Origin: Centroscyllium fabricii
Lineage: Eukaryota
NCBI GenBank assembly: GCA_051313645.2
Contig: JBNRSN020000017.1
Span: 38,750,001 to 38,814,000, forward strand
DNA length: 64,000 nucleotides
Direction of reading: 5' to 3'
Position 1 is the first letter of the stretch; every line of letters begins with the position of its first letter. A program made the translations under genes and the position numbers. The notes under the pieces were generated by a model, which saw only the letters and a program-made list of their open reading frames with translations, searched no databases and had not been told where the DNA came from. This document shows positions 1-64,000 of this stretch, one piece after another.

Positions 1-203
1 CCCTATTCTCGGCGTGTTTCAATATGACTGATCCCCTGAGGGGCTCCCAGCCAGCTTCAGGGGATGGGGTATGAAGTGTAACCAGCCACTGAATTCGGTC
101 TGCTTACAGCTTAAGGATGTCGCAATAAAAGGCTTGAATTAGAAATCAAAACATTTGCTGTGTTTGTGTCCGTGGGTTCATGCGGTTGTAGCTGTAATCC
201 GAT

Positions 204-290
204 GATAGACCGGGTTTGATAGACAGGGGTTGACAGACCGGGTTTGACAGACCGGGTTTGATAGACCGGGTTTGACAGACCGGGGTTGAT
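204..290. repeat. 14-bp minisatellite, about 6 copies of GAYAGACCGGGTTT
   Basis: Six consecutive 14-mers read directly: gatagaccgggttt gatagacaggggtt gacagaccgggttt gacagaccgggttt gatagaccgggttt gacagaccggggtt. Confidence 0.9.
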
Positions 291-3200
291 CTCCCCCCCT
301 GTGCATTCCCCTCTCCAACCTGTAATTCAGCTACTGTGCCCAGAAGTCTCCCCACCACCACCACACCTTTCCTCCGGGGGCCTCTTTAAGCTATTTGATC
401 GCACAGATATAGCAAAAGGGATTGAGTTTGAAAACCCATACGTACTTGTAATCGTTCGCAATGGCCATAAGGTTAAATTAAAATTTAAGTCCAATGACAT
501 GATTACAACAGTTAAACAAATATAATTGCACTTTAATCGGCGTGTACAGGAACAATGAATTGTTGTTTTAGACACGCTTTAAAAGTTTGACAATCAAACT
601 GTAGAATAGCCATGTTCCCCGAGAGACACAGCACCCAATTACAGTTAAGGTTAGTTAGGGCTACCTTTAGGGCTCGGGGGTTAGCCACTTTGGTTAAGGT
701 TTTATTTTAACATTTCATAGAGCTTAATAAAAGGTAACGCCACATCAATGGGGGGGAACCCCCGTATGTGTGCTATGGGGGGGACCAGTTGCTGCCCAAA
801 TGGTGTTGGGGAGGTCCCGAGAACGGCCGGGCTTCCGGAGTAGCAAACCCGGTGCAGAGGCATTTTAACTGAAGGCTGCAGCCGGTGGCAGGGCTGCCTG
901 GGAACCGCTGGCACAAGCTCACATTCTAACCCAGCCGGGCTCCGCAATGTTACAATCCGTCCTTTGTTAGCGCCTCCACATGTAAAACAAAAACAGGGAG
1001 ATTTTTTGCAAAAATGTAAAAATGTGCATTGAGCCTCGCTCTGTCAACAGCCCAGCTGAGAACCATGACAGTGTGTGTCAGCGGCGGAGAAATGTCTCAA
1101 CGTGTTTGCGTGACATTAAATCAAAATGGCGGATATTGAAAGGTTAATGATAACCCAAACACTCAGTCCTGACACCATCAGAGGTAACTGGGAGCCCAGT
1201 GCTCAGCTCGAGACTTTGCATATATTGCATACAAGTGGGTTTGACTATAGTTTGTATCAGCTCGCCTCATTCCATAAATGTCAATACAAATGAGGCGTAT
1301 CCCTCAACATCAGGGTTTTCATAGTCAGATACGTTTTTTTTAAAATCATAGGCAAAGTCAGGGAGTGGAAAATGCTGTTCGACTCTTTGAAACTCGCCTA
1401 GTACCCCAACTTTCCCATCTTTACATCAAAATGCATTTTAAAGTAATTGTCAGACAATTGGAATCAATACTGCCAACTATACCCGATGGTTCGCCGAGCA
1501 AATCATGTCTGTGCCCATGATTTTAATCGTATTCTATTCGTGCCTATCACTATTTATTCTTTTTAATTAAAATACATACGCACCAGAAACGATTTGTTGA
1601 AGAAAATTAGCATTGAAGACCATCTCACTGCTTAATTTGCCCAGTGTTTTGTGCATCGTGTATTATTTTTACGATCACAACTGGACATGTAATCAATATC
1701 CTTTAAATCCTAATCATGGTCTTTATTCCCCATGATGTCGCATTGATGCACATTACACTCTAAATGCGAGTGACAATACCCAGACGTCTTTTTCTCGGAC
1801 TTCAACCATTCATCTTAATTGCACTTTTTAGCTACGCAATGCTGTTGACAAATGTCAAAAAATACATCTTACTGTATCAATTAGATGTATAAGTTACGAT
1901 TTAAAGGGAGCAGGCTGAAAGGGAGAGGGAGAGGGGGAGAAAGCTCTCACATATCAGCAAGTCCCTGCCAGCAAATGATTGCTGATAGCAAATGGCGAAG
2001 AGTTTCGTTTTTAAGGTCAAACCGCTCAACCACAGCGAGGGGCAGGCGGGTGGCTCGCTGCATGAGCAGCGCCAGTAATACTCAACAGCACGCACATGAA
2101 CTGGAAGGACTAGGCTCGAAAATTGAAGGAAGTTGTTACTCCCATGTTTGGTGATCAAGGTGGCACAACTGCCTGAAAGGACCGTGACCTGAATTTGCGG
2201 GTTATGGTTTAAAATCTTAAGCATCGCCAGGAAGAGTTTGCTACACTGTCGATTAATTGCAAAAATGGCCATGAACTAAGCAACAAACATAGCTTACTGG
2301 CAGGTTGCTATAGCACCTATCTCTCATTGATTTATTGAAGACCTCTTCTCGTTGGTCGATTTCAATGCTAATAAAATGACTGCAGTTTACTTGAACAAAG
2401 GGGTAACTCCTCACACAATAAATGCAAGAAAAAACGCCATTTCCAATCATCTTGACACACTGTATTGTTAGGAAATTGAACGGAGGACTTCTGAGAAAAA
2501 CAGCTCTCGATTTATCGCAAATGAGTCATCACTAACCCAATTTTTATTTAATCGTGGGAGTTGGATTGCGACACTTGCCGACCTGCGACCTTCCATTCTA
2601 TCCCATGTGCTTGTCCACGTGTCATGGGTGAGTGGTTGCTCAGCTGACCCCAGTGAGGACGGTTTTGACGGGTGACCTGCTGCGAATCGAGCTGGAACTA
2701 CCTGAAGACTTGTCACGGAGTTCCCTCAAGCCATGAGACTAAATACTTCCAAGTCATCTGGCTCGGTTGGATTCAAATCCTGCAGTTGTCCCTGAGTGCA
2801 CCTACCCACTGCACTACTCCAACCTCCGCAGGTCTCTTTTGAAGATGTCGGGTGGTGGAATATGTATCCAAGTTCAAGGTTCAGGAAGTGAACAGTGCAT
2901 TGAACTTCATTGCCAAGAATCCGTTTCGAAGTTCTTTCAAGACCAGGCAGCAGTAGACCTTGCTCACTATCAGGAAATCAAGCACAAGTTATCATTAGTA
3001 TGGAATTGAAAGATCACTGGACCTTTAATGTATTTACGGGTCCAAAGCTATTACAAATACAGGGAAAGGGCGGCAACAGACCATGAAACCAATCCCATCT
3101 AGATACAACCACTGCACCATTCCTCACCCCTCAAACGCGCATTCTCCCAGAGGATGCAAAAACTGAGGCTAGTTTACGAAAAAGCGAGATATTCCTCTCC

Positions 3201-6200
3201 CACCCTGAAGGCAATCAAGCAAATCTCCGGAGATCGTTATCACCCCACCTAACTAACTTACCCTTAAGAACTGGAAGTATCTGTTACAGTATATTGTGGG
3301 TTGATGGCCCTTTGGTCTAATGAGATATGAATTCTAGTGCTCTTGTTGGACTGATGTAATGTACAGAACCGGCAACAAAGCTATTACTCCAGCCCCTTGC
3401 GTGAAAACATTGGGACTTTGCTGGATTATTCAATAAGTGGCAGATCAAGTGACCGCGTTGAAGGAGAAACCCTCCACAATATTGTATCTGTTCCAACTGA
3501 AACCCGTATTATGAATGGTTAAACATTCAAATAACGTTGAATAATTTGCCTTTTCTGAATTATCAACACATCTTCTTGACAGGCTCTTAGTCATAATTTG
3601 CATATTTTAACGTACAAAACAGCTAAGCACATCGTGGCAGCGATCAAATGAAATACAAGGTCTCAGAAAATGGCGGTTTCTGTCTTGGCTGTTTTACCGT
3701 CTTTATGTTGTTTTTTAATGGAGTAGGTTTTTCGAGTGGTGGAGAAAAAGAAAGACATTTCTCGAGACTACATTTTGATATGGACACTGATACCGTTGAA
3801 AATACTTATGGCTAGTTACTTAAATATATAAAAATGCATCAAATGAAGCATTCAGTCCACACCTGACGTGTCTCATTCATTTTGGATTTAAGTCGTACGT
3901 TGCTGATTTATCCCATTCGAGAGACAAGGACTGCTCTATAGGCTTGGAATTAGACTTGAAATTATCCCCGATATTATAAATAATAGACCATCAACTTTCA
4001 TATTAATACGTGATTGAATGAATCGATCAATTGGAACAGCACATTCACTGCCGCATGCCTTAGCCACCTTGAAAAGCTTCATGCATCATCCGAACTGGTA
4101 AAATGACCCATATTTGTCATATGATGACACGGTGGTTGCTCAGGTCAGCAATTGCGACTAAAACGTTATTTTAAAACTCGAATTCTTCGAAGCTGAATAG
4201 TGTAATTAAAGAGTTAGCGTGAGTCGGCGAAAGGTTGGTAGTCCTGTCTAATGTCGGATTCCGAACTCCGGTTATAAACTGGGTGTGAAAAAAAATTGGT
4301 AAAACTAACAGTTTTGCCAATGAAACCAAATAAATTGAAGAACGTATTAACCACACAAAAAGGCCACGTTTCAATCAAAGATTATCATCCATTATCTGTC
4401 AATAGGTCACTGTCCTATTTAACACATTTTCAATCGGCTTTAACAAGCGTTGGCATCTAATAACGCGGTGCTGCCACATCATCTTTACTTACGTGCAATC
4501 TACACCTTCCATTTGTTCATTCCTATACATTAGGAAATAGCACCGCCATTGAACTCGGCATCTGGACATCATTAAGGCTGTGCATCTTTAATGATGGTTT
4601 ATGGTTGGGTTTCCATACTGGAATGATTTACAAAGAACCAACTGTCCCACTAAGTAGTGATGTCTAAATGCTTTGTAAATGGCTTGACGGTCATACTTCT
4701 GCAGGCTGGAAAGAAGAACCAAAGGCTTCACCTTCCCGCCGTCCATCCTTTCCTCCGCCATTGGTTGAGCCATTGGTATTTTGTGTCACGTGGTGGGAAG
4801 GTTGTATTATGACAACTAAACGAGATGACTTTTTCACTCTCCCCCTGCAATTTGGAACTTGGCATTTGTGGACCGATTTATCAATTAGCCAACTAAATAA
4901 ATAGCAAGCCCAATATAAACCATGCCAACAAACAACTGGAGCAATTTGGCTCATGCACCGGAAATGAATCAATCAGATTGTAATTGGTTTGGGCTGAGCA
5001 CCGTCAACATTGTCCTTTACTATTTCCATCGGGTGTATTAACAATTATCTAAAAATATCCATTTCTGGGATAACATTGGACGGCTGTTTTATTAAATTGT
5101 GATTGAGCTTTGAATTTATGCTTGTATGCATATGAACCTTTGCAAAGGAAGGAAGCTTGTGAGGTTCCCGATACTCTAGAGAAAATGCATTACGTGAAAT
5201 TTCTCTCTATATAAAAATGAAAAAACAAACGCAGTATGTTGGGCACTATCCATGCCCTACAGCTTAAGTGAGAACACCGGAGATGCAATCACGCTATATA
5301 TCATCCATTCACACTCTAGCTCCCAGCAAGATTTTCAGAATGTCACCTTCAGAAAAGATGCTCAAAATTGATGTTTTCACTTACACGTTAGTGGTCATCT
5401 ATCACTAGATAGTCTTACAGTGGTAACATTGACTGAAATGTGGAGAAGGTAACAGTATTTGATGGTGTTTTTTCTTTCATTACAGTTCGTAAGATGGTCA
5501 TTTTCCTAGATCTGTTGATCACTGAGAAGTTCAATTTTGTGAAATTTACAATAAAAACTGACATTTAAACAGGAAGATTATCCAAAAGCCTAGGTATTTT
5601 TCAATACTAGTTATTGCATATAGAGTCAGGTGTCCCAGATTAAGTTAATGCTCAGATGTGGCAGAGGATCAATCCATGGTCATCAGTTGCAACTTGAAGC
5701 AAGGCAATTCTTTACTAAAGCAGGAGGTATTTCTACTTCAAATATAATGGCTTGAGGATCTACAATAGTTATCATCTTATGAAACAACATGATGAATTTG
5801 TCTGAACTACTTCCTTCCAGGAATCCAACAGGTCCTCAGATACCCTGGACCAATCTTACAATTTGGACTCGTGAGCAATGATGAATCAGCCAGAACACAT
5901 CATGTGGAATTTAATGATATTTGGATCCTCAAAAATTCCTGAGGAAATGTGCACACCCCATGCCAAAGCTGTTGTACCTCCAGGCATTGCGAATGCAGAT
6001 GGAAAAACATACCATCTGTTTAATCATAATGACTGAAACTGGGCAACTGCTTAATTTCCATTCTGCAAAGCTATCGTTAACAGTTCGAGTTCCCCATGTA
6101 CAGTAGTGATAGTTGTATCATCACATAATGATAAGAGCACTAATGATCTCTCCAAAGCATTTAATGGCTCCTTCTATTGCTTAGAACAATGTTTACTGTG

Positions 6201-7282
6201 TAGATGAAATGTACAAATTAATTGGTGCTAGAACATATTGGGTGAAGGAGTATGATACACAATTATTGAACCAAAAATTTCAATTCAGACAAAAAAAAAG
6301 TGTGTTATGTACAATTCATTTTATAACATCCATTAAACCAAGTTGTATATAGAGTAGATGCTGGTATTTTGCAATTGTTATATTTGTGCAATGGCGGTCT
6401 CCCTTTACTACGAAACATTGTGACAGATGCTATTAGCTTCACTGTCATCACTGTAGTGCCACCACTTGTAGGCATAATTTTGAGATTGATGCATTGATGT
6501 GTTAATTGAGAATTCATAATGTTCTTTTAATGCAAAGGGGGTTACAAGAAATTATCTTCTGAAGCTGAAGCAAGAATGAAAATGGATTGAGAACTTCTCT
6601 GTGTCAGACGTTCTATGTTAGTTCTATGACTCTTTTAAAATGTGGGCAAATAATTTGTGCAAATCTAATCATTGAGATTTAGAGAAAACCATTCACTGTT
6701 AGTTCTCTTGGAAAAAAAACCATGTAATACATAGCCTCCAACAGAATCATGGCAATATTTTTGGCCCGCTGTTTGATCAGTTCATCGGTCTATAAATACA
6801 ATGAAGGAATGTTCAAATGCAAGCCCAAAAAGCCTTATATTACTCATAGGTCAAAATCCCAGTTAATTATCAGAAGCACTCATCCTTATTTTGTTGAACT
6901 AAAGTAAATAAACTAAATAATTATTTAAAGCAGAAATTCTATGCGGTTCAAAGTGTCCAATTTAAAACATTTTAATTCAAAAGTATGGTGTCAAGATACT
7001 AACGCCAACATGGGAAAGTTGAGTTAAGCCACTTCATAGTTGCAATCATTAGCAAATTTATATAATAATAGAAATGTAATCAAGCTAGTAGATACAATTA
7101 ACATGGTAGTTTAGTACAGTATTTAAGTCACCAATATACAATGCCTGGGCAATGACCAAAACTTGTTGAAATTCTGGTAAATTAGCAGATGATAGCTGAT
7201 GAAGTTGAAAAATGTCTAATTAAAATGAAGTCCTGTAGAAATACTTTGTTATCTTTTTACATTATTGTGTTGGGTTGGTAGA

Positions 7283-7678
7283 GGGCGGCACGGTGGCACA
7301 GTGGTTAGCACTGTTGCCTCACAGCTCTGGAGACCCGGGTTCAAATCCAGCCTCGGGTACTATCTGTGTGGAGTTTGCACATTCTCCCCGTGTCTGCGTG
7401 GGCTTCCTCCGAGTGCTCCGGTTTCCTCCCACAGTCCAAAGATGTGCGGGTTAGGTTGATTGGCCAGGATAAGTTGACCCTTAGTGTTAGGGGGATTGAA
7501 TATGTGGGGTTATGGGGATAGGGTGGGATATGTGTCGGTGCAGGCTCGATAGGGATATGGGGTGAGGGCAGGGGCAGGGTACTGGGTTTGCATGATCAGC
7601 CATGATCTCATTGAATGGTGGAGCAGGCTCGAAGGGCCGAATGGCCTACTCCTGCTCCTATCTTCTATGTTTCTATGT
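7283..7678 (+). mobile_element. tRNA-derived V-SINE (shark HE1-like) with CR1-derived 3' tail
   Basis: A box TGGCACAGTGG, B box GGTTCAAATCC, V-domain GTGTGGAGTTTGCACATTCTCCCCGTGTCTGCGTGGG, tail ending CCTACTCCTGCTCCTATCTTCTATGTTTCTATG. Confidence 0.85.
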
Positions 7679-10559
7679 GCCTCCAATTGAATGATCTTTT
7701 TTCCTTACCCACTGAATATGGGTTGGAGAGCAACCATTGTTTGTTTCAATGCCAAAGAATATCAAGTGATTCAAAAAATAAATCACCTATTTGCTTATAA
7801 GCAAGTTTAAGTCATAGAATTAATAACTCAATTAATTTTTTAATGAATTAAGAAGCTGACATGCTCTGAGCATCTTATTGCCTCTCATAGTAGATTCCCT
7901 GAGAGTTAGTGGATTTTAACAGGAAGGAGAAAACTCAAGACTAGATGGAAAGTTAATCACAAAAAGAGACAGAAGCACCGGGTATCAGTTTAGAAGAACT
8001 GCAATACCTCACATGGATTATGACATTTACTGTTGATCAGAGGAGATGATATGAGAGTTTTTGCAGCCTTTGATCCATATTATTTTAGCACCATAAACAA
8101 TGTATGAGTTGCACATGTCTAAGGTGAAATGATGCATACATGCTTTGCTAACTGTAAATGTACAAGAATTCATTTAAATTAATTACAAGTAATCTTTCTA
8201 TTTAACTGATCATGATATAATTAACAAACTTTCTGATCATAATATAGATCCTGTTATTGTTCATGGAATCAATTATTCTTTACTATGTTCCATCCAATAT
8301 GATGAGGCTTAAGAACAAATGCTGAAAAGTATTAGTCCAAATACTAAGTCAACTCTACTGACACTCTGTTGTTTTAGATTAAACTTCATGCTCAGTGTCC
8401 CTTCATTAAACACGTTGAATGTAAAAGTTCTGAATTCTATCCTTGTTCGTGGACTAGAACTTATAATGCAATAGCTACTAACATGGTTCACTCAGCACTA
8501 ATATATGCACATTAATGTTAAGAAAGGGCAATATTCTTGTTCCTTCTTTTCTAATATGAAGATGTATGTACCTAAAATAAAGTTATGTTATTGTCAGGGT
8601 TGTGTAGCCAAACTGCTAGGTCATCATTTCCAGTAATTTAAAATGACATCATATGGCTTATATTGACACTAAAGCAAGTATTTACCTATATCATGTAACT
8701 GTCATGAGAAGAACAGGATCGTCTGCTTTGGAATGAGTCTGCATTTATTTATGAACAGTCAGGCTATGTTTACAATATCCCTGCCAAGTTTGACATGCTG
8801 AGTATTTCATAATAAATTCAGCAAACTTCAATTACCCTGATACTATGCTGAAGCCGACTGTTCCAGGGCAGATAATTGCAAGAAATATTTCAGTGAAATA
8901 TAAACATCCATTAATAAGTGCCAACCATATAACCCATTGAATGACTTAAATAAAAATAGGTGTTACCATTAATAAAAACAATGAATTCAAATCCTGTTGT
9001 ATTCGTGGGCCTCTGCACTGATAGTTACTAATCCTGGTGCTAAGATTCGCTGACCATTGATGATATTTTGCTTGTACTGTGTATATTTGCTTGCTATGTA
9101 TTTTATTCGGTGTTGGGCTTTTTATTGTATGCAAACTTAACCTTTTGCTTGCAAACCTTTTAGATTGATGACTCCAAACATCCCCGGAAGGCCAACAGTA
9201 ACAAACCACAGGAAGACTAGCTGTTATTACAGTGACGGCATGTGTGAGTAGGTGCATTGAAGATCCATGTAGAATACCAATAATATCAAACAGTATGCTG
9301 GGTCAGGGAAAAGACTGCAAGACCAGGCCATAACATGCCTTGGATGCTAACAATACAACTCGCAAGGTTCAACCTTCTCTTAGCCAGTTAGCCACGTGTT
9401 AATCGTGGGGTGACGACTACCTTTCCCATCATCACATCAAAAAAAACATTTTTCGCCAGGTACATTATTCACCTATTGCTATTAACATTTCCCATTCGGT
9501 TCAGAAGTGGGAGTGGGCACCAGAATAAATGTTTATTACATTTATACATTCTCTTTTAGACACGTGTAAGCATTGCGATTAATTGTTGCATTCAATAGGA
9601 AGTATTTTAAATCATTAAAGCATACCGGACGTACGCAACAATAGTTGGACATTTCGTCAGTGGCCGATATCCTAATATGGGCACGCTGTGTCAGAAGCAT
9701 GTTGAGTGTTGATAAATTCGAGTCGAGAGCGATGAGGAGGGGGATGGGGTGAGCTGCGCTTTTTCAGCGACTAGGTTGCCTCTCCCAAGCGGCTTGTCTG
9801 AAATCCCTCCATTTCTGATTCGTGCCAATGGATTTTTTTTTGTCTCTTAGGTTTTGCAGTTTAAAAAAAAAATCACCACTCAGAGAGATGGGCATCTTGG
9901 AAGTTAACTTGCGTTAATATCAGTGCGAGTTGCCTTCAATCATTCATTTGAACTTAATTCCCATATAAGGCTTCTGTTTACCTTCTGTAACTAACTGCAC
10001 AGCGATGGTAAAAAAAATAATCGATGCTCATTGATTGATATTTCTCATATGTATTTAGGTTAGGTGAAACATAAGCCCATGGACAGCAAAGCAAAACTTG
10101 TTACCGCGGTATTGTGTTCTGAAGGCTTTCCTATTTTGAATACTGAATGCTGGCAGTCACAGCTAGAAATTGGCAATGCCCTACCAGAAGGAGCCATGGT
10201 TGCTGTCTGAATGAGGAAGAGTATTGTGTGCTCCTTTCAAAGGTTCTATCATGTAACACTCCACCATAATGGACAACACTAAATGACAAGTCACTGAGAC
10301 AAATGAACATTGACTAACATGATAGCACGGTGCCAGAATCATTAATATTGCCATGATCGTGCATCATATATTGGGAGGGGGGTGGGGGGTGGCAGGCTGA
10401 CTAACGGTCCCATATACTTCACAAAATCCGCGCACAATAGAGTAAGATTGTGTCAGTCAGTGTTAGTTATCTGGGAGTAGGTGAAATGAACTGTGACGCG
10501 CTTTGATGCAAGTCAGGAATGGAGCAGGTTTCTCAAAGAACGCAAGACATTTCTAGCCC

Positions 10560-11156
10560 GATGCATAGCCAATTGGAAAAGGACACGATAGACATTTGCA
10601 CATCGCAGTGGAACAGCCCTGCGAGCCCGGGGAATTACATTGTTTAGATGCGAGGCAATAGTCCCAATTAGGAGAAAAAGGGAGAGGGAGGGGGAACGCA
10701 CAACCTTCGGGTGTTAATTTTCATGTCGTCCGTTCTTAATTTGGGGGAAAAAATCATTTATCTTTCTGCCATTACCATACAAGGCTGCGTCTTGCCCGTA
10801 TTTGGTGCTGTAGTTAGATTCTCTGACCTCAGGCGGGGCTGAATTGACTGACAGCTCAAGCTCCTGACGCCACAGCGTTTTGTTGGTGCGCTTTTGCGTT
10901 GCCGGTTCTGGTGCAGAGTGAGAGAGGGAGAGAGAGAGAGAGAAGAAGAAATATCTCTGACCACGGAGTGTACAGCCAAGGGTGGGAGGGGGGGCGGGGG
11001 ACAGAAAAGCCCGCTCGGAAAGGGAGCCACAACAAACCAGAATATAACCCCCCCCCCCACCCTACAAAAGCAGAGCGGAGCCTGCAGACGGGGAGGAGAG
11101 CGCGGCGGTGAAGCGATCTGCAGTTAGCGGAAGGTCAAGCGGCTCCTCGCATCGCT
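10560..11156 (+). promoter_or_regulatory. CBX4 proximal promoter / 5' UTR region
   Basis: CpG- and GC-rich stretch directly upstream of the ATG, with CCAAT motifs (~10569, ~10664), GC boxes GGCGGGG (~10832, ~10992) and a (GA)n tract ~10920-10945; TSS not determinable. Confidence 0.55.
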
Positions 11157-11225
11157 ATGGAGTTGCCGGCCGCAGGGGAGCACGTCTTTGCCGTGGAGAG
11201 CATCGAGAAAAAGCGGATCAGGAAG
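11157..11225 (+). CDS. CBX4: CBX4 exon 1 (chromodomain N-terminus MELPAAGEHVFAVESIEKKRIRK)
   Basis: Matches the vertebrate CBX4 N-terminus; 69 nt, followed by donor GTAAGT. Confidence 0.96.
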
Positions 11226-11340
11226 GTAAGTGTGAGCAGCCTCCAGCTCACCTCCCCGCTAATCCCGGCACCGGATCGATCAGTCCCAGTGCTGTCTCTG
11301 CTTTTCAGTCACGGACGCTCTGTTCATTTTTTTTCCACAG

Positions 11341-11384
11341 GGCAGAGTCGAATACCTGGTGAAATGGAGGGGATGGTCTCCCAA
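11341..11384 (+). CDS. CBX4: CBX4 exon 2 (GRVEYLVKWRGWSPK, chromodomain)
   Basis: Acceptor ttttttccacAG, 44 nt, donor GTGAGT; chromodomain aromatic-cage Trp residues present. Confidence 0.96.
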
Positions 11385-11421
11385 GTGAGTCCCATTTTTT
11401 ATCTCTTTTTTTTAGATATAC

Positions 11422-11426
<5 letters not shown>

Positions 11427-11451
<25 letters not shown>
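11427..11451. repeat. (TG)n microsatellite in CBX4 intron 2
   Basis: About 12 TG units read directly. Confidence 0.9.
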
Positions 11452-11452
<1 letters not shown>

Positions 11453-11720
11453 GACGATGGAAGAATCTTGGACTCAAGTCATTTCCCTTTTTACAAATGC
11501 CATCAGTGAATTGTTGGGAGACAACCGATGTAACAAAAAAAAATGGCCAATGAGAGTCTTGGAATGTCTTAATGGACTGTGAAACAGATCTGATAGTGTG
11601 TGAATGGAGTGAAAATGGCTTCCCTTGTACGCCGCTTGACTAGCAGCGCTAGTTCATTTTATTTTTCCGCTTGTGGCTCGGTGAGAGGGTTGAACTGAAC
11701 TGCTGGTGTCTTCTTCACAG

Positions 11721-11786
11721 ATACAACACGTGGGAGCCAGAGGAGAACATCCTGGACCCTCGGCTGCTCCTGGCTTTCCAGCACAG
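11721..11786 (+). CDS. CBX4: CBX4 exon 3 ([22 protein letters not shown])
   Basis: Acceptor ttcttcacAG, 66 nt, donor GTAATG; phase continues exon 2. Confidence 0.96.
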
Positions 11787-14603
11787 GTAATGGAAAAGAC
11801 AGCGAGGGGAGAGCAGAAATCTGCCCCTCGGCTGCAAATAGATACATATACATACACACACATATATATATAGATAGCCAAATAATCGACAGGGTTAAAA
11901 GACGAGAGCTTTCGAAAGTAAAGGGCCTGCACAGTTTTGAAATGAAACCAGAATAGAAGGCTTCAGTGTTTCGGTGCAGATGTGGTCGGAACGGCTGGGA
12001 GGTTTGGATATACTATTGAGCAGTTGAAAATCCACAGCTAAATATTTCAAGATAGCCCTTACTGTAAGGCGGGGGGGGGGGGGGAGGGGGGAGAGGATCC
12101 GGATCGGCAGTCAGCTGGTGGGGTTACGGTTCCGACTGAAAATCTGTTTCCTGCCGCTACTCAAGTCGAAATTCTGCAATAAAATGAATTTATAACGTTT
12201 GAGAAATATTGATGGAATCAATGCTGGAATATAAAAGTTTAAAAAAACAACAACTCGTCTTTTAACCACTGACTGCAATAGTGATGTGACGGCTGGTGCG
12301 ATGTTACATATCGTAGCTAGATAGTGCATTTATCTGCGATGTGAGACTGGTATAGGGAGGTTCTGGGCTGTCAGATCACAGAACGTCCTTCTAACGATGA
12401 TCCGCGATGTTCCTGGTTCCAGTGGGCCCCTCCACACTTCTGCTCTCCGGTGCACCTGCTGACGCACAAGTCTCATTTTAAAGGGGCCACGCATATTTTA
12501 AATAGCGCTGCAACCTGGAAATAAAATGGGAAGGACCCGCAGAGTTGCGAATCCTTTTTAATTAGGTACACGCTAATCGATCTGACTGGTTAGTTGCTCA
12601 CAGGGTTGCCATAGCTGCCTGCAATCATGTGAATAAATATAGTGAAGTCACGCTGCGTGTAACAGGGGAGGAGGGAGAAAAAGTTGCTTATAACTGGACC
12701 TCAGTGAAACATGAATAATTGGACTAGCAGCTAAATCAATAACGCGTTATTTTTTTTAAAGAGGCTTGCATCTTTGCATATAGGCGAAGGTGACTGATTA
12801 CCTTCCTTTAGACTTAATTAAAGGGACACAGCCGCACAAGGGGAGGGTCGGCGATTGCAACTGTGGGCTGCAGCTACTCAAAAACAGCTAAGCATGGGCC
12901 TTTGCATATTCTAACTGAGTTGTAGGAGCGCACCATAACCGCAATAAAATCGCATTACTTGGTGTAAAAATACAAATTAAGTAATAACAAAGTACACGGT
13001 TTTTAATGAATGAATTACTCAAGCACAAGTAAGAGACGCTGTACTTGATAGGTGGCATCACAGGCCTTTGGTCATAAAAATGCAACAGTCTGATCTCAAA
13101 TAATTCAACAGTACAACTTCACACTGATAGAGATTTAATACAAAGCATTGCAGTCATATGCAGCAAGAATACAGTTGTCAAAAACAACTGATGCATGTTA
13201 TATGGGTTACTTACTTAAACCCCTTTAACGATGTGGCAGGAGAATAGTATGAGAATCACAAGAAATGTTTGTGAACTGTACAAAAGAGCCAAAGAGAAAA
13301 TAAGGGAGCTGTTCCCATGGCTTGTAGTTAGCATTATATATCCTTTTTGAGTGTGCACATTATATCACAATAAAAGAACAATTATTAGCAAACTGATGTG
13401 AACTGGTAAAATATCTCTTACTTTAGGGATTCATTTCCTCACATTTTGACTGGACATATTGCTGTGTGGTTCTGTGGTACAGCTGAAGTAGCTCTAACAT
13501 TAGTATGATGGACAGCTAAGTGAACGCTCACAAAGTATTAATTTCCATGTACTTTGGAGGAATTTACTGTTAATATTCATTATGTATGTGTAAAATGTGG
13601 AAATTAGTACAGAAAGGCATATAATAAATTGGAATATGAGCAGTAAATGTGGCAACGTTTCCAACCTGGGGAGATGTAGGAACAGGAAAGGCTAATCAGC
13701 ATATGTAGGCCTGGCCAGATTTGGCCATTAAGTCATGTTCCTTCCTCAAACCCAAATCTAATCTTTGTTGAGTATGGAATCTATCCAATTCCATTTTGAA
13801 TGTTTCAATGGATTTGGTGCTTACTGTGCTGGGTAACACTCTAAACCATAAGTTGAAGGACTCTAAGCACAAGGAAGTTATTCCTTGTACTAGGTTTTGC
13901 TAATGGCTTCCTAAGTTTATAACAAGCCTTTGGGAATGTGTATGGTGGCCTTGCACAGAACCATTACACCCATCCCATCATAATAACTTCAACTATTTTT
14001 CCAATGAAAATAGATTTAGTTCATTAACCCCTCTTCAAAGCTCAGTGATCTGAAATCTAGAATCATTTTTTTTCCCGTTTTCCCAATATTTTCCAGGCAC
14101 AACTGGAAACAATGTTCACTCTGAATGTCCTCTCACTAAGGGTTTATAAAGCATTAATATTGTTATAGTCTATTGTGTAGATGGTTTAATTTTAATTTAG
14201 ATAAACTGTTTCCTTTAATAAAGAAGACTGTATCCTTCTGGATATAAATTTTAAGTCAGGAGTCGGGACCCCACCCCAGCCCAGCCAAAGAATGTAAAAC
14301 TTTACTCATATATTCTGGAACAATGTATCTTTGCAGTGCTATGTGACAATCTAGTCACTCAGTTGGCTATGCAAATGTAAAGATTTCATAAAAATTGTCA
14401 GAGCACATAATGACTTTATATGTTTTTAATTTAAAAGTATTTTTCATCATATTAGGATGTTGCAGGTTATATACAAAATACAGAGCAACCAAGCATCTTC
14501 AGTCTTTTTGGGAGTGGCGTAGAAAACATTTCTCAAACTGATCATTAATTTCATAGGTATTTATTACAATGACTTTAATGCTAACCTTTATCTATGATTA
14601 CAG

Positions 14604-14670
14604 GGAAAGACACGAGCAGTCAATGGGCTATCGTAAACGAGGACCCAAGCCAAAACATCTACTGGTTCAG
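14604..14670 (+). CDS. CBX4: CBX4 exon 4 (ERHEQSMGYRKRGPKPKHLLVQ, AT-hook-like motif)
   Basis: Acceptor attacAG, 67 nt, donor GTAATA; RKRGPKPK motif typical of Pc-family proteins. Confidence 0.95.
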
Positions 14671-15687
14671 GTAATATCATCTGTCTAGTGCGATTTGATT
14701 TTGTTAAATATGAACCACATTGGAGCAATCTATCAAATATTATCTATTTTCCTGTAATCAAGGTGAATCCGGTTACATAAATGTATTCTCAGCCAAACTG
14801 TGTATACCTATTTAGAGCAGGCAATTGAGTAAAGCTCAGCGTAATGTTATGAAGTAACGTTGACACAGACCCTACAGAACAAGGGAGAATGTTGTTGATA
14901 GGCATAAATGGATCTAAGAAAACAGATGCTAAATTTGAGTATAAAATCACATGGATTTCTGTTTTTTTAACAATAACATTTGTTTTGAAAGTAACACATA
15001 CAACAAGTTTAGCTCTTCAAATGAAAAGTAGCAATTATATTAGATTACATCCTGCTACATGTGCTTCAATAGAATTGCCAATCTACAATGTTCCAAATTT
15101 GCAATACACAAATACATCTAAAACAACCAGGTACAAATCCAACTTTTATGGATTCATTAATGAATGGTCAGTGTCCAAAGCAACATTGGCAGTAACTAAC
15201 CAATCCCAGTGTTTCCTCTGCTGGGACACTAAATACAAGCTGATGTTGATTGGACATTTGGTGCTCAGAAATTAATAGATTAGTAAGAACTGTTGGGGTC
15301 TTGTGGAGGCCAGGAGCTTAGAAACATCGGCCAAGAAGGAATCAATGGTTGAGTCATCCCATGTCGCCAATGAGTTCCTCCTAAATGTATAGAGTGGACT
15401 GGCAAAGGAATAGGACTTGGTGATCGCCTGCCTGCCCCTTCAGCCTGGAACCTGCCAGGTGAGGAAAACAAAGCAAATAAAACAGTGAAAATGTAAATCC
15501 ATATTGCTTGGACCTTACTACACAGGTAACATAGCATACAAATCTCATGTTTCAGTGACCATTCAATATAGAAAGAGCTACTCTACAGATTTAAGTTGTG
15601 GTTTTGTCTTATAGTTAATTGATTATAGGTTACTTACTAGAATTTGAAATCCAAAATAATACTAATCTATTTATTCTTAATTTCCAG

Positions 15688-17073
15688 CTACCAGCTTTTG
15701 CACGACGTTCAAATGTCCCTTCGGAGCTACAGGATACTTATCTGGAAGAAGAGCGGTCAAAGAATGAAATCCAGCAGCAGCCCATCAAACGTCAATATCA
15801 ACTGAACAGTAAAAAGCTTCATCAGTACAAACCTTGTAACACTGAGGAACAACGTCAGCATCAAGCTACTAAACATTACTACCAACTCAATAGCAAAAAA
15901 CATCACCATTACCAACCGGACATCATGTATCCGAATCAGCCGGCCGATTCTCACCGGAGCGAAACTGAAGGAAATCAGGAACATCAATCCGCTCAGGAAC
16001 ACGAAGCACTGCACACTTTTATCAAGAGTGGAAATCGCACCCACGCCGCAGGCACGGCGAAGCCTGAGGTCAAGGAAATGGATTCGAAATCCAGGAATGG
16101 GTCAGAAATAGCCAAGGGAAGTGTGAAAAACAATGGCATGAATGGTAGAATGAAAATAGTGAAGAATAAAAACAAGAATGGCAGGATTGTAATAGTCATG
16201 AGCAAATATATGGATAATGGGATACAGTCAGCGAAAGATAAACACAGTAAGAGTGGGGATGGAGGGAATGAGTCAGTGGCAAGCAAGACTGGAGATCAGG
16301 AGCTATGGATAGTCAAAAATGAACATCGCAAAACTATGGTGGCAGAGGAAAGAGTAAAGAAGGCCAAGGATGATAATGTTGCAAATGGGTGGCAAGAGAC
16401 GATGAAGACTCGTAATGTAAACAAGGGGACAGAGGCCGAAAAGAATGGTTATATTAGGACTATGGTGGTTAAAGAGGCGGTAGTTTCAGCGCAGAATAAA
16501 AGTATGACCGGGGAGGGAGCGGCCACAGAAGGTAGCGAGACAGCAAGTGGGAAAGAGGCGAGGACACGGAAGGACAAACGCCCCTTGGTGGAGGAGCACA
16601 GTCAACAGCCACATTCGACGCGATGGGCTTGTGATTCGGAGGTCTCCAGCAGGGATGGGTTATACTCCAATTTCCCCCAGTCCAGAAAGCGCTATCTGTC
16701 AGAACCCATCGCCGACAGAGAGGCCAAAAAACCGGCCACCTGCAGGAGCATCAGTGTGCCGGGAAGCGCCGTCCAGCTGGACCAGGATGACCTCCTTGAG
16801 CTGCAGGCGGTCGATGGTTATCGGAATGAGGGTATCGATGATATTTTGGACTCCAATCCCGAGCAGCCAATCGATCTGAGCTGTGTAAAGTCCAGGCCAG
16901 CGCCTCCGAAGGCGGCGGCGCAGCAGGCAGAGCTTGAAGAGAAAGGGGAAACGGTTCAGGCAGAGCAGCAGTGTCCCTGGACTGGCCTCAAACCTTACCT
17001 CGGCAATCTGATTATCACAGATGTCACAGCGAACTGCCTCACCGTTACATTTAAGGAATACGTAACTGTGTGA
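15688..17073 (+). CDS. CBX4: CBX4 exon 5 (461 aa): duplicated YQLNSKK motif, SIM IVIV, CtBP-binding PIDLS, C-terminal Pc box ...IITDVTANCLTVTFKEYVTV
   Basis: Acceptor tttccAG at 15687, in frame with ORF 15619..17073; the Pc-box ending is CBX4-specific; exons join to 543 aa. Confidence 0.96.
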   Translation, partial: LPAFARRSNVPSELQDTYLEEERSKNEIQQQPIKRQYQLNSKKLHQYKPCNTEEQRQHQATKHYYQLNSKKHHHYQPDIMYPNQPADSHRSETEGNQEHQSAQEHEALHTFIKSGNRTHAAGTAKPEVKEMDSKSRNGSEIAKGSVKNNGMNGRMKIVKNKNKNGRIVIVMSKYMDNGIQSAKDKHSKSGDGGNESVASKTGDQELWIVKNEHRKTMVAEERVKKAKDDNVANGWQETMKTRNVNKGTEAEKNGYIRTMVVKEAVVSAQNKSMTGEGAATEGSETASGKEARTRKDKRPLVEEHSQQPHSTRWACDSEVSSRDGLYSNFPQSRKRYLSEPIADREAKKPATCRSISVPGSAVQLDQDDLLELQAVDGYRNEGIDDILDSNPEQPIDLSCVKSRPAPPKAAAQQAELEEKGETVQAEQQCPWTGLKPYLGNLIITDVTANCLTVTFKEYVTV

Positions 17074-18000
17074 AGGAAAGAGCTCTAGAAACCATGTAGA
17101 ATGAAATGAGAAATCCTTGGCGTGAATGCGCGCTTTAACCCAAATCTCCGTTCTTTAAATTGAAGAGTTCATGTGCGCGCAAATGTATTTATAAACGGGC
17201 ACATGAAATAAGCAGAAGTGAATTATGTGTTTGGAGACAGACTGGACGGACCCGCAGTAAAGGTCACTGCTTCCTTAAATCGGGATTTTTAATTTTTTTA
17301 AAGCAAGATCTGACACCTTAAATAATAAACACCACATTATGGATGTCTGATACATTGTTTAAATTTTTAATCCTATGTCAAATATAATGAATATTTGTGA
17401 TAACATGTGTGCTATTTAAATGTGCAGATTCTTTGTATTTCCTGTCTGTTTGATATTTCCGAAGCTGGCGGGCTTGTGCTGCTATGATAAAATTGTATTT
17501 TTTTTGTGCTTGAATGTAAATATGTGAAGAGCCTTTAACGCACCGTATTCGCTGTTGCAGCAGAGCGACAGTCAATCAGATAATAGGAGAATATTGATAT
17601 TCTGTTTTGTATCTACGGGACGCCATTTTTGATCTGGCGTGTATTATTACAGGCTGAACAGTGAATAGAAATTCTATGAAACAAGACTGAGTTATATTAT
17701 TAATTTGTGCCGCGCAATGTAAAGTTCAATATACTGTCATTGTGAAGTTACTCTCTCGAAGGACTCTTGGTACTATTTCCGAGTGAATGAAGTGATGTAA
17801 CTTTTGGAGCTGCCTTTGACATCTCACTGCACATATTTTAAAGTAACATTTTATTGAGAAAAAAAAGTAATTCTGCGAGTCGCTGTGGTTACCAGCTGGC
17901 GTCATTTCTCGGAAACCACACATGAGTCACGTTGACGAACTGTGCAGATTAAAATAGTCAAGGAGGCAACATCCTGTGACTTGAGTGAAATAAATGTACA
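17074..18000 (+). other. CBX4 3' UTR (approximate)
   Basis: AT-rich sequence after the stop with candidate AATAAA at 17324 and ~17989 and a Pumilio-type TGTAAATA at 17515; true end unknown. Confidence 0.45.
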
Positions 18001-18325
18001 TCAAAGTATCATTGCTCCTCAGACCTCTGACCCGGGACTGCTTCTTCACAGAGTATGTCATCAAAGTGACTGTTCGCAGACTTCTCGGGGTATTTATCTG
18101 GAAATCCAATTATTAGAAATACGTGTCTATCTTCATACTAAAAAAAAGACGACCGTTTCTCCTAACTGATCATAAAACTATCTTAAAAAAAAACCTCACT
18201 AATACCCACGTTGCGTTATAAATACAAATCCACAAACAAAAGATTTTTGGTTAGGGTTTAAAAAAATATATTTTGGAGTATTTTACAGTTTTCATTTTAG
18301 AGCTTCAAGATACCTATTCCATTTA

Positions 18326-18596
18326 TGCAAGAAGTCACACAACACCAGATTATAGTCCCAACGGTTTTATTTTAAATCACAAGCTTTCGGAGCTTCTGCC
18401 CCTTCGTCAGGCGAAAGAGAGTCTGACTTAAAGAACGCACATGTGTGATGAAGAGAGAAATCTGATATCTCCCACATCTCACCTCCATACTCCGAAAGCT
18501 TGTGATTTAAAATAAAACCGTTGGACTATAATCTGGTGTTGTGTGACTTCTTGCATTTGTCCACCCCAGTCCAACACCGGCACCTCCACATTATGG
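18326..18596 (+). mobile_element. Penelope-like fold-back insertion, copy A
   Basis: Inverted arms plus unpaired tail ...TGTCCACCCCAGTCCAACACCGGCACCTCCACAT; 12-bp TSD CTATTCCATTTA at 18314-18325 and 18597-18608. Confidence 0.85.
18377..18414 (-). ncRNA. Minimal type-I hammerhead ribozyme motif (copy A)
   Basis: Minus strand UCGC-CUGACGA-AGGGGC AGAA GCUCC-GAAA-GCUU-GUGA. Confidence 0.75.
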
Positions 18597-21339
18597 CTAT
18601 TCCATTTAGCTCAGTGCCATAGGTAGAAAGCGGGTCGGTGGCGATCTGTGATTGTGGGAGTGCTTTCGGACCAGCACGGTCCAAGAGTTCTCAGGCGCCG
18701 TCTCAAAAAGAGGACATTAATTGTGTTATCATCTTTAATATTCGTCAATGAAAGGCGGTCGCAGTTTTAGTGCTGCGAGCTGGTGGTTTGATGTAAGGTG
18801 TTATTGGAGTACATTGTGAGCTGTTGTATCAACCTTCACACTGCGAATACATTTGGATGGGATTTTCAACTGAACCGAATTTGGTCAGATGCCCCCCAAA
18901 ATAATAAACCGGGAGAAAGAAGTAAGCAAGATATTTGGGCTCAAGTTGATCCCAGGATGACACGCCTGGGAGGCGGCAGTCAGTAGATCACATGTGACAG
19001 ACTTGGCAACTTCACAGGTGAGTAGAGTTTGGAGTCTCACAAAGTACTGCCGATGACTGGCCAACCAGTTTGCTTTATTCGCGGCCTCTGAAGCAGTAAG
19101 CTTGGGGGATTCTTGTCACTTTGCTCCAGATAACAGTAAGCTGGCCTTACCGTAGACAAGCAGCGGGGATCGTACCAGCGCGTTGTGGCAGCTTGCGTGA
19201 CTTTAGCCATTTATACTCCACAAATATGTCTACACGTGCTTGGCACTACCTAAGTCTGGCTGAGGCCAACCTGTGTCCGAATGCTCTCTCCTTGGATGTG
19301 TTCTTAGGGGGAGGCGAATGAGCATTCCATATCAGACAAATGGAAAATACAGCCGTTTGGTTGGGCGATATGATGCTGGCTATATCAGACAGGTGTCTGA
19401 GCAGAAAATATGGCATTTTCAACCAAACCCAATTTAAAATGAGAAGTATAGCGAGAATAGGCAAAGCCACATCCGACACAGCAAAGCAGGAGGACCAACC
19501 TGTGGCCACTAACCCTTGACAGTCTGACTCTTCAGGCCCCACAGTCGTGTATATTTCTTATTTCCTGGTTTGTCCTGTTTGAATTTTGTGAATCTGGAGA
19601 TTTGCAAAGGGCTGTTTCAATGATAGTGCTTTATTGGTGCACAAATCCTAAACCCGAACACCAACACCCATTAACATGAGCAGCTTGAGATACTGAAAAT
19701 GAATAAGAACAAGGGCGTAATCTTTCTCTGTGACTCCTAAGGCTCTGTGCTAGGGTCTCTGCTGTCCAGGAAGATAAAAACTCGGATTCTACCATTATCA
19801 ACACAATAGAAATAATCTACCATCGTCGATCCTTCTTTGGAAAGCCAAATATACATTTGATAATGACACACCGAATCGTGTTGCGACACTGGCAGAAAGA
19901 AGACACTGGCTGAACGTTGCCTCCAGTATTTCCTTTTGTAAGAGGCTTGACTTTGATTTCTGATTGTAAAACTGCAGCTCTGCTAATCCATTGTGTGGGG
20001 CTCAAAGGGCTTTGAACAACTGAATCGCTTTTATATAACACATTCGGTGCATCCTAATAATAAACAAGCTTACAATAGCTGTACTTTCTAAATCTAGAAC
20101 AATTGGCATTATCCGGGAGTCTCCTGTTGAACTATATTTTCTTTTGCACTAATCACCTCCAGCCATCTCGTCACTGCGCCGAATATAGAAAAAACTATCC
20201 CGTTTGTGGATCTGTTGGATGCCAATGGTCTGACGAAGATTCCCAGGAGGTGATGTGGGACGGGGACTGGGGAAGACTGATGCCATCCAGCCTTCCAGTT
20301 GGCCGTACACTCAATTGAAACCAATTGTCAAAGCAGGTGGCTTTTGGGGTAATTCAGTGGAGAGGCGGTGGATGGTTCGGTGAGGACACCAAAGTGTGAA
20401 ATGATGGTTCAGTGAGACGACTAGGGTTGCTGTTGGGTTGAAAATGAACAGTGCAAGGTAAAAACGAAACAACTGCAAACCTACTCTTATTGTATAAAGG
20501 TGAATGGTGGGACTCCTCTGTGGTTCGGGAAATAGACATTCTACATTTCCCAGCAGCTTATGAGTAACTGAACTGTACTTTCAGATTGAGCTCAGATCAC
20601 GAGTGAACACTCGCGTCTCTCATGAGATCATCTCAAACAATATCACTGTGCGGATGTTTGAGATTGTGTACGCTTGATTAGCGTTTATGTATCATGGGAC
20701 TATGAATGTTTCGCTGTATATATATGTGTACACACTCTCTCAATAATCTCTTGAACATTTTATAATATCTTGATCTATTCCAGCAGATTTTAACGGGAGT
20801 TTTGATATTCCGAATGAAGTGACACACTTTCTGAGTCTCTTACGTTACTGTCTGCACACGGGTCAAGTGTGACACGGATAGATTGCTAATTTTACAAAAA
20901 CACTGCAATGTGGGTACTTAGCGCGTTTTTAGAATATTTGTTTCTAACCGATTTAAATCTAAATGTCTTCACAGAACCACCTTTCTTGATTACCTGGAAT
21001 CGGCCTGTTCAAATTTTCATCAATAAAATGGACGAAAGGCGGCGCGTTAATAAATAGAAGCTCGGATTTTGCCAAATATAGTCTCTGAAGCCGGAGGCGA
21101 ACATGTTTACGATGCTCTGCAAAACGAGGGCGGGCGGTGTCGTGAAAAAAAAACCTGCTGCTGATTTTGTTTCTATATATCATGTGTTCAGTCTGGTTAT
21201 CTAAATAATAATTAAAGATTGCATTTATATAGCGTCTTCAGGACTCCCGAAGGCGCTTCATTCACACTGGTGTGAATTCGAGAGTCAATTCGGGCGCGAT
21301 TTCCCACTAAAAGCAAATCAGAAGACCAGTTAATATTAA

Positions 21340-21585
21340 ACAAAGGCAAAATACTACGGATGCTGGAAATCTGAAATAAAAAACGGAAAATGCTTTTGTC
21401 ATTTAATCTCTCCTGCTTCCGCCGTCTCCCCGTCTGTCCTTTCCTCCCCCGCCCCCCCCCACCACTCCCCTGTCTCTGTACTTGATTAAAATCACTACAC
21501 ATCTCCAACTTTCTCCAGTTCTGATGAAAGGTCATCGACCTGAAACGTTAACTCTGTTTTTCTCTCCACAGATGCTGCCTAGCCG
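21340..21585 (+). mobile_element. Hammerhead-bearing repeat, family 2 (probably Penelope-derived), with inverted 3'-end fragment
   Basis: AAAATACTACGGATGCTGGAAATCTGAAATAAAAAACGGAAAATGC (~21348-21394) is approximately the reverse complement of the 3' end of the copy at 25855-26146. Confidence 0.7.
21517..21553 (+). ncRNA. Minimal type-I hammerhead ribozyme motif (family 2)
   Basis: AGUU-CUGAUGA-AAGGUC AUC GACCU-GAAA-CGUU-AACU: intact core, stems I and II, palindromic AACGUU stem III. Confidence 0.8.
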
Positions 21586-24489
21586 GTTAATCTGTACTGG
21601 TTGAGGGAAGATTGTTGACCAGAGCATTTGCTGTTCTGGAATTTCTGGCAGGTTTAACCTGGGAAAGAGGGTTCGCGGACGATGCGGCACTCCCACCGGG
21701 ACTGCACTGGGGCATCAACACAGTCTCCCGGCTCAGGGGCGACTTATACAAGGAGACTGTCACAGTTCAGGAGTCAAGTCTACATCGCAGTTGTGCAATT
21801 TATAAAGTCTCTCTCCCTGGACTGAACATGATTTGTACAGACTAAAACTTCCGGCCAAGACGAATGAACTGTCAGGCGGGGATGTAAAACTGTAAACATT
21901 TCCTAAATTAGTCTGTGGGGGATCACGAGGCTGTGTTTATGGCACCATTTCCTGGAATGGACAAGGGCGAGAACACGCTGGGGGATAAACACGTGGCTGA
22001 AGTGAGATGACACCAATAAACACGAACAAGCCCCGCAGTCCCGGGGGTGTGGCGGGCGGTCGGTCTCTTGACCAGCCGGTGTCTACAAGGCGTTCAAAAG
22101 CGGCCTCCGGCTCACTGAGCACCCGAATGGCAAGGCCCCCATTCTCCATTGGGCAGGGTCTCCCGCCCACAATTCATGGGGTCGTTCAGTCCATCCACGC
22201 AGTCCCTGTTTCTGATTCACACGCTTAAATGGGTGGCTTGCTCAAGCACTGCTGTCCTGCCTCCCCATCGTGGCCCCAAACACCAGTTTCTGCAGGATGC
22301 CCCACCGATTCTCAACTGCAACCGTGTTCTTCTGTAACCCTGGGTGTAAACTAGGCTCCGGCTATTCTCCCTCTCCCTGTATATATAAATAAATAATATA
22401 TATATTCCTTGTACATATTTAAAGTTTGAGCTTTCATACTAGGTGGCGATTCATTGGCATTCCCTTGGTGAGAGGACATTCCTCCAAACTCCTGTTTCTA
22501 GCCCAGATTTTAGACATTTTGCAATCGTGCTTTCTTGTTTCACGGAAACCATTGATGGTTTCTATTGTAACCCTCTGTCCTCACAATAGTGCTCCAACAC
22601 CCTTCCTCCCCGCAGCCTGACAAAAAATCGAATGTTTTCAGAACGCAAATCTGGGACCCATCCAGATTCTCTTCATCTGGACTCCCACCTAATCGGTGAG
22701 CGGAGCGGATACATTGGCCGAACTGTGGCCCCGGCCGAGGCATCGCCCGGCTAATGTTGCCGTTTATAGAAATCACCATCATTTTTATGCATGTTAGGAC
22801 CCGAAGTAACTTCACTGCCGAGGTCCCTGTTGCTCAGACACGGGCTGTGTTGGAAGATCGGCCGCCATATTTCGGTCTGAAGGTATCTGTCTGCAATCAG
22901 AATAGCGAGGCTTTCAAATGGGGCAGGGGCTGGATCGCTCTATAATATACCGCACGAAATGTCCTTCACCTAATTATCAATATTAACGAGACGATCTTTC
23001 TAGCAATGATGCACTTTGCTGGATTTGTAATCGTGTAACAGTCGTTTACTGGTTTCAATGGAAACCGCTGACCAGCGCGAATTCCACCACACTGGAACAA
23101 TGGACGGCCAGCTCCGCCGCAGCTGGCTTCTGTTTCCATCTCCAGCCATTTACTGGGGGTGTAAACTTGTTTTGATCATTTTTTTCCCCAATCACCGTCT
23201 GTTGGAAATATAGATCCTTGTCCATGCAAAGCTGCCACTGTTATAGTGGCATTGTGAGATGGCTGTTGAATAATCAGTGAGTGCTCTGGGCGGTTAAGGT
23301 TGGTTTGTTTTAAGTTAAAAATAACACCGTGTTCAAAGACAATTTTGATTTTCAGACAATTGCCCTCGATTGGTTCATGTTTTGTAGATGTCCTTTTCAT
23401 ACATAGTGGACATTTCACGTTGACGTTGATGATTAAATCCACATGTAAATGTTCATAAACAATGCCTCGGCAAACCTTTCAGCCGCTTCTTTCTAAGAGA
23501 ATGGTTATCCCACACCAAAGTAAGGTAACCCGAACCCGAACCCTGGAAGCAACCGGACCCTAAGAACACACATGGAACGAAACTATTTGCAAACGACTGT
23601 ACTGCTAAAACTCGTGGCAATTCTGATTTGACTTCACTTTACATCACATTTGTATGGAAACGATTTCATTCATAGGACAGCTTAATGTCAAATAAAATTA
23701 ATGGGTCAGACTTTTTAAATTCCCTTTTTGTAATAAACGAAGTTGTACAATAAAGCAAGCGCTCACTGCAATACCTGTAAAAGTCAATGATGGAACCATA
23801 GTTCAGTTGCTAGAAGATTCTCAAATGCTATAAATTGAACCTTGTATAGAAAGTGAGATTATAGTTACCCGATTGGGAAATCTTTACTCCTGTATAACTG
23901 AGCCTGATGTACATCTGATGAATAATCAAAAGCGGTATATATCGTATGATATATGCGTAGTATATATCTGAGTTATAAATGCAGTAACCTATAGCTGAAC
24001 CATACTGTGTATCTCTGGTATATTATATATCTGTAGTAAATATATAGTTGAGGTATACTATATATTAGAGGTGAAGTATACTGTATATCTATGATATATG
24101 TACATAATGTCAGATTTGGTACTGCATCTTAGTTCAACAATGCTTGTCAATCTACTATGTCTATTGCACCTGGCAGCTTGACCAGTTGAAGCATGCCAAA
24201 CCAATTTGACCTCTGCTGGTGTCTTCTGTAAATCCAGTTCAACCACCAAGATTACCATCAAATTGTATTCATGGTAAGTCTGTCAGAGTCTCTTCTCTCT
24301 GGTTCCATTGGTATCCATCCCATTGTCCTCAAAATAAGGGTTTCTTGTGCTATTCCATCTTTTCAATTTCTCTTACTCCCAGTCCACCTGCCTTCTCTTT
24401 GGAAATTTAATAATATTCACCCTATCCTTTCTAATCTCTGCTCAATTGCCCTTAAATTGATACTTTCAAAATTTATGTAAGCTACTATT

Positions 24490-25440
24490 AACGCCCAAAT
24501 TATCCATCACTTGGAAAGTTCTGGCCTAATGCATGAATACCAGCATCCACAATACACTTGTGATCTTGACACCTATGATGTGCACATCTGGAGCTCTAAT
24601 CTTCAATACTTTGGTGAATAATCTGTTATTGTCTTTGATATTTCCAAAGCCTCTGACAGGGTTTTGCAACATGCACCTCTAAACAAGTTACCCTCACATG
24701 CCCATCATATGGCCCAACACCAACGCTATGATAATGCTTATCAAGTTTTCTCTTTGATCACTTTCTGTGATATAGTTGATGATCCATACTCTCACTGCCT
24801 TTGATGGTACCACCCTGTGTCCTTCTTCATTTATTGACATTGTTGTCCTCAGCAATATCTTTTGATCTCAATATCCTCTGAACTCCCATCTCCATAACTG
24901 TCAAAGCTGCCTCCAGAAGCCCAGTTTCTTCCTTTAAGCCCTAAACTTTTCTTATTCTCAACAACTCAACTCTCTATAAAAAGCCCTTGACCTTCCAAGA
25001 ATTGAATATTTGGTAAGAATGTTCTCGTATATTCTTTGACAGGATACCAGAAAGAGTTTTTAAACTGGTACACAATTTCTCCTCTTTCAGCCACCAAGCT
25101 CTCTCTTTCTATTCTAACAATTTTGTCTTTCTCTATTTTATCAATACTAATATGATCGGTGCTCCTTAAAACTTTCTACCATTGTTTCTCCAAAGCACTA
25201 AATATGCCTGTATATATTCTTGGTTTACTGTTTATCTGTGCACAGTGTGGTGAATCGAATTCATTCTTTTCCAGCACCTCAGTGCTATGGAACTAATGAT
25301 CTCCTCTGCCCATCCATCCTTCTAAAATATTCAGACTTGCAAAATCCAAGCTTGGTTTAACTTACATTTGATCTCATAGTTTGCCTTGTCTTTGTATTCT
25401 TTCCCACCTTGGTGATGTCCGGCACTTTAGGCCTGGGCCT
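24490..25440 (+). pseudogene. Highly decayed non-LTR retrotransposon RT fragment
   Basis: Around 24625-24690 translates as VIVFDISKASDRV..HAPLNKL, resembling the RT motif LDISKAFDRVWH..LL.KL; boundaries approximate. Confidence 0.45.
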
Positions 25441-25519
25441 AACATGGTTTCTAATTTTGTTGTAAAATATCGGAGATGAATGTATACATGTTATATTTTA
25501 TATGGCACGTTATGGTTTC

Positions 25520-25855
25520 TGAAAGTGGTTCAAGTACAACGAGTTACTTTCCTGTGGTGACCATTATTGTTCGCACAGCTGCAGGAACAGCAGTGAGATA
25601 ACGGACCAGTTAATCTGGTTGATGATACTGGTTGAAGGAAAAGCATTGGCTACCAGGGGAAATCCCTACTTTGCCTTCAAATAGTATCAGAGATCTTTAA
25701 CCTGGACAAGTAGACAAGACCTCTCAACCAAAGGGCAGCATCTCCATTACGGCAGTCCTTTCAGTGATGCACTGCCTCGTCAGTCCAGATTATCTGCTTC
25801 GTTGCTCGAGTGGGCCTGGAACCCACCACCTTCTGATCAGAAGAGCTGTTCACAC
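25520..25855 (-). mobile_element. Decayed Deu-domain SINE (SacSINE1/AmnSINE1-like)
   Basis: Colinear with the 35058-35390 copy (..CTTCAAATAGTATCAGAGATCTTTAAC..); reverse tRNA head GAACCCACCACCTTCTGA. Confidence 0.55.
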
Positions 25856-26146
25856 CTATCCAGAGCCACCCTCTGTTCCTTCAATTTCTCCTAATATCTC
25901 TGACCTTCCCCGCCTTCTAGCCTGTCGCTGATCTTTCCTTTGATCTTTCAGTCCCTCCCCCTTTCCCCAGCCCCTACAAGCTTTAAAATCTATCCCCCCA
26001 CCCTCTCCTGGCTTCTCCAGTTCTGAAGAAAGGTCATCGACCTGAAATGTCAACTCTGTTTCTCTCTCCACCGATGCTGCCTGGCTTGCTGAGTTTCTCC
26101 TGCGTTTTCTGTTTTTTCGGATTTCCAGCATCCGCAGGATTTTGCT
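25855..26146 (+). mobile_element. Hammerhead-bearing repeat, family 2, second copy
   Basis: Pyrimidine-rich leader, hammerhead motif, then CTCTGTTTCTCTCTCCACCGATGCTGCC..GATTTCCAGCATCCGCAG; homologous to 21340-21585. Confidence 0.7.
26019..26055 (+). ncRNA. Minimal type-I hammerhead ribozyme motif (family 2)
   Basis: AGUU-CUGAAGA-AAGGUC AUC GACCU-GAAA-UGUC-AACU; GUC cleavage triplet, stem III altered by a CpG transition. Confidence 0.7.
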
Positions 26147-26250
26147 ATCACAAAACTATTCCCAATTGATCCAAGCTGACATTGACCGACCCGGGATATC
26201 TGAGTTATATCTGCGGTGGACTGTGAATCTACACTGTTTGCATATCTGTT

Positions 26251-26470
26251 GATGTGGAGGTGCCGGTGTTGGACTGGGGTGGACAAATGTAAGAAGTCAC
26301 ACAACACCAGCTTATAGTCCAACAGCTTTATTTGAAATCACAAGCTTTCGGAGCGCTGCTCCTTCGTCAGGTGAAGTGAAGAGATGCACATAGGCACAGA
26401 CGATATAGTCAGAAAACAATTTCAAATAAAACTGTTGGACTATAAGCTGGTGTTGTGTGACTTCTTACAA
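26251..26470 (-). mobile_element. Penelope-like fold-back insertion, copy B
   Basis: Tail at left, inverted arms; near-identical TSD TTGCATATCTGTTG (26238-26251) and TTGCATTATCTGTTG (26471-26485). Confidence 0.85.
26338..26374 (-). ncRNA. Minimal type-I hammerhead ribozyme motif (copy B)
   Basis: Minus strand UCAC-CUGACGA-AGGAGC AGC GCUCC-GAAA-GCUU-GUGA. Confidence 0.8.
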
Positions 26471-28138
26471 TTGCATTATCTGTTGTATGTGTACATTTGA
26501 AGTTTCTATATGCATTAATTGTATATGTACGCATACTGTACATCTGCAGTGAATGTATATTGTGTATATGCAGTGTACTGTGTCCCCGCAGTAGCAGCTG
26601 CATATCTGCAATATATGCGCACCTGTGGTAGACTGTATGCGGGTTCACCTGTGCATAACCCTTGCAATTGGAACACTTAAACAAGAGTAAAATAAAGTTT
26701 GGGAAAATATCGGAAAGAGAAAGGGAAATGTCAGTTTTTATAAACAATTGTAGTACTGTAATATCATGTGCAAAACTTTAGCAGTTGATGCACTTGAAAG
26801 GATTGATTGCTCAACTTTCTGGGAGTTGCAGCCTGTGACATCCTGGCAAACAGTCGGGAATTTGCAGCTGTATCGACCCTGAGCGCAGAAACAAGCCGAG
26901 CCTGACAAGGTCATTTTAATATTCTGCCAAATAAAATGTTATTCTGGAGAGAGCATAAAACCTTAGTGAGGTGGAGACAGCACACAGAGGACAGAATTCG
27001 ACTTCTAAAAGCTTATTTTAGAGATATGCGATCTCAGAGCCATCTGAAGGAGTTGGTGTAAGAGCATTCTGATTGTTACTTGCAGCAGGAGGGAAATGCC
27101 AGCGAATGGATATCAGAAAAGAGACACAAATATCCTCTTTATGATAAAACAAAACACACAACACACCTTCACGTATTTTTATGCATAGTCTCTAACCCAA
27201 TATTTTGCATTTTTTGTCAAAATTAATTATATTTTTTTAATGGAATAACTATAACCAAGCAGTAGTGCAGAACTAAAAGAAAAAAACAGATGAGTGCTGG
27301 AAATCTAACAAAAACACAGTTAATCCGGAGCGGGTTAACGTTTTTTGGGGGAGAATCCGTTCACCAGAACGCTTCAGATGAGAGGTTTTACCCGGACCAT
27401 CAATCCCCCCTTTCTCTTTCAGATACTGACTAACACGCGGTGTATTACCAGCATTTTCTATTTGTGTACAGAATTAAAACTTGCTTTGTTCTAAGTACCA
27501 CTGATGTATGGAGATGTTAGACTGTGCACTAATGGTGTAAGGTGGAGTTCCAGTTATTGTTACAGGAAGCGGCGGTGGGACGCGGCTGTTGGAGAAGCTC
27601 TGGGGCTTTCAGGACTTGTTGGAACGGATCCACCAACACTGACAGTAAACCACGGGCTTTTGACAAACCACCAGGGAAAGATCTGCTGAAATTGAGCACC
27701 AACAGTTTAATTGTGAAATGTTGCCAGTACTTTTAACCTTTTCAATACTGAACTTTTTTTTTAGTTTCGGGAGTGTGGGGGTGCTGGAACGCAACATATT
27801 TTCCACTCTTTTCTAATATTCTAAATTGGAAATTACTTAAAAGTGCACCGACTACCACACAGCAGCGCCTGTTGTACACACACCACACCTTGGATGGAAA
27901 GTAAGTCTTGGATGTGACGAGATGTCTCAGGTTCTGTCATGAAACCGATGCTTGGTGACTGTTCCCAGCACAAACTCATTGTGCACATTACCATGCTCTT
28001 ACCATGTAAATCTTGATGCGAAGACATTCTGGTGACAGATGAAACAGCTGCCGTCAGGTGATAAAAGGTTGGAAAACACCGGTGGCTCAACGCTACCCTG
28101 GAAGAGGGTCAGCTATTACTCAATGGTTGATCAGCCAC

Positions 28139-28745
28139 AATTCAATTCAATTCAATTCAATTCAAGTTTTATTGTCATTGCAGAGTACTAGTACAATACA
28201 ACGAGACGAAGACTCGACTCTCCCGAGAGTAGTGCAAATACATAAATTACATGCAAATTGCATACAGTAAAGTACATTATCAGGCGTGCAGGTACCGGAG
28301 TTTCTTTTTAGAGTTCAGGAGGCTGACAGCCCTGGGGAAGAAGCTGTTCTGAAATCTAGTCGTGCGGGTGCGAATTGCTCTGTAGCGTCTCCCGGAGGGC
28401 AGGGGGGCGAACAGACTGTGGCTGGGGTGTGTGGGGTCTTTAATAATGTTCTGAGACCTCCGTAAGCAGCGTTTGAGGTAGATGCTTTCCATTGACGGTA
28501 GCTGTGTACCGGTAATTCGTTGGGCAGTTTTGACTACCCGCTGCAGGGTTTTCCGGTCCGAGATAGTGCAATCACCATACCAGACAGTGATGCAGCTTGT
28601 CAGTATGCTTTCTATTGTGCAGCGGTAGAAGTTGGAGAGGATGCCGGATGACAGCCTGGCTTTCTTCAGCTTCCTTAGGAAGTACAGGCGCTGTTGGGCC
28701 TTCTTGACCAGAGAGGAGGTGTTTAGTGACCAGGAGAGAATCCCA
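28139..28745 (-). mobile_element. 5'-truncated Rex1/Babar LINE
   Basis: ORF 28280..28888 contains SLVKKAQQRLYFLRKLKK..LSNFYRCTIESILTSCITVWYG..HPSHSLF..SGRRYR..SFFPRA; minus-strand AATAAA plus (TTGAA)n tail at 28139-28172. Confidence 0.85.
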
Positions 28746-30067
28746 CTTTGAACGTCTAGCTTCCAACCAGGGGGAATCTCTTTGTGATCAAAGTGGACTG
28801 CAGGCTGAAAACAATCACTGCCCCTGGATAAACACCAATGCAGCAACCGCAGGGCCAGGACTGGGCTTTGATCTGTTGGAATGGGCAATGTGCGAGTATA
28901 ATGGCGGTGACCTAGCCCTGGCTCCCTGGTGTAATGGGCCGTGGGTTCAGTCCATTAAACATCAGAATCAAGCATTAAATGAACAGATTTACAACAATAA
29001 CCTTTCATTTTTCTCATTTGATTCAATTATTAGTCATTCCTCCCCGTTTATCATGTTCTCTATTTGTCTCTCGCTTCATTCCCCCATTTCCGATGTTCCC
29101 CGCGACGCCAACTCTCGATTCTGTGTTCACTTTCTATCTCCTTGCTTTACTCTGGTTTCCTTTTTTTTCGAACAGAGTTGCAAAAAAAATAGCAGTATGT
29201 ACGAATGGCGGAGGCACCAGGGGGAGCGGCGTGGGTGTCAGTGGGGGCGGCTGGCTTCAGAATGAGATGCCTTTCCGATCTTAAAACTCGACATCATTGA
29301 TTCGGAAAATGGCGTTTCGATTTGAAAGTTGAAGTTTCCTTTGTAACCCACACAGCGTGGACGTGGGCGGAAAGGCTGCTCGATATATTTCCTTGGTTCC
29401 ACCTGTAAATATGATCGTCAGATGTGGTCTTCCAGTCTTACACCAACGTGCGTTGGTTTCTTTCTCCTCCCCCCCCCCCCCCCTTTCACCAATCCATGAG
29501 AGTGAGAAGTACTGACTCAAGGAACAGGAATGTCTCGTCTCTGACTGGCCGAAATAAAGGATGCAACAAGACTTAAGAGTGACTTGGGTGGAGAGGGGTT
29601 CCAAGATTTTCCAGGCTTCACCAGCATGCTGCCCAGAAAGGTTGAGTTCATCAGTAACCATACAGCCAATTAGAGACTGGAAATAATATACCTACAAAAC
29701 AGAGAACATTGGAAAAAATGGTTGGATGTTAAAATCGTTGTAAATGTTCTATAAACAGCACTGGCGACTTCTGTCAATGCTAAGATTGTCATTTCAGAGG
29801 TTTTCACGAAATATTCAAATATAATTGGCACCATATGATTACCTGTGGAAAAGTCAGATAATGTTATATACCCTAGACATTACTCTTATGGACTTCATAG
29901 GCCTAATATAAGGGGAACTTTGCACTTCAAAATCTTGCCATTGTATCATGTTTATATTTGTGCATCTGGAAGAAAACTTAAAAGCAATTAGTGCTATGTA
30001 ATGTTTTATTGAGAATGCCTCATTCTTGCCCAGCAAATAAGGGTAAATATATAAGGATCATTCTGGG

Positions 30068-30386
30068 GGACTGGGGTGGACAATTGTAAGAAGTCTGGCA
30101 GCTACTTTATTTACTTAAAATTTCCCTCTCTTGCGTTCTCTCACTCAACAAACCTAATCAGACATTTGTAAGAAGTCACACAACACCAGGTTATAGGCCA
30201 ACAGTTTTATTTGAAATCTCAAGCTTTCGGAGCGTATCTCCTTCATCGGGTGTGTAAAAGAGATTCATTTAAACACAGCATATATAGAGGGAGCGAGAAG
30301 TGTGACTTCTTACAAATGTCTGATTATGTTTGTTGAGTGAGAGAACGCAAGAGAGGGAAATTTTAAGTAAATAAAATAGCTGCCAG
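30068..30386 (-). mobile_element. Penelope-like fold-back insertion, copy C (rearranged, with inverted host flank)
   Basis: Tail fragment 30068-30095, arm 30161-30300 with mutated hammerhead core (CCGAUGA), 86-bp inverted repeat 30095-30180 / 30301-30386. Confidence 0.8.
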
Positions 30387-30887
30387 GCACACAGTATCCA
30401 TGTGAAAAGTAAAGTTATTGGTTTCACAGTGGGAAAGTGAAAGGACCTTGTCTGTTGATGACACTATGCAGGATACACAGATACAGATGCTCTATTCTGA
30501 ACTACATGGCATATTTGAAGATTTTAAATGATTTTTTTTTGCATGGGGTCAATAAATAAATCCTGCATCTCCTTGGTATGATCAGTCTTGAAATTGAAGT
30601 GTCCTGTTAACATTAAAATAATGCTTCTTTCAAAAGTACTGGTGGAGCAGCTTAAGCATCTGAGAACTTGCTTCTCCCATTTCTTTCTTAATATTTTAAT
30701 ATTTAAAATATGACAATTTAGATGATGAACTGATTTGACTAGAATGGAGAATTACTTAAATGTGACCCATGTCTGAAGGACTGTGTACCTGAAGGTTAAA
30801 GATGGTGACTATTAGGTAGGTAAATACATTGCTGTCACTGGAACTCAATTACTGGGTCTACTTTAAATACAAAGCATTTTGGAAATC

Positions 30888-31860
30888 CATAGACACAGAA
30901 GATAGGAGCAGGAGTAGACCATTCGGCTCCTTGAGCCTGCTCTGCCATGCAATGAGATTATGGCTGATCATCCAAATTCAGTACCCTGTCCCTGCCTTCT
31001 CCCCATATCCCTTGATCCCTTTAGCCTTAAGAAATATATCCAACTCCTTCTTGAATATATTTAATGAATTGGCCACAACTGCCTTCTAAATTGAGTATTC
31101 AACAGGTTCACCACTCTCTGGGTGAAGAAATTCCTCCTCAGCTCTGTCTTAAATGGCTTACCCCTTATCCTTAGACTGCGACCTTTGGTTCTTGACTCCC
31201 CAACCATCGGGAACATCCTTCCTGCATCTAGTCTGTCTAGTCCTGTTAGAATTTTATAAGTTTCAATGAGATCCCCTCTCATTCTTCTAAATTCCAGCGA
31301 GCATAAGCCCAATCGACCCAATCTCTCCTCATACATTATTCCTGCCATCCCAGGTATCAGTCTGGTGAATCTTCACTGCACTCCCTTCATGGCAAGAACA
31401 TCCTTCCTCAGATAAGGCGACCAAAACTGCACACAATAATCAAGGTGTGGATTCACCAAGACCCTATACAACTGCAGCAAGACATCCTTGTTCCTGTACT
31501 CAAATCCTCTCGCTATGAAGGCCAACATAGCATTGGATTCTTAACCGCCTGCTGCACCTGCATGCTTACCTTCAGCGATTGGTGCACAAGGACACCCAGG
31601 TCTCATTGTGCTTCCCCTTCTCCCAATCTATTACCATTCAGATAATAATCTGCCTTCCTGTTTTTGCCACCAAAGTGGACGACCTCACATTTATCCACAT
31701 TATACTGCATCTGCCATGAATCTGCCCAATCACCCAACCTGTCCAAATCGTACTGGAGTTTCTCAGCATCCTCCTCACAGCACACACGCCCACCCAGCTT
31801 TGTGTCATCTGCAAACGTGGAGTTATTACATCTAGTTCCCTCATCTAGATCAGTAATATA
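30888..31860 (-). mobile_element. 5'-truncated CR1 LINE
   Basis: RT C-terminal motifs FADDTKLGG, QMQYNVDKCEVVHFG, RRMRGDLIETYKIL, RRNFFTQRVVNL; CR1 3' tail at left; frameshifted. Confidence 0.92.
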
Positions 31861-32614
31861 CACATGTATTGTGAATAGTATAGGGGCTGAATACTGAAGA
31901 TCAATTGAAACCTAATATGGTAACATAACTGTTCTAATAAAAGAGCAAACAGATGCTATGCCATGACCAGAGGTGAGGTATAATAAATATCTTCAATTTC
32001 TGTTGAAGAGGTTGGCTCTAATGCTTGATAAGATTGGATTTGGTTAATGGGTTTTCTAGTCATCATGAACGAGGATATTTATTGCACCATACTGTTAATT
32101 ACTTGCTTCAATGTTTTGATTAAAATATAATATTCACTGTTGTTTTACCCAAGAAAATCATAGGAAACGGTCCAGAAACATTTGTCATCACAGTAATGTT
32201 ATACTGGAGTAAGTCTGATAACAGGGAAATTTCTTCAGTCCATGTGTACTAGAATAATTCCATGAGTATGAATCATGATTGGCCAGCATCCAGGATGCAA
32301 GTGAATTCTGAAGTCGTTCTCAAAAGTTAACTAAACCCAGAATTACAGCATACATAAAACAACTTAACATCATTAGTTTTTGAAAGCTATTGATAGAATT
32401 GTCAACATATCAATAAATAAATTGCATCAAACTCTTTTATCTAAACCTGAAAGATTGAAGTGACCTGCTTTTTGGAGATGAGCCAATAGATTTTAAATCA
32501 ATGATGTTTTAATGCTAAAGTAATTATCGACAGAATATAAAATCAAAGACCTTATCTGATACACTGCAAGAGCTAAATAAAATTGACATTACATTGGATT
32601 GGAAGCAGAGCAAG

Positions 32615-33555
32615 AAAGAAAGATTTTCATTTACATAACACCTTATCACCTCACTCAGAAATATATCAAAAAGCTTAACAACTGTTGTTATGTACGTGAA
32701 CATGACAGCCATATTGGGGACACAACAATGTGATGAATGACCAGTTCACCTGTTTTTGGTGCCATTGCTTAAGGGAAGAACACCAGGAGGGCCCCCAGTT
32801 CTTAAAATTGTGCCAGGTGATCTTCAGCATCCATTTGAGCCACTGGAACGGGTAGATCGGGTGTCAGTTTAAAATCGCATCTGAGGAATGATCTCTTCAA
32901 TAGTAGAGTACTCACTCAGTTTTGTACTGGAGTTTCAACCGAGCTTATGAGCTGAAGTCCTGGAGCACAACACCTTCTGACTCAGATGGGAATGCTACTG
33001 TCAGGATTCCAGCCACTCGTTCCTCTGCCAGCCACCAGAGGGCGGTTTAGGATGCCTCTACCATGCTGCCAAATCTCAGTGATTCTCCTCACCTGTGTCT
33101 CATTCAAGTAATTATCTCACTAAAGTAATCAAGCCTGGTATTTAAGCCAACTATTTCTAGTCCCAGGCACTCGGTCTTGCGGTCTTGTGTCTGCAAGTCA
33201 CAGAGTTGTGTATGTCCTGTTGTTTCTTGGAATCGTTACTTGATCTGTTGTATGAAGAGCCTTCGAGTAAAGTATCTCCTGAGTTCTACTGCATCTTATG
33301 TCTCTGGCTGTTTGTTCTGCACCTGGGTCCACTACCACACCTGTCACATCAAGACCGAGTGCCTGGTACTAGAAATAGTTGGCTTAAATACCAGGCCTGA
33401 TTACTTTAATGAGATAATTACTTGCATGAGACACAGGTGAGGAGAGTCGCTGAGATTTGGCAGCATGGTACAATGGCATCCTAAACCGCCCTCTGGTGGC
33501 TGGCAGAGGAACGAGTGGATGGAATCCTGACAGCTACAAGTGAGTCAAGCTATTG
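32615..33555 (-). mobile_element. Deu-domain SINE interrupted by the 32999-33532 element
   Basis: Colinear with 35058-35390; reverse tRNA head ..CACCTTCTGACTCAGATGGGAATGCTAC / AAGTGAGTCAAGC split at the insertion. Confidence 0.6.
32999..33532. mobile_element. LTR-like element with ~180-bp terminal inverted repeats, TG..CA ends and 5-bp TSD
   Basis: Arms 32999-33179 and 33350-33532 are near-exact reverse complements; TSD GCTAC at 32994-32998 and 33533-33537. Confidence 0.88.
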
Positions 33556-34044
33556 CTTAAATATTAAGTGAAATTAATGAGCATGATTTAGAAACTAGAC
33601 GAGCCCATTTCATGAAATACAAGAGATGGCTTTGTCCCAGCGAAACTTAGGCTTGAATGTCAAGGTGATAGTGGAAAGCTAGCCAACTGCACAGTGAGTT
33701 GTCGGCCAATAATTTCGCAGGGTCAGCTTTTTTGCACAGATACTCAGAGCTGGCTGTGCAGCTTTGGCCTTGTGAGGGAGCTGGTTCAATGGGAGTAGCA
33801 CAAAATCACGCTTTAGCTGATATTTAAAGGAATGGAGAAGCAGTGAGAGAGTTATCTCCAGTCTTTTTATTTTTTAGTGGCCATGTAGGGTAGCAAAAAT
33901 TCTTAAAACCTTTATAAAGGCTAAAAAAGTATATTGCAACTCTTTGAAGACTTTGCCAAAGTTGAAGAGGGAAAGGGGGAAAGAATGGCCAAATAAAAAT
34001 TGAAGCAAATGCAAACCTGATGTGGAGGTACAAAGCAGAATCTG

Positions 34045-34307
34045 AGATGAGGAGAAACTTCTTCACTCAGAGGGTAGTAAATCTATGGAATTTGCTACCT
34101 CAGAGAGCTGTGGAAGCTGGGACATTAAATAAATTTAAAACAGAAATAGACAGTTTCCTAGCTGATATGGGAATAAGGGGCTACGGGGAGCGGGCAGGGA
34201 AGTAGACGTGAGTCTAAGTTCGGATCAGCCATGATCCTATTGAATGGCGGAGCAGGCCTGAGGGGCTCTATGGCCTATTCCTGCTCCTACTTCTTATGTT
34301 CTTATGT
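34045..34307 (+). mobile_element. Short 3' fragment of CR1 LINE
   Basis: EMRRNFFTQRVVNLWNLLP motif, (TTCTTATG)n tail, TSD AATCTG at 34039-34044 and 34308-34313. Confidence 0.88.
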
Positions 34308-34511
34308 AATCTGCAGGCAAGTGATGAAGTGCAGCACCTTATTCTATGGAGGTGCTTCTTCTTGAGGTGAATGCGAGGAAGGATGACCTGTCTAGCACGC
34401 CAGGGTACTCTCCTCAGAGGACATGATGTGGAGGTGCCGGTGTTGGACTGGGGTGGACAATTGTAAGAAGTCACACAACACCAGGTTATAGTCCAACAGT
34501 TTTATTTGAAA

Positions 34512-34548
34512 TCACAAGCTTTCGGAGCGCAGCTCCTTCCTCAGGTGA
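34512..34548 (-). ncRNA. Minimal hammerhead ribozyme motif (copy D, left arm)
   Basis: UCAC-CUGAGGA-AGGAGC UGC GCUCC-GAAA-GCUU-GUGA. Confidence 0.75.
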
Positions 34549-34695
34549 AGTGAAGGGATTCATTTAAACACAGCATATATATATAGAGGGAGAGAACAAT
34601 GTAGTCTCTCCAACTGTTCAAGAGACAGTTGGAGAGACTACATTGTTCTCTCCCTCTCTATATATATTGCTGTGTTTAAATGAATCTCTTCACTA

Positions 34696-34730
34696 CACCT
34701 GATGAAGGAGCTGCGCTCCGAAAGCTTGTG
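34696..34730 (+). ncRNA. Minimal hammerhead ribozyme motif (copy D, right arm)
   Basis: CAC-CUGAUGA-AGGAGC UGC GCUCC-GAAA-GCUU-GUG. Confidence 0.8.
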
Positions 34731-35057
34731 ATTTCAAATAAAACTGTTGGACTATAACCTGGTGTTGTGTGACTTCTTACAATTGTCCTCAGAGGACAGC
34801 AGTGCAGGAAGTGGTGGTCAGTATCAATGTTGTGTATATTACCTGTACACTACCTGCAGGACCTGGGAACAGATCAAGAAGAAGATGACACATTTTAGAA
34901 ATCTGGCAATGAAATGTAATCTCAACAGTACCATAGCTGGTCCAAGATTACTTGCCACAAAGTGTTGCCTGTCAACCTGTTTCATACCAGACCCTCTCAA
35001 AAATTTACAGGTCTCACATTGCATCTAATGCATACCGATACCACAACATAAAGAAAG

Positions 35058-35390
35058 AAGAAAGGACTTGCATTTATACAATGACTTTCACGACAACAGG
35101 GCCTAAAACATTTTACAGCCAATTAATTACTTTTTGAAGCGCAGTCACAGTTATAATGGAAGAAATGTGGCAGCCAATTTGCAAACAGCAAGGTCCCACA
35201 AACAGCAATGTAATAATTGACCAAATCACCTGTTTTTATGTGTTGGCTGAGAGATAACTGTTGGCCAGGACACCAAGAGAACTCCCCTGCTCCTCTTTGA
35301 ATAGTGCCGTGGGATCTTTTATGTTCACTTGAGGGGGCAGATGGGGCCTTGGTTTACTGTCTAATCTGAAAGACAACATGGTACACATTC
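35058..35390 (-). mobile_element. Deu-domain SINE (SacSINE1/AmnSINE1-like)
   Basis: GAATAGTGCCGTGGGATCTTTTATGTTCACTTGAGGGGGCAGATGGGGCCTTGGTTT..CTGAAAGAC resembles the reverse Deu core as recalled; L2-type tail CTTGCATTTATA at left. Confidence 0.65.
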
Positions 35391-35888
35391 AAGATACAAT
35401 ATACAATTGACATATTCCAAGGGGGAGAATTTCTGTGGCGTTCTCCTGATCCCCCAATATAACTTTGGCAGATCGGTGGAAATCCTAGAGAAACAGTGTG
35501 AATTGCCATTTCCAGCATTTCCCCAGGAGTTCCACTAATCTGGTACATGTAGATTGGGAGAACACACACAGAAATTCCAGGCACACACCTCAATTCATTG
35601 TAATACAACATGGCTTCATGATGCATGGTCACTTACTGATGCAAGTTGGGCACATATCTGTCACAATGTGTCTTAAGACTACGTTTGCTTTTACAACAGG
35701 TTAAAAAAAATTATAATATCATGAGCTATGGAACAGATTTATTGAATTCAGTTTCACAAGTTTGCCAGGGTGCGATTATGAACTCATGATCTACTTGGTT
35801 GCTAGTCCAGTACTATAACCACTACACTACCATAATTCAAGAGCATGATTCCTCCCTGGAAAAAGAAGTATAGGTTGGTGAAGGCACA

Positions 35889-37300
35889 ACTAGAGGACTA
35901 GAATACATAGAACATAGAACATAGAATATACAGCACTGTACAGGCCCTTGGGCCCTCAATGTAGTGCTGCACTTAGTCCGTCTCTGATTTTTCCTGTCCC
36001 CCCTACTCTTCCCTCCCCTCCATGTACCTATCTATCATCCTTTTAAAAGCTCCCAGACTGTCCGCATCCACTATTTCAGATGGTAGCCTATTCCACTCCC
36101 CGACCACTCTCTGTGTAAAAAACTTGCCCCTGCCATCCCTTCTGAATCTTCCTCCTTGAATCTTGTGTTCGTGCCCTCTTGTTGTCATTCTTCCCACCCG
36201 GGGAAACAGTCTCTGCACGTTTACTTTATCGATCCCCTTCATCATCTTAAACATCTCTATTAAGTCCCCCCTCTTCCTTCTCCGCTCCAAGGAGAAGAGT
36301 CCCAGCTCCCTCAACCTCTCCTCGTATGACTTTCCCCCCATTCCCGGCAGCATCCTGGTGAATCTCCTCTGTACCCTCTCCAACGCCGCCACATCCCTCC
36401 TGTAGTACGGTGCCCAGAACTGCACACAGTACTCCAAGTGTGGTCTCACCAGTGACCTGTACAGCTGTAGCATGACCTCCCGGTTCTTCAACTCTATTCC
36501 CCTGTTGATGAAGGCCAATACACCATAGGCCTTTTTTACTGCCTTATCCACCTGGGTGGCAGCCTTCAATGATCTGTGTACATATACTCCCAGATCCCTT
36601 TGCTCCTCTGCTTCACTCAGGACCCTGCCGTTGACCCTATATTCCCTATTCCTATTTGCCCTACCGAAGTGTATCACCTCGCATTTCCCCGTGTTGAACT
36701 CCATTTGCCATTCTTCAGCCCAGCTCTGCATCCTACCTTTATACAAGCGGGTCAAAGTTATGCTACAGCTATACAAAGCCCTGGTTATACCACACCTGGA
36801 GTATTGTGTTCAGTTCTGGGCACCACATCTTAGGAAGCATATATTGGTCGTGGAGCGAGTGCAGCATAGATTTACCAGAACTATACCTGGACTCCAAGGG
36901 TTAAATTACGAGGAGAGATTACACAAACTAGGATTGTATTCCTTGGTGATTTGATCGAAGTTTTCAAGATATTAAGGGGAACTGATAGGGTAGATAGAGA
37001 TAAACTATTTCCACTGGTTCGGGAGTCTAGGACTAAGGGACATAGCCAAAACGGTAGAGGCTGGCCTTTCAGGAGTGAGGTTAAGAAACAGTTTTACATG
37101 CAAAAGAAGTTTGGAACTCCCTTTCGCAAATGGCAATTATTAATTTTAGATCTGAGATTGATAGATTTTTGTTAACCAAAGGTATTAAAGGACCTGGGGC
37201 AAAGACAGGTATATGGAGTTAGGTCACCGATCAGCCACGATCTCATTGAATGGCGGAACAGGCTTGAGGGGCTAAATGGCCTCTTCCTATGTTCCTATTT
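35889..37300 (+). mobile_element. Older CR1 3' fragment, interrupted by an antisense CR1
   Basis: RGLEY (35892-35906) resumes as YKRVKVMLQLYKALVIPHLEYCVQFW at ~36741; 3' tail at ~37230-37300. Confidence 0.8.
35907..36735 (-). mobile_element. Younger CR1 LINE 3' portion with open RT C-terminus
   Basis: ORF 36003..36776 (WQMEFNTGKCEVIHFG..RPHLEYCVQFWAP..GDLIEMFK); (CATAGAA)n tail at ~35906-35927. Confidence 0.92.
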
Positions 37301-38412
37301 CTTCTGACATGCCCAGATAGTACTGGTGGGCCCTATAGGCTGGAATGCTTGGCTAATGGTGGGTGTGTGCAGGCTGTCTTAAATGTTGGTGGTCCCCTCT
37401 CTGATCATTCCTCTGCAGATCCTAAAGCTCCCTTATAGCAAGCAAAATTCCCAGAGGAATGTCCATTTTAGAGTGCTTAAGGTGCGTTTTAAGCTTTCTG
37501 AAATGCTATGATTTCAAAATCCTGAAGAACTAAAAAAAAAGCAAGAAATGAGTCTAAAAAAATCCAAAAGAATGAACAAATTCACCCAACAAAATGCAAA
37601 AAAAAAAGTTTAAAAAAAGCAAATAAATGAGAAAAAATCCTGAACCAGCACCAGACAGCTTTAAAAATGAAAAAACTCAAAGGACCTTTTACTGCAAACA
37701 TTTCCACTGAAAACAGAAAACCGCAGGCCAGCTGAAGTTAAATAATTTTGGAAATCTTAATGAAACACTTGTGTACTATCAGCGAGAGCTGGCTGTGATC
37801 TCAAAGCTGTCCGACTGTGAAATGCTGGGCTGTGCAACCCAGGCACAGATTTGGCACATAGCCTACTCCTGAGATTTTCAGACCGCCACCTACACACAAA
37901 TGTGCAACCAGTACATCTCATCGTAAAGTTTCTCCGACGAATCTCCTGCTGTGCACATTATGATTTTCTTTTCCAAACCAATAGCACATCTGTTGCTCGA
38001 CTGAACGGCAGCTGTTTTTTTCCTTTTTGTGTTACTTGCTCACCATCCCTGGATAGGTTTGGCTGCACCAAACGCCACCAACTGAAACCAGCCACCGGAA
38101 GGTGAATGTCAGCAGCTTCGGGGGACTCTCACTATGAGGTGTGTGGCACGTGGTAGAGGTTGGATGCGTGTGGAAGATCACGAGTGTCGGTGAATGTCCT
38201 ACCACTCCAGCAGACAGTGTGCCAAGATTCGAGTGCATTTAGCCACTGCATGGCCACAATTCAGGAAACTTTCAGAGACTGACCAAAACCACACTAACAA
38301 AAGACAGATGTTTAATGAAATACACCATGGTCATTGTACTGGGATATCAAACAGCAAGCCATAGATTTCCTAATGAAGGTTAAACAACCCTAATTTAGCA
38401 AGTGATATTTAT

Positions 38413-38730
38413 GGGTGGCACGGTGGCATAGTGGTTAGCACTGTTGCCTCACAGCGCTAGGGGCCCGGGTTCAAATCCGGCCTCGGGTGACTATCTGTGT
38501 GGAGTTTGCACATTCTCCCCGTGTCTGCGTGGGTTTCCTCCGGGTGCTCCGGTTTCCTCCCGCAGTCCAAAGATGTGCGGGTTAGGTTGATTGGCCAGGA
38601 TAAATTGACCCTTAGTGTTAGGGAGATTGAATATGTGGGGTTACAGGGATAGGGTGGGATATGTGTCGGTGCGGGCTCAATGGGCCGAAATGGCCTCTAA
38701 CTGCACTGTAGGGATTCTATGATTCTATGA
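38413..38730 (+). mobile_element. V-SINE (HE1-like) with the short (ATTCTATG)n tail
   Basis: A/B boxes, V-domain, tail GGGCCGAAATGGCCTCTAACTGCACTGTAGGGATTCTATGATTCTATG. Confidence 0.88.
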
Positions 38731-38871
38731 ACTGTACATTTTAATTTCTGTGTACAGTTTAGAGAGTTCTAGCTAGCATTGTCTAGAATAGAGTTTTGCA
38801 GGCAGGAAAAAAGTTCTGCAAAGCTTTGAAGTAATGATTGTTCAACCTCACAGATCAACTCTCAGAGGAGT

Positions 38872-39931
38872 CATAAGAGCATAAGAAATAGAAACAGGAG
38901 CAGGCCATTCAGCCCCTTGAACCTGCTCCTCTGGGGTAGAGAATCCCAAAGATTCACCACCCTCTGAGTGAAGAAATTTCTTCTCATCTCAGTCCTAAAT
39001 GTCCGACCCCTTATTCTGAGACAGTGACCCCTGGTTCTAGACTCCCCAGCCAGGGGAAACATCCTCCCTGCATCTACCCTGTCAAGTCCTGTAAGAATTT
39101 TGTTTATTGCAATGAGATCACCTCTCATTCTTCTAAACTCTAGAGAATGTAGGCCTGGTCTACTCAATCTCTCCTCATAGGATAATCCCCCCATCCCAGG
39201 AATCAGTCTGGTGAACCTTTGTTGCACTCCCTCTGTGGCAAGTATATCCTTCCTTTGGTAAGGAGACCAAAACTGTTCACAATACTCCAGGTGTGGTCTC
39301 ACCAGGGCCCGATATAATTGCAGTAAGGCATCTTTACTCGTATACTCAAATTCTCTTGTAATAAAAGCCAACATGCCATTTGCTTGCTGTACCTGCATGT
39401 TAACTTTCAGCGATTTGTGTACAAGGACACCCAGGTCCCTCTGAACACCAACATTTTCTAATCTCTCACCATTTAAAAAATACTCTGCTTTTCTATTTTT
39501 CTTACAAAGTGGATAACTTCACATTTCTCCACATTATATTCCAATTGCCATGTTCTTGCCCACTCACTTAGCCTGTCTATATCCCCTTGCATCCTCCTCA
39601 CAACTTACATTCCCACCCATCTTGTATCATCAGCAAACTTGGATATATTACATTTGGCCCCCTCATCCAAATCATAGATGTAGATTGTGACTAGCTGAGG
39701 CCCAAGCACTGATCCTTGCGGTACCCCACTAGTTACAGCCTGCCAATCAGAAAATGACCAGTTTATGCCTACTCTGTTTTCTGTCCATTAACCAATTCTC
39801 AATCCATGCTAGTATATTACCCCCAAGCCCTCATTTTATTTAATAACCTCTTCTTACTAAATGTAATATATCCAAGTTTGCTGATCATACAAAGCTGGGT
39901 GGGAATGTAAGTTGTAAGTTGTGAGGGGATG
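38872..39931 (-). mobile_element. 5'-truncated CR1 LINE with internal deletion and an inverted duplicated piece at its 5' end
   Basis: ORF 38871..39398 CR1 RT motifs; 39859-39931 is an inverted copy of 39590-39655. Confidence 0.88.
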
Positions 39932-40279
39932 TAGATAGAAAGAGTCAAAGATTTCCTGGTAATTGTAATTTCTGAAGTTACATTTACAATTTGCAGAAGA
40001 GATCCTGAACTTTGATTTGGCAGCGCCTTTTCCCCATGCTCGAGACATTCGAGCTAAGGTGTTAGCTGAGATTTTCAAAAATGCAGCAAGGAGCCAGAAG
40101 AATATAGTACTGTAACAGGAGTTCGCCCAATAGCATCATGAGGTCTTTCTAAATCATCATGCAGTATTATTCGCCATTATAAAAAACGTAATGAGAGCAA
40201 TGGCAGAAGAGGTCAGGAATGTATTAAAATTATCTCTTTCTTAAGGGTTTTTTGACAAATTTCTGATAATTAAAGAGTA

Positions 40280-40439
40280 GGCCCAATTTTACAGGTGCTC
40301 AGTACTGGTGGGGAGACATCCCAGGAAAATCCTGCATATTGGGAAATTATATTAATGGATGGAAAAGTGTGGTAATACACCTGTGCATAACTGACATGCA
40401 AGGCTCTTCACTGGTAGTGAGTATGTGTAAAATTGGCCC
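40280..40439. mobile_element. MITE, probably PIF/Harbinger-derived
   Basis: TIRs GGCCCAATTTTACA and TGTAAAATTGGCCC (13/14) extending imperfectly to ~35 bp; no coding capacity. Confidence 0.6.
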
Positions 40440-40731
40440 GATAAGTGAAAGACAGTGCAGGGTTTAAAGGCCCTAGCATAGACTAGAGAAGGTAAGACTT
40501 AAATTTTTACGTGGACTAACGTTAGTACAGTAGTGAAATCATCATTTATAAAATATCATAAGGTACCAATACTCTTATGCTGGATGCATGAATATTTTAG
40601 CTAGAAATGTTACAAAGAGGTCTATTAGCGTATAAAACTGCTCTGGCCTGTTTAAGTAAACTTATCTAAAGATATGACCATCAAATAAAATTAGTTGGGG
40701 AAGAGAGGATCATTAAATTCTCAGCACAGCA

Positions 40732-41136
40732 GCGGCATGGTGGCATAGTGGTTAGCACTGTTGCCTTACAGCACTAGAGACCCGGGTTCAAATCCGGCCT
40801 CGGGTGACTATCTGTGTGGAGTTTGCACATTCTCCCCGTGTCTGCGTGGGTTTCCTCCGGGTGCTCCGGTTTCCTCCCACAGTCCAAAGATGTGCGGGTT
40901 AGGTTGATTGGCAATCATAAATTGACCCTTAGTGTTAGGGGGATTGAATATATGGGGTCGCGGGGATAGGGTGGGATATGTGTCGGTGCAGGCTCGATAG
41001 GGATCGAGGGATATGGGGAGAAGGCAGGGACAGGGTACTGGGTTTGGATGATCAGCCATGATCTCATTGAATGGCGGAGCAGGCTCGAAGGGCCGAATGG
41101 CCTACTCCTGCTCCTATCTTCTATGTTTCTATGTTT
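40732..41136 (+). mobile_element. V-SINE (HE1-like) with CR1-derived long tail
   Basis: Same structure as 7283-7678. Confidence 0.88.
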
Positions 41137-41139
41137 CTC

Positions 41140-41293
41140 TAATGGCACCGAAGAATGGCTGATGTCTTGCGGGCTCGTGCGTGCCGGGCAGCTTAATGTC
41201 CTTGTTGCGTGGTGCGTTCGGGTAGCAGTAAGCATTTCACTGTCTGAATTGTATTTAGTACATGTGACAATAAACTTGAACTTGAATTTGAAC
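41140..41293 (+). mobile_element. 3' end of a Rex1-type retroposon
   Basis: ..CATTTCACTG..CATGTGACAATAAA followed by (CTTGAA)n, similar to the tail at 28139. Confidence 0.55.
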
Positions 41294-41299
41294 CTTTCT

Positions 41300-42215
41300 G
41301 GTTTCCTTACAAAGACTACCTATCTCCAAATCTGTTTTCATCACCCACAATGGCCCCTACTCCACCCGCCTGCTGCTGAAATTCTCATCCATGTCTTTGT
41401 CACCTCCAGATATTATTCCAATGCTCTTCAGCTTCCCATCCTTCTCCCTCTGTAAAATTCAGCTCATTGAAAACTCTGCTGCCCACCTCTCGCCCCGTGC
41501 CAAGTCCTGCTCACCATGACCTCCGTGCTTCCTGATGTCCACATTGGCTTTCAGTCCCCAATATGTACAATTTAAAATTCTCATCCCCGTGTTAAAATTA
41601 CTTCTTAGCCTTGCCCATCCCAATCTCTGTACCAGCTTCCAACTCCACAACCCCTCTCCCAAACTCATTGATGCAATAAATGAGTCTTATTCATCAATAA
41701 CTCTAAAGTAAAGTTTTATTTGACTATATTGTCACTATTTACAAAGGCGGGGGGGGGGGGGGGTGGGGGTTACCATGCTTCCAGATGAAGCATTCCCCCA
41801 TACTGAGCAGCTCCAGTATTTATACTATCTGGACACAGGAAGTGGCATGTACAGAGTTCACCATTCAACCTTCCCCCGGAAGTTGTTCAATATCACCACA
41901 CTCATCATTCCTCCGACTCTGGCCTTTTGTGCAGATCCCCCCACTTCCTTTCACCCCACCATTGGCACCCATGCCTCCAGCTGCCTGGACCCCATGCTCA
42001 GGAATTAACTGCTTAAGCCCCTCCACCTCACCATGTCCATCCCCACCTTTAAGGCCCTCCCGAAAACCCACCTCTTTGACCAAGCTTTTGCTGACCCATC
42101 CTAAAATCTCCTTCTTTGGTGTAGACTCCATTTACTTCTGATTATGCTTTTCTGAAGCACCTTGGAACATTTTTCTACATTAAAGGAGCTGCATAAATCT
42201 AAGTGGTTGTTATAG
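41300..42215 (+). mobile_element. Decayed L2 LINE 3' fragment, interrupted by a solo LTR
   Basis: AAEILIHVFVTSR motif; colinear with 58440-59105; tail TAAAGGAGCTGCATAAAT. Confidence 0.75.
41669..41900 (-). mobile_element. Solo LTR (Gypsy-like, TGTGGT..ATCA type)
   Basis: Minus strand TGTGGTGATAT...TATAAA...AATAAAA...TGCATCA; TSD CTCAT at 41664-41668 and 41901-41905. Confidence 0.8.
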
Positions 42216-42374
42216 TCATATAAGGGTGACATTCCTCTTTCTGCACAGACAGTGCATTAAATGGGAGTTAATTGTTTTGCCCTTTTGGTTGTCATCTTCT
42301 AAAATTCCAAAATTCTACAGATTATGGAACAGTTCCTGCAGATTGCAGGGTGGCAACTGTAACCCCACTATTTA

Positions 42375-42989
42375 CATTATATATTAATGATTTGGACGAA
42401 GGGATTAATTGTAGTATCTCCAAATTTGCGGATGACACTAAATTGGGAGGCAGTGTGAACAATGAGGAGGATGCTAGGAGGCTACAGAGTGACTTGGACA
42501 GGTTGGGTGAATGGGCAAATGTATGGCAGATGAAGTACAATGTAGATAAATGTGAGGTTATCCACTTTGGTGGTAAAAATAGAGAGGCAGACTATTATCT
42601 GAATGGTGGCAGATTAGGGAAAGGGGAGGTGCAACGAGACCTGGGCGTCATGGTACATCAGTCACTGAAGGTGGGAATGCAAGTGCAGCAGGCGGTCAAG
42701 AAAGCAAATGGCATGATGGCCTTCATAGCAAGGGGATTTGAGTACAGGAGTAGGGAGGTGATGCTACAGTTGTACAGGGCCTTGGTGAGGCCACACCTGG
42801 AGTATTGTGTGCAGTTTTGGTCTCCTAACTTGATATAATACTCACAACTAGGGGGATCAAGGGGTATGGCGAGAGAGCAGGAATGGGGTACTGAGGTAGC
42901 ATGTTCAGCCATGAATGCATTAAATGGCGGTGCAGACTCGAAGGACCGAATGGTCTACTCCTGCACCTATTTTCTATGTTTCTATGTTT
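42375..42989 (+). mobile_element. Internally deleted CR1 inserted in CR1
   Basis: YINDLD..FADDTK..CVQFWSPNL then jumps to the 3' tail; flanked by CTATTTA at 42368-42374 and 42990-42996. Confidence 0.85.
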
Positions 42990-43758
42990 CTATTTAAAAA
43001 AGGAGGGAGAGAGAAAACCAGGAACTACAGACCAGTTAGCCTAACATCAGTAGCAGGGAAAATGCTAGAGTCTATTACAAAGGTTGTGATAACAGGACAC
43101 TTAGAAAATATCAACGGGATTAGACAAAGTCAACATAGATTTATGAAAGGGAAATCATGTTTGACAAATCTACTGGAGTTTTTTGAGGATGTAACTGATA
43201 GAATAGATAAGGGAGAACCAGTGGATGTGGTGTATTTGGATTTTGAGAAGGCCTTTGATAAAGACCCACATAAGGTTAGTGTGCAAAATTAAAGCACATG
43301 GGATTGGCGGTAATATACTGGCATAGATTGAAAATTGGCTAACAGACAGGAAACAGAGAGTAGGAATAAATTGGTCTTTTTCAGGGTGGCAGGAGGTGAC
43401 TAGTGGGGTACCGCAGGGATCAGTTCTTGGGCCCCAGCTATTCACAATATATATCAATGATTTGGATGAGGGAAGCAAATATAATATTTCCAAGTTTGCT
43501 GATGACACAAAACTAAGTGGGATTGTGAGTTGTGATGAGGAAGCAAAGAGGCTTCAAGGCGATTTAGACAAGTTGAGTGAGTGGGCAGATACATGGCAAA
43601 TGCAGTATAACATGGATAAATAAATGTGAAGTTATCCACTTCGGTAGGAAAAACCGAAAAGTAGAGTATTATTTAAATGGTGATAGATTGGGAAATGCTG
43701 ATGTACAAAGGGACCTGGGTGTCCTTGTACACCAGTCACTGAAAGCAAACATGCAGGT

Positions 43759-45463
43759 TGTAAGGAGCGTGCGCCGTATGTTTTATTTACGACTTGGGGT
43801 CCGTTACTGCCTTGCGCTAGCAGTCCGCTAGGCCTCGCGCAATAACCTCCTCCCCCGCGAGCGGTTCGAATCGCTCACCCTTACGGTTCTAGACGCTGGA
43901 CTTAGGTGCAGGAGAAGAGAGAGAGACGAGATGGATACCGATTGGACTCAGACTTAGACTCGAATAAAAGTTGCAAAGTTGGAAGATTTTATTACACCAC
44001 AAGATATATGTACAGCAGTTAGGTTGTATTTCATCGGAACAACACAGTATGATACACCAACAATTGTTTCCCAAATAGATAGATATATATGCACATACAC
44101 AAGTAACTTATAGGATGGGGAACGCACGGCACATCGTAAATCGGGGCAATGACTCTACAAATACACCCCAAATAAACCACCCTTCCCTCTATTGCCTAGC
44201 TATGTCCAGGTGTGTAGGATCGGGGCACATGCTCACCACTCGGTAATACTCGGGGTCTGCTATGAAGTCCTTCGTCTCCTCGGCTGCAGCGTCGGTTGTC
44301 ACGTGGCTGTGGAAGATTCGGGAGTCCACTTGTTGTCTTCTCCCTCTGGGCGGCGGCCACTCCTGCTCGGGCTGGTCCCGGACGGGTTCCTCGAGGCTGC
44401 TCTACCTCCTCGCACCAACCGCACCGTCTCCCTGGCTGAACCGGACCCTGGGGTATGCCGATCCTGCCCTCTCAAGCCGAACTGTAACGGGCTGCTAGCC
44501 TACTTGCTTTCCCACTCTTCCGACGCTAGCTTAATCGCCGTGTTCAACAAGATGCTACTAATGGGGCCCAACAACCAACTACCTCACCAGCAATGGTTTT
44601 CTGATGCGATATTGCCCTGACCCAACTCTGCTGTCCTGCCAGAGCCTTCACCCTGCTTGCCCTGCACCCAGAAAGCTGAACTGGAGTCTTCGAAACAGAG
44701 AGCCCACCCAAAGTTACTGCTAAAGCTCAAAGGTTCTTTTCCGAGACCTCACCGCTTCAAGAGGTCGATTCCACGAGTCAAGAGAGAGAAATCCAAGAGC
44801 CTTCTCCAAGAGCTCTTTCCTTGAGATTCTGCAGAGCTAAGAGAGAGACCTCACCGCTTCAAGAGGTCGCCTCCACGAGTCCTCAGTCATCAGAGCTAAG
44901 AGCGCGAATTGTAGAAATGTCCTGCCAGTTATACTATGAAGCTAATGTCTTTCCCATTAGGCAGGTATTGTGTTTTGAAAAACGGTTACTGCATTCCTTT
45001 GTCCAGCCAAGCCTGCTGGTAATGGTTTGATGGCACCCTAACCTCTCCGTTAGAGCTCCCATTGTTTTGTAAGGGTGCTAATCGCTTTAATGCGGGCTTG
45101 CTGTGTAAATCTTGTGTCTGGCTAAACGGCCAGTAATTCCAATATTTGCAGCTTTATCGGGTGCTTATTTAACTGGGTGCATTTCTTTGTGGGGCTAAGC
45201 GGTTTCTGAGGGGCTGGTTACTTATTTACAGGTTTAACAGCGCCTTCATGTCTGGCTTCTTCGCGGGCTTTCTCGAATTGGGTTTTAGTTTCGGTTTTAC
45301 ACTATGCCATGTGGTCCGGCGGCCATCTTGGAGGCCCCTTTTCTCTGATCAGGCCGCAGCCTGTCCTGTCTGCCATTGTTCAATAAAAGAAACATGTATA
45401 CTCCATCCCTTCGTTTCTGGTCTTTGTGAATCCGTTTTTGACTTGGAATATTGCGACCTTACA
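43759..45463. mobile_element. 1.7-kb solo LTR-like element (ERV or Gypsy)
   Basis: Termini TGTAAGG..CCTTACA, 4-bp TSD AGGT (43755-43758, 45464-45467); interrupts the CR1 ORF cleanly. Confidence 0.85.
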
Positions 45464-45651
45464 AGGTGCAGCAAGCAGTTAGGAAGGCAAATGGTATGTT
45501 GGCCTTCATTGCAAGAGGGTTTGAGTACAGCAGCAAGGATGTCTTACTACAGTTGAACAGTCATGATGTGGAGGTGCCGGTGTTGGACTGGGGTGGACAA
45601 TTGCAAGAAGTCACACAACACCAGGTTATAGTCCAACAGTTTTATTTTAAA

Positions 45652-45689
45652 TCACAAGCTTTCGGAGCTTCTGCCCCTTCGTCAGGTGA
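45652..45689 (-). ncRNA. Minimal hammerhead ribozyme motif (copy E, left arm)
   Basis: UCAC-CUGACGA-AGGGGC AGAA GCUCC-GAAA-GCUU-GUGA. Confidence 0.8.
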
Positions 45690-45712
45690 AAGAGAGACTG
45701 TCAGTCTCTCTT

Positions 45713-45750
45713 TCACCTGACGAAGGGGCAGAAGCTCTGAAAGCTTGTGA
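45713..45750 (+). ncRNA. Minimal hammerhead ribozyme motif (copy E, right arm)
   Basis: UCAC-CUGACGA-AGGGGC AGAA GCUCU-GAAA-GCUU-GUGA. Confidence 0.75.
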
Positions 45751-46889
45751 TTTAAAATAAAACTGTTGGACTATAACCTGGTGTTGTGTGACTTCTTACA
45801 GTTGTACAGGGCCTTGGTGAGACCACACCTGGAGTACTATGTGCAGTTTTGGTCTCCTTATCTAAGAAAGGATATACCTGCCATAGAGGGAGTGCAGCAA
45901 AGATTCACCAGACTGATTACTCGGATGGCAGGACTGTCATATGGGGAGAGACTGGGTCGACTAGGCCTGTATTCACTAGAGTTTAGAAGAATGCATGGGT
46001 ATCTCATTGAAACGTATAAAATTCTTACAGGGCTAGACAGACTGGATGCAGGGAGGATGTTTCCCCTGGCTAGGGGTCTAGAACGAGGGGGTCACAGTCT
46101 CAGAATACAGGGTAGGACATTTAGGACTAAGATGAGGAGAAATTTCTTCACTCAGAGGGTGGTGAACCTGTGGAATTCTCCACCGCAGAAGGCTGTGGAG
46201 GCCACGTCACTGAATATATTTAAGAAGTAGATAGATTTCTAGACACAAAAGGTATCAAGGGCTATGGGGAGAGAACAGGAATATGGTATTGGGATAGAGG
46301 ATCAGCCATGATCACATTGAATGGCGGAGCAGGCGCAAAGGGCCAAATGGCCTACTCCTGCTCCTATTTTTCTATGTTTTATGTTCACATGCCGAAATGC
46401 TTAATTTTACTTTTTCTGAAAGCTTGGTGTGCATCAGGGTGTTACCTAACACAACTGAGTGACCAATCTGAAAGCACCTGACAGAATGTTGCTCAACTAG
46501 CTAAACAGCTACTCAAACAGTATAAATAGTGCACCGTGAGCCGGTCCAGCAGTGGAACACAATTTCTGAGCAACATAGAGGGAAAATGCACTTGGCACAA
46601 ACTCAGGTTCAGTGACAGCGATATGCTGGTGATTGTAGCTAAAGATAGATGTGGAAGGCAGCATACTAATAGCCACATAAATTCGCTGCACAAGGCCTTG
46701 GGTATCAGTGTGGGATTATGTAGCTGGAGACATATCTGCAGGAAGGTGTCTGATTCAACAAAAAATGCCAAGAAAACGTTCACATGATGACCATCAACTG
46801 ACATAACCAGCCATATTATGCAGGAAACATTATGTGAGTCAGAGTAAATGACAGATTGTAAAAGTTAATAAGCAAGGTAGAATAGCTAG

Positions 46890-47647
46890 CATTGTGTAGA
46901 TGGTTAGGTTATAGTGGTAGTAAGGGTTAAATGGGATTAAATCAGTCACCCGAGACAGAGAGATACAGGACATAGCAGTTAGGTGTGGGATGGTGTGAGA
47001 ATGGAATGTTATTTTTTGGACTAGTGCCAGGCCATCTGGAAATCAGGAGGGGAGTGTGAAAGGAGAATAAAATTCTCTGTAATAAATTTCTAAAGGAGAT
47101 AAGGAAGTGAAGGCTATCAAGGACAGTCACAGTCACGCATGTGTGGGGAATGTCCAGAGAACAATAAACAGATAGTAATAAGTATGCGTGGGATGGGGAG
47201 GTGGTCCATGTATCTGCTGACACAATGATGGATGAACCATGCATACTCACACACATTATCTACACTTAGTAGAAATGTACTTACATATTAACCTTGCGCT
47301 CATCTTATGTAATGAACCATATAAAGGTATTGCACTTCAGGATCTCCATAGTCTTGCATAGGGCTAGCATGAGCAGTGAGAGAAGGCAACGTGTGAACTC
47401 CCTGATGAGTCCTCTGTTCGTGAGTTATTTTGGTACCAATCTCATGAGCACTGCATGGAATAGGTTTTATTAGTGTGTTTATTAATCAGACACGGGGATA
47501 GGGTGGGATATGTGTTGGTGCAGGCTCGATGGGCCGAAATGGCCTCTATCTGCACTGTAGAGATTCTATGATTCTATGATCTCTCTATCTCTTGAATCCG
47601 TGTGCCTGTATTATAAGAGGAGGATAGTGAGTATCCTGAACCTAACA
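46890..47647 (+). mobile_element. Possible decayed LTR containing a V-SINE 3' fragment (~47490-47580)
   Basis: TATAAA at ~47319 and end ..CCTAACA; the SINE tail is clear, but no 5' boundary or TSD was found. Confidence 0.35.
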
Positions 47648-47689
47648 CAGGTGTCAGATAATTTCACTGAGTGAATTTAACACATCCAT

Positions 47690-48260
47690 CCACTAACCTC
47701 CTGACTCCCCAAAGCCTTTCCACCATCTACAAGGCACAAGTCAGGAGTGTGATGGAATACTCTCCACTTGCCTGGATGAGTGCAGCTCCAACAACACTCA
47801 AGAAGCTCGACACCATTCAGGATAAAGCAGGCCGCTTGATTGGCACTCCATCCACCGCCTTCAACATTCACTCGCTCCACCACCGACGCATTGTGGCTGC
47901 AGTGTGTACCATCTACAAGATGCACTGCAGCAACTCACCAAAGCTCCTTCAACAGCACCTTCCAAACCCGTGACCTCTACCACTTAGAAGGACAAGGGCA
48001 GCAGACGCATGGGAACAGCACCACCTACAAGTTCCCCTCCAAGCCACACACCATCCTGACTTGGACCTGTATCGCCACTCCTTCACTGTCGCTGGGCCAA
48101 AATCATGGAACTCCCTTCCTAACAACATTGTGGGTGTACCTACACCATATGGACTGCAGCGGTTCAAGAATGCGGCTCACCACCATCTTCTCAAGGGCAA
48201 TTAGGGATGGGCACTAAATGCAGGCCTAGCCAGCCAGCCCACATCCCATCAATGGATAAT
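47690..48260 (+). mobile_element. 3' fragment of a non-LTR retrotransposon (clade not assigned)
   Basis: LSTIYKAQVRSVMEYSPLAW..LDTIQDKA..SLHHRR..IYK is a post-RT LINE motif; WNSLP motif near 48106. Confidence 0.75.
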
Positions 48261-50281
48261 TTTTTTTTTAAACTTGCTGCAATTGCAACATAATGAAGAT
48301 GATTGAGAACTACAGTAGGCCAAGAAATAATCACCTAGAAAGATGCAGCTGAGAACAATTGAACAATGATTATAATTATTAACTCGTACCATTGACAATT
48401 ACAACTGGAGCTCTACATTCCTGATTGTGATTTCTTTTAAAAAAATGACAATTTATCTTGGATTAATTCAGGTATTTAGTAGACTTGACTCGCATATGTA
48501 ACCTGTAGCCTTTTGAAAATGGATAAAAATCTGGAAAAAATACAAAGTCAAAATTTTCTTTAAAATTGGGAAAATGTTACCCGTACACAAATAAAACATG
48601 CACATATCATCAATGTTCATTCTCCCTGTATTATGTGCATGTGTGTGTAAAGTACAAAAGTGTTATAGTCAAACTCCTTAACAATTGAAATGTCGGGCAA
48701 GAACAGAAAGTGTGGGTTTTTTGGAAGCTAGAAACAGTAAAGGCTTCATGTAAAATAATTGGAAAAAATCAAGTTTTTAATCAGAGGAATGTGGAACACC
48801 TAAAAGGCTGGAAAATCAGGAAGAAATGAAAAAATGCATGCATTTCCCAGAAAAACCAGTTAAAAACTGAAAACACAAACCCCATTTTCAAGGCACTATT
48901 TCAGCTCTCAAACACGCACACATAGGCAAGGTGCTTTATAATCAAGCAAGCTTATGTAAAAGACCTAATACTATGCGGCAGTCCAAAATACATAGTACTG
49001 CGTATGTTTCTTCACCTTACAAACAAAGTGGAACAGAACAGAAGGTACAGAGTGCGGATAGGCAGTGGGACTCAGCAGGTCAAACTCTCACCACCTTCAA
49101 AGTCACAATGGAGGCAATCACCTGGGAGTCAGTACAATGTGAGTGACTTGGAGGCTGGAGGACAGAAACACACTTCTGGCTTATATAATTACAATTGCAC
49201 ACCTTATCTATGCAATTATGTTCCTGCTAGTGTTAAGCAATGACTTATGTGTTGTGAACTCTGCCATGTTTATTCTACACAGCAACAACATGCCTAACTA
49301 TCGACATGCACCATGTGCCATTTTGTTCTTGTCATTAATTTGCACAACTTGCCAGGACTGAAAGTCAGGCCCTCCTGACAATAAGCTTTGCCACAGCACT
49401 CAGTGTCGTCACAACCTGAAGTTGGCATCAACCTAAAGACACACAGTCCACGAGCATTAAAGGAGCGAGCACAGGCTGAGCCATTTTGTCCTGGGTGAGG
49501 AAGGGCCTTGGCCTTGGCTGGGAGCGAAAGAAGGGCTGACTGTAGCTGAGTGAAATCCCAGCATTGGCGCAGTCCCTGTTGAGTCATTTTGCAATTCTGA
49601 CCTCAATGAAATGGAGAATACTTTAGGGGAACAAGTGGATGCAACAGATTCTTGACTCATTGTAAACCAAATGGAAATTGATGTTGTTACAGTTGCTATC
49701 AAGTTGTTGTGGTAAGGGTACTCTACTGTGCAGACTGTTAACGATCCGATCGTGTCTGGTTCCAGGAGATGACATAATTCATCAACGTCTTTCATGGTCA
49801 GATGGTTTCCCACACATTGCTTATCACTGAGGGTGAAGCAACACTGTCACTTGCGGTAGACGTGCTGCCAGATAGCAGTAGTGGCCCTCTTCCTTTGGCT
49901 TTAAATCTCCCTGGCTCTATTCTGCTGCTGATCCACCAACTCCAACCTGTCTAACAAAGTGAAACTTAGGAATGAACCTATGCTGTGGTGTGGACAGAAA
50001 CAGTAGAGTTTCTCCTCGCAGTCTGCGCTAGATGCTGGACTTCTGTTGGCTCTCGCTCCTTATTGCTACCTTTACAACAAGTGATTTTAACATGATGTGA
50101 GCTGGAAAGCAGGCCTTCATATCTAATAAACTAATGGAAGATAGTTTTGTATAAGTAGCACAGGACAGGAGTGACATTAATGCCTATTATTTGAATCCTC
50201 CACTTCTCTATAGCAATCTTGTTTATCTGTTGCAAGAAGTCACACAACACCAGATTATAGTCCAACAGTTTTATTTTAAAT

Positions 50282-50317
50282 CACAAGCTTTCGGAGCGTT
50301 CGCCCCTTCGTCAGGTG
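50282..50317 (-). ncRNA. Minimal hammerhead ribozyme motif (copy F, left arm)
   Basis: CAC-CUGACGA-AGGGGC GAAC GCUCC-GAAA-GCUU-GUG. Confidence 0.78.
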
Positions 50318-50674
50318 GAAAGAGAGACACACGACAACGCAAAATCGTCGAGCAGAGGCTGATAGCCAAATTCCGCACCCATGAAGACGGTCTCAACCGG
50401 GATATTGGCTTCATGTCACGCTACATGTGACCCTGCCTGACGTAGAGTCATCCGGACTAGGGACATCTTTGTCTTGTAAGGAAATTCCTTTAAAAAAAAT
50501 CATTCTGTGTGTTTTGCAGCATTTGACCCCCCTTGCGACTGTGCCGGACTGATGTGTTAAAATATGTTAATATGCCTTTGTGTGCTTTGTCTGTCTCTGC
50601 TAACGTGAGATGTGGGAGAGATCGGATTTCTCCCTTCCTCCGATATGTGTGTTCTTTAAGTCAGTCTCTCTTTC

Positions 50675-50710
50675 CACCTGACGAAGGGGCGAACGCTCCG
50701 AAAGCTTGTG
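50675..50710 (+). ncRNA. Minimal hammerhead ribozyme motif (copy F, right arm)
   Basis: CAC-CUGACGA-AGGGGC GAAC GCUCC-GAAA-GCUU-GUG. Confidence 0.8.
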
Positions 50711-52829
50711 ATTTAAAATAAAACTGTTGGACTATAATCTGGTGTTGTGTGACTTCTTACAATTGTCCACCCCAGTCCAACACCGGCACCTCCACATCAT
50801 TGTTTATCTGTGTCATGGGGTTATATTTAAAGACTCCGTTATGCACTTTTCAAATGTATCACAACTCACAGCTCATGACTGCTGCATAGAGCTCTTGGTA
50901 TCTTAGGATGTGTTGGACACAACAACAGCACAGTGCTACTTCATGGCCATGTCCTCTCTCTGCCACACAAAGCTTAGGCCAAAGATACCTATATCCTTGA
51001 GAATGACCTCAGCCAGAGGATTGATTACCAGAACAAACAGGAGTGGCGACAGTTAGCAACTTGATAAGGTGCTCTTCACAAAGTAAAACAATCAATGCCT
51101 TTCTTTTGGTGCAATTATGTGACATTTAAACCCAACGTCTAATATCTCTACTGGAACAACTAGACTTACTAAGCAGCACATCAATGTCGCAGGTTAACTT
51201 AGTTAATTTCAAAGGTATTCTAAAGAATTTTATTTTTTCCTACATACACTATAAACCTCTCTGTATCAACACTGGTTAATTGAATCATCCAATTAGTGAG
51301 ATTATTTTTTTTTTAAATAATTTATTGTACAAGACTATTTTATTGTATAAAACATATATTTAGTGTGCTCAGTTCCAACTTGGTTAGTGTGATCAGTTAT
51401 TTGATAATTTACACCAAATGCACAATAAGGTAAATCAAAATGTGTTACTCAGGTTTTATAGTGAAATGTGGTTCTCAAAAGGAATACTTAAACTAAGAAA
51501 AAAAGAAAAGGCAGGTCAATGTTTCAGTTCTGATGAAGCATCTACATGTAAATAATTAACCTGCTGTTTCTCTTTTCAGATGTTACTGGGCCCACTGTGT
51601 CCTTATTTCAGATTTCCATTTGCAGCTTTTGCATTTTTCCTCTACTCTTTATGCCATACAGTTAACTTGCTGAGAATTTAAAGTTAACTGTAAATTGAAA
51701 AAGCAGAAGTCTATTGTAACAACAATACAAAATGTTTCGGGAACAAAATTATTAGTTCAGTTAATGAAAGCATAACTTGGTTAGTACATCAAAACAAGTG
51801 CTCCCAAGGGCGATCTCATTAAGAAGCGTATACTGTATTATGTGGTTAGTGTGTATTGTAATGTTTTGGTAATGTTTCACTGAATCTCAAGGGGATAACT
51901 AATGTTTCACTGTATGAACTTTTTAACAGCATTATAAATCCTATTTAGGTTTACACTTGAAAGGTTCCTCCCTTCCATGTTTGGATTATTCCAGAAACAG
52001 CTGGCATTAGATCTTTATGTATGGTCTTTCTGAGCAGGAGGATACTTGAGAATGTTGGTTCAGGCATGCCTCAAACTCCTGATAGGATCTTCTCATGTTA
52101 TCAAATGTTATTCTAAATTGGGCAGAACTGAATTACTGATATGTAAACATGTTCAAAATTGAATTTGAGAGTTTACTTGAATTATTCATTTTGGTTTTAT
52201 ATATTGAGTTTGATAAAAGAATAAAAGAACAGTATTAATTTTAGAGAAAAAAGGTATAATATTAATTTCAAGGTTTCTAAGCGATTAGTTTACTTGTTAA
52301 GTGAAAAGTAATAGAAAAAATCTTCATTAAAATAGAGAAAAAAATCTCACACTGGTAGATAAGTTTGATATTAAAAGGTAAGCAAAAATTATACTATCAT
52401 GAACATTTGGACAAGCCTATTAGTCTAGTTGGGTATGGAAGATAAGTCTAGGTTTAAAAATGATTGGTCTTCACAAGAAAATTACATAAACTTAGAAAGA
52501 TTAGTGATGTGTTGCTTCTGTTTTAGTACTAGAAATTTCAATATTTAAGCCTTCATTGAAGCTGTCTACTGAAGCTGGCCAGGTCAGTGTACAGGGTTCC
52601 TTAGACTTCAAAGAGAACACAGATACATTCCTGCTAACCAGACTGCCAAAGACCGGGTGCACACTTACTACTACATTGCCTGGGACTGTATGTATATTTA
52701 CCACCAGACCATCTGGGAACAGACATAACTAACTCAATAAACTGCCATAGGTTCAATGTATATTCACTCCAAGACTATCATAGATCAGACACATATCATG
52801 AGATTAACAAGAATTGGATGCATATGGAA

Positions 52830-53810
52830 CAACAATAATTTGGGGCTAATACAGTACTTTTAATGTAGAAAATGCTTCACAAAAAGGCACAACAACAATG
52901 GGCACTGAACCAGGAAGGAAGAGCTTCGGAGGAACGGCCAAAAGCTAAGTTGAGCAGATGAATATTGAGTAGGTTTTTAAAGAGAGATGTAGAAATGGAA
53001 AGGTTTAGAAAGCAAGTTCCAATGCGTAGGATGAAGACCCTGCCACCAATGGTGGGTCAAAGGAAAGGGAAGATGCACAGAAGGCCAGAGTCAGATGAAT
53101 GCAGTGTTCAGAAGGGCACAAAGAGTTGAAGGATATTGGAGATGGGTTTATAATCAAGGACAGGCATTTTGAAGTAAATGCTTTGGATGACAAGCAACCA
53201 GTGTAGGTCAGTGAGGACAGCTGGATGAACAAGACTTAATACAGCTGATTTTTGGACATTGGAGGGTGGAAGATGAGAGGCAGCAAGGAAAGCATTAGAG
53301 TAGTTGACTTTGGAGGTGACAAAGGCATGTTTAAGGGTTTCAATGGCAGAGGGATAGAGATAGGGGTGGATCTGGGCACTATTGCAGAGGTGTAATTAAG
53401 CAGTCCTGAGATGGATAGAATGTGAGCTTTAAAGCTCAGTTCAGGATTGAATGCCAAGATTGTGAATAGTGTGTTTTAGAATGAGAGAGTGATGGGAAAG
53501 AGGGTGAAGTCAATGGCAAGGAAGCAGAGTTTGTGACAAGGCTTCAGTCTTCCCTGATGTTGAACTGGATGAAGTTGTGGCAAATCCAGGACTTGATGTT
53601 GGACAACAGTCTGACTGCACAGAGGGAATCAAGAGGTCATGGGAAGTGGTGGAGAGGTAACGCTCGGTATCATTAGTGTATCATGTGAAAGCTGACTTGA
53701 TGCCAGTGAATGATATCATGGAGGGGTAGCATGCACATGAGGAGAACGGAGCAAAGGATGGAGCCCTGGGGAACCCTAGAGGTGATAGTTTGCGGAGGGA
53801 AGAGATAGCC
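52830..53810 (-). mobile_element. Decayed L2 LINE fragment
   Basis: Minus-strand translations VPQGSIL..MLPLHDII..HQVSFH and FNPELSFKAHI. Confidence 0.75.
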
Positions 53811-54756
53811 AGAACACAAACACATACTTACAATGAAACTGCCAAGGGTCAAATGCATAATTCGATGAATAATCACAACTAAATTTCCTGGACACCTTTT
53901 TAACCAACTTCTTCATTCTCAGGGATTCAATGAATACTCACCATTACGGGTTATATTTTCCTATGCCCAGTAACTTCAGAGCCAAAGGTAGTAATGAATA
54001 AATATTGGATTCCTGCCCTTCCGAAAATGGAATGATAAGCTTATTGAAAAGTGAATACGAAGACTGTTACTTTGATGGTTCCGGCCTTGTTACAAGGCCA
54101 TTGTTTATGAACTCACGTAGCATTCTACAGCTGCACAGTCAAATTGAAAAGGAAGTTTTTTATTTGAGGCTAAAGCTGGAGTTAGTGAGCTGAATAGGAA
54201 GCACAATTGCTTCGGGAAGGGGGATTCGGGAGAAAGACTCTAAATGTGCTGCATATTATACTGTGGCTCTGCTCGGGCACTAGACACAGTCTCAGCATGC
54301 AGCGTCCATTCATAAAATTGACCCTCAGATGTACATACATTACTCTCATTAATACATCGCAATTTTGAAACATTTTGATATTTGTTTTAATACAGTTTTG
54401 TTTTGTGCTAAAACTCATTCCTGTGATAAAGGCTCTGATATCCACACTGCACTTTGTTCATTATTAATTACATATTTTTTGAGTTAAAATGGCAATATAC
54501 TTATCCTGATATTCATTACACTTGGTTCCTATGATGAGAAAATAGATTGCGATGGCTTTAATTTAATTTCCCCAAGAAGCCTTGTTTCACATTATAAATG
54601 TTCTAAGGATGAAAGTTAGATACACTATTTCAAGCCATTTCTAACAAAGGTTTCGAGAATGCTAATAAACAAACCTCCCCCCATAGGAGAGTTAGCTTTT
54701 AAGGCATAAAGGAGATTGTTTCAATCCAAGACAAAATGTTGACATATCACAGAGTA

Positions 54757-55288
54757 CAATCTAAGGAAGGACGTTCTTGCCATGGAGGGAGTGCAGAGAA
54801 GATTCACCAGGCTGATACCTGGGATGGCAGGATTGACGTATGAGGGGAGACTGGGTAGACTGGGTTTGTACTCTCTGGAGTTTAGAAGTTTGAGAGGGGA
54901 TCTCATCGAAACGTATAAAATTCTAACTGGTCTGGACAAACTTGATGCAGGAAGAATGTTCCCGATGATCGGAGAGTCCAGAACCAGGGGTCATAGTCTA
55001 AGGATAAGGGGTAACTCATTTAGGACAGAGATGAGGAGGAATTTCTTCACCCAGAGAGTGGTGAACCTGTGGAATTCTCTACCACAGAGGGCGGTGGAGG
55101 CTAGTTCATTGAATATATTCAAGAAGGAGCTGGATGTATTTCTTAAGGCTAGAGGGATCAAGGGATATGGGGAGAGGGCAGGGACAGGGTACTGAGTTTG
55201 AATGATCAGCCATGATCTCATTGAATGGCGGAGCAGGCTCGAGGGGCCGAATGGCCTACTCCTGCTCCTATCTTCTATGTTTCTATGT
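54757..55288 (+). mobile_element. 5'-truncated CR1 LINE
   Basis: ORF 54782..55195 (EGVQRRFTRLIPG..GDLIETYKIL..RRNFFTQRVVNLWNSLP); (TTTCTATG)n tail. Confidence 0.92.
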
Positions 55289-56088
55289 ATCAGATTGGTG
55301 ACAACAAGGAAGGCTGAAGAAAACTATATATCAAGTACTAAGCATGCAAATTGGACCGTCCACTTGTTTTTAGGGCAACAAAAAACTTTTCCCATGATAA
55401 ATGATCGATTTTAGCCTTTCTCAGCTAATATGTGCTACTTTTATTACCCATCAGATGTGAACTTGGCTGGAGTTTTAAAAGGTAAGTAACAAAAGCTTTT
55501 TCGTGAACTAATTTAACAGTATAAATTCAGACTATTTGAGACAAGTTAGCTGCTTTATATTTACTTTGCAAAACTGCCATCACATTTTTATCCAAGGAGT
55601 GTCACACACGGAGAGAAAGGGATAATGAAAATGGTGCACATTAACAGCGAGCGGCTCATTCAACCAATGGGTAGTGATTCATTGAAATTAAAATATTTGG
55701 GGTATTTGTGTGAAGATAAATAGCAGGTTTATTTAAAGTGACAACTATTTTTTCCAATAGAAACCTTTTTCTGCTATAAATTATTTAAACATATATATTT
55801 TTAAGAAGCAGCAGTTTTCTGTGATTGAATTATTTTATTTCAGTGGCAAATCATAGATTATAAATCTTGCATTAATTTGACAGGAGGATTAAATTCATTT
55901 CAAAAGTTAATGCTCTTCTTTTCAGGTCACTGGACGAATCCTTGGCTTAGAACACAGGCAGTCAACTGGCACCTGGGCCACCCATTAGCGCTGTTTTGTT
56001 GAGTAAGATTTGCCAGGGGAGACTCACTGGTTGCTCCACCCCTCTCTGTGTTGAAGTCCTTTTGCTTGGCTCCTATCTCTAACAACCC

Positions 56089-56325
56089 TGACGTATCGTC
56101 AATTAAAACGCAAAGACGAGTAGTTACCTAAACTACAGGCTTTTATTAACTAACAATGGAGCTGGTCTCCTGATGAGTTCAAGGTGAAGAATGAGCGGGG
56201 GCAGGGCAGCCCTCACCTATATGCTCCGACCTGAGGGGAGGAGTTAGGGGTGTGGCTGACCTGGCCTACAATACAATACCAAGGTGCCATCAACTATTTA
56301 CAGTGGTATTTACACGATTACCACA
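56089..56325 (-). mobile_element. Solo LTR (Gypsy-like, TGTGGT..TCA type)
   Basis: Minus strand TGTGGTAATC...AATAAAA...TACGTCA; TSD AACCC at 56084-56088 and 56326-56330. Confidence 0.85.
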
Positions 56326-56574
56326 AACCCCAAGTGAGATTGACCATTTTCCATGTGGGAAATTATGGGCATGAACCCATTTTCTAACTCTCTGTTACTT
56401 CTTTTGAAGAATATTTTCCCTATGTGGGTTTTAAAGAAATGTTTTAGGAGAAATATTAACATGTCATTTTTCATTTGGGCAAGTCATTATGTTAATGTCA
56501 CAGTGAACTGAGTATATGTCAAGAAACCTCAGTCAGTGTTTTTCTTTGTTATATACTCTTCCAACTGCACTTAT

Positions 56575-59105
56575 GAAATCCTAACTGTCCAGCCTCTGGC
56601 CCTCCATTCACGATGACATTTCTGCAGCTACCAATCTGCTCAACCACACCCTCACCACTATCCTTGATGCCATAGTATCTACTAAAACCCACTCTCAGCC
56701 TGGCCATGCCCCCTGGTACGGCCCTCATCTTCGCTTACTTAAGTCCAAAGGACGCAGACTCGAACGGATATGGCAGACAACTGGTTTAGCCATTCACCGC
56801 CAGATCTGGCTGGACCACATAAAGCACTATCAGGCCCTGCTCTCATCTGCCAAAATTGATCACTGTTCCAGAATCATTCTGGAATGCAAAGATAAACCCC
56901 GGCTCCTATTCTCCACTGCTAACCATCTTCTTAAACCTTTTTTCCGTCTCCTCCACCCTCACCTCCGATAACAAGTGTCAATTGATCATGGACTTCTTTG
57001 TCTCTAAGATTGAGACCATCCGTTCAGCTGCCTCATTGATGTACCGTCAATAAGGCCAAAGACGAAGAGTGAACCTTAACTATACGGCTTTTATTCACTG
57101 AAGAATGGAGCGTGTCTCGGCTGAGCTCAGAGATGTACTGACCGGGGGAGGGGGAGTGGTCACCTAAGTACCTGAGCCCGGAGGAGGGGTCAGAGGTGGG
57201 GTCAGCCGGGGCAAGCTCCTACAAGCGTTAACATACAGGTATTTACAGATATATACATAGTCAGCAGCAAGGTATTTACAGATACAGTACGGTAGTACGA
57301 CAGTGGTATAACATTACTGCTAATGGTTTACCACACTCTGCCACTTCCCTTCCTTCCCCTAGCCAACCGGGCCAAACTTCCTCTAAGGTTCCCACCTGCC
57401 CTACCCCTGAACTCACATCTTTCTCCAGTTTCTCTCCGATCTCATGACCTCTCTAAGCTCATCTTGTTGATGAGATCCACCTCCTGCTCCCTCGACGCTA
57501 TTCCCACCAAACTGCCGAGCACACAACTTCCTTTTCTGGCTCCCATATTAGCTGAATTTGTTAACAGTTCTCTCTCCTCAGGTACTGTCCCCCTCTCCCT
57601 CAAATCTGCCATCATCACCCCTCTCCTCAAAAACCCAAACATTGATCCCGCCGTCCTTGCAAACTATCGCCCCATCTCCAACCTCCCTTTCCTCTCCAAA
57701 GTCCTTGAACATGTTGTGGCCTCCCAAATCCGTGCCCATCTTTCCCACAATTCCATGTTTGAATCCCTCCAATCAGGTTTCCGCCTTTGCCACAGTACCG
57801 CAACGGCTCCCATCAAAGTCACAAATTACATCCTTTGTGACTGTGACAGAGGTAAACAATCCCTTCTTGTCCTTCTTGACTTATCTGCAGCCTTTGACAT
57901 GGTTGACCATTCCATCCACTCCAACGCCTCTCCACCGTTGTTTAGCTGGGTGGGACTGCACTCGCCTGGTTCCATTCTTATCTATCTAATCGTAACCATA
58001 GAATCACCTCCAATGGTTTCTCTTCCCACTCCCGCATCATTACCTCTGGTGTCCCCAAGGATCTATCCTTGGCTCCCTCCTATTTCTCATCTACATGTTG
58101 CCTCTTGGCAACATCATCCGAAAACACAGCGTCAGTTTCCTCATGTACGCTGATGACTTCCAGCTCTATCTCACTACCTCTTCTCTTGACCCCTCCACAG
58201 TATCTAAATTGTCAGACTGCTTGTCTGACATACAGTTCTGGATGTGCAAAAAATTTCTCCAATTAAATATTGGGAAAACCAAAGCCATTGTTTTTGGTCC
58301 ACGCCACAAACTCCATTCCCTAGCCACTGACTCCATCCCTCTCCCAAACATCTGTCTGAAGCTGAACCACACTGTTCGCAAACCTGGTGTCATATTTGAC
58401 CCTGAAATTAGCTTCCGACCACATATCCGCAGCATAACAATGACTGCCTACTTCCATCTCCGTAACATCGCCCGTCTCCGCCTATGCCTCAGCTCCTCCG
58501 CTGCTGAAACCCTCATCCATGCCTTTGTTGCCTCTAGACTTGACTATTCCAACACACTCCTGGCTGGCCTCCCACATTCTACCCTACGTAAACTTGAGGT
58601 CATCCAAAACTCGGCTGCCTGTGTCCTGACTCACACCAAGTCCTGTTCGCCCATCACCCCTGTGCTCGCTGACCTACATTGGCTCCCAGTTTAGCAATGC
58701 CTCGATTTAAAAATTCTCCTCCTTGTTTTCAAATCCCTCCATGGCCTCATCCCTCCCTATCTCTGTAATCTCCTTCAGCCCCACAACCCCCCGAGATATC
58801 TGCGCTCCTCTAATTCTGCCCTCTTGAGCATCCCTGATTATAATCATTCAACTTTTGGTGGCCGTGCCTTCTGTTGCCTGGGCACTAAGCTCTGGAATTC
58901 CCTGCCTAAACCTGTCCGCTTCGCTACCTCTCTTTCCTCCTTTAAGACGTTCCTTAAAACCTACCTCTTTGACCAAGCTTTTGGTCACCTGCCCTAATTT
59001 ATCCTTATGTAGATCGGTGTCAAATTTTTTGTCTTAAAATAGTCCTGTGAAGTGCCTTGGGAAGTTTTACTACGTTAAAGGCGCTATATAAATACAAGTT
59101 GTTGC
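56575..59105 (+). mobile_element. L2 LINE, 5'-truncated, RT frameshifted
   Basis: NYRPISNLPFLSKVLE..QSGFR..HST..LLDLSAAFD..YADDFQLY..SRLDYSN..LHWLPV; tail TAAAGGCGCTATATAAATACAAGTTGTTG. Confidence 0.92.
57037..57335 (-). mobile_element. Solo LTR (Gypsy-like) inserted in L2
   Basis: Minus strand TGTGGTAAACC...AATAAAAG...TACATCA; flanks CTCAT / CTCTG (imperfect TSD); similar to 56089-56325. Confidence 0.8.
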
Positions 59106-59149
59106 TCTTATACCCTGTCAAAAAGGAGAATGCCTAATGCACTCCTCAA

Positions 59150-59480
59150 GGGTTAATGTGGAACTGAGTGAAAAAGGCCAGAGGTCCTAGGTTCAATCCC
59201 TGGCCTGTGCTGAAATAGCTGGCAGCATTGTTACATATGCCTTCAGCTGCCCTGAAATAAGGAGGAAATAAAATTGGCCAAAGTTCTCATTCTTGATTGC
59301 TGTCCAATGATAACTGCTGAAAAGTTTGTATGTATGGATGTCAGAGAAAGGACATCACTGAGCTTGACTGTGATGTTCATCATGATCAGCCCAATGGGCA
59401 TTGGGTAAGGTACAAAAAGGCAGCCTGTGCGTGTGATACTGTACCATGAGTCTAGCATGAGTTAATGCTGGCAGGAGAGG
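59150..59480 (+). mobile_element. Ancient tRNA-derived SINE (AmnSINE2-like by recall)
   Basis: B box GGTTCAATCCC followed by GGCCTGTGCTGAAATAGCTG; family assignment unverified. Confidence 0.4.
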
Positions 59481-59961
59481 AGAGGTCAAAACCAAAAAAA
59501 ATGCAAGGGTGGCCTTATCAAACTACTTCTAGGAATGGTTCTCGAGTCATTGGTCTCAGAAAGCTCTACCAGAAAACTAACAGTGAAGGGGGCAATTCTA
59601 GCAATGGAATAGTTCCTTGGATAATTGGTAGATGAGTAGTCTGTGTATCTAACTAGAAGGTGGAGCATAATAATGAATAACATGATGATTGACGCACATT
59701 GGAGACAGAAAATAAAAAAGAGCAATGGACAAGAACGTCAAACATTTTCAGCCATTATGGTACAGCAACTGTCAAAATGTGCTTTTTGGTGCAATTGTCC
59801 TAATATCATGTTAATTATGTTTTCACTGCTAATGGGGAATAAGCCAGAAAATTGAAAAAATATGCCAGTCAAGAGATCATGAGAGTCCTCCTATACATAG
59901 GCATGCTGCTGTGGTATATGTGCAATTCTTGGCAGTTGTTTCTAGAGACCAACGAATGGAC

Positions 59962-60740
59962 GACACGGTGGCGCAGTGGTTAGCACTGCTGCCTCGCAAT
60001 AAGGAGCTCCTGGGTTTGAATCCTGCTTGGCCCGAGACACCTCTGCGTGGAGTTTGCATGTTCTCGGGCGGCATGGTGGCATAGTGGTTAGCACTGTTGT
60101 CTCACAGCACTGGAGACCCGGGTTCAAATCCAGCCTCGGGTACTATCTGTGTGGAGTTTGCACATTCTCCCCGTGTCTGCGTGGGTTTCCTCTGGGTACT
60201 CCGGTTTCCTCCCACAGTTCAAAGATGTGCGGGTTAGGTAGATTGGCCATGATAAATTGACCCTTAGTGTTAGGGGTATTGAATATGTGGGGTTACGGGG
60301 ATAGGGTGGGATATGTGTCGGTGCAGGCTCGATAGGGATCGAGTGATATGGGGAGAGGGTAGGGGCGGGGTGCTGGGTTTGGATGATCAGCCATGATCTC
60401 ATTGAATGGCGGAGCAGGCTGGAAGGGCCGAATGTCCTACTCCTGCTCCTATCTTCTGTGTTTCTGTGTTTCTCCCTGTGTTCGTGTGGGTTTCCTCCGG
60501 GTACTCCGGTTTCCTCCCACCTCCCAAAGACATGCAGGCTAGGTGAATTGGAGATATTAAAAATTGCCCATGAGTATGTGTGTGAGATATCATTCTTAGA
60601 GTTGGGGGTGTCGGGGGATGTGGGGAGAGGGTAGGAGGGGGTTGCTGGGTTTGGATGATCAGCCATGATCTCATCAAATGGCGGAGCAGGCTCGAAGGGC
60701 CGAATGGCCTACTCCTGCTCCTATCTTCTGTGTTTCTGTG
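59962..60740 (+). mobile_element. V-SINE with a second V-SINE (60066-60469) nested in its V-domain
   Basis: Host reads ..GGAGTTTGCATGTTCTC / CCTGTGTTCGTGTGGGTTTCC; TSD TTCTC at 60061-60065 and 60470-60474. Confidence 0.85.
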
Positions 60741-61381
60741 GAACCACAGATACAGCTGAAGAAATTACAATTAGGAAATTGTATTGCAACCTTGGAAAAA
60801 TATGGGGAACTATTGAAACCTTCTCGCCATAATAAGAATGAAGATTCCCATTACAAAGAACTGTTTCAGTAAATAGCTTATTTACTTGTGCTGTGTTACC
60901 TTAAACATTAGGGTCGCGAACGTCGACACCTTAGCGCCGCCGGTTAAGGTTGTTTTGGAGGTCTGCGCTGGTCACCATCTTGGTGAGGGTGATACTGTGG
61001 GCGGGCGGGCGGTGCGTGTGCTGGCAGTATGCAGAGTAGGCAGACTATGACATCAGTCAGGGTGTAACGCGGATTTGATGCACAACTTGCCATTTTTGAC
61101 ATCACTGTTCCAAACAACGCCCTCTCCTAAACACGCACAGCTGAACATGCGTTCAGCTGCACGCGGGCCCCCCCCCACCACCAGCGTAATTTAAATGGAT
61201 ACATCCAACTTGCAGGTAAGTTGATTATTTCTCTTGCACCGGCTCTTACAGGATTTATATAAATACTGGCTTGCTGGAGGACATTTATAATGTTGTTGAA
61301 GTGTGCAGGGTGTGCTGCTGGAGGTTTGGAAGTCATTGACTGCTACTGGAAGGCCTCTCAGTATACTGCTTGCTCCCAGTC

Positions 61382-62554
61382 ATGGGGGCTCTACTTGCAG
61401 TCCTCCTCACGCTGCAGCATGACAGGGAGATGGAGCAGAGGCATCAAAGTCAAGCTGCTCACAGAGGGAGGAGGAGAAGGGGAGAAGGGCTCTCAGCAGG
61501 AGGCCTTACCCACCTAGGGTTTTCAGGGAGCACTGCACCTAAGCTAGGAGCAGTGGGTTCGGCAGCTCTGCTTCGCCAAGGAGGTGGTCACAGAACTTTG
61601 CCACCTCTTGGAACAAGACCTGCAGCCTCAGAGCAGGGCAACGATGGTTCTGCCAGTGGCCCTCAAGGTGACCGTGGCCCTGAATTTTTTCACCAGCGGA
61701 TCCTTCAAGGCTGGAACCGGCGACATCTCGCAATGCGCCGTCCATCGCTGCATCTGGGAAGTCACAGAGGCTCTGTACTCAAGGAGAAGGTACTTCATTG
61801 TCTTCTCTCTAAACAGAAAGAAGCAGGTGGAGTGTGCACGTGGCTTTGCCAGGATATCGGGCTTTCCCATGGTGAAGGGCGCCATTGACTGCACACACAT
61901 GGCTTTGTGGGCGCCGCATATCAATGCTGAGATGTACCATAACTGCAAAGGGTATCACTCACCTAATGTGTAGTTGGTGTGCGTCCACGCACAGCCCATC
62001 ATGATGGTGAATCCCCGGTATCCTGGCAGCAGTCATGATGCCTTCATCCTGAACCAGTCTGCTGTGCCAGCAATCTTCCAGCCACCACATTGAACCCGAG
62101 GGTGGCTCCTACGTGACAAGGGCTATCACTCTACAGTTGGCGGATGACTCTTCTCCGCAACCATGCGTGGCCAGTAATCATATAATGACAGCCATGCTGC
62201 TATGAGAAATCTCATCGAATAGACCATTGGGGTGCTCAAGCAATGGTTCCGCTGCCTTGGCCGCTCAGGAGGAGCTCTCCAGTATGCACAGGAGCGAGTG
62301 TCACAATTCGTGGTGGTGGGCTGCGTCCTCTACAACTTGGCCATCATGAGGGTGCAGTCCTTGCCACCACGGGTTCGGTGACCACCTCAGGAGGAGGAGG
62401 AGCAGGAGGAGGAGGAGGAAGAAGAAGAGGAGGAGAAGAGGAGCAGGAGGTGGAAGAGGAGGAGGAGGAGGAAGAGGAAGGGAGGAGGCAGCCTGCAAAT
62501 TCCCATTCTAGATGGACTGTCTGTCAGCATACCATCAGACTCTGCTTCCCCTGA
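61382..62554 (+). pseudogene. Harbinger (HARBI1-like, DDE) transposase pseudogene
   Basis: KVTVALNFFTSGSF..GFPMVKGAIDCTH..NCKGYHS..PGSSHDAFIL..DKGY..IE*TIGVLK..FRCL..LYN; several stops and frameshifts; Glu-rich (GGA)n tail. Confidence 0.9.
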
Positions 62555-62739
62555 ATAAAACCCTACATCCCCATTGCTCAATACGTCCCCAACTTACCAT
62601 CTCTCTGTCACGGAACATCACAGCGTCCTCTTGGCCACAATGCTGAAATGAAAGCCACCACAAAACAAGCTTTGCAAACATAATTTATAAATAATTAATT
62701 CCAATATTACATTATAAAATCAACTAATCACACCTGTGC

Positions 62740-64000
62740 ATTTCCGTAGTGTCTACCCCAGCGGCTGCAGCATGGCTGGTGGAAGGCTGCTGACTTTCAG
62801 TGGGGAACACTGCAGATGGCCTTGCAGGACGACCTCGAGCAGCTCTGGGCCTAGAAGGCCCGGCTGTAGACTGCACCACCTCGGCATGGGCAGCTGTAGT
62901 CTGGGCTGGCTGACGGGCAACTGCAATGGCACTGGTGGAGTGGCAGGGGTGGAAGTATGAATGCTGTCAACCCGAGAAAGGACAGCAGGGTCTTGCTCCA
63001 CGGAGCCAATGCCACTCCCCCGGGTGGCACCTCAGCATTCCTAGCCATCTGTTGGAGGAGAGATTGCCGGACTGCTGTGACGCTCTGCAAGCCCCTCTGC
63101 ACATTCATAAACCCAGCCACGATGGCAGTAATCTGAGCTTGCATGACAGAAGTCTGCAGCACTCAGTCATTGGGTCGCTTTCGCTTGTGCTGCACCGGAA
63201 GCTGCAGCATTGACTGTGGTAAACCACTTTGTATATATATGTATATATAACCAACGGCCTGTAACACTGTATATAGTTATGTGTGTACTGCTTGTCTGGG
63301 CATGCCCATGCTAACCCCACCTGTGACTCCTCCTCCCAGGACAGGTATATAAGTGACTGTCTCCCTCCCCCCATTCATTCCGGGAGCAGTCGACTAGCTG
63401 GTGCATGCCCAACCTTTTAGCTAATAAAAGCCTTTTGTTCACCTCATAACATCTCGTCTCCGAGGTCATTGATACGGTGTCAATTTTATTAGCTAAAAGG
63501 TTGGGCATGCACCAGCTAGTCGACTGCTCCCGTGATATGGTATCATTGACCATCACATCCAGCATCATGGTTGGGTCCACAAGTGCTCTGATGGAGTTGC
63601 CCATCACTTCCATCCTGGAAATCATGTGCTCCAAGCTCTGTGCAAAGCCCCGTGCAAGGTTTCAACTGGGCTCCTTCATGCTCCTTGACAGTGACAAGAG
63701 GCTCTCTGGCAGGCTTGCCATTGCTCCAAGTATTTCTGTGCGCATGCCCATCACCCTTCTTCTGTAGGCCGCCCCATCGAAGCCCTCATCTGAGTTTCCT
63801 GCAGCAGAACTCGTGTGCAACCTCGCCCTCCTGGGAGCTGGCACCTGCACTGCCCTTTCCTCCTGGCCTGGCTGCAGTCCACTCATGCCCAGTGACTCAC
63901 CACGTGCAGATCCTGCCTCTATAATACCCTCTAAAGTTCACGCTGTGCCATTTTCTGAGCTGGTGCCTGGAAGTGTCAGAGGGAGTGACGATCTCTCTTC
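62740..64000 (-). pseudogene. C-terminal part of the Harbinger second ORF (usually Myb/SANT-like), broken
   Basis: Convergent coiled-coil-like fragments (YRRRVMGMRTEILGAMASLPESL; LQTSVMQAQITAI); the Myb domain itself is not visible in the window. Confidence 0.55.
63215..63545 (+). mobile_element. Solo LTR with 49-bp internal fold-back and duplicated terminus
   Basis: TGTGGTAAACC..TATATAAG..AATAAA..GGTGTCA (63482), inverted copy 63484-63532, second end TGATATGGTATCA; TSD TTGAC at 63210-63214 and 63546-63550. Confidence 0.85.

Follow-up and report, generated by a model that had tools for sequence, protein, structure and literature searches.

Fold-back junctions of a shark Gypsy retrotransposon point to probable self-priming from an internal segment of its own RNA

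To our knowledge, self-priming of reverse transcription has been proven only for Tf1, and it is treated as a mark of the Tf1/sushi group and of two plant lineages. In retroviruses, when plus-strand strong-stop DNA reads through into the tRNA primer, the second strand transfer is impaired and aberrant jumps result. The available text of the sources describes the Tf1 self-primer as the first 11 bases, with an RNase H cut between bases 11 and 12 (PMC7175516), and lists a 5'-end self-primer, a pretzel structure and a chromodomain as traits shared within the Tf1/sushi group (PMC10085805, PMC4600332). About half of Tf1 cDNA is reported there to retain a primer-binding-site (PBS) copy at its 3' end (PMC11042837), and Tf2 to use alternative transcription starts (PMC5341516). 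Self-priming has also been predicted from LTR-PBS complementarity for Tcn1 (Gypsy) and the TAR/Houba/Osr-1 (Copia) plant lineages in the accessible part of PMC6317226, and Skipper is described as without LTR complementarity in that of PMC5006619.

The Gypsy element of Centroscyllium fabricii examined here is like Tf1, Tf2, Tj1 and the Tf1/sushi chromoviruses, as these are portrayed in the text available, in having a PBS complementary to its own LTR, no tRNA primer and a probable cut within an RNA duplex (PMC7175516, PMC4600332, PMC10085805, PMC11042837). It is also like Tf1 in that a DNA copy of the primer can remain on the plus-strand 3' end (PMC11042837, in the portion accessible). Several features set it apart. 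Whereas the Tf1 primer is formed by the first 11 bases, the paired segment of the shark element is probably +40 to +53, with the poly(A) hexamer as its end; unlike the 5'-end self-primer of the Tf1/sushi group, it would be preceded by about 39 nt of RNA, judging from arm ends and the TATA/initiator pair. The chromodomain is lacking. As for the three-duplex pretzel, it is not evident in the pairing predicted: at most one helix follows the presumed cut, and the families that favour it are mostly from other genomes. Tcn1 and TAR/Houba/Osr-1 share with it a self-priming predicted from LTR-PBS complementarity. They belong to different lineages, and the position of their primer relative to the start or the poly(A) signal is absent from the available text of PMC6317226, so that a similar geometry is possible. 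The retroviral case is alike in that over-copying of a primer leads to spoiled transfer and aberrant jumps, and differs in that the shark primer would be element RNA with no known modified base as a stop.

The locus lies near the end of the 64-kb stretch of DNA analysed (the window), whose features are given in Table 1. It is best explained as an aberrant product, now integrated, of a non-chromovirus Gypsy element with an R-complementary PBS. A preliminary description of this DNA had reported a complete LTR with TATA box, initiator, AATAAA, terminal tail and target-site duplication (TSD), and all of these positions agree with the sequence. The A of the initiator-like TCATTCC, at 63377, is LTR position 163. 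The inverted copy that had been called perfect is indeed so, with 63381-63429 and 63484-63532 complementary at 100% over 49 nt. The second LTR terminus, put at 11/13 identity, has 2 mismatches in 13 bases to the left LTR end; since GGTATCA is the terminus in all 29 other LTR copies fetched, each of the two ends departs from the usual copy by a single base. The clean TTGAC duplication claimed for the whole unit was likewise confirmed, because in 5/7 paralogues of the flanking repeat, which hold only one 5-bp site, the flanks meet with a gap of 0 when the unit and one TTGAC are omitted. That repeat is old, its copies being about 80% identical. Elsewhere in the window, a degenerate frame at 61548-61973, without a match in a Pfam search, contains a GAIDCTH-like motif that presumably recalls Harbinger transposases, and SINE-like tandem repeats occupy 60042-60740. 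ARAGORN found no tRNA genes in the 64 kb.

Table 1. Features of the aberrant LTR unit (window coordinates, forward strand).
Feature	Position	Strand	Basis
Target-site duplication TTGAC, left	63210-63214	+	Sequence; empty-site paralogues
Gypsy LTR, complete, 268 bp, TG...CA	63215-63482	+	Copies 98-99% identical; bounds elements of 4.5-4.6 kb
Predicted TATA box, TATATAAG	63346-63353	+	Sequence; equal spacing to CATT/CATA initiator in sister families
Putative transcription start, LTR 162-163	63376-63377	+	Arm ends in 26/100 loci; in sister groups 19/39 within 2 nt
Putative 5' RNA fragment, about 53 nt, self-primer or its source	63377-63429	+	Arm lengths
R segment, 14 nt, complementary to PBS; includes AATAAA (63423-63428)	63416-63429	+	Complementarity, covariation
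Putative cleavage site (primer 3' end), LTR 215/216	63429-63430	+	All junction patterns abut it; 8/22 truncated partners begin at 212-217 or equivalent
One-base spacer (A) between LTR end and PBS	63483	+	34 A and 1 T across 35 families
PBS-position sequence, as in normal elements	63484-63497	+	5,452 normal junctions
Inverted copy of R, 49 bp, LTR 215 back to 167; read as primer read-through	63484-63532	+	Arm pairing; class of 100 loci
att tail, second copy of LTR 3' end, 13 bp	63533-63545	+	13/100 loci with arm, att tail and TSD
Target-site duplication TTGAC, right	63546-63550	+	Sequence; empty-site paralogues

LTR searches and pattern counts were made in the 7.2-Gb genome. Among 40 candidates scored, 39 were other copies of the LTR, with 98-99% identity. 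The 29 other loci that were fetched comprised 11 in which a 5' LTR was followed by the self-complementary segment and the start of gag, 12 in which a 3' LTR followed a purine tract, and 6 solo LTRs, 5 of them with an exact 5-bp TSD. Copies with both LTRs measured 4.5-4.6 kb. These features (LTRs bounded by TG...CA, a polypurine tract (PPT) before the 3' LTR in 12/29 loci, a short TSD) are those of Ty3/Gypsy elements.

A tRNA PBS starting with TGG was found after the 5' LTR in 0/11 loci. The 14 nt in its place were complementary to the element's own R, as had been proposed from the locus alone, with the R partner ending at AATAAAA. The pattern for this normal LTR-PBS junction had 5,452 matches in the genome and its control 0. 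Changes in the PBS tracked changes in R, a covariation that the preliminary description had named as support for its proposal. Within the family, 40 normal copies were compared, 20 for each of two PBS variants, of which 4 were unscorable; a PBS A was accompanied by T in R at 18/19 scorable loci and a PBS C by G at 16/17. This reflects subfamilies and is therefore one change, not many. The spread of the pairing across families is stronger evidence. Across families of this genome, 60/74 gag-linked sites, representing 15 PBS variants, paired with their own LTR over at least 11 nt. From metagenome and genome collections 90 related loci were fetched, 49 with the start of gag in view. A perfect complement of at least 12 nt, placed one base after the CA, was present in 34/49 of these, with 20 distinct PBS sequences; shuffled sequences gave 1/1,960.

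The paired length varied from 12 to 19 nt across families, with its 3' end fixed at a poly(A)-type hexamer. In 35/35 families the duplex ended one base from the LTR end, a spacing that was itself a search criterion. The LTR-side partner ended in the hexamer and the next bases were GCC or ACC in 32/35 families. Across the 35 families, which are not independent, a helix was favoured whose first base directly follows the primer end (mean pairing 0.67 versus 0.34 shuffled, p 3e-5). It was weak in the family of the locus (0.53 versus 0.39), and folding of the whole leader gave a z of only -1.38. Extended pairing between R upstream of the primer and the start of gag reached p 0.08 in 15 families of this genome, with none in 18 others, and was set aside. 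The hexamer itself occurred as AATAAA, ATTAAA, GTTAAA or TTTAAA among the 35 families, and the bases following the putative cut often open a hairpin.

The fold-back at this locus is neither chance nor unique. Its junction pattern had 101 matches in the genome, compared to 0 for the reversed-pattern control. The corresponding pattern of a second subfamily (G) had 122, and patterns predicted for two sister groups had 772 and 123, again with controls of 0; the preliminary description had named a fold-back confined to one locus, like a normal TGG tRNA PBS in full-length relatives, as grounds for abandoning its proposal, and neither was found. Fold-backs made up roughly 2-4% of family junctions, a rough share as the patterns are unequal in length. 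In 90 loci from other collections, a small sample at such a rate, no read-through arm was accepted; the single arm match there sits at a rearranged locus.

Arm ends were analysed at 100 of the 101 loci, with a junction pattern blind to arms ending at 193-201. They fell at LTR 162 (15) and 163 (11), over 164-192 (42), at 158-160 (4), over 21-145 (6) and at base 1 (22), which corresponds to 1.45 ends per nt over 164-192 versus 0.06 per nt over 2-161. For the sister groups a stop at the initiator was predicted beforehand. Among 60 of their loci (30 of the 772 and 30 of the 123), 21 arms covered the whole LTR, and of the other 39, 19 ended no more than 2 nt from their own initiator A, whereas 16 fell short of it and 4 went beyond. 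The stop was blurred in the G subfamily, where 10 of 30 arms (from the 122) covered the whole LTR and 6 of the other 20 ended at 162-164 and 5 at 153-159. Given these stops at the initiator, +40 to +53 is the likely position of the paired segment, in contrast to the RNA 5' end used by Tf1. A C stood next to the arm in 17/26 ends at 162-163 (p about 5e-5), and at L099 and L108 it was without a match in the acceptor, which suggests copying of the cap. In the G subfamily the C followed only 2/6 arms, with no clear replication.

These arm ends bear on the route first proposed for the locus, in which the PBS-position RNA, paired with R, was extended to the RNA 5' end. The part that stood is the end point, with arm ends piling up at the predicted initiator; the extended strand did not, as the arm is best read as plus-strand copying of an R-derived primer. 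The arm had been placed close to the predicted start, and it is close, ending here at 167, 4 nt short of the main stop. The covariation and the pile-up of arm ends also support the earlier suggestion of a geometry different from Tf1, with the transcription start itself a prediction.

Beyond the arm, the sequence of many loci re-entered the element; the points of re-entry were scattered, and homology there was mostly 0-3 nt. At 13/100 loci, as at 63210-63550, the sequence resumed in the last 2-31 nt of the LTR and ended in a TSD; this count excludes TSD matches at L145 and L149 judged to be chance. At L065, L086, L096, L124 and L125 the arms jumped to a near-identical gag position (336-339 of the L051 copy), which marks either a hot spot or a propagated arm-carrying variant. 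Junctions were shared between L065/L086, L096/L124 and L296/L297, and copies within the family are related.

A second route for arms, by DNA snap-back or by priming on the 3' R, follows from the 22/100 arms that reach LTR base 1, three of which (L077, L095, L143) continue past the PPT. On reading the truncated LTRs that partner the whole-LTR arms, 8/22 began at 212-217 or its equivalent, the footprint that would be expected from a template cut at 215/216. The mismatch between arm and own LTR (32/1,945 versus 12/548) did not separate the arm classes and is uninformative on cis or trans priming. Whole-LTR palindromes, in which LTR 1-268 and the spacer are followed by inverted 215-1, occurred at L032, L074, L115, L127, L128, L374 and L381; they have two U3 ends and a 5-bp TSD and no coding sequence.

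Taken together, the readings in which these elements prime themselves are very probable. That which we favour, and consider likely, is an internal primer, by which an RNA end produced by a cut immediately behind the poly(A) signal, some 53 nt into the predicted transcript, would prime minus-strand synthesis, and the locus would derive from plus-strand copying of this primer followed by a jump to the LTR end. Two other forms of self-priming were weighed against it. The primer may be short (about 14 nt, trimmed or cut twice) or act in trans, from a second RNA or the 3' R, with arms made by plus-strand strong-stop DNA that primes anew on another RNA, at its uncut 5' R, and is extended to the cap. 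The arm-free majority of junctions, the spread of arm ends over 164-192 and the arms beyond the PPT would all be accounted for, at the price of an extra step, and we regard this version as unlikely. The non-Tf1 geometry would stand under it too, because the paired segment would still be internal to the RNA and have 215 as its 3' end. A productive start at about LTR 202, Tf1-like, would make the first 14 nt the primer and the arms products of rare upstream starts at 162-163. The arm-free normal copies would then be simply explained, and alternative starts of Tf2 are said to decide priming competence in the available text of PMC5341516. Against such a start, in each family of this genome inspected (by eye) a TATA box and initiator precede the primer end by about 53 nt, no TATA-like sequence occurs 30 nt before 202, and the length of the pairing varies while its 3' end is fixed at the hexamer. 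This makes it improbable.

The remaining accounts dispense with self-priming. In one of them, the R:PBS duplex only masks the 5' poly(A) signal, with priming by other means and arms formed by DNA snap-back. In its favour, the hexamer always lies within the duplex, the duplex is possible at the 5' LTR alone, and the whole-LTR arms resemble DNA snap-back. Against it, no alternative primer site can be seen, exactly one base separates the duplex from the LTR end in every family (the spacing being a search criterion), and snap-back does not account for the stop at the initiator. We give this account little credence. Masking of the poly(A) signal may instead be a second role beside priming. Rearrangement after insertion, or an assembly artefact, is scarcely credible given more than 1,100 junctions in four patterns with controls of 0, in the same register and with different flanks, and intact TSDs at the 13/100 tail-type and 5 whole-LTR loci. 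A later deletion could have shortened some arms or left a short att tail, possibly at this locus; four contig sets of unrecorded kind compared with it contained no piece reaching across.

The complementarity, the covariation and the junction maps are observed, and the internal-primer reading links them by a series of steps, each proposed from sequence. Transcription would start at LTR 162-163, and R from +40 to +53 would pair with the PBS. The RNA duplex would be cut at 215/216, after AAUAAAA, probably by RNase H, as in Tf1. Minus-strand synthesis would begin at the new 3' end and cross the spacer and U5, with transfer via the R remaining between 216 and the poly(A) site, and the primer copy retained by plus-strand strong-stop DNA would normally be no longer than about 14 nt. 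At a share of roughly 2-4% of integrated junctions, plus-strand DNA would have run on along the primer toward the cap. Because its overextended 3' end would no longer match the PBS, it would jump to a nascent minus-strand end, joining by 0-3 nt of homology (to a 13-nt end at this locus), and that minus-strand end would provide integrase with an att end. The model leaves the halt of read-through in most copies unexplained.

The fold-back is a real, recurrent feature, and the view that it marks a new form of self-priming outside the Tf1/sushi group is largely supported. A full-text literature search, which did not extend to the primary papers on Tf1, to Butler et al. 2001 or to Repbase and GyDB, found neither read-through fossils nor an internal primer at the poly(A) signal described, and the accessible text of PMC3601003, PMC6934838, PMC10886601 and PMC12471100 holds nothing on internal-primer geometry. 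We lean, with some reserve, towards the wider proposal that a widespread lineage of animal Gypsy elements primes itself in a second, independent way, in which one duplex masks the 5' poly(A) signal and sets an internal RNase H cut that yields a capped 53-nt primer, and that thousands of integrated misfires in host genomes map start and cut to the base. If true, self-priming would have a second solution in animals, used by a large non-chromovirus lineage whose internal primer ends at the poly(A) signal. This would raise the questions of which agent cuts the duplex, how the plus strand stops after 14 nt without a modified base and whether the duplex blocks premature polyadenylation. Integrated misfires would make start and cut sites mappable from genome sequence alone, and annotators based on the PBS would miss or mislabel elements whose PBS is self-complementary.

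Pfam searches of L055, from the family of the locus, and of a sister ORF in L045 identified zinc knuckle, protease, RT, RNase H and integrase in the Gypsy order (gag-PR-RT-RH-INT), and the best PDB match was Ty3 gag-pol. A Chromo match was found in 0/3 proteins and 0/29 aligned relatives (29 of 120 listed proteins). Among the matches listed, the nearest named proteins were from sharks and rays and the farther ones from Trichuris, sea anemone, damselfly and psyllid. With a single gag-pol ORF of about 1,200 aa and short LTRs, the element resembles the Cigr-1 clade of Ty3/Gypsy in ORF and LTR size and is a candidate member. PMC6238403 lists the clade, with "PBS" and "primer" absent from its main text as available, and PMC3670739, in the part accessible, also names Cigr clades but gives no data on priming. 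In the available text of PMC12471100, the TSDs of Saci2-like elements from cestodes are 4 bp long and their primers are given as tRNAs. Selgy, considered as a relative, proved to be an unrelated Selaginella clade. Insertions of sister families, often in opposite orientation, were nested beside the 5' LTRs at several of the 11 long loci (L045, L046, L047, L048, L050, L052, L054), which may reflect target preference or sampling. The RT motif reads YLDN in place of YxDD at L045:1664-5905 and L055:5768-7888.
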